In this document: positions 1 to 64,000 of the stretch, piece after piece
Position numbering within the stretch: the stretch's first letter is position 1
How the letters are laid out: the number at the start of each line of letters is the position of its first letter
Assembly: GCA_039096225.1 (NCBI GenBank)
Contig: JBBPEB010000014.1
Span: 62,001 to 126,000, forward strand
Length of the DNA stretch: 64,000 nt
Source of the DNA: Blastocystis sp. Blastoise
Lineage: Eukaryota; Protista; Bigyra: Opalinata
Direction: 5' to 3'
Notes under the pieces: generated by a model
Told to the model about the DNA's origin: nothing
The model's database searches: none
The model's input: only the letters and a program-made list of their open reading frames with translations
Program-made: the position numbers and the translations under genes

Positions 1-1422
<1,422 letters not shown>

Positions 1423-2019
1423 CTATATATAATATAATAAGATTAGCATAAAATATTATAATATCATTACTATTATAAAGCAAATAGGCAAAAAAATTCC
1501 CATTGGTCAGTTTTTGGAAAAACCATTTGATTGGCTAAGGTATACTATAGTTTGTACCCACAACTCCTCTAAACTTACGGGGAGTTAACTTTTGGTTGAA
1601 ACACAGTTCAATACGATATAAGCTGTAGTTTTGCACCGTATATTTGGTTAAGCGATATTGTTTATAATTAAAAAGTTATTAGTAAAAAAACAGAAAACAT
1701 GATTTTTGAGTCGTTTTTGATTGGCTCTTTGGGATCGTCCCGATAAAAATTGTTGACCAGACAATTGAAAAATAAACATGGGGTAAACTTGATTTTTTCT
1801 CAATCCCACAATATACGTTATCCGTGTTTATTCTTTATATTTATCTATTTTTTAATACTTTTTCATATTGAACACGTGAGGCCTTAACGGTCAAATTTAG
1901 ATTGTCAATTTGACATCATATTCTGATTCAGGAGGTCAAAAAACCTAGGTGTACCAATTTTCAGCTCCTGAGGACGATTTTTGAGTGATCGATATTTTCT
2001 TCGATCTTCTTATAATTGA

Positions 2020-3200
2020 CTAATATTACAGTATTGTAATTAATAGGTCCTCAAACCACTATAGTCAAAGCAGAGTCTTAAAATAACGAGTTTGAGTGTC
2101 ACAATTTTGAAAAATGTGAATTAAGTGGTCTTAGAGGACAAGATTCAATATAATGACTTTTGTTTAGTAAACTAGAGATATTACTCTATACTATATCAAA
2201 ACAAGAGTCAAAATTAATAGGGTCAAAGTATATGAGCAAATGACAAAATGTGTCTTAAAAAGTAAAAGGGTTTCTATATGTGTTTAGAATCATATATTAA
2301 GTCTATTTTATGAATAATAGCTTTAAATAAATAGTTTAAGGTTGTCAAATTCAAAAGAATGTGTAAAACATAGTCTTAGACTTTGAATAAAAAATTTAGA
2401 GATATTAATTAGTGTACAGCTGTAGTAGCTCTACAACATATCAAAAGTACAGTTAAAATAATTTTTAAAGAATGGATGTGTGAGGTGTTGTGACTATTAT
2501 TTAAAATTTATTTTTACTTCAGTTTATGTTAAATCATGAATTTCGTGCACTATAAAAAAATTGAGCCAAAAAATTAACTCTAAGGGTCTTAAATTTAAAA
2601 AAATGTAAAAATGAGTGACTTAGAGGACGAGATTCAAAATAAGAGTGTTTATTCATTAAACTAGAGTGTATGACCTATATTATGTTAAAAGGAGGGACAA
2701 AAATATTTTGATCAAAGTGTATGACCAAATGGTAAAGTGTCTTTAAAAGTGTTATGGTGATGACAGTTGTTGTTATCGATCCAAGTCAAGTCTACTCTTA
2801 AAATATTAGCTTTAAATAGCAAGTTAAAGGTTGTCTATTTGTCAAAATGTTTTAAAGACTGTCCTAAAATAAGAGATTCAAGAAGTTGACTTTCATTTTA
2901 TACATTATATGTCTATATAAATACTTTATCAAAAGAACTTTGGAAAATATTGTCGATTAGTGTTTTGCCAAATGGTAAAGTTGTATCAAGAGTTGATTGT
3001 TTCCATTCATTTTTGTTTAAATCAGTATTTTATGTCCACTCTATAAAAACTATCTTTTAATACTGAGTTTAAAGTTTTAAAGTCAACATGTGTGTTTGGT
3101 TTGTTTACTTTTAATTATTAAAATTGAGTTTAAATCAATAAAACAAGTTTAACACATGTATTTTGATTGATATAATCAGTTTTAAGATGACTTGGCTGTT
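2020..3200. repeat. Degenerate ~244-bp tandem repeat (4-5 units) in outer Helitron
   Basis: Recurring motifs (G)AGATTCAA at ~2141, ~2630, ~2872 and CAAATG at ~2237, ~2726, ~2969 give spacings of ~244 and ~488. Confidence 0.7.
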
Positions 3201-3401
3201 TAAGTATAAATGGATTTGTTCTCATTGTGACTGTTATTGAGAAGAGGAAGTCTACAAAAAATATAAAAAGTTAGATATATATATATAAGGTCAAAATTGA
3301 AAAGTATAATTTAAAACAAATAAAAATAAGGTTAAAAAAAGAGAATATATATATATATATAATAATATGTAAATAAAATATTTAAAAAAAGAAAAATAAG
3401 A

Positions 3402-3468
3402 CTTCATGTCAGGAATTGAACCTGAAAACAATCTATAATGATTGCTTCTCTCCTTCTAGAGCATAAAG
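3402..3468 (-). ncRNA. tRNA-like cloverleaf, copy A
   Basis: Minus strand CTTTATG-CTCT agaagg AGAG-AAGCAATC attata GATTGTTT-TCAGG ttcaatt CCTGA-CATGAAG: four stems, a GG-containing D-like loop and a T-loop/B-box GGTTCAATTCC. Confidence 0.7.
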
Positions 3469-3491
3469 GGAGTTTAAAGAGTAATAATAAT

Positions 3492-3529
<38 letters not shown>

Positions 3530-3535
<6 letters not shown>

Positions 3536-4135
3536 GGAATGAAGGAAGTAGGAAGAATGTGGAAGTAGGAAGTAGGAAGAAAGAAGAAGGAAGGATGAAG
3601 GAAGAAGGAAGAAGTAGGAAGAAGGAAGAAGTAGGATGAAGGATGAAGGAAGAAGAAGGAAGAAGGAAGAAGTAGGATGAAGAAAGAAGGATGAGGAAGT
3701 AGGAAGAAGAAGGAAGAAGTAGGAAGAAGGAAGAAGGAAGAATGAAGGATGAAGGAAGAAGAAGGAAGAAGGAAGAAGTAGGATGAAGAAAGAAGGATGA
3801 GGAAGTAGGAAGAAGAAGGAAGAAGGAAGAAGAAGGAAGAAGGAAGAATGACGGATGAGGAAGTAGGAAGTAGGAAGGAAGAATGAAGAATGAAGAATGA
3901 AGAATGAAGAATGAGGAAGTAGGAAGAAGAAGGAAGAAGGAAGAAGAATGAAGAATGAAGAATGAAGAATGAAGAATGAGGAAGTAGGAAGGAAGAATGA
4001 AGAATGAGGAAGAAGGTAGTAGGAAGGATAAGGAAGAAGTAAAATGAAGTAGAAAGAAGGAAGAAAGAAGAAAAAGGAACAAGAAGACTATTAAACCTAT
4101 ATACAATAGAAAAAATATAAAAAGATAACATAAAA

Positions 4136-4166
<31 letters not shown>

Positions 4167-4238
4167 AATAAATAAATAAATATAATAAATATAATAAATA
4201 TAATAAATATAATAAATATAATAAATAAATAAAAAACA

Positions 4239-4310
<72 letters not shown>

Positions 4311-4327
4311 TATATAAATATATATAA

Positions 4328-4374
<47 letters not shown>

Positions 4375-4855
4375 AAAACATAAATAATAAATAATAAAAA
4401 TGAAAACAATAAATAAAATATAAATATATACCTAATGGATTAATCTGAAACCACAGACTAAAGAAGAACGACATGAAAAAACGAAGACCACAACACATCA
4501 ACAACATTTTCTTTCCTATAGAATAAAAATAATTAAAAACTATTTAATAGATGATATAAAAAGACAAAATAAATAATATAGATAATAAAATTAAATAATA
4601 ACAAAAAGTAATTAGTAAAAAATAAACAGATGTTAAGAAATAAATAATATATTTATATACCTGATAATAAGTAACCCATTTCACACAACCAGGACCACTT
4701 TAAGAACCACTCACCACCACAACCAAGACAAATACAAGAGAATCCTATAAAAAAGTGTATTATTATAAATAAATAAATTAATATATACAAATAAATATAA
4801 AAATAATAACTAAATAACATCAAATTAATTAATAAAACATACCCAGACAATCAAT
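3530..4855 (-). other. Spliced Helitron-internal transcript, divergent from the microexon gene (coding status unclear)
   Basis: Conserved GT-AG exons 4744-4661 (GFSCICLGCGGEWFLKWSWLCEMGYLLS) and 4515-4432 (GKKMLLMCCGLRFF...), and an exon from 4096 into the CT-rich tract. The splice sites are kept in the nested copy; no clear upstream ATG. Confidence 0.5.
3533..4090. repeat. Polypurine (GAA/GGAA/GAAT) low-complexity tract
   Basis: ~550 bp built from gaag/gaagga/gaatga/gaagtag units; inverted homologue at ~11300-11730. Confidence 0.9.
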
Positions 4856-4891
4856 ACAAACAAATATTTAAAAAATGTAAAAAACTATAGT

Positions 4892-4907
4892 TTTTGGGTA
4901 CCCAAAA
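4892..4907. promoter_or_regulatory. Perfect 16-bp palindrome TTTTGGGTACCCAAAA between divergent transcription units
   Basis: Exactly conserved in the nested copy (10607-10622) while its flanks diverge. Confidence 0.5.
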
Positions 4908-5100
4908 TGTTTTTAACAAAAAATGACCCAATTATCAGCTTAGCATAAGATAATAATGAAAATTCGAGGTTATTTATGATTCCTATTAATTTTTAAATAT
5001 GCATATTTTAAATATTGTCCCTATTTTACAAAAGTTCAAATATGAATATGTTTTTGTTTTCTACATAAAAATACTTATTTTTATTAAATTATTAAATAAG

Positions 5101-6453
5101 ATGCCTAGAAAAGGCAGAATGTCATCAAGGCGGAGGTCCTTGAACAAAAAAAACTACCTTTCTCAAAGACGGTCCAGTATGTATTGTATTTATTTTTTTT
5201 TATTATTCATATATAGGTTCTTCTACTCAACAGGATACAAGTATGGATGTCATTGATGGTGATGGTGCTTATCAATATGGTCTTGAAAGTATATATTTAT
5301 ACATTTCTTTTTGTTTTATTATTTTATATTATCTTAGGCTCTTCTATGTCCTTGGTGTCCTATTCTGATGATGGTGTGAGGTTATCGTGTGGTCCTGAAG
5401 GTATGTTGGCATTCATTTGTTTTTATTTTTATATTTTATTTTCTATAGGTTCTTCTATTGTTGTGGACTCTGTTGCTGGAGCTATTGATGGTGATGTTAA
5501 CTCTACTCACGGTCTTGAAGGTATGTTGTCAATCATTTATTTTATTTTTTTTTATTTTTATTTATCTATAGGTTCTTATACTCATGATGATGTTGTTGCT
5601 GATGCTATTGATGGTGGTGTTAACTCTACTCATGATCTTCAAGGTATATAATCATTCATTTATTTATTTATTTTTAATTATTTCTTTTATTTCCTATTTA
5701 TATTTTATTATAGGTTCTTCTGTTGCTGTGAATGTTAGTGCTGATGTTATTCATGAAGAAGGTATATATAATCTATTTTCTTTTTCTTCTTTTTGATTTA
5801 TACTTTTATTTTATAAATATATATAGGTCCTTCTGTTCTGATAGTGTCTTCTGTTCATGGTACTGTATCTGATGGTGATCATCCTTCTGAGGCTAAAGGT
5901 ATATAGATATATCATATATATATATTTATTATTTTTCTTTTAATTCTTTCTTATTTGTTTTTATATAGGTCCTTCAACTCAGTTAGTACATGGTCATTCC
6001 TCTATTCCTTCTTCAGAAGGTATATACATATATATATGTATCTATGTTTATTCTATTTTATGATTCTATATAGGTGTGTCTTTTAATTTGGGATCGTGTG
6101 ACTCTGATGTTGGTCTTGATATGGTTACTACTAATATATATAAAGGTATATATATATATATATAATATTATTTATTTATTTATACTTATACTATTGTATA
6201 TATATATATATATAGGTGATGGTGTTAATAATTTTTCAGTCGTTGATGGTGTCAACAATTCTTCAATTATTCAAGGTATATATATACTTATATCATATTC
6301 TATACTTATATAGGTTCAAATAAAGTTGTGGGTAAGTATTATTTATTATTTTAGTTTGTTTTTCTTTTGTTTTATTTTTTTTTTTCTTTCACAGATAATA
6401 GCTTTCTGTTGTCTGCTTTCTTTTTATTATCTATTTATATATTTATTTACTAA
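5101..6453 (+). CDS. Helitron cargo gene: 12 short exons joined by phase-1 introns; basic N-terminus, acidic Gly/Ser/Val/Asp repeats, hydrophobic tail
   Basis: ATG 5101 MPRKGRMSSRRRSLNKKNYLSQRRS, then exons SSSTQQDTSMDV..., GSSIVVDSVAGAIDGDVNSTHGLE, GSYTHDDVVADAIDGGVNSTHDLQ ... GSNKVV, DNSFLLSAFFLLSIYIFIY* (TAA 6451-6453). All introns are GT-AG and the spliced frame is open. Confidence 0.75.
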
Positions 6454-6984
6454 GCTTAGCTTTAGCTACTTAGTATTTAAATATTTAATAGAATCCTTTC
6501 TTTTTTCATTTTTGTTTTGTTATTTTTTTTTATTTTAATTTTACTTTAATCGTATCGATTAACGGGAAGGTGTCGGATATTAAGATAATTTTTGAATTAC
6601 TTAATATTAAATAGTGTTGAGTATTTTAATATTTGTATTTAATTTAATTAATACAACTATTGATTACATATATGACTCATACTATTGCTGACTATTGTTC
6701 GCTTCTAACTCTATATAGTCTAACCGATGTAATACTATCAATGATTGAGATATCTAAGTGTTAAGATTCTTCACTTACTCACATTGTATATGATATTAAC
6801 TGGTAGTTAGCTATATGTTTATAGAATGTTGTAACAAAGCACAATAGCTATAGATGCCCGCTATGAGGTTGAATCATATAGATTGTTTAATAAATTATAC
6901 AATATTAATTACCTATACTTATTTAATATTAGTTTTCATTAATTATAATATTATCTTTCATTACATTATAGTATTGAAGATAAT

Positions 6985-7422
6985 TATTAATTAATAAAGT
7001 TTTTACTTTATATTATTTAATATATCATACTATATGTATATATTATTATATTAATAAAGGTTATATACTTTATATTAATAAATATATCATAGTATATCTA
7101 TGTATTATTATATTAATAAATGTTATATACTTTATATTAATAAATATATCATAGTATATCTATGTATTATATTATATTAATAAATGTTATACTTTATATT
7201 AATTAATATATCATAGTATATCTATGTATTATTATATTAATAAGAGTTATATACTTTATATTAATAAATATATCATACTATACTTATGACTTATATTATA
7301 TTAATAAAGGTTATACTTTATATTAATTAATATATATCATACTATACTTATGTATTATATTATATTAATAAAGGTTATACTTTATATTAATTAATATATA
7401 TCATATTATATTCTATGTATTA
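6985..7422. repeat. ~60-bp AT-rich quasi-palindromic tandem array, left part
   Basis: About 7 units of TATTAATAAAGGTTATACTTTATATTAATTAATATATATCATACTATAC/TTATGTATTA; continues at 13782. Confidence 0.9.
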
Positions 7423-7472
7423 CTAGGGTCACGCCGCAGGTCCGGGGCCTAACGGCACCGGACCGCGGCTGC
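7423..7472 (-). terminator. Helitron 3' terminal hairpin + CTAG of the nested element
   Basis: GCCGC GGTCCGGT GCC gtta GGC CCCGGACC t GCGGC gtgacc CTAG. Confidence 0.9.
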
Positions 7473-7630
7473 AATGAATAATAAGTGTTTTGTTTTTATT
7501 CACTTTCTTTCCTTATTATCTACTATATATTATATAATATATATTATTTATTAAATATTATCTATAATATGTTACTTATTATCTATAATATGTTACTTAT
7601 TATATATTATATATAGTATTTTATTAACAC

Positions 7631-7700
7631 TTCTTATACTCTATATGGAGAGTTACAATCATATATTGATTGTAATCAGGTTCAATTCCTGATATAAGAA
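7631..7700 (+). ncRNA. tRNA-like cloverleaf, copy C (diverged)
   Basis: TTCTTATA-CTCT atatgg AGAG-TTACAATCA tatat TGATTGTAA-TCAGG ttcaatt CCTGA-TATAAGAA; compensatory changes relative to copies A and B. Confidence 0.7.
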
Positions 7701-7899
7701 TTAAAATTTACTTTTGAATAGTATCTGAAAAACTAAAAACAATACTTTAAAAAAAATAAGAAATCGTTTTTGAATCATTATATTTGTTATTTATTATTTT
7801 AAAAATATATTTTGTATTTATAAATAGTTGAGTTACTGCTTTAATTATTATGGAGTTTCTAAAGCTAATAAATTTAGAAATGGGTCACAATGTTAAGTA

Positions 7900-8720
7900 T
7901 TGAAAGTCATTATTATGTAAAATCATTTTAAATAGATTATAATAAGGTAGTTTACACTTTCTTTAACCATTTCATAAAACTAAAACGAATCTAACACAAC
8001 AAAGTCAACATTCATTTTCACTTTAACGACTTAAACACATAATTTTAGAATTAATATTAATAAAGTCACTCTAAAAAGCATTTCTATACATAAAAGTGTC
8101 AACAATATCGCTTGTAAAGAGACTTCACCATTTTGATATCCAGTGTATCAAAATAGTTTTAGACATAACTTTCACATAGTATAGATCTCATTATTTCATA
8201 TATTACTTATAGTTGAATGTCTTGAATCTCTGACCTAAAGACCCTTTTTTATACATTTTGAAAAGTTAACACACTTATAGTTAATTTAAAAAGCTTATAT
8301 TTTAACACTATGCTCAACATAACTCTATCAATACATTAGCTACCATTTTGACACTCTTTATAAACATTTTTCATTTGGTCATACACTTTGTCAAGAGTAT
8401 TTTTGTCCCTCCTTTTAATATAATTCAGACTATAAATAATAGTTTGATAAATAAAATGTTTTATATTGAATCTCGTCCTTTGGATAATTCATTTCTACAT
8501 TTTAAAAAAATAATCCCTTTAAACTTGTTTTTAAAAGTCAAAATTTTCATAGTATAACAAAAACACAATTTTAAAAGAATAGACTTACTCTTTAAAATTT
8601 CTGAACAACTCAAACGCATTCTTAATTCACTTGTCAAAAATGAAATTCTCTTATTTTTTAATATGTTGTAGAGTACATGTTGTTCTATATTAAACAATTT
8701 CTATAATTTTAAATCTCTTA
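7900..8720. repeat. Third, diverged block of the ~244-bp repeat
   Basis: TTGAATCTC at ~8222 and ~8466; CATTTGGTCATACACTTTG at ~8372 matches ~12514 and ~13003. Confidence 0.65.
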
Positions 8721-8961
8721 ATTTAATAACCTATTTTTTCACATTTCTTATTGCTTAAAATTTTACACATAATTAAATATATAAATGAAAGTGGAGAATA
8801 CAAAACTTAATAATAACTCAATCATTGATGTAATTATATCGCTAGTCTATATCAGATTAGGTGATAAATGAATGTTATTATAAATTAAAACAATATTAAG
8901 GACCACATACTAATAACATTAACTAATTTCAAAATTATCTTAATAGTAAGCACAATAAAAA

Positions 8962-10412
8962 TTATAAAAAACGAACAAAACAAAAATAAATAAATAATAC
9001 TAAGAAAACAGATAATAGAAAGATATTATCTGTGAAAAAAAAAAATAATAATAATAAACAAAGCAAAACAAAACAAAACAAAAATAAAATAATATGTTAA
9101 GTATGCCAACCAAATTAGAAGAACCTATAGAAATAAAAGATAAATATATATATATATACCTTCAGCATTAAAGAACTATTTACACCATCACTATATAGAT
9201 AAAATATATAGATATATATATTAAAAGAAATATAAATATTTGTTATATATATATATATATATATATACCTTTAGATATATTTTTATTATTAAAATAAAAG
9301 CCAACATTAGGGTGATAAGATCCCCTATTAGAAAAGACACCTATATATAATAAATAATAAAAAATATATAAACAATAAAAATATATATACCTTCTAAAGA
9401 AGGAACAGAAAAATAAGTATCATATCATAACTGACTTGAAGAACCTATATATAATGATAAGATAATTAATAAATTAAAAAAAAAGAAAGGAAGAAATAAG
9501 TATATACCTTTCATTACCTATAATAGAAGACTCGATCAGAATAGAAGGACCTATATATAAATAATAAATAAAAATAAACTAAATTAAATTAAAAAAATAG
9601 ACATACCTTAATTATTAACACCTTCAGCAACCACACACACAACAATAAAAGAACCTATAAAGAAACAGTAATAGACAAATAATAAATAAAAAAATAATAA
9701 TAATAAATGAATGACAATATATATATATACCTTTAATACCATAGGAACAGTCTATCTGATCACCAACAACATCAACAGCAGTATTGAAAACATCAGAAGA
9801 ACCTAAATATATATAAAAGTAAAAAAGAAAAATAAATGAATGACAACATACCTTCAACACTACACAGATATCTTCATCTACACCACTGTTTACATGCACA
9901 GCAACTGAAGAACCTATATATATATATAGAAATAATAAAAAAATAATAATAAAATATAAAAATAAATTAAATGATTGGCAACATACCTTCAATACAATAA
10001 GAAGAACCTACAATCACATCATTAGAACCATTAGCATCATTTAAAACAACAGAAGAACCTATAAATAAAGAAAAGTTAAAAAAATAAAAACAAATCATTG
10101 ACAACATACCTTCACAGTTAGCATAACAGGCAACACCACCACCACTGCATAATTCAAATAGCATAGAAGAACCTAAAATAATATAATAAATAATTTAAAA
10201 AAAAAAAGAAATGGAAAAATATATACATTAAAGACCATCATAGCAAGTACCACCAAGACCAAGAGCATACACAACTGGATTTTATTGAGTAGAAGAACCT
10301 AAATATGAATAATAATAACAAATAGATATAATATACCTGATTTTCTTTGAAATATATATTATTTTTTATTTCCAGACCTCCTCCTGGATGACATTTTGTT
10401 GTTTTTAGACAT
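8962..10412 (-). pseudogene. Nested-element copy of the microexon gene, with in-frame stops
   Basis: ATG 10412 MSKNNKMSSRRRSGNKK*YIFQRKS (TAA where the outer copy has AAC); TGA in the exon at ~9392-9444; same GSS...G exon architecture; ends DNIFLLSVFLVLFIYFCFVRFL*. Confidence 0.7.
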
Positions 10413-10659
10413 CTTATTTAATAATATAATATACAATTAAGTATTTGAATATGTATTTAAGAATCCTATTTCATTTGTATTAATAAATATAATAGGGTCT
10501 ATTTTCAAAATATGCTTCTTTAAACATAATAGAAATCAAAAAAAACCTTAATTTTTCATTGATTTATTTACTAAAGTAATAATTGGGTCATTCTTATTTA
10601 AAATCATTTTGGGTACCCAAAAAACATAGTTCTTTACTCTTTTTTTAAATATTTAATTA

Positions 10660-11730
10660 TATTGATTGACTGAGTATGTTTTATTTATTTATTTGATATT
10701 GTTTAGTTATTATTTTTATATATATTTGTATGTATATATTTATTTATTTAAAATAATACACTTTTCTATAGGATTCTTTTGTATTTGTCTTGGTTGTGGT
10801 AGTGAAGGGTTCTTGAAGTGGTCTTGGTTGTGTGTAATGGATTACTTTGTTTCAGGTATATAAATATATTATTTATTTCTTAAGATCTGTTTTTCTTTTT
10901 GTTAATTCGTTTTTATTATTTATTATTTTTATTATCAATATTATTTATTTAGTCTTTACATATAATTTATTCTATATATTATTAATAATTTTTATTCTAT
11001 AGGAAAGAAACTTCAATGGATGTGTTGTGGTCTTCGTTGCTAAATATTTTCCTTCTTTAATCTGTCGTTCAAGGTTATTTTAAAGGTATATATTTATATT
11101 TTATTTATTATTTTTATTATTTATTGTTTACATTTTTTTTTATTATTTATTTATTTATTTATTATTTATTTATTCATTTTTTTTATATGTTTATTTATTT
11201 ATTAATTATATATATATATATTTATATATATATTTATTGTTTATTATTTATTTATTTATTTATTTATTTATTATGTTTATTTATTGTATATAGGTTTAAT
11301 ATTCTTCTTAGTTTTTTTTTTTCTTCTTTCTATCTTCGTTCTTCTTCCTTCTTACTTCTTCCTTCTTCCTCATCCTTCCTACTTACTTCATTCTTCCTTC
11401 CTTCTTCTTCCTTCTTCCTTCTTCTTTCTGCCTTCTTTCTTTTCATTCTTTACTTCTTCCTCCTTCTTCCTTCTTCCTCATTCTTCCTTCATTCTTCGTA
11501 CTTACTTCTTACTTCTCCCTTCTTCTTCACCTTGGTTCTTCATTCTTCTTCCTCCTTCCTTCTTCCTTCTTTCTTCTTCCCCATCCTTGATTCTTCCTAT
11601 TTCCTTCTTCCTCATCCTTCTTTCTTCCTTCTTCTTCATCCTTCCTTCTTACTTCTTCATCCTTCCTTCTTAAACTTCCTCCTTCCTTCTTCCTTCTTCC
11701 TTCCTACTTCCTACTTCCTACTTCCTCCTT
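10660..11730 (+). other. Nested copy of the divergent spliced transcript and CT-rich tract
   Basis: Exon GFFCICLGCGSEGFLKWSWLCVMDYFVS; next exon GKKLQWMCCGLRC* (stop); then the CTT-rich tract. Confidence 0.5.
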
Positions 11731-11777
11731 ATTATATATATATATATATATTATTATTATTATTATTTATAAACTCC

Positions 11778-11844
11778 CTTTATGCTCTAGAAGGAGAGAA
11801 ACAATCATTATAGATTGTTTTCAGGTTCAATTCCTGACATGAAG
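11778..11844 (+). ncRNA. tRNA-like cloverleaf, copy B
   Basis: CTTTATG-CTCT agaagg AGAG-AAACAATC attata GATTGTTT-TCAGG ttcaatt CCTGA-CATGAAG. Confidence 0.7.
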
Positions 11845-12049
11845 TCTTATTTTTCTTTTTCTTTAATATTTTTTACGTATTATATATATATATATATTTT
11901 CTCTTTTTTTAAACTTATTTTTATCTCTTTTAGATTATACCTTTTAAATTTTGACATTATATACATATATCTAACTGTTTATAGTTTTTTTAGACTTCCT
12001 CTTCTCAACAACAGTCACAATGAGAACAAATCCATTTTAACTCAAACAA

Positions 12050-13220
12050 CTAAGTCATCTCAAAACTGTTTGAATCAATTAATATAGACGTCTATGACAT
12101 AATTTATCAATTTAAACTGATTTTCAACTCTCAAAAGTAAGCAAACCAAACACACATGTTGACTTTAAAACGTTAAACTCAGTATTAAAAGATAGTTTTT
12201 ATAGAGTGGACATAAAACATTGATTTAAACAAAAAGGAATGGAAACAATTCACTCTTGATACAACTTTACCATTTGACAAAACACTCATCCACAATATTT
12301 TCCAAAGTTCTTTTGTTAAAGTGTTTATATAGACATATTATGTATAAAATGAAAGTCAACTTCTTGAATCTCTTTGTTTAAGATAGTCTTTAAAACATTT
12401 TGACAAATTGACAACCTTTAACTTATTAGTTAAAGCTAATATTTAAAGAATAGACTTGATTCAGACATATAAACACAACTGTCATCATCATAACACTTTT
12501 AAAGACACTTTACCATTTGGTCATACACTTTGATCAAAATATTTTCGTCCCTTCTTTTAACATAATATAGATCATACACTCTAGTTTAATGAATAAAAGC
12601 TCTTATTTTGAATCTCGTCCTCTAAGTCACTCATTTTTACATTTTTTTAAATTTAAGACCCTTAGAGTTGACCTTTTGACTCAATTTTTCCACAGTGCAC
12701 GAAATTCACGATTTTGCTCAAACTGAAGTAAAAATAAATTTTAAATAATAGTCACAACACCTCACACATCCACTCTCTAAAAATTATTTTCTTTGTACTT
12801 TTGATATGTTGTAGAGCTACTACAGCTGTACACTAATTAATATCTCTAAATTTTTTATTCATAGTCTAAGACTATGTTTTACACATTCTTTTGAATTTGA
12901 CAACCTTAAACTATTTATTTAAAGCTCTTATTCATAGAATAAACTTGACTTAACATTCTATACACATATGCAAACCCTTTTTCTTTTTAAGACACATTTT
13001 GTCATTTGGTCATACACTTTGACCTTCATAATTTTGACTCTTCTTTTAACATAGTATAGAGTATTATCTCTAGTTTATTAAATAAAAGTCATTATATTGA
13101 ATCTCTCACTCTAAGACCACTTAATTCACATTTTTCAAAATTGTCATACTTAAACTCATTATTTTAAGACTCTGTTTCTACTATAGTAGTTTGATGACCT
13201 ATTGATTACTATGATACAAT
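12050..13220. repeat. ~244-bp degenerate repeat block in nested Helitron
   Basis: Reverse complement of 2020-3200; TTGAATCTC at ~12364, ~12608, ~13097. Confidence 0.7.
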
Positions 13221-13781
13221 ATTAGTCGATTATAAGAAGATCGAAGAAAATATCGATCACTCAAAAATCGTCTTCAGGAGCTCAAAATCGCTACACCTAG
13301 GTTTTCTGACCTCCTGAATCAGAATATGATGTCAAATTAAGAATCTAAATTTGACCGTTAAGGCCTCACGTGTTCAATATGAAAAAGTATTAAAAAATAG
13401 ATAAATATAAAGAATAAACACGGATAACGTATATTGTGGGATTGAGAAAAAATCAAGTTTACCCCATGTTTATTTTCCAATTGTCTGGTCAACAATTTTT
13501 ATCGGGGTCATCCCAAAGAGCCAATCAAAAACGACTCAAAAATCATGTTTTCTGTTCTTTTATTAATAACTTTTTAGTTATAAATAATATCGCTTAACTA
13601 AATATACGGTGCACAACTACACGTTATATCGTATTGAACTGTATTTCACTCAAAAGTTAACTCCCCGTAAGTTTAGAGGAGTTGCGGCGACAAACTATAG
13701 TATATAGTAGCCAATCAAATGCATTCTCCAAAAACTGACCAATGGGAATTTTTTTGCCTATTCTCATATATATAGTAATGA

Positions 13782-14015
13782 TTATATTAATAAAGGTTAT
13801 ACTTTATATTAATTAATATATATCATACTATACTATATGTATGTATTATTTTATTAATAAAGGTTATACTTTATATTAATTAATATATATCATACTATAC
13901 TATATGTATGTATTATTATATTAACAAAGGTTATACTTTATATTAATTAATATATCATACTATATCTATGACTTATATTATATTAATAAAGGTTATACTT
14001 TATATTAATTAATAA
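13782..14015. repeat. ~60-bp tandem array, right part
   Basis: About 4 further units in the same orientation as 6985-7422. Confidence 0.9.
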
Positions 14016-14122
14016 TTACTTCAACAACCATAACAATGAAAGTTAATTTATATAATACACAACTAAACTTTATTCTAAACTTAAACATAATATAATTAAT
14101 ATCTAACTATTAATATATATAG

Positions 14123-14795
14123 GTTCCAATAAGGATAAAATAAATAATAATGATTTATCTAAATCATTTGGTTTTAACACTAAACCTTTAGCTTTGTTTT
14201 CGACTTTTAATATACAAAATAATATTCCTTTACAAAACATTCAAAACAATAATTCAAATAACAATATTGATATTGATATAGATAATGATTATTCACAAAT
14301 AAATAATAATAATTCTATGTTAAATAATGGTTCAAACCTATTCAATCAAATGAATCCAGTTAATCAATCAATTAATAACATATCTATTGTTCAAAGTCAA
14401 ATTAATAATAATAATCAATCTATTCCTATATCAACTACTATTATACAACCTACAGAAAAAAATACTTTTGTTTCTAATAATAATAATGATTCTATTAATA
14501 CTTCTTCACACTCTTTACCTGTTGTTACTACTATTCCAACTGATGTAAGTATATCTAACAATAATAATTCTGCAATCATTAATGATAATACGAATCATTC
14601 TATAAATAGCATTAATACTAATAATAATGAAACAATAATACAAAGAAATAATAGATCTATTAATTCTATCATGAATAGTTATTTAACTATTCCTGATTTA
14701 AGTCCTATTCTTCCTCCTTTAAGTTTGATAACAAATATTCCTCATATTAATTTAAATAATGATAATGAATCAGAAATTATAACAACAATACCTAA

Positions 14796-14853
<58 letters not shown>

Positions 14854-17800
14854 TTTTCTGATAATGATTCTGATTCTGATTATATTGATCCTTTTCCTGA
14901 TATCAATAGTAATACTCAAAACAATGATGAAATACCAGTTGTAAGAACTATTAGAAGACCTATAACAGATAATAGTATTTTTTTTATTATTTAAATATAT
15001 TTATTTAATACTTTTTTATAGTTGAAGAAGACATAACTATTCATCCTATTATTAATAGAGGAAGAAGAAGAGCTTTAGATATTTGTATGATATTTATATT
15101 CTATAATTCTTTATGAATAATTAAATAATAAAATTATTTTTATAGATAATCAACAAAGATTATTATATCCTGGATTACATAATTGTATTGCTTCTATTCA
15201 AAGAAGTATTTATATATATTTAATATTTATTTTATATTATTTTATATAGATTCTCATGGTGATTTTGTTTTAAATGAAGCATTGAATACTTATAAAGCTA
15301 ATTATTTAGGTGATTTTAATGTTCATTGTGAATATTGTCATGCTAAACATTTTGAATTAGAGAAAGGAATGAATGATAAGTTTTATACTTGCTGTGGTAG
15401 TGGTAAAGTAGTTCTTCCTGAACTTCCTGATCTTCCTAATACTATTCGTTCTTTGTTAAGAAGAGATAATCCAGATTCAAGAGAATTTATTAATAATATA
15501 ATTCGATATAATAATTCTGTTGCTTTAGCTTCTTTAGCTGGAAATAATACTTCTGATGATGATTTAAGAAATTCTTCTGGACCTTTACTATTTAAATGTG
15601 GAGGTAATATATATCATACTTTTAAGAGTGCTTTAGATTTTGATGTGAATGATCCTACAAGACATCCTGTATTCAATCAGTATTATATGATAGATGGAGA
15701 TGAAGCTACTCATATGAGAAGTATGAATCGATATTTTTGTGATTTAAAACCAAATATTTTAGAGATATTAGATAGTACAATAAGAGAATATCATCCATTA
15801 GCTCAAATATATAATTCACTTCGAGAAAGAGTAGATGAAGTAATAGAAGAGAATAGCCAAATGAATAGAAATAATATTAATTTATTAATAGAGTTTAAGA
15901 AACAAAGAAGAGAAGTACCTGATATAAGAAGATATAATACTCCTCAAGTAGATGAAGTAGCAGTAATATATCAATATAGAGAAGGAGGAGTAATGCCAGA
16001 AAGAAGTTATTGTTGTTTTCCTAGAAGTGGTATGGAAATAGTAGCTACTAATAGTAATAATGAACAGAATCGTTATACTTCAGGTCAATATATAGTAATG
16101 AAGAATACTAATTCATATATAGATTGTATGGTTTATCCAGTTATGTTTCCAACTGGAAGACAAGGTTGGTATCCAGATTTATTATCATTGAATCGTTCTA
16201 ATCAAATTACTATTACTATGTTAGAATATTATAATTATATGCTTCAAATGAAAGATCCACCTTATGATAATTATTTATTAAAATATAAGAAATTAACTTT
16301 ACAATATATTACTGATAATTATATCCGTGTTGAACAATATAGATTGAATTATATACGAAATAATCAAAATAAGTTAAGAGCTTCAACTTATCAGAATATA
16401 AATAATATGTTAGAAGAGAGAGGAGATCAAATAAATGAGAATGATAGAAATATAGATAGAATAGGTAAAGCTATTATATTACCTTCTTCTTTTGTTGGTA
16501 GTCCAAGAAATTTACAACAGAAATATATGGATGCTATGAGTGTAGTTCGAGAATATGGTAAACCTGATTTATTTATTACATTTACTTGCAATCCAGATTG
16601 GTTAGAAATTAAGAATAATATTCCAGAAGGTTATACTGTTAATGAATTTCCAGATTTAGTTTCAAGAGTGTTTCATTTAAAGTTGAAACAATTACTTTCT
16701 GATATAAAGGATAAGAATATATTTGGTACTGTAGAAGCTTTATTATATTCAGTAGAATTCCAAAAGAGAGGTTTACCACATTCTCATATATTAATTATTT
16801 TAGATACGAATTCTAAATATAGAACAGAAGATGAAGTAGATAGTATAATAAGTGCAGAGATTCCTGATAAAGAATCAACTCCTCTTCTTTATGAATTAGT
16901 TAAGAAACATATGATTCATGGTCCATGTGGTCCTGATTATGATACGAATTGTGTTTGTATTGATAGATCAACAGGTAAATGTAGTAAGAGATTTCCAAAA
17001 GAATATATAGAGCAAACTAACTGTCATTTAAATTCTTATCCTTTATATCAAAGAAGAAATATTCCTGATAGAACTATTACTCTTATTCGTAGTCACAATA
17101 CTTATACTATTGATAATCGTTGGGTAGTTCCTTATAATCCTTATTTATTATTGAAATATCAAGCTCATATTAATGTAGAAGTATGTTGTAATATTCAAAG
17201 TACAAAATATATATATAAATATGCATTAAAAGGAAATGATTCTGTGATAGCTCAATTACGAAGAGTGAATGATAATGGAATAGTAGACGAAACTCAAGCT
17301 TATTTAGATTGTCGATATGTTTCTCCTCCTGAAGCTTCTTATCGTTTGAATTGTTTTGAAATTACTTATAATTCTGTTTCTATTAATAGATTACCTATTC
17401 ATTTACCTGATGATCCATATATATTATTTCGAGAAGGACATGAAGAAGAAGCATTAAGAAATAGTTTAGAGAAAGGTACTAAATTAACAAAATACTTTGA
17501 TTTAGAGAAAGAAGTTCAGAATCAAAGAAAGATATATACTTATTATTATATAGAGAAGAAGCATGGTATTCGTAATATGAATAATGTAGAAGAAGAAAGA
17601 GAATTGATTCAAGTTCGTTTAGAAGAGATAAATAGAATAAATAGTTATGAAGTAGATGATGATAATATATCCGAAGAATTATTGAAAATATTAGATGAGA
17701 AATATCCTATTTATGCTTATCATGAAATACCAAAATATTATGTATGGAAATCGAATACAAATACTTGGAATAGACGTCAGAGAGATATAAAAGCTTTAGG

Positions 17801-19862
17801 AAGAATGTATTATGTGAATCCAAAAGATAAAGAACGATATGCTTTGAGATTATTATTATTGAATACGAAAGGAGCTGATAGTTTTGATTCTTTGAAGATA
17901 GTAAAAGGATTGAATCGTAATGAACCTTATAGAACCTTTAGTGAAGCAGCTATAGCAAGAGGATTATTGAATAATGAGAGAGAAGTATTTGATTCCTTTT
18001 CAGAAGCTATTGTTTTTGCTACTCCATGTCAATTGAGACAATTATTTATTACTTATATTTCAGAATCATTATTAACAAATGTGAAAGAGTTTTGGATTCG
18101 ATTTAAATCATTTCTTAGTGAGGATTATAAACATTCAATGCATAATAATGAAATAGATTATATAAATACTCCTTTAGCTCAAGATTTAGATTCATCAAGT
18201 GTTATAGAAGATGATACTAATAGTGTTCTTCAAGATTATGAAATACGTACTTTACAAGATATAAAAGAGATGATGATAAGTATAGGAGTGAATTATAATG
18301 ATTTAGGATTACCTCAAGTAGAAGAACAACATCATTATAATGATTATAATTATAATCCTACTTTAGAATTACAAGAAGCTAATAGAGTAATAGAATTATT
18401 AAATGAAGAACAAAGAAATGCATTTGATAGAGTAATTCATTCAATAGAAAGTAGTAGAATAGAAGATAAGTTATGTTTCTTTATTGATGGTCCAGGTGGA
18501 AGTGGAAAGACTTTCTTATATAATAGTTTATTAAGTTATTTACGTGGATATAATAAGAATGTATTACCTGTAGCTTCAACAGGAATTGCTTCTACTTTAT
18601 TACCAGGTGGTAGAACAGCTCATAAACAATTTGGTATTCCTTTGAATGTTGATCCTGATTCTACTTCAAATATAGATTTAGCTAGAGATAGAAGAAAAGT
18701 AGAAGAAATAAGAATAGCTGATTTAATAATATGGGATGAAGCTCCTATGATGAAAGGTGATTGTTTTATGGTAGTACATAGATTATTATGTGATATAATG
18801 AATACAGAATTAGATATTCCTTTTGGTGGTAAAACAGTAGTATTAGGAGGAGATTTCAGACAATGTTTACCAGTTATAAGAAAAGGAACTCAAGCTCAGA
18901 TTGTTAGTTCTTCTATAAAGTTTTGTTCATTATGGAATTCTATCAAAAATAATGTTATTCATTTATCGAGAAATATGAGAGCTTTAGAAGGAGCAGATGA
19001 TTTTAGACAATGGTTATTACAAGTAGGAGATGGTGTTCTTTCTAATAATTATACTATTAGTCATCATTTAGATATAGATTATATTCCTATTCCTCCTCAA
19101 TGTATTGTAAATGATGATTTATGTGTTACTGTATTTGGACATAGAATCAATACTTCTCTTGATTCTGATATCAAACGATTAGCTTCTTCTGTTATATTAG
19201 CTTCTACTAATGATTGTGTTGGTACTTTAAATGATTTCATTGTTGATAATCTTCTTTCTGGAACTACTATTCCTTATATCTCTTCTGATTCTATTCTTGA
19301 TTCTGAAACAGATGATCCAGAATCAAATTATCCTATCGAGTTTATTAATTCTCAAACACCTTCTGGAATGCCTCCTCATATATTAAATTTAAAAATAGGT
19401 TGTATCATTATGCTTTTAAGAAATCTTAATCCTTCTAAAGGATTATGTAATGGTACTAGACTTATAGTTACTCGATTAGGATCAAATAATATTACTGCTA
19501 CTATTTTAAATCCTCCTCCTTCTCTTACTATTGATGAACGTACTGTTATTATTCCAAGAATCATCTGTAATTCAAATCCTGAAGATCTTCCTATTATTAT
19601 ATCCAGAAGACAATTTCCTATTCGTTTAGCCTTTGCAATGACTATTAACAAATCTCAAGGACAAACATTTGAAAGAGTTGGTGTTTATTTAGATCGTCCT
19701 GTCTTCTCTCATGGTCAACTCTATGTTGCTTTCAGTCGTGCTCGATCTTTCAATTCCCTTTTTATTAAGGTAGTTGATAGTGTTTCTCAAGGTAAGATGA
19801 TTAGTAGTAGTAATGAAATATTTACTAAGAACGTGGTCTTCAGGTCTACTCTAAATAATTAA
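14123..19862 (+). CDS. Helitron Rep-helicase (HUH endonuclease + PIF1-like SF1 helicase) with spliced Asn/Ser-rich N-terminal extension
   Basis: Zn-finger-like CEYCHAKHF...TCCGSG; Rep motifs FITFTCNP, VEFQKRGLPHSHIL, KYIYKYALKG; helicase motifs GPGGSGKT, IWDEAPM, GGDFRQCLPV, TINKSQGQTF, FSHGQLYVAFSR. Exons 14123-14974, 15022-15084, 15146-15205 and 15250-19862 join in frame via phase-1 GT-AG introns. True start unresolved. Confidence 0.97.
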
Positions 19863-20023
19863 ATGTTTTCTTTTCTTTTCTCTTCTTTTTGTTTTATTTG
19901 TTTTTTATTATTTATTTAACTTTTTACCTTTTCACTTTTTATTTGTTCTAAAAATGTTTTTAATAAACAAGATTGTTTTGTTAGCCCTTATTTAATACAT
20001 ATTTTAAAACCCAACTGAACAAC

Positions 20024-20073
20024 GCAGCCGCGGCGCGTCGCCGTTAGGCGGTGCGCCAGCGGCGTTACCCTAG
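20024..20073 (+). terminator. Helitron 3' terminal hairpin + CTAG of the outer element
   Basis: GCCGC GGCGCGTC GCC gtta GGC GGTGCGCC a GCGGC gttacc CTAG|T. Confidence 0.93.
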
Positions 20074-20160
20074 TTAAAATAAATAAAAATTAAATAAATA
20101 TTTAATATAGGAAAATAAAAAAAAAGAAAAATGTTAATGCAAACGAAAAAAAATATATAC

Positions 20161-20485
20161 GATATTTATATACTATTGATAACATATTTGGTTGTTGTTT
20201 GACAGTGTTTTGAGTTAGTAGAACCGAAAAAAAACCTAAAAAAAAATAAAAAAGAAATGGAAAAAAATACCTTGTTAAACAAAAGTAGCAGCAACTCTGT
20301 TGATTAAATTTTTGAGGTTGACCAAGGAGACAGTCTGATACGAAGAGGGACTCCAGAATGGAAAACCTAAAAGAATTATGAAAATAAATATAAAATATTT
20401 AATAAATAAATACTGACACAATACATTCTTGTCTTCTAAACATACATAAACACTGTGAGAGGCTCTAATTCCTCTTAGAGACAAT
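20161..20485 (-). pseudogene. Probable upstream exons of the host gene interrupted by the Helitron
   Basis: GT-AG-bounded blocks at ~20271-20366 and ~20161-20235. The donor at 20160 and the branch/acceptor at ~1445/1423 bracket the Helitron. Frame could not be resolved. Confidence 0.35.
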
Positions 20486-21566
20486 AAAATAAAAATAATT
20501 ATAAATTCACTAATAAATTCAAATGTTCAAGTGAAATACAAAATTTTTCATGAAAATACCTTTCTTTATTTTTTTTTAATTTTTTATGACTCACTATCAT
20601 ATTTATAAGTTATGACACGTTTCACACTACACCATCTATACAATACTACTGCATCCCACACTTTTAACCTTTAAAAAAATAACTCATTTTTGTTGACTCT
20701 CTGATCTGTTGACTAACTCGTCCAAAAACTATTAATTATAACTTAAAATGTCCATCCGTTGAAGAATTAACTCTAAAAATGACTTAAAAAAAGACTTTTA
20801 GTTGATTCTGAAAAATAACCCTTTATTTATAAGCTTTGACATACTCTTTGTATGCGGAACTTTAAGTCATGATAGAATAAAATAAAAAAAGTCTTTTAAA
20901 ATTCTTATGTCCTCTGATATATAATAAAATAAAAATAGACTCAGTTTTGAACAAGAAAATTATTCCCGTAAATATTTTAAAAATTCAAAACTCTGGTCTG
21001 ACTGCCCATGGAACAAATAGGCTCGGTTCAATTTTTCAGTGTAAAAAAAATGTAAATTTTTGACTTTTTGGCTGAATTTTGGTTTTGAGCCATAGAGGTC
21101 AGCTGATTGACTTTTAATTACATTTATGACTCTGAGAGGGTCTTCACTTCAAACACAACTATAAAATATTTTAAAATATTGACCCCATTATTTGTCGGAA
21201 TTGCGACTTTAAAATAAAGAAAAACGTTTTGGATATTGTGTGACCCTCAATAAACAAAAAATAATGTCAATTCTTTATTAAAATATGTCTAATAGGGTTT
21301 TTAAAGTCTAATAGAACGTCGTCTTAAAAATTTTTGTGAAAATTTTCATTTTTTTGCCTAAGTCTTTTTTTTATTCAAATTTTATTGGCTGAATAAGTTC
21401 TGAACGAAAATTAGCCAATCAAAAACCTTCAAAAACTCAAAAGTGCCTACCAGTGATTGTTATATGTCTCGTACTGTTTTTATGTGTTCCTGGCAGTACT
21501 AAATGCGCGGATTCAATTGAATTCAACAGTATTTGATCATTTATATTTTAATTTAATTATTTATAG

Positions 21567-21793
21567 ATCCTGATAAAGATACACTTCCAACATCTAATAA
21601 AGATATTGATATAAGTGAAGATAAAGACAATATTGAAAATCAAAAATCAGTAACAGAAATAATAAATGAAGATGAGAAAGACATTAAAAATCAAAAATCA
21701 GTAACAGAAATAATAAATGAAGATGAGAAAGACATTGAAAATCAAAAATCAGTAACAGATACTACCACAAGCACACCTATCGAAACCCTATAA
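21567..21793 (+). CDS. Isolated terminal exon with 51-bp (17-aa) tandem repeat, acidic; upstream start not found
   Basis: After tttatag: (x)PDKDTLPTSNKDIDISEDKDN-IENQKSVTEIINEDEKD-IKNQKSVTEIINEDEKD-IENQKSVTDTTTSTPIETL*. Confidence 0.4.
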
Positions 21794-23003
21794 TATTATT
21801 CTGTTCTTTCTAAATCATAATCACTATATGTTATTTTAATACTTAGTGATTAAGTACTTCAATAATAATAATATTCAATCCATATACTAACTCTATACTT
21901 GCTATCTTTTTAATTCTTCTATTTTATATTATGTGGCTATAAAAATGAAATACTTGTCATCTGCTTATGATCATCGTTTATATTATTATAATTCATATTC
22001 TTTTGCTAATAATAATTCACTTCTGTTTTCTATTGTTGTTTTATATATTCTATTATTTGATATAGTTTTGTTTTTTTGATATTATTAATATATTTCATTT
22101 TAATAGTCTGATATCATAATAGTAAAAAAGTATTCTTTTATACATATATAGATTCTATAAGAAAAAAAACTATACATTTATTTAGAAAATATATTATTTA
22201 TGAATTATTATTAATATTATTATATATATATATAATTAAATTCTTTGGAGTCTATTCTTAATGAATATTTATATTCATTTTTGGTAAAAAATAATTCAAA
22301 ATGAAATAGCTACATTTTCTTTTAAAAGATCTTATCTTATTTTAGATAATACTAATTATGATGTTTTAACATCTTTTATACAATTTAATAGCACTAGTTT
22401 TCGAATCTATAGATGATAAAATACTACTCTATAAATATATCAAAGAATTAATAATTATATCAATTAAAAATACTATAATTGTTAGTTAATTCTTGTTATA
22501 AATAAATAAATAATCACTTGATATATTTATATATAGAACTAGGATACATATAAAAATACTCTTATGTTAAAAATTATAAATTTATTTTTTAAAAAATAGA
22601 AATATAAAAATAAACTCACTAAAGTAATTGATGATTTGTAATATTAGTATTCAAAGATGTATCATATATTAATGTATTATTTAATTTACAAAACACATAG
22701 TTATATAAAAGCCAATAAGCATAATATAAAATCATGTGTATATTAATTGTTTTTTCTTTTCAATCTCTTATATTACATCGTATGTTAATTAGAAATAAAG
22801 TTCAAACAAAACCATTATTTATATCATAAATCACGAAACCAAAAGAAATAATATCAAAAGAAATAATATCAAAAGAAATATTCAAAAAAAATAACAAATA
22901 AAAAAACAACATATATATATAAAAAAATACATAAGAAAATATCACATATATATTTTTTTTTAAAAAGATTTACTATTTAATTATTATAAATATTAAATTC
23001 AAT

Positions 23004-24326
23004 TTATTCAACCTGAGTAAGTATAGGTACAGTAGCAGGTATAGTTTCAGTTACAGGTACAATTACAGGTATCGATTCAATTACAGGTTGTTCTTCAAGA
23101 AGAGCAGTTTGAGTAGAATCTTCTGACTTTTTATGTTTCTTAATATCCAGACATTGTAATATAATAACAAGAATAATAGAGATAACACCAAATCCAGGAG
23201 TTACTTTATAAGCCCACTCAGCACCTAATTTATCATTCATATAACCAAGAGGGAATTGAGCAATAGATTGTAATAAGGATTGAATAGGACATATAATACT
23301 GATAGGAATTGGAGCTAAATTACCAAAGTAATGAATAAACATACATATACAGCCAGGCCAGAAAAGACCAGTAAAAATACCAGTACAAGAAAAAGCCCAT
23401 AATCCATTTTCTTTTAATAAGAAACCAATAATAAATAATAGAATAGTTCCTACCAAATTAATATACATCATAGTATAATTACCAATTTTATCAGTAATAA
23501 ATCCACCAAATAAACGAGCTAATGTGAATAGTACATACATAGCAGTAACATATTTAGAACCTTCTGTACCTGGATCTATACCATATACATCCTCTATATA
23601 TAAGCCAAGCCAATTCGTAGTAGCACGTTCAACCATAGCAATCATCATTAAAACAAGAGAACAATACCATACCATAGGAGAACGTAAACATTTACCCGTA
23701 GTCATTTTTTCATCTTTATTTTCTGATTTATCTTCTTTCGTAGGATAATTCACAATAAAGGGACAAAATATAACGTATATGAAAAGAATAGCAATTGGAA
23801 TACTAAGACCAATATAAATACCACGAAAAGAAGCATCACGAAACATATTATAAATCCAACCAGCATATAAAGGAGACGCACTAGCACCAACTCCATAGAA
23901 AAAATTTATTATCGATATATGAGCAGTTGTATGTTCAGTAAAGATAGTAGATCCAAGAGTTGTACAAGCTATATCATTAAATCCAACACCCATTGTTGCT
24001 AACATTTGAGTTACTATAGCAAGCCAATATGCATTTGAAAAAGAAGTAGACAAACAACCAATAAGACCACCAGCAAATCCAAGAATAAGAACTAATTTAA
24101 AACCCCATCTCTCTTGAAGTAAAGCCCCAATAAAAGCAAAAATTAAATAGCCAAAAGTACCACTAGAAGTGAATATAGCATACTCACTATATGAAACATT
24201 AAATTCATCACGAATCAATGGACCTGTAATACTCTTTGCATTATCTATCCAACCTTGACATATCATACCACAGTAGATAGCTACAGTTAAAATCCAGAAA
24301 TTCTTCTTAGGTAATGTCTCAACCAT
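23004..24326 (-). CDS. Major facilitator superfamily transporter (intronless)
   Basis: ~12 hydrophobic segments, MFS motif-A-like GALLQERWGFK and GGFITDKIG; likely start MVETLPKK at 24326. Confidence 0.9.
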   Translation of the reverse strand: MVETLPKKNFWILTVAIYCGMICQGWIDNAKSITGPLIRDEFNVSYSEYAIFTSSGTFGYLIFAFIGALLQERWGFKLVLILGFAGGLIGCLSTSFSNAYWLAIVTQMLATMGVGFNDIACTTLGSTIFTEHTTAHISIINFFYGVGASASPLYAGWIYNMFRDASFRGIYIGLSIPIAILFIYVIFCPFIVNYPTKEDKSENKDEKMTTGKCLRSPMVWYCSLVLMMIAMVERATTNWLGLYIEDVYGIDPGTEGSKYVTAMYVLFTLARLFGGFITDKIGNYTMMYINLVGTILLFIIGFLLKENGLWAFSCTGIFTGLFWPGCICMFIHYFGNLAPIPISIICPIQSLLQSIAQFPLGYMNDKLGAEWAYKVTPGFGVISIILVIILQCLDIKKHKKSEDSTQTALLEEQPVIESIPVIVPVTETIPATVPILTQVE

Positions 24327-26439
24327 GATAAACGACGATAACAAAAAAACAAATAAACAACAAACATGAAATGCTGTTCTATCAATCAATTTATGAAAAC
24401 CACAAAAACGATATTGAGAAATACCAGTCATTTCGACATTTTTTGAGTGGTCTTCAATAATGTTCCTATAATTTTTATTTGGTTTTAAGAGAAAGAATCG
24501 AATTTATTCGTGGAATACGTTTTACTTATTGTTAAGAATATGAATGGTGTTTCTTTGAATCAAGCCGTATTAATGTGTAAAATTCCCATGGAACAATTCT
24601 CATAATAAGCTCTCTTTTCATTTTTGTTAAAATACAGAAAAAAATGTAGAATAACAATCTAATTCTATTTTATGAATCGTTTATAATAAAGAATTCTTAT
24701 TGAATAGAATTATTTATAGCCATTAAGAAATAAGAAGAACGTATATTCTATAATGGTATTCATATCTATCGTTTTTACATCAGTGTAACATAATCTCTAG
24801 GAAATGATAAGAATAGCATGTGAAGGTAGGTGTTCTAGTATTTTTACATACTCTTGGAACCATGGAAATACATTTTTTATTTTAATTATGAACTTGAGTT
24901 TTGGCGGCAAATTGACTATTCAACTTAATATGAAAACCATATTTTTTCTATAACTATCTTCTTTCTTTAGACGAACTGAACCATAAAAGTGTAAAATCAC
25001 CCAGTTTTACTAATTTATTTACCATTGAAACTTGTTCTTATAATACTATTCGTAAAACACAATCACTGTACTGTTATTCATATATACAGATACCCAAAAG
25101 AAATGTTCTATTTATTAGAATCTTGTTATAATAAATAATTGTGACATGTCATAGGAAACATTAATATTCTGTATATATTATGATAATACACAATGTTTTT
25201 ATTAATCTATAAAATGATAATGACAATAATTTTGCCAAAAGAAAAGCATAATCACCAATTGATTGATGATATATTTTACTGCTTGTTACATAATTGGATC
25301 CCATTGATAGTAGAATAATGTATAAACATGGTCTGAAAATATCTTTGATTTATTTCCAGGCAATCTAACATTAGCATAATTTTTTTTTAAATTCTTTAAA
25401 AAAATAAAAATATTTTAAAATTCATTACATAATCAAATATACAACCTATATATTCTTATATAAATCATGATTGTAACACTTGTTTTCATAGAATAATTTT
25501 TACAAAACCTGGTTTGTTTTCAAGGTATAACGACACAACACATTGACACTGATTTGCATAATCTTTATTTTCATTTTTTGTTTACATTATTGTAAGCATA
25601 CAAAAGGTCTCAATGAACCAAGTCTACGTAAATAAAAAATATTTCTCATTTCATCTACTCCCACATCATGTATCCATTTTTAATATAGTTTCGCCTATAA
25701 TTCTCCTCACTTCAATTCTATTTTATCGAGACCGTAATAACATCACAATAAGCATAACTTTAAAACATATCCACACATAAACTATACTTCCTTTATTCTT
25801 TTGTTGTTCATCTCAAAACGGCAGTCCTATCCTTTAATATTTCAAATATTCTACTTTCAAACAAACACTTTTCATAGCAATTAATCAGCAAGTATTGTTT
25901 CTCTCTATTTATTTACATACTCTTACCTTTTAGACAATGGCACTAGCACAAAACGAATTCTGTTTACACAATAAATGCAATATCAATCTAAAATCTTTGA
26001 GAAGTCTTTTATTTGAAAAAAAAAAACATTTTTCATCTGGTTTTATTCCATTTTTTTAAGAATTATTAATATTTCATTTGAAAAACCATTTGGTTTTCGT
26101 TTAGCTGTTTAGATTTTTCATTTGTTTTTTAAATAAATCAATTTTTTCTAGAACTTTTTCTTTTGAGAAATATCTATAAATTTTTTGTGATATCCTTTTT
26201 AGAAATGTTGATATTATTTCCCACGTAAATAACAGTTTTTGAAAACAGAAAAGATTTCGAAACAACATCATATTTTTAGCAAATCATTTTCTTTATATTT
26301 TCATTTATTCATCATAATGAGTATATATTCAGCTAATACTCTTATTATCTAAAAAAACAGCTTACGCGGGCTTTTGTCATTATGTGTTTTCTTATTATTT
26401 CAAAAGTATTTTATCTATAAAAAAAATAATAAAACTAGA

Positions 26440-28148
26440 ATGAGTTATAGTTCTGATGCCTATAAATATATTGCTTCCATGAATTCCATGGTGTCTTCGT
26501 TTGTTGTTAAACTTCATGATTCCGTAGCTGCTTGTAATAACAATTACAATATAAGCATCAATCCTGAAATTCAAATTCAAACTCTTATGAACGAATATTT
26601 TCTGATGATTTTAAGAAATCTTGGTAATTCATCAATTGGCGATAATGTTGAGAATTATCTTAAAGCATGTCGTCTATATAACAATAAAATACATAATGTA
26701 TATATAGAAGAATTTGTTGCAATTACATTTCAAGATACTTCAAAAGAAGTGAAGATTCCATTATCGATTATCAAAGAGAATCGTGATAGTTATTTATATA
26801 CATTATATGAGAATAAAGTAATAGATCAAGAGGATTCTATATATATTGATTATGATACTTCAATTGGTTTGATGTGTATGAATTTACTTATCAATGAAGA
26901 TTTAGATGCAAGTGGTTTCTCTCCTAGTTATATGGAGACTCTATTAAACTTCTATCGTTTCTTAGGTATACAATTACCTCGTCAATTTATGGATTTAGAT
27001 GGAATAAAGAATAATATCCAAGTAGATTGGAAGAAGGAGTATTCTCTACGAATAACATTTGATGGTAAATCAAATATATTAGTGAATGAATATATAGAGA
27101 GAAATAATAGAATAGAAGTAATAATGAATAAGTTGATGAAGAATAGATGTGAATATAATTATATAACTCGTCAATATTCTATAGATATAAAGAATAGTTG
27201 TATAGATTTATTAGAAGATTATATAAAGAATAGAAATAATACAGAATATAGAATAGATATCGATAAATATAAGAATGAATTAGATCAATATAATTTTCAA
27301 TCTCTTTGTTCTAGTATAATGATAGAAGAAGATTATTATCATTTATATTATAGTTTCTTTGATGAATTATTTGATTCTACTATATTACATGAACAGAAAG
27401 AAACTCCTAGATATATTCATCAATTAAGAGAATGGGTAGGAGAAGAAAAGAAATGGAAGCTATTATTTAGGTATGTTTTTGTTTTTGTTTTTAATTTTCA
27501 TTTAATTAGAATTACTTGTTTTTATTTATATTTATTTTTATTATATTAATTATATTTCTATTATTCTAAAAATAATTTATATCTATAATAATATATATAG
27601 AGCAAGTGAGCATGATTATTCTTCAAGTGAATTCCATCGTTATTGTGATCATCATGGAGAAACTATTACTCTGATTCGTCAATTAGGACATAATAGCCAA
27701 CAGAATATATTCGGAGGATATACTTCACAAAACTGGGAAAATGATACTTATGGAAGTATATATATATATATATATTCTTATTATTCTTATTATTCTTATT
27801 ATTCTTATTATTCTTATATATTTATTCATTATCTATATAGAATACAAAACAGATAATCAAGCATTTATATTTACACTTCAAAATGAGCATGCTATTCCTC
27901 CTACACAATATTCTGTTATACATCCTGAAAATGCTATTTATGTGCAATCAAATTCAGGACCCAATTTCGATAATATTGTTCTAAAGAATTATTGTAATCA
28001 AAATAGAGAAAGTTGTTGTCCAAATTACTCTACTTATTCTCATATTCATACAACATTTAATACATCTCTATTTGTGAATACAGGTGTTAAACATAGAAGT
28101 AATTATTTTATTGTTGATGAATATGAAGTCTATGGCCTTATTGAATAA
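26440..28148 (+). CDS. TLDc-domain protein with BTB-like N-terminal region, 3 exons
   Basis: Exons 26440-27470, 27601-~27755, 27841-28148; WKLLFR|ASEHDYSSSEFHRYCD, IFGGYTSQNW, AFIFTLQNEHAIPP, GPNF, FIVDEYEVY. Confidence 0.88.
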
Positions 28149-28769
28149 ACCTTTTATTTCAATTGATTATTTGTTTTCAAATTATAATCTTGTTTATTTT
28201 CTGTAATCTAGTTGTCTTTGTTCCATATTTTGATGTTTCTTTTGATTATTTTTATCTTTGTTTCGTTATTCATGCTATACTTGCTATTTTATGAATTTTC
28301 TCATTATAAATACTATATAATGATATAGTTATCATATATGACTATACAATAGAGGATTCATCTTTAATAACATGTATATAATACTATGCGACACTTGTAT
28401 CACCCCTATGTATAAGGTAGTTTTTAACTATTACTTCTAATCTACATTTCCACCATATCAACATATCATAGATTGAATTTTAGTAAGTATTATATCCAAT
28501 AAATGAATTTCATAGATATTACGACATAAAAAAAGGAAAATATGAATCTAATCTATAGATCAATATTTAAAAAAAAGAAATAATAAAATGAAAAATACAA
28601 AGAAATATAAATAATATATAAATAATATATAAATAATATGATTAAAATACTATATACTATTTATCGATGAAATATCTCAATCATTAAGAATCTGAAACTA
28701 TTATATATATATATATATATAATAATAATAACAGTAAAACATAAGTAATAACGTAGAGAAAAAAATGAT

Positions 28770-29900
28770 ATCAAAACCATTATGAAATTCACCTGTAGTA
28801 TAACCATGTTCACTTCCTCCATATATCTATATATATAATAAAATAAATCATAATTGATACTACATACCTAAATAATATTCCTCCTTTCTTTTATTCACCT
28901 ATTCAATTCATTAAAGGCATTGCCATAGATTTATTAGTAAGTATTCTTGTATAGGGGAAATACTTATATGGAAATATAAATCTTGTTGTTTCTTCTCTTC
29001 ATTTAGTATCCAATAAACTATACATTTCCTTCTCTAATAATTCTCTCTTTATATTCTTTGTTTCTTCTTCTGAAACATACACAATCATATTTTATGTATT
29101 CAGAAATAGCATCAATATACTCTCAATTCATAATTATAAACATCATATTTTGTTCCCATAATCATCAACATCTTATCATCATACTCATAAACAATAGTAT
29201 TCTATAGTCTATTCTTTATCATATAGTTCTTAAGAATTATTTCTTTCTTATCATCTATATTAAGAATATCATCACCAACTTTTTATATTCCTTTATTTTA
29301 TCATCTCTTCTATAAAGATTTATCATCAGCTCTTCTAGAATATATAAATTACAAAATTCTAATCATTCAATATGATACTTAATTTCAATTCCTCAACAAA
29401 AATTTTCTTATTTATCAACGAGCCAATAAGTAAAGCAACTATAGTCTCATCATATGGATATTCCAAATAAATGCAATCATCAACTATTTTTGATCCTTTT
29501 GAAATGATTCATTGATGTAACTACTAATCTAATTCCTCATTATTCTTTTTGGAAAGCAATAAACATGATCTTGATTTGTAAACCGATATGATCACTACCA
29601 TTATCATTGTCATTCATATCTAAATAATAATATTTGAATAAATGAAGGTTCTTAGATAATGAACTGTTTATCATGTTCATTCTTACCTTTCTTTCCATAA
29701 ACGTTTCTTTAATTATTTCAATCATTCGTTCATAGAGTCACCACAGTAAATACAAAGACTTATCGACTTCCTAAGATATCCAACCAAATCACTAATCAGT
29801 TTTTCAAAGTGATTTACATCTTTTTTATGTCATTTATATTCCTAGTATCATGCTCGACTTTCTCAGTTATCATTTCTAACAATTTGACAACAAAAACATA
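28770..29900 (-). pseudogene. Degenerate TLDc-family paralogue
   Basis: Remnants LMN*IGE*KKGGILF|gtatg and YGGSEHGYTTGEFHNGFD align with the TLDc exon1/exon2 junction of neighbouring genes; many stops. Confidence 0.6.
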
Positions 29901-31375
29901 ACAATTGTATTCTGTTTTAATTTCCACAGAAAAAATCCCTTTCTTCAGTAAAATTCACAATTATTCATAATTACATAAATTATTTGAATTTCTTTTAATG
30001 CACTTAATTACTTGAGTATTCCAAGTGAATTTATCTGTATTCATAATATGCATTTGTGTTCGTTTAATAAATAGCATTATATCAACTTATAAAAGAAATT
30101 AATTCATGAATGAGCTTTTATTATCAATTAGAATATATCTAATGAATAATTGAGTGATACCAAAACTTGCTTATTTTATTAATCAATACAATTGATCCAT
30201 ATCTTGAGATAAGAAATCATTTATTCAACTATCAAGTTTTATTATTATAATTTTTCATTTCTTAATGTGTTAAACTAAAGTATTTCCTTGGAAAATGAAT
30301 TCTTCTTTTCATAAAACGTTTTTTTAATGAATCATTAACAATTCACTCATAATTGCTTATTTGTATTATTAAACTGTTCTAACATATATACTCGATAATT
30401 ATAATCTTGTATAAGTTGTATAATAAGTATGAAAAAAAAAGTTTCTAAGGAATTTTGTTTAAATCTTTCTGAAATATTGAAAGTTTATCATATGTCTTTA
30501 TATCAACTCACACTAATATTATTATTGTTATCATATGTAGATATATATAAACTTATTATTGTCTTTTTGCAATCAATAAAAATCTATATTTTTAAATAAA
30601 AACCTATATTTTTGATGATAGATATATTATTTAGCGACACAATACATTAATTTCGTTCTTTTTTAATTATTTTTAATATAATACTATAAATTATTTTCAA
30701 TAACAATCTACAAATCTTCATAAGATATCATTATACAAAAAAAAAATATTTGTAATAAAAATTCATCTTTTTATGATATAATATCATAAACACATCTTTA
30801 TTATGTAATTAATAATAGAAACTCTATTACATGTATCAAATTCAAAGTTAAACAGATTACAATATTTCAACAAAAAACTTAACATAATAAAATTAATAGT
30901 ATTAAATATATTCCTATCTATTATCCATTTCAAATAAAAAATATATATATATACTCAATAGATATATTTATAGAAAAAATACTTCCATCAAAAACCACAA
31001 CCAATAATGTAAAAGCATATTACTACATATTAAATAGCATACATGTTTTCGTAAATTATTTAATAAAACTTTAAAAACATATTTTAGACTTTATAAACCA
31101 TATATATATTTAGTCCTTCAGTAGTTAAAAGACATTCAAGTTTTAATAATGTGATATAAAGTATATGTTATAAATCTAACTAATTAATTTAAATATTTCA
31201 TTAATTAATTTGCGTATAATTTACTTTTTAAAACATATAAAACCAAACAAATATTAAAATACAACTTGAATAAAAGAATTTATAATATGTAAAATGCGTG
31301 AACACCAAAAGGTGTATAAAAAATGACTATAATAATAAAATGCGAAATAAAATAAGGTTATATAATAAATAATAT

Positions 31376-34300
31376 TTAATTAATTTGTGAATCGTGTAAG
31401 AGGTAAATACGAACGACTTTATTGTCTATCTTAAAACTCTTACCAACGAAATAGTTTATAAATGTTAAAACAGCATTAGACATAGATTCTTTTATAGGAC
31501 CTTCAACATAATAGGTATTGAAAATATACTCCTTTAAATAACCATAATAATAGTCTTTCTGTTCCATATCTCTAAAACGTAGTTCCGTATAGAAAGCTGT
31601 ATCTCTAAATATTTGAACTTGATTTTCATCAGGAACTTCACCCTTAATCATAAATACATTGATATCGAAGTATTCAAATCTATATCCATAATACGACTTC
31701 ATATGTCCAAGGAAACGAGCAAATGCACGAGCTAAAGCATATCTAATTTCAGAACTAGCTCCTCTAGGATCCATATTTTCAATAACAATCTTAAGATGAA
31801 GATCAGACCATTTATTAGTAGTTGTAGGGAAATATTGAACATATGAATTAGTAGTATAATCTTTGAAAAGAGATTGATAATATTTTGCCTTACAATAACG
31901 AGTAATAGCACCATCAAATATAGTTCCAGAAGGTGCAGCGAAATTAGAGTATCCATAATAATGAAGAATAGTCTTAGGATATTCAATTTCTGGAACAATA
32001 GCAATTTGTTCGTTTGTATCATCAGGATTGGCATAGTAATCAAACTCAACATTAGTATCCTTAACAGGATAGCACATAGCAGGAGTAGCTTTAGAGAGAG
32101 CATCACCAACAACTAATTTATAAACACTCCAAAAATAACTAGTAGTTTCAAGAAGTTTAGCATTTAAATTATTTATAAATAATGGTTCATAGAACATATT
32201 CTGAGCATCGTTTGCAGACTCATATTGAGTTTCAAAAATAATTTCAAGAAGATTACCATAATTTTCAGATTCAGGAACAAAATCAATTTTAGTTATATAT
32301 ACATCTCTAACAGGAACATCAGAAACTTCAGTAAGAGCGAATAATAATTGTTCTTTAAACCAAAAAGAAGAAGGAACAATATTATATTGTACAGCTCCAT
32401 TTCTATCTTCAACATAAAAAGCAACTTTTGTATATGAATGACCTTCAGGAACTATTTTTATATCTGATCCAAAAAATCTATTTCTATGACAAACAGAAAC
32501 CATACTAACAATTGAAGCACGCTTAATAATAGAATTATAAGCACAATATCTTTCAGATATAGTATCTGTTTCTTCATCACATATTTCTTCATAAGATGTT
32601 GTAGTCAATGGAAGCAATGAACCTAAACTAGGTATATTATACTCATCACCACAACTAGGTTGAACAAAAACAGTATAATGAGTATCATCTACAGAACAAG
32701 TAAAATGCTCGTAACTCGAGATTGAAAAAGAAACAATAAAATTATCACCTTCTTTTCTAACAGTATATTGACTATCTTTTATTGTATTCTTATTTAATAC
32801 TTTTCCATTTTCATCTACACATGTAATGTCATCAATAGTAACATCAAAAGCATCAATAATAAATTCTTTATCTTGTTTAGTTACAATACTTAGGCATGGA
32901 GCTTTCATTACAAGATTCACATAAACATATTTAGGAGTTGCAATATATTTTTCTGTATCTTCAACAATAGGAGTAAACTTTATATAGAATTTTCCTTCAT
33001 TTCTACTACGATATTCTCCAGCAATATCTACTTGTTTAACATTTTCAATAGGATCAGGCAGAGAAATACCATAAGATGAGCAAGGAGTATTTTGTTCAAA
33101 GTTCGAACTAGCAGAACATTCCATAGTATATCCAACAATACCAATACATTCATCACTTTCTAATGTGCACTTTAGATTTAATTCACTTACATCTCTAACA
33201 AACTTTGTAATTGTTTGCTTATCATTAAGCTTAGTAATAGAATCATAAACAGTAAAAGCAGCTGTTTGAACGACAAAAAGATCGAAATCAAAATAGCAAT
33301 CAGAATCACTCTTAATATCTTCACTATGAGCAGGAATCTCAGCAGGATTATTTAAAACAGAATAATATTCTCCTTCTTTAGAAGAATCAAGATTAAAATG
33401 ACCACCATAGTAAGTATTACTTGATAATATACTAGCTTTAAACATTGAAGGATGTACATCATTAATAGTAGACCCATCAAGTTTAGTAAATTCAATTTTT
33501 TCAACAGAAGAAGTAGTAGACCAAGCAGTACAAGGAGAATTACCTCTCTGTTTATTTCTCAGACGAATACGATAACTAGATTGATCTAAACATAAGAAAA
33601 CTCTAAAATAAGGATCAAAACGACCACCTTGGAAATTAGCTAAACCATAATATTTTATAAGAGCTAATTCAGAATAGTGACCAGTAGATTCATCACGCTT
33701 ATATATTTCAAAACCTTCAGTACCTCCTCGAGTAGTAGCTAATTTATCAAAAACAACAACTCTTTGATTATTAGCACATTCTACAGGACCAAGATGAATA
33801 GTAATAATATCACTTTTACTACCAGTAGAAGAAGTAAAAGCAAGATCACCTACAACATAACCAGTATAAGCAGTTTCTCCTTCACGTTGTTCAGATAAAG
33901 TAGAGAAAGTCACATAAGAATCAGAAGCCCAAGAATTAGCAGTACGTTCATTATCATTAGTAAGAGCATACATTTCTAAAGTATAGTCACCACTAGCTAA
34001 ACAAACAGCATATTCAGCAACTAAACCCTTAAGAGCAGAACCTGAATTTCTTAAATAACGTCCCCAACCAGTAGCAGATTGATTATCAACATCAACAGTA
34101 TCACCAACTAACATACCTTCAGAATTAGTAAGACTGAAGACCTCACGTAAAGTATTACCATTATGGACTCTAGTAATTAAAACAGGATATTCACCAGCAT
34201 TAGTACAATCAAACTTTTCAATAAGAACTTCCTTCTTAGGAGTATCTTCATAGCCAGTTCTTATTGTAAAGGAAGCAGTCTTCTCAAAGGTAGAGACTAG

Positions 34301-35078
34301 AACTTTACCGGAAAAAATGAAATCGTCTTCAACAAAATTGAGACCGAGAGATTTTTCTCCAGTAAATGCTAATGAGACAGCAAAACTACCTTCAGTATTT
34401 GGACCAAGAGTATTATCTGAATTTAAAATAAGAGCGATTTCAGGTCGTATCTCAGAAGATGTAAAAGCATCAACATAAATAGTGTCAGTAATTCTATTAA
34501 TCAAAGGTTTATATATCAAGGTTTCATTCTTTTCAATAACAGTAAACTTCTGATCAAATTGAGCAGTATTTTGATAGCAAACACCACTATAATAATACTT
34601 AGTAACAGCATTCCTCACTTTTAAACAGTAACCTCTTGGTACTTCACTTCCAACAGCCATGTTATAATCATAGACAGCATTACTGGCAGTATTATCAGCT
34701 AGCAGACATATGGTTATTTTAGCAGTATGAGCCAAGATTTGTTCAACAGTAAATGAAATTGTCTTAGGACAGTTACCAGTGGTTAGTGTCTCTCCAGTAG
34801 ATACAGGAAGACCACAGACATTAGCATAAAATTTAGTCTCACTCTCATAAGGTTCATAGTAATAAGGAGTAATGTCTACAGTAGTATCAGCAGCAGGGTT
34901 TCCAATAAGATTTCCAGTCACCTCGACATCTATGAGAACATATCTATCACTTCCAATAGTACCACAAACTATATAAGATCAAGTGTGTAAACAAATCTAA
35001 TTGACTTTAAGCAAAAAATGTCATACCTGTTTGTCCAAGAGCAATAGTTGCAATGAAGAGAAGAAGTAAAAACTTCAT
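31376..35078 (-). CDS. Large secreted/surface protein of unknown function (~1210 aa)
   Basis: Exon 1 (35078-35027) MKFLLLLFIATIALGQT is a signal peptide; phase-1 intron 35026-34969 joins in frame to the long ORF; scattered Cys, no obvious TM helix. Confidence 0.88.
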
Positions 35079-35915
35079 TTTTAAATAATAAAAATAAAAA
35101 AAAATATGAAAATATTTTTCTTTTATTTCTTTTTCTTTTTTTTGCCACTACGATTTGTATTGGATAATTTAAAAATGTGATTGGAGAAAAAAAGAAAAAT
35201 AGCCAATGATTCATTGCTCATCAAAAGATTATCAGAAGTATACACTCTACGAAACCTATTTGAATTCTTGATATAGCCAATGAGCTTTTTCGCAAAAAGA
35301 GGAAATAAACATGATTAATTGAAAAGATTTGCATTAGCCAATAGTTTTATTCGATTTTTCGTATAGGATCCAAGGTCTGTACATTTATTTTCCGCCATTG
35401 ATTTAGATAGCTTAACACTGGAATGCTCTTGATCTTTAATTTTATAAATCATAAAGCACAATAGCTGGTTAAAATACGTATAAAGAGAGACAGTTATATA
35501 TAGAAATTATTAATTGTGTTTATTCTAAAAGCTCAAATGGAAAATAGCAAATGAGCTGTATGTTGCATCTACTGCACACATAACTAAGTATTAAAATGTC
35601 CATTTTAAAACTTAGTAGTATTATTAAAAGAAAAATATTTTTGTTTTTATATAAAAAAGAAAAATAAAAGTCAAATCTAGACTATTTTAAATACAAACGT
35701 ACATACATAATAATAACTGTTTAAATGTTAAGTATATTCTATGAAACAATATGAATGATAAATAATAAAAACACTTCTGACAACAGATGTTAAAAACAAT
35801 AGAAGAAAAAAAGAAATACTAAAAATAAATATATACGACTAATAAAAGATGAGATAAAAATCTAATCTATAGAGTAAAGATATACAATATATACACTACA
35901 TTTAAATAAAAATTA

Positions 35916-41838
<5,923 letters not shown>

Positions 41839-42525
41839 ACATTTATTTTACATATATTTTATAATATGTTTATAGCTATTTAACTTATTACTTTTCAAAA
41901 TATTTTATTATACTTAACCATTTAAGCTACATATCTTTCATAAACCATATTAATATTTATTATTAAACTTTTTTATTTCATGCAAATGTTATATTTTAAC
42001 CGAATCCAATTATATTTTATTATAATATATTTAAGAACTCTTTAATAATTTCATTAAACATATTATTGAACCATAGTGCTGTTTTAATAATATATATATA
42101 TATATATATATATGTTTTTTAAGCTAATTTATGATATAAAATATAGAATTTGAATAAATTATAAAACGTTATTCATACAACATATTTAAATAATGACTCT
42201 ATTAATAGAGACTAAAACATATTGAACAAAATGATTTTTTACTTTTTTCTTGTATGAGTGGAATTAAGCAATATATAGAATGAAACCCAAATATATATCA
42301 GAGTATATATGTTTAATTATCATTTTAAATTTATAAAGTGTTGCGTTTTTGAATGATATTAAAAAATATACATTTCCCTTTAATAGAATCTTAATATTGC
42401 TAATCTTAATAAAGGACAGAACAACAAACAAATAGAAAATAAGGATATTTATTATGAATAATATAATGAATAAAAAATATTTATTAAAAATTAAAATATA
42501 TATATATATATTTTGTATATAAAAA

Positions 42526-44174
42526 CTAAGCTCTTCCCCACACTTCGTACTCTTCGACTTGAAAGTAGTTATAATTTTCACTACTATTTGTATTCACAAA
42601 TAAGGAACTCTTTTGAGGTGTGTTGAATTCATCATAGCAGGATGCATGGCAATAAGAATCATTGTTACTATGACAGTTATTCGATAAATAAATATCGCAA
42701 TCGTATCCGAAGTTTGGGGCATACACTTTATCTGAACAAATAGCGAAACTTTTATCACTATTTATATAACCATATTTAGTAGCAGGAATACCATGTTCAT
42801 TAATTAATGTAAATACAAACTCTTTTGAATAAGATTTCCAACCTATAATATATATAATAGTATATATATATAGTATAAATATATATATAAACCAATATAC
42901 CTGGATATTCTAGAGACTCCCAACTTTGATCTGTATATCCTCCAAATACATTAATCTGATTATCATGACCTATATGCTTGATTATAGTTACTGTTTCTCC
43001 TTTATTATCGCAATATTTATGGAATTCGTCTTTATCATAATTATGTTCACTTGCTCTATATATAATATATAATCATTAAAAACATATATAAAGTAATAGT
43101 GACAATACAAACTAATAATATTAGCAATGGCTATAAACTTAAAAAGCTTAATAATATATACCTAAACAATAATTTCCACTTTTTTTCTTCTCCAAGCCAA
43201 TCTACTAAAGAAACAATATTATCTTCATTTAATATCAACGATTGCTTAAAATTTCCTTTTACTAATTTCTTATGAGCTTCTTTTCTTCCTTTATCACCAA
43301 ATAATTCATTCATTTCTTTCTTTAATAATTCTTTATTAATATCGTTAATCTTATCTTCTTCTATATCTATATATCCGTTATTTACATATTGAGTAATATA
43401 ATTAATATATTCATATTGTTTATTCATATATAAACTATCTTCAATATGATTATAATCAACAAATCCATTATTATAATTCATAACATAATTATTCCATAAT
43501 CCATTATTTATTAAATATTCTTTAATATTATCATTATTATTTCCATTAGTTATTAAATCAACATTATCACCATTGCTGTATTTCTTCATTTTTGTTTCTT
43601 TTCGCTCTCTGACGAACAATAATTCCTCAGGAATTGGTAATCTACAAAATTCAAATAAATCTAATAGTTCAAGCTTTTCGAGATAACTAAATTCACTAAA
43701 ATTAACTTTTTCACCATTAAGATAATCCAATAAATAATACACAAAAGCATCATTTCCACAATAATCAAGATATATTGTTCCATCAATTGTTCTACGTTCA
43801 TCAGCACGACATTCATCAATAAAAGAGCCCTTTAGCGAATCAATAACTACGTTTGACACCTTAAAAACAGGACCATTATTCGTAAAACGAATAAGTTCCA
43901 TTCCTTTGTTATTAAATTCATCATCAGGAGATAAATGCATATTCATTCTACTGTATACAAGAATTTCATTAAGAGACTTTTCATAAGGATACAAGAAATC
44001 TTCTTCTTCTGATCTACGAATTGTATTCATACGCTCGTTCAGATATCTGAGTATACTTAATAAATTATTACCAATGTTAATAATACAAGTAATCATCACA
44101 ATTATACTCATAGCTATACATTTATATATAATGAAGTTCTTATTAGTCTCTTGATCTTGATCTCCACTATTCAT
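42526..44174 (-). CDS. TLDc-domain protein in the spacer of the inverted duplication
   Basis: WLGEEKKWKLLFR|ASEHNYDKDEFHKYCDNKGETVTII, VFGGYT, FVFTLINEHGIPA, APNFG, FQVEEYEVW. Confidence 0.88.
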
Positions 44175-44508
44175 GATGTTCTATATTTTAATATCTTTAA
44201 ATTAAAAATAAAAATGAGAAAACAATAGAAAAAACTTTTTAATTTTGGAATCTAGAGCAAAATCTGAAAATCTCATTGTTTAAAAAGTACTAGCTTTGTG
44301 ATATTTTTCGTTTTTATATTTTTATATAGTTTTTTCTTATTTTTAATATTAGGCTGCATATATGATATATTCTGTATATATATATGTCTCAAAAATATGG
44401 TAAACACAAAAAAAAAATGACTTCTTAATTGATCTCAAGTTTGTTGTTCGTAAATAATATAACTGATATACGTATAGTACGCTTTATTCTTATAAAGAGT
44501 GTATTGTA

Positions 44509-50370
<5,862 letters not shown>

Positions 50371-51484
50371 CCTTTGTTTCTATGATCTCTTTTTTTTCTG
50401 TCCTCTGTTGGCTTTTAAACACGTTTACAGCACGTTTCTCTATCTCATGTGTATTCAGTCATTCTCTTCATCAATATATACCTATATATATAGGCTTTAT
50501 TAGTTAATGTTTTAATTTTTTTACGTTTTAGTCTTATTAGTTAATGAATCTGTCGTTTTGTTTTATGTGTACATTTTCTGTTATTTATATACTCTATTAT
50601 AACAACTCGAAATATTAGTTCATTTATTATTATTTCCACTCCTCTTTATAAATAGCTGATTCTTATATATAATATGCATTAAAACGCATAGAAAAAGAAT
50701 TTCAATTACAAGAACATATTAATTTCTATATATATATAAAGAATTACATGATAGATACATTACAGAATTCTATTAGCGTTTTTTTATTGAATTACAAAGT
50801 ATTTTTTGCACTAATAATAAAACAAATAATTAATAATATGTAGTTAGAAACGATGTATAAGGACGTTATTATATAAAAAATAATTTATCTTTATATTCTC
50901 ATATACTTCTATCTTATCTAAACATAACAGGTGAAAAATCGTAATCCATAAAGGAAAACGAGGACAAAATATGTAAAGAAAACAGATATAATCATATTCT
51001 TTTGTTTATATGTATTCCTGAGGTTATCTGATGTATTTGAATACTATATACTCTTTTAATACACAAGTTTTAAATAATTTGACATTCACCAATTAAAGAA
51101 CTGAAACGCAATTCTTTTGAATTCGATATATTTCTATATTCTGTTTCAATCATTGATCTTTGAGATAAAATAATAGTTGCTATTACAACATATATGTGTT
51201 TTTTCTTATTTCAATCACTTATATGCACATATTAAATGATCAGAATGTGATATAAAGATCATTTTCTGTATATAAATGTTAATGTGATGAAATAATAAAA
51301 AGAAAACTTTGTGATTGTGTTTTGATTCTTTTTAGAAACAAAGACAATAATTTGAAATAATCTTGAGTATTCTTGCTATTTCAAAAAAAAAATAAAAACT
51401 TTTATTCCTTTAATATGTATGTTTAATATTACTATGGCTATTCATTTAATGTGTTCTAGTTTTTAATACGTCGTTATTTGAATT

Positions 51485-52530
51485 ATGCAACACTATATGC
51501 CCAATTTAACAGGTACATGGAAATTAGATGTTAATAAATCAGACTCTGTTCTCAGCTATCTATTAAGTTTAGGAGTTCCAGAATTAGCTGCTCAAGCTTC
51601 TTCAAAATTAGCTGATATCATATGTATTGATCAAACCTCAGACGTTATGAATATCACCAGGATGTCACGATATGGTAAAGATATAAAACATTTAAAATTT
51701 GGTGAAGAAATCTCAGTAAAATCTGTTATGGGAGGTAATCATAAAGTATATATAGAATAATATTGATTAATAAGCATTTAATGAAAATCTTATTTATTTA
51801 CATATTCTTATTTCTATTATTTTACATATGTTTCTGTTTATTGTATCATTTTTCTTTCTTTTTCTTTTTTATTATTCATAACCATAGATTATTTTGCATT
51901 ACAATGTTATTTACCGTTCTTTTGATATAGATAATATGTGCTGCTTATCCTGATTGTATTAAGACAACTACCACATTTGCTCAGAATCGTGGTCATTTAG
52001 TTGACACTCGTCGCTTAGAAGATGGAGGTAGATGTATGCATACTACACTTCAATATATAACTGCAGATGGAAAGGAGATCACTTATAATAGATTCTTTAC
52101 AAAGAGTGCATATACTGCAGAAGAACTGATTGCTCAATCCGAAGATATTGGGAGAATCAAAAGGTTTATATTTTTATTTATTTTTATTTATTTATATTTT
52201 TATTTTTATTTTTATTTATTTATATTTTTATTTATATTTATATTTATATTTATATTTATATTTATATTTATATTTATATTTATATTTATATTTATATTTA
52301 TATTTATATTTATTTTTATATTTATATTTATATTTATATTTATTTTTATATTTATATTTATATTTATATTTATATTTATTTATTTATTTATATATTAAAT
52401 AAATATTTATATGTAACTCTTTGAATAGTTATTCTTATATAAATATTAATAACCTAAATTATTTATTCATCTCTTATTATTAACATATATATATAGTCCC
52501 AAAGAAGATGATTTTGAATCTGATGAATAA
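51485..52530 (+). CDS. Lipocalin/fatty-acid-binding-protein-like protein, 3 exons
   Basis: N-terminal NLTGTWKLDVNKSDSVLSYLLSLGV matches the FABP GxWKL..S....YL..LGV signature; exons 51485-51746, 51931-~52163, 52497-52530. Confidence 0.72.
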
Positions 52531-52872
52531 ACGCATTATATATATATATATATATATTATTATTTATATCATTTATTACAATTATATATTGAATACATTA
52601 TTATTAACTTTTTAGTTTTTATAACAGTTTTTTATTGTATATTTCACTCTGCTTGTTTGTTTATGTATATTTGTATATAACTCTTTGATTATAGATTTAA
52701 ATAAACAAAATACATTTTATGAAATAAGATAAAATATATATCGTTGTTTTGCGATCTATATTTTTTTTTTTGTGATAAAACGTTATTGACATATAAATAC
52801 AAAAAATATAGGATTTCAATAATAGATTCATATCATGTCAAATAAGAAGAGTACAAAAAAATATTATTAGTA

Positions 52873-54192
52873 TTAATTGATATCCGTACTATAGCATAAT
52901 GATGTTATACGTCTTTTAGTATTTAATGTATGCTTCATAATATCATAAGGATACAGAAATGATGTTTTTGGACGTATCTACAAAGTATTCTATATATATA
53001 TATGTATATATATATACTGTTTGAGCATAACACTCAGCAGCTTGACGATCACCAATCTATATATATATACATATATATATACATATATATATATTATATA
53101 TAGAAACCATGTAAATCTGATATATAATAAATTATAAATCATAAATAAAACAAAGAATGAAATCAAATAGAATCGTTTAAACTTAATATTGAATTCATTA
53201 AGATATATAAACACTAACCAACTTGCATAATTGTATATATTATTATATATACACAACATACAAATATATAATATATATCTTTGTAAAATAGTTTATTAAG
53301 AATGGGATTGTTATCATATTCAGCAAGTAAGTGATTCCCCGTGTGTATAATTAAAGAAATATATATGTATATATATATATAGAAAGTGATTATATATATT
53401 AGGATATATTTATATATATATAAGGTCTTTCTTTCAATTTTTTCCATTTATAATATTCTCTACTCTCATCATAATGATATACCATATATACTTGATTTGC
53501 TATCAAGATATATATATATAAACATAAATATAAAATACAATAGAAATACCAAAATTACATTTATCTCCATGTGTTAGATTTTGAGTAGGTCCTGAATAAT
53601 CAATTGACTGAATACCACCCCATGGATGTCGACGAGTATCTTCTAACAAATAAATTAAAAAGAAATCATCATATAACCAACATGTTAAATATATATAATA
53701 TAGATATTCTTTAAAAAAAATACTATAGTTCAAGTCAACATCATAATAAATAAAAGAATCAACATCAGATGTTCTTTTATAAACACAACGATTAAAGGAT
53801 CGATAAAAGAAAGTCAAGAATCTATTCCTCACAGAAACACGATAAGGTCTATATGCTGATTCACCCTAATCATATGAATGATAACAGCAGTTCTTATATA
53901 AATTCAATTTACAAATTATTCTAACTTACAGTAAAGACTAATTGAATAGTACATTTCTTATTATCATGATCAAATTCATAAAACAATGCTTGAAATTCAT
54001 TTCCTTTTAAAGCATCTGTTTTGACTTGAACCTAGTTTTCATCATCATCATTATAATATATATGATAAATATATATTATACAATGATAGGTAAACATTCT
54101 TCAATCCATTGTCTTTCTAGAATGAAAAGTGATTTATTTACAGTATAGAATGAGATATCTGTCTCTGACGTTGACAAACTTCTTTTTTTCAT
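52873..54192 (-). CDS. Hypothetical multi-exon protein containing an AT-AC intron
   Basis: ATG 54192 MKKRSLSTSETD; exons join in frame through ...ERPYIYIN|TGNHLLAEY...; ends IRPKTSFLYPYDIMKH...STDIN*. Exons near 53100-53210 are uncertain. Confidence 0.65.
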
Positions 54193-54480
54193 AATTATTT
54201 TAGTAATCAATACAGAATATATTATAAAAAAATGTTCTTTTTTAATAAATAACAAAAAGGATCCTTTTTATCTTTAAAAAAATAATTAAAATATTTTTCT
54301 TTTTAAATTTAATAAAAAATATGGATTGTCCTCAATAAAATATCGTGTTATATAATAATATAGTATTTCATTTATTATATATATATTTATCTTAGAATAC
54401 ATACACTTATAAAGGAAACAAAACAAATAAATTTTCCTATATCATCATGCTTTAGTTCCAAAATGAGAAAATTAGAGTGT

Positions 54481-55313
54481 TTACTTACCAGCAACACCAA
54501 CAATCTTACCATGACGACCGGTAGTCTTAGTATGTTGACCACGAACACGTACACCCCAATGATGACGATAACCACGGTGAGCACTATAAACAATGAAAAG
54601 ATAAATAATTGTTTTTATATAAAAATAAATTATATTAATGAACATAAATTAAATATATACATATATATTATATATGAAAAGGAAAACATAATGAATAAGA
54701 AATAATAGGATATATAACAATAAATAAATAAATACCGCATCTTCTTTAAATCGTTGATATCTTCACGAAGAGAAGCTTGGAGGTTGTTGGCAACAATTTG
54801 CTTGAATTTACCAGTATGGATATCCTTTTGTCTGTTAAGGAACCATTCGGGAATGTTGTAAGCAAGAGGGTTGGAGATAACAGCAACAAGAGTATCAACT
54901 TCTTCAGGAGTAAGTTCACCAGCACGAAAAAAAGATTAATATATCATAGAAGAAATTAGAAATAAATTTCAAAAAATTTATTAATTTGTGAAAAAATATA
55001 TATATTGATAAAAATTTATATTTTTAATGATTAGAATCAACATGTATATTACATAAATAAATGTAAAAATGACTCATTATAAAAAATACCGTTTGTTGAG
55101 GTTGATGTTAGACTTCTTTAAGACAATAGAAGAAAAACGTCTACCAATACCCTTAATAGAAGTAAGAGCGTACATAACCTTAACACGTCCATCAATGTTG
55201 GTGTTAAGTATACGAAGAATGTGTTGGAAATCACCAGAATTTACAAGAGCCAATATTTTTAGAAATGATAGTAAGAGACATAATGAAATAAGTTAAATAT
55301 AAAAACCTACCAT
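54481..55313 (-). CDS. RPS18: 40S ribosomal protein S18 (uS13)
   Basis: M|[39 protein letters not shown]...NKR|AGELTPEE...[13 protein letters not shown]|[23 protein letters not shown]; exons 55313-55311, 55250-55090, 54924-54736, 54583-54481. Confidence 0.96.
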
Positions 55314-56411
55314 TTTGGAATCTGTAATATACAAAAAGCACGAATACTTATAAGAAAATAACCATATAAAAAGGAAAAATACACGTTAGAATCTCTAAAA
55401 AATAAAAAAATAGACTAACTATTCTTTTTCTAAGCTTCCTGTTTACTCCTAATTCCGACGTGCACCTAAATAATCATGGGAAAATGGTTCACCAAAAAAT
55501 TTCTTTCTGAAATCATGGGAAATAATAAAAAATAAGCGTTCTTCAAAAAAGAAATCTGTTACACAAATTTCACCTGCTTGTTGAGAAGAAAAGGAAAAAT
55601 TGAAAAATACTATAGATAATTTCTAGTTGGAATAATGAGTCTTAATAAAGTGATTTGATTTATTCTTTGGTTAAAGAATATCTGTATCGTCTAGAATGTA
55701 AAAGGACCATATAGTTTTAAGATTATTTGCGATGATCATAACATACGTTGTTGACAATAACTTATTCTTTTGTTTATTTATTATTAGATACATGTAATGA
55801 GCTATAGAAATAATAAATTTATGTTATAATGCTATTGTTTAGTGATTAATTAGAATGTTGATGCTAACAATTATTTTTTACTTCTCTTAATTTACATATT
55901 TTGGAAAAGTATGTACATCTATTAGCAACTAAATAAATATACTTGATTTATTAAAAATAATAATTTCTAATAATTGTACTTGTTACTCAAATAAGTTTGT
56001 CAATAAAATCTAAATAGTATACAGCAAAACATATTCATATAAACATAAGAATTATTAATAAGTATAGAAATATATATAAGATAGCAATAAAATATGAAAA
56101 AGAGTTGAAAAAGTAAAAAAAAATGAGAATAAAATACAAATGATATCAGACAAAAAAAAACAGTGTTTCCCTAAGCAAGTTTTCCAAAAAAAAAAATAGT
56201 ACAAAAGAATATATAATATAATATGCTATATATATTGAAATATATAGTATAACATTGATAAAACTATAATAAATAGAAACAATATAAGTTATGATAACTG
56301 TATAAGAAAAGAATTTTTAAAAAATGAATAATAAACATTTATTAATATGCAAATGATTTAGAAAAACATATATATATTATATATTATATATGGTTCTCTA
56401 AATGTATCCCA

Positions 56412-57836
56412 TTACATAGGTGAGTTTCCTGGAAATCTATATTTCTGTTGCATTCCTGCAGGTGGGTAATAGCGCGGATTATAATAATCCTGGAATCCGA
56501 AAGGAGGTTGAGGTGCTCCTGGGAGATAATTGGGAGCCGATGGATAATAAGCAGGGTAAGGATAGTAAGCAGGAGCAGGATAAGAAGGAACTTTGGGATT
56601 CTATAGAGATAGATATATATATAATTTTCATAATAATAAATAATAGTAGAGATATATAGCAATCTATATATATATATGGATAATACAATATAGAAGCATA
56701 CGGGTCGTAAAGCTGATACCTGAGGACTAAAGAGAAAGAGAGAATAAATATGAATAAAAATATAAGTATATATATCTATATATACATAGGGTTTGAAGGA
56801 GGAATCTCTTGAGGTTTAATCTCAGGTCTATTTATAGAATAGTATAGAATAGAATAGATATTATATAATAAAGTATAAATATATAAAAAATCAATTAATA
56901 TAATATTATATAATAAATTATAATATATAAATATAATATAATATAATATAATATAATATAATATAATATAATATAATATAATATAATATAATATAATATA
57001 ATATAATATAATATAATATAATATAAAAATATAATATAATATAATATAATATAATATAATATAATATAATATAATATAATATAATATAATATAATATAAT
57101 ATAAAAATATAATATAATATATAAATATTTAATTAATATAATATTATATACTCTGTATTTTCTGAAGTACCACCTTGTTGACTAACATCGATATACTCTA
57201 TATATATACAGATAATAAATATTTTTAGAATATTATATATATATAAATTGATACCATAATTATTTAAAACCATTTGATTAAGATTTTGAATAGAACGACC
57301 ATTATAATTAGAATTCGAAATAGGTCCAGGAACACAATAAGACTGAATTAAATACTTTGAATATCTCTCAAGCTCACGAATATAAGCTATAAAGAACATA
57401 TATAAATATATAAACAACTATAGTAAAATATATAAAAAAATGAATTTAAAAAAACATATAATAATAAACTTACAAATAGTATTTTCAATCAAAGATATTT
57501 TATCCAATTTCATATTTTGATGATTAGAAAACTTACGAGTTGCTAATATAATTTTCTCAAGATTTGTCAAGCCAGCATTCAATTTTTGTCTTCTTCTCTA
57601 AAAAAAATAAAATATATGAAGAACAAACAATATAAATAAGTAAGATAAAGGTGAATCATAAATATATATCATACTTGTTCACTAGCACGATGCATGGCTT
57701 TTTTATAATTTGTACCGTCATCATTAAGAAGTGAATCAGTTCCAGGAGTAGACGACTCATTCACATCTGAAGTACTTCTCTTAATTCCTTGAGATATCTC
57801 TTGAGTAGTTTCTATAGTAGTTTCAGTATCTGTCAT
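56412..57836 (-). CDS. bHLH transcription factor with Pro/Tyr-rich C-terminus
   Basis: Spliced KKAMHRASEQ|RRRQKLNAGLTNLEKII...KLDKISLIENTI..AYIRELE fits the bHLH consensus; last exon PKVPSYPAPAYYPYPAYY...SPM*. Confidence 0.85.
56925..57125. repeat. (ATATA)n pentanucleotide microsatellite, intronic
   Basis: Long aatat run inside a bHLH intron. Confidence 0.9.
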
Positions 57837-58646
57837 TGTATCCTCATAAACAATAATATAAAAATGCTATATAATATAGTTCAAGTTTATATATATAAAT
57901 CAAAGTAGCCACAGCTAAGAATGTCCAAACAAATGGATATAAACAACAAAATATATTTTTAACTAAGTAAATCAAAACCTATTAATGGTCAAAAAAGAAT
58001 AACCATCATCCTAAGCGGATGTCCAACCTCCTTCTGCACATTGATTGACTCAAATGGTTTCAAAACTCACAATCTGATTGGATAATAAGAACGAATTAAT
58101 CAAGCCAATCAAAAACGTGCTCCAGCAATTTTCCAACATGTTGAATTCTCTCCGAGATTCTTTTTTAAACTTGATTTCTCAATACTAATTCCACTTTTCT
58201 ATTTTATTTATTTTTATATGATTATACTTTTTATTTTTATTAATCTTCTGTGTAGTTTATACCTATCTCAATATAGATCACACTTAACATAACAAAAACA
58301 ACTTAAAATACCTACATGTTACGAAACATATACTTTTACAAAAACCAACATTTATTCCACACCTAATATCTCCCAAAAATTCTGTTATGAGAAAATACAA
58401 TTTTTTCCCTCTTTTTGCTAAATAATCATAAATCTAATCATTATTTCCAAGAAACATCCTTTCTGGAATACTGAATAATCGTGGTTATCTGACTCTTATC
58501 CAAAATAACGAAACGGCTACTGAATTCAACAACAACGATTTTTTTTCAGTGTCTTTTCTTGGTTTTTTTTTTGATTTTTTAAGATTGTTCTTTTTTTATA
58601 ATTTAATACTACTTATTTATCACTATTTTTCTTTCTTCTTTTATTC

Positions 58647-61600
58647 ATGGGAGCCAAAGAATCAAAGATCCTTCCAAAGAGTACAAATAATGAAACTCCT
58701 TTGGATCTACAACTCCCAGACTATTACATTCCAGATTTTGGAACTTCTTTCTCTCCTGAAGAGGAAGAGACCGAATGTGCAGAATCAACTCGTGAAGAAA
58801 GTCCTCAAGTATCAAGTCTACTCTCACCGCAACCATGTATGTCCTTTAATTTCTATTCTCTCACCAAATCTATCTTTTATTCTTTGTCAAATCAATGCAT
58901 TAGCATGTTTTTTATATTCATATTCATTTTAAATTCATATTTATATTCATTCAATAATTATTTTTTTTAAATTTCTTGTTATACATAATTATGAATATTG
59001 TCATTATAACTTACATTACATTTAATTCAAATATTAAGAATATTATATATATATATTCTATTTCTATAGATGATGATCATTATGGTGAAGTATCCCCAAG
59101 ATCTTATATTCTAGAAGATCCATTGGAAATCAATTCAAGAATTCAAGCATCTATCTATGAACGTACAGTAAGATATATTGAAGAAATTTCTGAAGAACTG
59201 GAACCTATTGTAACTACATATAAATATGATACCTCAAGTATTTCTTCTTTAATAGAAATATTCTCTTTCTGTGATTGTCAAACACAAAACCACATTAAAT
59301 TAAGTTGTAAATACTTCTCTAAAATCACAGATGTCTCTCGTAAAATTGTTGATATCAAAATCAAACCAGGTTGGTTAAATATCCTTAAAAACAGTATTTT
59401 CGTAGAAAAACTTACAATTCGTGGAGATATTGCTCCTAGTGATTGTCATGGACTCTCTACATTGATCCGCATCGAAGGATACCCATTTCTCTCCTCTGTC
59501 AAACTAGTTTATATTCCCGATGTCGCCATCGCAGAAATTCTTCGATCTCTAGAAGCTCGTTTCGGATGTGTTAAACCAAGAACAATTCCAAATTCTATTC
59601 CTGCTGTACATAGTGCAGTCTTCTATAACAAACGTTCAAATTCTTCTTCTCCTCATCTCTTGGATCTATCTCGTCCTCCTGCCAATAGTCACGATAATAT
59701 CGTTATTCTCAATGAAATTAACAACAAAGATACTAACTCTCCATTCTGCTTCTTATCCCCGCGGGACACGTCAGAGGGTCTTCCTCTCTCTCATACTCCT
59801 CTATTACAACCCTCCACTACTCAATCTACTCCTATTATGAGTCCTCTATATACATTCTCTACAGAGAATACACCCAATCCTTCTATTCTAACTATGCAAT
59901 CTCCTACACTTAGTCCTCTACCTCCTCTTACACTCTCAGGAATCACTCCTCTATCCTATAATACACCTTCTAAAACACAAACACATATTGTTCTACGTAC
60001 ACCGTCTCCATGTTTTCAAGCTCATAAAAGTCATCCTTCTGCTCCTCTTGCCCCACTGGCTTCTCTTCCTTGTGGATCCCCTCCTCCTATATTATCTCTA
60101 GAAAATACATATAAACCTATATCTCTTAATATACGTACTAAAGAAATGGGATCTCTTATTCCATTTGTATTAGCAGAAGTACTGAAGAAATCATTCAGAA
60201 AATATCTTCAAAAACTTACTTTATGTACATATGACAAAGAAGGATTAGAAAGTTTCCTGAAACGTGTGTCTTTTGTTGGTTGTGAAGTTCTTGATGACAT
60301 ATGCCTAGACACGTGCCCTCTTGGTCGACGCAGCTGTGATTATCTCATTCGTTCCTTATGGCCTGAAGATGCACCTATTGTCAGTTATCCCCCTATACGT
60401 CATCTTTCTCTATCCGGAACACAATTAGTTGACGGATCTGCATTTGCATTCTCTCTAATCTTATCAAAGCATGCTCTAAGTAACTTAGAATCTCTAGATC
60501 TCTCTCAAAATAATATTTCTAAACAAGGATTAGATGTTATTATTCCTGAATTATGTAATTATGCTTGTCCTAATTTAAAAATACTTAATCTCTCTAATAA
60601 TAAACTAGGAGAAGGATCGTTAAAAGATTTATTTTATGGGATGTCTACAGGAATATTCCCACTACTGGAGAAACTCTTTATTGAGAACACAGATATAGGA
60701 GAACCGGATATGTTAGCACTCTCTACATATATTGAAAGTGATTTCTCACAATCTCTTATAGTATTAGATGCTAGTTCTAATCCAAATACTCTTTCTTTCC
60801 TACCTACATTATTTAATAGTTTCAAAGCTCATTCTTTTCCTTCTCTATCTTCTTTATCCTTTGATTCTATGGGAATTAGTCAGAATGAAATTGATTCTCT
60901 TTGTTCTCTTATCACAGATACTCAGATTCCTTCACTATCAGCGTTAAGTCTTAAAGGAAATAATCTGAATACTCCTTGTTTTATACGTCTTCTCGCTGCA
61001 CAAGTATCTCCTTCTTCTCCTCTTCTTCAAACACTTATTATTGCGAATAATCAAATTGGGTCTACGCCTCTCGAAAACATTCAAATGCCCGTTTCTTCTG
61101 TTCGTATCCCATTAAAGAAAATTGAACTTAGCTATAATCTATTTAATGATGAAGACTTTGATTATTTCATTTCATTTATGAATATTTATTGTGATTTAAC
61201 GGGTGTTACATCTATTTCTATAGATAATAATCATATTACTGCTGCCGGACTTGCTCTTTTTGCCTATTTCTCGACACATCTCCCCCAAGGAAATATCCGT
61301 AGACTAGATTTTAGTAATAATCGACTTCATGGAGGTATTCCCGCGGTATTTAAGATCTTATCGACTCCTCTCTGTGTACATTTGGAGTATTTATCGTTAT
61401 GTGAATGTGATCTCTCTGAAAATGATATAATTACTTTATTGAAGGGATTTGCGGCTGGCTTGGGAAGTACCATCATCAGCTTAAAACTCAATGGGAATCA
61501 TCGATTCACGACGAATTGTCTTAAATTATTAGTATATTTATGGCGTCAGAATCCCTCTATGTTCTCTCGCCTTATGAGTTTATCTATTTGTTACACGTCG

Positions 61601-61762
61601 GTCTCCGAACAAGGCGCTCTTTTGATTGGTGATTTCTTGAAGAACACACCTACCCGATTACGAGTATTAGACATGGACCATATTAATATACATGGAACCA
61701 GACGTAAGGAAGTCCGTCAAATCGTCAGAGATATGTGGAAAACAGGATATGTATATATATAA
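58647..61762 (+). CDS. RNI-like leucine-rich-repeat protein, possible N-myristoylation and F-box-like segment
   Basis: Exon 1 58647-58837 begins MGAKES (MGxxxS); exon 2 59070-61762 has LESLDLSQNNI, LKILNLSNNKL, LSALSLKGNNL repeats; LIEIFSFCD...LSCKYF resembles an F-box. Confidence 0.88.
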
Positions 61763-61980
61763 TCAAACAACAATATATATTTATACTTATATAATGAAAG
61801 CAATCGAATTATTTGTTGTAAATATGTTTTTAATATCGAATCTACTTTTCTTATTATTATATGTATAATATTATTTTCTATAATATTATCATTTTATATA
61901 TACATTTTCATTTGTGTTTTTGTTTTTTTTTTTGTTTTCCAAAAGTTATTTTATAATCTTTTCTCTTATCATCTTCCTTA

Positions 61981-62017
<37 letters not shown>

Positions 62018-62397
62018 ACATTATATAATATTATTAATTATATCGATGGTTGTATTTCTGTTGTGTTTATGTATTTTCATTATATATGTTTATATTTATT
62101 CTTCTATATTATTGTGTTTTTTTATATGTCTATATGAATACTAGTCTCTGTAGAAACTACATATTCTAGTTTATTTAGTTAATCCACAATACTTGTTTTT
62201 ATTTTCAAATTTCATTTTTACTTTTTATTTATATAAATATATAGATATATCTGTTGTTTCTCTATTTTTATATGATTCCAATTATTCATTCCTTTTTCTC
62301 TTTTTATTTCTCCTATTTTTCTCTTTATTGTTTTGTTTTTGTTTTCTGTTATTATGTTCTTTTCTATTGTCTCTTCTTGTGTTCCTCTATTCATAAG

Positions 62398-62432
<35 letters not shown>

Positions 62433-62928
62433 CATGCTTTAGGTGATATCTCTCTTGATTAGTATTGTTTTGTTATATATATATATATCATTTATTAATT
62501 CTATTTATACTTAGATCCACCAATAACCAATAATAAATACTAATTTCTTTTTTAAATTATTATACAATATGATAGTTCCCTAAGTTTCTAAATGTCTAAT
62601 ATATGTAAGAAGTGTAAGTATATTATTATATTATTCACATACAATATATATATATATATATTACAAAACAACATGTATAATTTAATAACAATATAGAGTA
62701 TGCTTAAAAATAGAAAAATAATAGGGTTATGATGAAATAAGATAAGAATAATAAATACAGGAAATCACTTAAATTTTCACTGTATATAGAAAGACAAATA
62801 TAGATAAACCAATAATATATATACATATATAAATATGCTTATACTTTTAAAAAAATCAATAAAAACAAAATATGATTATAATTTTAAATAATAAAATAAG
62901 TCGATAAAATAAAAAAGAGAGAAGTGAA

Positions 62929-62971
<43 letters not shown>

Positions 62972-62988
62972 CAGTAGGAACGCTATAA

Positions 62989-63460
62989 TTAAGGGAAGAA
63001 TCGACGTTTATATACACCAAACTCACAATTCTTACTGATGGCAGCTAAATAAATAATGTTCCGAACGGTTGGAACATAATTATTTAATGCTAAAACTACT
63101 TTTTCATCTTCAAAATTACCCGCCTATATATATATATATATATATATAATAATAATACTAATGAATAAAAGTATAGAAAAGTATAGTATATACTGGTGTT
63201 CCATATTTGACGACAGTTTCGATGGACGGGTCCCCGCGTCGCAAATCCTCTTCACGCACCAAATAATAGAAATCAGCAGGTCCCCCCGCGATTAATATGG
63301 GGATATAAACAATACCATTCTCATTATAAGCCTCACGAATCTTAACGATAATACTCCATTCACTACAACCTCCCTCTATATATATATATATATATATAGT
63401 TATATATATATATACCTTTCTTAGATGCACTATCACCACCATAATTTAATTCCTTATCTA

Positions 63461-63494
<34 letters not shown>

Positions 63495-63573
63495 TATATA
63501 TATATATATATATATACTAACAGGTTGAACTTCAGTTTTAGTCTGAATTAAAAGACGAGCTATATATATAAGA

Positions 63574-63615
<42 letters not shown>

Positions 63616-63942
63616 CAATTAATATCTTTCTTATTCAATCCTTTTGCTTCAGCTTTTTCTTCTGATTCAGAGTTATTAATAGTGAATTCAAATATTTGCG
63701 ATTTAGAGAATTCATCTGAGAAAGCGATATATAAATGATCATTGAATCCTTTCTGTACAAAGAAGGAAGTATATCCTGTTATTATATGAGATTTCTTAAG
63801 ATGTGTATTAGTGAACATTGAAGAAGCGGTCTCCTGAACAAACGATGTATACATATTTATATCTCTATTTGTATTTAAATATAAATATAAGAAGAAATAA
63901 TCATCAATAAAATCAGTTTGAGAAATAATACTAATAGATTGA
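62989..63942 (-). CDS. 3' exons of a hypothetical protein continuing beyond the window
   Basis: GT-AG exons ...MYTSFVQETASSMF..., GGCSEWSIIVKIREAYNENG..., last exon ending VYKRRFFP* at 62989. Confidence 0.65.
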
Positions 63943-64000
63943 TCTATATATATATAATTAATAATTATATAAATTACATAAACATATATATTATTATTAT

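What the first reader, a model, noticed from the sequence alone, without database searches (positions are those of the whole stretch)
7423..13781. Helitron nested in its own family member, targeted into the internal palindromic array
Seen: a complete non-autonomous element with the same 5' end (TCATTACTAT...AATAGGCAAAAAAATTCCCATTGG) and a homologous 3' hairpin sits inverted inside the autonomous one. It lies at an A|T inside the 60-bp array, and excising it regenerates a repeat unit exactly. This explains the apparent ~5-kb inverted repeat (1464-6450 vs 8960-13781). Inference: the array may be a preferred landing pad, letting non-autonomous relatives parasitise or disable the master element, and the inverted arms could produce dsRNA.
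Basis: partly seen in the sequence, partly recalled or inferred. Interest (0 to 1): 0.8.

Follow-up and report, generated by a model that had tools for sequence, protein, structure and literature searches.

The report
Blastocystis Helitron nested in its kin
A young 6.4-kb rolling-circle transposon has jumped backwards into an AT-rich intron of a full-length relative in a tortoise Blastocystis genome; the nesting is real and ordinary, and the repeat array it hit is not a dedicated landing pad.

Summary
The nesting is confirmed in the assembly. A 6,359-bp non-autonomous Helitron (13781→7423, A|TC…CTAG|T) sits antisense in a 12,251-bp RepHel-coding Helitron (1464–20073) of Blastocystis sp. Blastoise. 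It has a near-identical twin elsewhere, and uninterrupted 12.1-kb hosts exist. No read check was possible.

Specific targeting of the array is not supported. Of 130 family 3' ends, 2 lie in an array, at different points of the unit. Only 1 of 28 copies of the 6.4-kb class does. Among 14 insertions into autonomous hosts, 2 hit the array, against 0.8 expected by length and 1.4–2.1 by AT-rich target motif. The array folds no better than shuffles, is nearly absent from two full-length copies, and lies in RepHel's longest annotated intron, so the Rep/helicase core is intact.

What is enriched is insertion into kin generally (about tenfold), which is known for Helitrons; the scan noted such nesting elsewhere in this genome. 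Two side leads emerged: three antisense insertions at nt 9–13 of kin 5' ends, and two independent insertions at one base (14113|14114).

The parts
1464..7422 (+). Outer autonomous Helitron, left part; 5' terminus A|TC at 1464
13782..20073 (+). Outer autonomous Helitron, right part; ends CTAG|T
20027..20063 (+). Outer 3' terminator hairpin, 6 nt before the final CTAG
   Evidence: z -3.05
7423..13781 (-). Inner non-autonomous Helitron, 6,359 bp, antisense to the host; twin at G000:C29:210412-216769
7433..7469 (-). Inner 3' terminator hairpin; same fold as the outer one with changed arms
   Evidence: z -4.99
6985..7422 (+). Tandem array, left part (60-64-bp units, 89% A+T over the whole array)
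13782..14014 (+). Tandem array, right part (62-67-bp units)
5101..6331 (+). Phase-1 micro-exons; in NCBI models of uninterrupted copies they encode the first ~225 aa of a ~2,080-aa RepHel
6332..14122 (+). Longest RepHel intron (1,432 bp when empty, 7,791 bp here); holds the array and the insertion. Predicted from annotation of sister copies, not from reads
15183..19862 (+). RepHel core reading frame, 1,559 codons: Helitron_like_N, HUH motif, two-tyrosine motif, PIF1 helicase
8960..13781 (-). Part of the inner element homologous to the outer 5' arm (93% falling to 69%); its micro-exon gene copy has a stop at codon 18
7423..8960 (-). 3' tail of the inner element; about 70-74% like the 3' half of the 2.7-kb non-autonomous class, no RepHel remnant
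14113..14114 (+). Base step hit by two independent family insertions in sister copies (C23, C31); empty in this copy

Best explanation
An ordinary, recent nested Helitron insertion. SHOWN: both elements have canonical ends; the inner one is a mobile unit with a near-identical twin; the family inserts at A|T (mostly A|TA) with ~90% A+T downstream; it accumulates in its own kin about ten times above their share of the genome. INFERRED: RepHel supplied in trans by one of about 20 autonomous copies nicked the inner element's donor at TC, peeled a strand off to the hairpin/CTAG and joined it at an A|T in the array. The array was hit because it is the densest AT target in the host (26 AT steps per 100 bp against 15 on average), not because it is recognised as a landing pad. 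INFERRED consequence: the insertion is antisense, so its hairpin/CTAG lies on the strand that is not read and should not cut the host short; the host could still move whole as 18.6 kb. Its own full-length RepHel mRNA probably suffers from a 7.8-kb intron. Sense insertions elsewhere do appear to truncate hosts and found composite elements.
For: Junctions and lengths. Twin at C29 with 11,441 of 11,468 bits, plus 8 more copies at 91-99%. Uninterrupted hosts of 12,075-12,128 bp at C1, C10 and C14. Flank profile. The array holds 5.5% of host length but 10-15% of motif-weighted targets; 2/14 observed, P 0.41-0.63. Only 2 of 130 ends and 1 of 28 6.4-kb copies are in arrays. The two array sites differ in register. 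11 of 55 distinct flanks are kin DNA against ~2% of the genome. Sense-nested truncation at C14:878839-889414, and a three-5'-end composite repeated on C6, C10 and C1. Literature: AT-rich preference strongest on the 3' side (PMC4778049); insertion near or inside other Helitrons (PMC3288121, PMC12477314).
Against: Small numbers: 14 events cannot exclude a two- to threefold extra preference. Arrays in three more copies are broken by non-family DNA or truncation (C7, C15, C28), and 4 of 14 family events fall in the same intron, two at the same base (P 0.03-0.07). Nine of the 14 events are placed from coordinates only. No reads were examined.
Confidence: 0.78

Rival explanations
1. The array, or the intron around it, is a true preferred target: an easily unwound or RepHel-bound region that draws in kin beyond what its AT content predicts.
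For: Two family hits in the array, two more at 14113|14114 about 100 bp downstream, one at about 14153. Arrays also broken in C7, C15 and C28. Genome-wide, 2 hits against 0.05-0.12 expected. The 6.4-kb classes stop resembling the autonomous element just upstream of the array.
Against: The genome-wide excess disappears once general nesting in kin and AT density are allowed for: intron 4/14, P 0.18-0.33. One of the two array hits is the case that prompted the test. The registers differ. No unusual fold. Full-length copies on C4 and C24 have only ~157 bp there.
Confidence: 0.14
2. Kin enrichment comes from survival rather than targeting: insertions in genes are purged, while those in transposon stacks and introns are neutral and persist.
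For: Many flanks are simple repeats, introns or stacks. This site is intronic. The bat Helitron Helraiser shows no local hopping (PMC4778049).
Against: Several inserts are 100% identical to other copies and so very young. It does not explain three hits within nt 9-13 of kin 5' ends. It is compatible with the best explanation rather than exclusive of it.
Confidence: 0.4
3. Assembly artefact joining two repeat copies.
For: Several contigs of this assembly end inside Helitron stacks, and C1/C10 carry the same stack. No read check was possible.
Against: Both junctions are base-perfect Helitron ends at an A|T, the emptied array has normal length, and the insert differs slightly from its twin. The assembly is built from Nanopore long reads (PMC10690189).
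Confidence: 0.04

Closest known systems
Canonical Helitrons (HLE1/Helitron1), e.g. bat Helraiser/Helibat1 and its HelibatN non-autonomous partners
   Same: TC start, hairpin + CTAG end, A|T insertion without duplication, RepHel with HUH and PIF1 domains, AT-rich preference on the 3' flank, non-autonomous partners sharing the ends (PMC4778049, PMC11417382).
   Different: Larger (12 kb), with a 37-nt terminator hairpin. RepHel is annotated with a ~225-aa micro-exon N-terminus and a long array-bearing intron. The host is a stramenopile; a search for Helitron + Blastocystis found no paper describing this family.
Nested, multi-terminus Helitrons of maize (Dong et al. 2011, PMC3288121; Yang and Bennetzen 2009 as cited there)
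   Same: Insertion near or inside other Helitrons; nested intermediates giving composites with several 5' or 3' ends.
   Different: Here the hosts include intact-looking autonomous copies and very young inserts, so steps can be ordered; the index case is antisense and should not create a new end.
HLE2 (Helentron/Helitron2, DINE-1), which also carry internal repeats
   Same: Rolling-circle elements; internal tandem arrays are common in them (own knowledge).
   Different: HLE2 have short terminal inverted repeats and insert at T|T; this family has TC/CTAG ends and inserts at A|T. No endonuclease domain was found in the core frame.

Membership tests
Canonical Helitron (HLE1) | 5' terminus TC | tested here: met
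   1464 (+) and 13781 (-); 139 such ends in the genome
Canonical Helitron (HLE1) | 3' hairpin followed by CTRR | tested here: met
   Both fold with z -5.0 and -3.05, ending 10 nt before the last base of CTAG
Canonical Helitron (HLE1) | Insertion between A and T without target duplication | tested here: met
   Both elements; T follows CTAG in all 64 flanks read, and A precedes TC in all 16
Canonical Helitron (HLE1) | RepHel with HUH/Y2 Rep and PIF1 helicase in the autonomous element | tested here: met
   PF14214 E 5e-56, PF05970 E 5e-64; motifs at aa 464, 525, 675, 1103, 1183, 1490; no stop
Canonical Helitron (HLE1) | RepHel falls in the HLE1 clade of a tree | not tested
   No tree built; nearest database hits are 41-50% identical Helitron proteins
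Canonical Helitron (HLE1) | Rolling-circle activity (circles, new insertions) | not testable with these tools
   Only indirect: 100%-identical dispersed copies
Non-autonomous Helitron | Shares both ends with an autonomous partner, lacks RepHel, is dispersed as a unit | tested here: met
   No long frame or RepHel similarity inside 7423-13781; 9 full-length copies at 91-100% including this one
HLE2 (Helentron/Helitron2) | Short terminal inverted repeats and T|T insertion | tested here: not met
   Ends are TC/CTAG at A|T
Site-specific (targeted) transposon | Insertions concentrated at one target sequence or register | tested here: not met
   2 of 130 ends in arrays, at different unit positions; 1 of 28 for the 6.4-kb class

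The most novel reading that the evidence does not exclude
The family actively targets its own copies, through RepHel bound to resident elements. The best candidate site is the 5' terminus, not the array: three antisense insertions at nt 9, 11 and 13 and three events abutting the TC (about 0.1 expected in the first 20 nt; P about 2e-4, found after the fact). This echoes the bottom-strand cut at an internal AT of the left end seen with Helraiser in vitro. A second weak spot is the long RepHel intron. Orientation then decides the outcome: sense insertions truncate the host and found new non-autonomous classes, antisense ones ride along.
Probability: 0.2. Interest if true: 0.6.

Novelty: new member of a known kind. 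Interest (0 to 1): 0.3.

Why it matters
As it stands this is a clean example of a known habit, Helitrons piling into Helitrons, in a protist lineage where I found no description of the family. Its value is as material: a young, apparently active family (about 130 copies, many 100% identical) in a cultured, long-read-sequenced organism. There one could test why Helitrons nest (targeting or survival) and whether orientation decides if a nested terminator truncates the host. A sequence-specific landing pad would have been new for Helitrons, but the genome-wide count does not support one.

Tried and rejected

I did not fetch the same DNA through another tool, so 66 of 130 flanks and the uninterrupted copies are known from coordinates only.

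Array as a hairpin signal: rejected, it folds like shuffles. Array as an essential part: rejected, near-absent on C4 and C24.

C7 and C15 array breaks as family insertions: rejected, no family 5' core at the break points.

Inner element as a simple deletion of this outer copy: rejected. Identity falls from 93% to 69% and its tail comes from the 2.7-kb class. Inner cargo gene as intact: rejected, stop at codon 18.

Fold-back dsRNA from the RepHel mRNA: weak. RNase III domain: not found by six-frame search, inconclusive with short exons.

Yang and Bennetzen 2009 is not held and is cited only through other papers. The large representative-protein search was not needed.

Full report
SETTING. The window is G000:C8:62001-126000 of a 33.3-Mb, 34-contig genome. 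Residues 300-700 of the window's RepHel are 100% identical to WA158_002607 of Blastocystis sp. Blastoise. A tortoise Blastocystis genome of 33.3 Mb was assembled from Nanopore reads with Flye; in the passages I searched, that paper gives only overall transposon fractions (PMC10690189), and a Helitron + Blastocystis search did not return it.

OBSERVATION. The outer element runs from A|TC at 1464 to CTAG|T at 20073. The inner element runs on the - strand from A|TC at 13781 to CTAG|T at 7423, with no duplication. Emptied, the host is 12,251 bp; the insert is 6,359 bp. Both 3' hairpins fold alike with changed arms (z -3.05 and -4.99). The apparent inverted repeat is the shared 5' arm, 93% identical near the start and 69% at the far end. 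The core frame 15183-19862 is open for 1,559 codons with Helitron_like_N, HUH, two-tyrosine and PIF1 motifs.

BOTH PARTNERS EXIST SEPARATELY. Uninterrupted hosts lie at C14:1054778-1066905 (12,128 bp), C14:683910-696033 (12,124), C10:16538-28612 (12,075) and C1:398857-410936 (12,080; C1 and C10 share flanks and may be one locus). The insert has a twin at C29:210412-216769 (11,441 of 11,468 bits) and further copies at 91-99%. The emptied junction is a unit form seen 9 times in other copies; the two closest sisters have 2 bp more at the matching place. Reads could not be examined.

WHAT THE ARRAY IS. It has about 12 units of 60-67 bp, 671 bp in all, 89% A+T, and is no more hairpin-prone than shuffles. 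NCBI models of uninterrupted copies (~2,080 aa) splice phase-1 micro-exons at 5101-6331 onto the exon at 14123, so the array lies in RepHel's longest intron (gene predictions, not checked on reads). Full-length copies on C4 and C24 have only ~157 bp in its place, so it is dispensable or a late expansion.

THE INSERT. It is not a deletion product of this host. Its first 4.8 kb follow the 5' arm, its micro-exon gene copy stops at codon 18, and its last 1.3-1.5 kb resemble the 3' half of the 2.7-kb class at 70-74%. The 6.4-kb classes stop matching the autonomous element 200-400 bp upstream of the array. Inference: they arose from an old sense insertion or recombination in this intron.

TARGETING TEST. 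I tabulated 130 family 3' ends and 139 5' ends and read 64 flanks. After CTAG|T the next base is A in 97 of 129 exact ends, and the next 20 nt are ~90% A+T (the flank sample leans towards TA sites), as reported for Helraiser (PMC4778049). Two ends lie in an array: this one and C6:34040 (3,169 bp, also antisense, about 16 bp away in the unit). Of 28 copies of 6.2-7.0 kb, only this one does. Kin DNA as a whole is strongly favoured: 11 of 55 distinct flanks against ~2% of the genome.

The fair test is therefore within hosts. I counted 14 independent family insertions into autonomous-type copies, duplicates merged, nine placed by coordinates only. Five are in the 5' arm, two in the array, two at the intron's 3' end and five in RepHel exons. 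The array expects 0.8 by length and 1.4-2.1 by target motif; P for two or more is 0.18 by length and 0.41-0.63 by motif, and one of the two is the index case. For the whole intron, 4 of 14 gives P 0.18-0.33. A modest extra preference cannot be excluded: arrays on C7 and C15 are broken by non-family DNA and one on C28 is truncated.

CONSEQUENCES (inferred). The Rep and helicase exons are untouched, but the intron grows from 1.4 to 7.8 kb in a gene whose other introns are about 40-70 bp, so full-length mRNA from this copy may suffer; about 20 other RepHel copies could compensate. By the hairpin-terminator model (PMC4778049), an antisense insert should not stop strand displacement and a sense one should. 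Consistent with this, C14:878839-889414 is a host that ends at the 3' end of a sense insert with non-RepHel flank, and a composite with three 5' ends recurs on C6, C10 and C1, as proposed for maize (PMC3288121). No second 18.6-kb copy was seen.

dsRNA. 33 of the 34 perfect runs of 21 nt or more lie upstream of the RepHel start, so fold-back needs read-through from outside. Convergent transcription across the insert is the likelier route. Piwi-domain genes exist; an RNase III domain was not detected (inconclusive).

SIDE RESULTS. First, three antisense insertions sit at nt 9, 11 and 13 of kin 5' ends (the host remainder was found for two of them), and three events abut a TC, against about 0.1 expected in the first 20 nt. 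All three internal ones are in the C6 and C11 stacks, and the pattern was found after the fact. Abutting ends are known in bats, and Helraiser cuts the bottom strand of its left end at an internal AT in vitro. Second, two inserts of different subfamily (89% alike) occupy the same base, 14113|14114, on C23 and C31 (P 0.03-0.07).

VERDICT. A real, recent, antisense nesting of a non-autonomous canonical Helitron in an autonomous relative: a new member of a known kind. The landing-pad reading is not supported. Interest 0.3. Limits: no reads, a capped flank sample, small numbers.

Noticed in passing
G000:C6:21862-21877, C11:14952-14969, C11:33377-33396: Three antisense family insertions at nt 9, 11 and 13 of another copy's 5' end; three more events abut a 5' TC with TA, TAA or (TAA)8 between. 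About 0.1 expected in the first 20 nt.
   Followed up: partly
window 14113|14114 (G000:C23:282473-285229 and C31:784224-786904): Two independent sense insertions at the same base, 9 nt before a RepHel splice acceptor. In the NCBI model P0134 an ATG in the insert's 3' end reads through the hairpin in frame into RepHel (1,881 aa).
   Followed up: partly
window 5101-6331 and 14123 onward: RepHel is annotated with a ~225-aa N-terminus built from short phase-1 exons of repeated type; function unknown.
   Followed up: partly
G000:C6:59604-73397, C10:1761-15518, C1:411958-420343: A ~13.8-kb composite with three 5' ends and one 3' end recurs, apparently born from sense nesting and then moved into another RepHel.
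   Followed up: partly
window 20099-21435 vs L054 (G000:C15:650565): The outer element's 3' flank is 75% like the flank of another family copy over 1.36 kb: both inserted about 25 bp apart in copies of some other repeat.
   Followed up: no
G000:C7:10555-16657 and C15:185699-194063: Arrays broken by ~3.0-kb and ~5.7-kb non-family DNA, each with family copies nested inside; identity unknown.
   Followed up: partly
window 3406-3535, 11728-11840 and 7575-7695: A conserved ~120-bp block in otherwise diverged DNA, twice in the inner element; earlier notes call it tRNA-like. Not tested.
   Followed up: no
window 35916-50370: A separate large inverted repeat (5.5 kb at 97% plus 426 bp at 99.8%) around a 347-codon frame with no Pfam match; unrelated to the Helitrons.
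   Followed up: no
G000:C1, C6, C7, C10, C11, C20, C23 contig ends: Many contigs begin or end inside Helitron stacks, and C1/C10 repeat the same stack, so copy counts include assembly redundancy.
   Followed up: partly
G000:C26:481274-482069, C17:835499-835765: Piwi-domain genes are present; no RNase III domain was detected by six-frame search.
   Followed up: no

Follow-up and report, generated by a model that had tools for sequence, protein, structure and literature searches.

What does a tRNA-like cloverleaf do inside a Helitron, and is it kept there by selection? The question arises at positions 11778-11844 of a 64,000-nucleotide stretch of DNA from Blastocystis sp. Blastoise (hereafter the window), where a preliminary description reported a Helitron-borne fold in three copies. 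All three are present in the sequences we read, and their fold is confirmed. Copy B lies at 11778-11844 on the plus strand and copy A at 3402-3468 on the minus strand; both are of type 1. Copy C, of type 2, is on the plus strand; it had been placed at 7631-7700, and although its presence stands, the covariance model sets its limits at 7632-7699. In each copy an acceptor-like stem of 7 bp is followed by a CTCT/AGAG arm of 4 bp, the 6-nt loop of which ends in GG, by a third stem of 8 bp closed by a loop of 6-7 nt, and by the T arm TCAGG-TTCAATT-CCTGA, after which comes the 3′ half of the acceptor stem. The four helices abut, with zero linker nucleotides in the window copies. This cloverleaf is the minimum-energy fold in 3 of 3 copies (-19.4, -19.4 and -21.0 kcal/mol), with z-scores against dinucleotide shuffles of -3.42 for copy B, -3.37 for copy A and -4.10 for copy C. 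The covariance model R1 gives 83.1 bits (E 4.8e-24), 81.4 bits and 90.4 bits for the same three copies. They are its three matches in a scan of the whole window, the next best candidate reaching 14.7 bits, and for the 17-nt T arm the window has 3 occurrences compared to 0.03 expected. The compensatory differences that had been reported between type 1 (A and B) and type 2 (C) are all found in the sequences, as is the single A>G change between copies A and B that makes a G:U pair.

The copies are carried by two nested Helitrons. The outer, autonomous Helitron occupies 1464-20073 on the plus strand, with its 5′ end (A|TC) at 1464 and its 3′ hairpin and CTAG|T at 20024-20073, and it carries copy A. 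Its RepHel ORF (15183-19862) is intact, encodes 1559 aa and matches the Pfam families Helitron_like_N (5e-56) and PIF1 (5e-64). At 7423-13781 it is interrupted by a second Helitron, which is non-autonomous, measures 6359 bp, lies on the minus strand and carries copies B and C; its 3′ GC hairpin and CTAG are at 7423-7472 and its 5′ TC at 13781. The insertion site is a 62-bp tandem array of the outer Helitron, parts of which lie on either side (6942-7422 and 13782-14056). Since the two Helitrons are nested in opposite orientation, the window contains a large inverted repeat of ~4-5 kb (1454-6450 versus 8978-13792), the identity of which declines from 88% to 74% towards the center. Copies A and B lie ~1.9 kb from the 5′ ends of the outer and the nested Helitron, respectively. 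They are therefore not independent, as they sit at equivalent positions in two diverged members of a single element family. Copy C is set back ~210 nt from the 3′ terminus of the nested Helitron, and the R1 scan of the window finds no type 2 copy in the outer autonomous Helitron. The Helitron termini show that 3 of 3 copies are antisense to their element, which had been claimed from the outset.

The 3′ terminus of a Helitron is marked by a GC-rich hairpin 10-20 nt before CTRR, on the sense strand of the element. We rejected the idea that the cloverleaf is this terminal hairpin, as it is located 200-730 nt (type 2) or several kb away, is antisense and also occurs outside Helitrons. A further inverted repeat in the window, 35916-41841 versus 44505-50370, is 99-99.8% identical over ~6 kb, contains AT-rich tandem arrays and is unrelated to Helitrons. 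The Helitron Rep domain has 51 matches in the genome, mostly in stop-free frames of 1476-1677 aa that fall into several length classes; these matches, located near contig ends, suggest an unusually large and apparently active Helitron population.

The fold is not that of an ordinary tRNA. ARAGORN, a check that had been proposed from the start, calls no tRNA gene in the window, nor in ~50 loci that hold copies. In Rfam no match to the tRNA family RF00005 reaches the gathering score, and there is none at E ≤ 10 on positions 1-14000. Weak Rfam matches to RT-6, Plastid-ycf2 and emrB are far under their gathering scores and were taken as chance; the RT-6 RNA match (12363-12437, minus strand, 25.7 bits compared to a gathering score of 46.7, E 0.047) lies inside a periodic ~245-bp module of the Helitron and is probably a chance match. 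The real tRNA genes of the genome are located elsewhere. On two short contigs, G000:C9 and C12, tRNA genes with high scores are densely clustered and in mirrored order; the contigs probably represent the mitochondrial genome, in two copies or two orientations. On the model, ordinary tRNAs that contain the same 17-mer do not exceed 38 bits, compared to 78-93 bits for the element.

Several canonical tRNA features are absent: the third stem has 8 bp instead of 5, there are no linkers (positions 8-9 and 26) and there is no variable loop. The tRNA elbow is present, with G53, T54, T55, C56, R57, A58 and C61 (columns 45-59 of alignment A1, described below) and the GG of the D loop (G16 and G17). Third-arm loops are 5, 6 or 7 nt long and unrelated in sequence, and in two families an (AT)n hairpin stands in place of the arm. 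A decoding or suppressor tRNA was ruled out, as the length and sequence of this loop vary by family and (AT)n can replace the arm. The (AT)n variants L042, L044 and L054 (G000:C14:1301057, C14:1363397 and C20:1103952) form tandem pairs ~215 nt apart; the T loop of the upstream member reads TTCAACT, and its D stem, which is 6 bp long, covaries with the D stem of the partner. A tRNA-derived SINE was also ruled out: the copies lie inside DNA elements of 6-20 kb in which flanks are conserved on both sides, over more than 1.5 kb in every family examined, and in none of these families does the cloverleaf form the 5′ end of a short retroposon.

How far does the cloverleaf extend beyond the window? 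The assembly comprises 33.3 Mb in 34 contigs, with ~22% G+C. The exact 17-nt T arm occurs 213 times genome-wide and the pattern VAGGTTCAATTCCTB (the 13-nt core plus one base on each side) 258 times, and reversed control patterns have 0 matches genome-wide. The covariance model was run on the whole genome, and 150 candidates among the matches listed all score 77.6-93.3 bits. Among these matches, types 1 and 2 alternate at ~4.2-4.3 kb and are clustered near contig ends. This alternation is the signature of the 6.4-kb non-autonomous Helitron. Type 2 copies, among those listed, are always 200-730 nt from the same Helitron hairpin. On two other contigs, type 6 precedes RepHel ORFs by ~3.4 kb and is antisense to them; this is the type 1 position in other Helitron copies.

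About one third of the copies among the matches listed differ both in their stems and in the DNA around them; of the carriers outside the window, those mapped are as follows. Type 3 lies 5.4 kb inside an element of ~20.4 kb bounded by inverted subterminal repeats of TTTGGGTATTTCTAACA, of which at least 7 copies are ~100% identical and to which elements of 16-24 kb are related. In the 13.5 kb around one type 3 copy there is no Helitron hairpin, no similarity to the window Helitron and, low-complexity frames apart, no ORF that reaches 90 aa. The carrier of type 7 is a different repeat, of which at least 17 copies match at 100% identity along 1.6 kb, and types 4, 5, 8 and 9, together with the two types that have an (AT)n hairpin as third arm, lie in further repeats. 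The cassette is common to Helitrons, the ~20-kb TIR element and other repeats that have no other detectable similarity. Seen from this distribution, the module is abundant, common to unrelated transposon families and not Helitron-specific; the term Helitron-borne holds for the three window copies but not as a limit on where the cloverleaf occurs. Among metagenome contigs with the 17-nt T arm (more than 120 contigs, 80 loci scored) the best score on the model is 37.9 bits, so that the element itself is not among these loci, which are ordinary tRNAs or matches by chance.

The large elements have features of their own. Elements of 16-24 kb with inverted subterminal TTTGGGTATTTCTAACA repeats spaced ~60 bp apart are found at G000:C8:21267-41622 and in at least 15 other places. 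The element at G000:C8:21267-41622 lies ~20 kb before the start of the window, and 7 copies of 20.35 kb are ~100% identical. The right-hand 11 kb of the TTTGGGTATTTCTAACA-bounded element contains no non-low-complexity ORF of 90 aa or more. Several TTTGGGTATTTCTAACA-bounded copies lie against RepHel genes or break into them. A tandem satellite of ~780 bp adjoins the 20-kb element at its right end (G000:C8:41630-46840, C8:7958-14916 and C20:1045796-1051575).

Covariation on further copies, which the preliminary description had named as a check together with a covariance model, was analyzed in alignment A1. It contains 26 distinct variants in 68 columns and is almost gap-free and unambiguous. In the four-helix structure 96.5% of 622 stem cells form standard pairs, compared to 81.2 ± 0.9% when the 3′ partners are shuffled (0 of 500 shuffles reach 96.5%) and 35-44% when the partners are slid by 1-3 columns; as these are transposon copies, common descent inflates the cell counts and accounts for part of the covariation. 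Changes on both sides are found in 16 of 24 pairs, compared to 10.1 in the shuffles and 2-5 in the slid controls, and the covariation score is 0.44 compared to 0.15 in the shuffles. The covarying pairs include 8 of 8 in the third stem, 5 of 7 in the acceptor stem, 2 of 4 in the D stem and the outer pair of the T stem (TCAGG/CCTGA versus ACAGG/CCTGT). Invariant in A1 are the T stem-loop, with the universally conserved T-arm residues, the GG of the D loop and the first two pairs of the D stem.

The fold is also marked by strand. Types 3a and 3b differ at three positions, and all three differences turn a Watson-Crick pair into G:U. Among the stem cells there are 15 G:T compared to 4 C:A combinations, or ~13 compared to 4 independent events (binomial, one-sided p ~0.02). 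Mutation alone would give both equally, so the excess implies that the fold is selected on this strand. On the model the window copies score 81-90 bits in the sense direction and 16-31 bits on the reverse strand. The reverse complement also folds, with z-scores of -2.4 to -4.1. The latter result, and the single-stranded stage of Helitrons, would accord with a single-stranded DNA cloverleaf used in rolling-circle transposition, for example as an origin for the second strand. We regard this as highly improbable, as the wobble pairs favor the strand antisense to the Helitron instead of the transferred strand and the module is also present in the TIR element and in other non-Helitron repeats.

Conservation points in the same direction as the covariation. 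The cloverleaf is 91-99% identical between element copies and the flanking 300-nt blocks 57-93%. Copies A and B are identical at 68 of 69 positions, compared to 70-93% in their flanks. Elements of types 3 and 4 can be aligned over only ~130 nt centered on the cloverleaf, with ~23 nt conserved upstream of it. The cloverleaf is the best-conserved island of its surroundings. Some single copies have disruptive changes in the T arm, for example CCTAA or GGCTC, and selection must act on those lineages that go on transposing. Such damaged copies are what one would expect of a neutral relic, in which a captured tRNA gene or SINE head decays while it is copied along with its host transposons, and Helitrons do often capture host sequence. 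A relic of this kind does not agree with the ARAGORN, Rfam and bit-score results given above, with the location of the real tRNA genes, or with the constant avoidance of the 5′ end of short retroposons. Nor does it explain why the same unusual architecture is found in ~11 subfamilies, with stems that covary and conservation above that of the flanks. We consider the relic very unlikely, and the reading is already largely refuted. Taken together, covariation, the one-strand wobble excess and conservation above the flanks in the larger set of copies indicate that the cloverleaf is kept as a selected, structured tRNA mimic and is no decaying tRNA, which bears out this part of the preliminary description.

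What could be the use of such a mimic? The T loop coincides with a B box, GTTCAATTC, which all 26 variants of A1 share unchanged and which perfectly matches GTTCRANNC, the B-box motif given for Dictyostelium Pol III genes (PMC5391098). Among further copies, departures from it are the T loop TTCAACT and one copy with GGCTCAATT. The A box (TRGCNNAGTGG) is partial: CT..A..TGG is conserved in the D arm and TRGC is absent. Downstream of each window copy there is a run of T. On the plus strand, a run of T5-C-T5 that resembles a Pol III terminator begins 6 nt after copy B (11850-11860); on the minus strand, T5-C-T7 follows 6 nt after copy A (3384-3396); and a T4 run lies 13 nt after copy C (7712-7715, plus strand). 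Across families, a run of at least five T within 30 nt downstream is found in 14 of 24 flank groups (58%), compared to 14% at 20,000 random positions in the same loci, and a run of at least four T in 19 of 24, compared to 33% at random positions; these values are to be read with the facts that T runs are frequent in this genome and that the flank groups are not fully independent. On the opposite strand, runs of at least four T occur in only 4 of 32. The trailer before the oligo-T run measures 5-18 nt in most families, and in 3-4 families (types 2a/2d, 7a and 9) there is no T run within 30 nt. Some trailers, and the last 8-20 nt upstream, are common to families in different transposons, which suggests a cassette of ~100-130 nt.

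The upstream side differs between families. Directly upstream of copy B, a CT-rich and G-poor tract followed by (TA)n and (TTA)n extends over 11313-11730 on the plus strand. The equivalent tract upstream of copy A, on the minus strand, has approximate limits of 3535-3950 and is matched to 11321-11730 by the inverted repeat; the GC skew is strong at 2001-4000. At other type 1 loci, C makes up 31-41% and G 0-4% of the equivalent bins. A tract of this kind, 0.3-1.3 kb long and on the same strand, immediately precedes the cloverleaf in types 1, 6 and 7. It could belong to a longer Pol II transcript of the transposon, at the end of which the cloverleaf would act as a 3′-end processing signal of the mascRNA type. 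In Helitrons this transcript would be an antisense CT-rich RNA: the 5′ cut by RNase P would make its mature 3′ end, and RNase Z would free a small tRNA-like by-product. The conserved top half of the fold and the free anticodon arm correspond to what RNase P and RNase Z need. Against this, most families (types 2, 3, 4, 8, 9 and those with an AT arm) have no CT-rich tract upstream, with unremarkable AT-rich DNA there in most, and only the ~23 nt mentioned above are conserved upstream between types 3 and 4. In addition, no A-rich tract or U-rich triple-helix motif precedes the cloverleaf, and hence the cleavage site, in the sequences inspected, and a processing signal has no need of the enrichment in downstream oligo-T. 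We consider a processing signal the less likely explanation, yet the main rival of the one favored below.

A different view is that the cloverleaf acts at the level of DNA only, as a B-box/TFIIIC insulator, a nuclear-positioning site or a landing pad for retroelements, and that the RNA fold has no role. The B-box T arm is invariant in nearly all copies, as this view predicts, and in Dictyostelium, Pol III factors appear to bind isolated A/B-box loci that do not resemble tRNA (PMC5391098). A site of this kind leaves unexplained why changes in the acceptor, D and third stems are compensatory, why a self-pairing (AT)n hairpin can serve as third arm and why G:U exceeds C:A on one strand. In dictyostelids, insertions of tRNA-gene-targeting retroelements are expected where full Pol III complexes assemble; no such insertions are found beside the ~60 copies examined, which also speaks against a landing pad. 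We consider a role in DNA alone unlikely.

The reading we favor, to which we assign a probability of roughly one half, is that the element is a transposon-borne Pol III minigene for a tRNA mimic, the product of which would be matured by RNase P and RNase Z. It fits the combination of a strand-specific selected fold, in which the top half is intact and the anticodon arm free, with a perfect B box and an oligo-T run nearby. Several observations weigh against it: the A box is partial, 3-4 families have no T run within 30 nt, T runs are frequent in this genome, common descent accounts for part of the covariation, and the ~60 copies examined lack neighboring insertions of tRNA-gene-targeting retroelements, which full Pol III complexes would be expected to attract in a dictyostelid if such retroelements are active in this genome. 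The proposed cassette of ~100-130 nt would consist of a short leader, the cloverleaf of 67-68 nt, a trailer of 5-18 nt and the oligo-T run. The internal B box GTTCAATTC would recruit TFIIIC and Pol III, and the transcript would stop at the T run and fold into the four-way junction. This fold would retain the top half of a tRNA, with its acceptor stem of 7 bp stacked on the T stem of 5 bp, its canonical T loop and the GG of the D loop, and would leave the anticodon arm free to vary. RNase P, RNase Z and the CCA-adding enzyme recognize such a top half. As it is retained, a stable, non-decoding RNA of ~70 nt is expected. We infer Pol III transcription, processing and a benefit to the transposon from these features of the sequence. 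The benefit might be that a Pol III/TFIIIC complex shields the element from read-through transcription or silencing, or that the tRNA-like RNA titrates a host factor.

How does such a minigene compare with known systems? Mimics of tRNA are known as the ends of host lncRNAs, as viral genes and as SINE heads. The mascRNA and menRNA at the ends of MALAT1 and NEAT1 are also small, non-decoding cloverleaves with few linkers, a degenerate anticodon arm and the acceptor/T-arm top half. They differ in that they derive from single-copy host loci of vertebrates and follow an A-rich tract and a U-rich triple helix, whereas the element described here is present in more than 250 copies on DNA transposons, without such upstream motifs and with an oligo-T run downstream. 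The heads of tRNA-derived SINEs are likewise related to tRNA, contain an internal Pol III B box and reach high copy number through mobile DNA. In contrast to the present copies, which lie inside DNA transposons of 6-20 kb with flanks conserved on both sides and stems that covary, they stand at the 5′ end of short retroposons and keep no covarying cloverleaf. The vtRNAs of murine gammaherpesvirus 68 (TMER) are non-aminoacylated tRNA mimics that are transcribed from internal Pol III promoters and cut by tRNA-processing enzymes. They resemble the present element as tRNA mimics carried by a genetic parasite; Pol III transcription is known for the viral units and predicted here. The viral units have pre-miRNA hairpins before the terminator, whereas here there is a trailer of 5-18 nt only. 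Finally, isolated A/B-box loci and tDNA insulators, such as the B-box sites of the Dictyostelium rDNA palindrome (PMC5391098), also have a perfect B box outside a true tRNA gene and may assemble Pol III factors, but they have no tRNA-like fold, whereas here a four-helix fold is kept by compensatory change. In the literature we found no description of a tRNA mimic that is kept by compensatory evolution on DNA transposons and is common to different superfamilies, and no paper that links Helitrons or dictyostelid transposons with tRNA-like modules.

Tentatively, then, the element may represent a new class of transposon accessory gene: a non-decoding Pol III tRNA mimic in a cassette of ~100-130 nt that would move between unrelated superfamilies (Helitrons and large TIR elements) and be kept by selection as it protects or promotes its carriers. 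As such an accessory gene, the cassette might block read-through transcription and silencing, or engage factors of tRNA processing and export. In the annotation of this genome, the element can also serve in practice to mark the most active repeat families. Should the RNA be made, it would show that cut-and-paste as well as rolling-circle elements can carry a Pol III RNA gene of their own. More than 250 natural variants in a small genome would then offer a tractable system in which to study the roles of a tRNA-like fold in a genetic parasite, with insulation, processing, export and decoy as the candidates.
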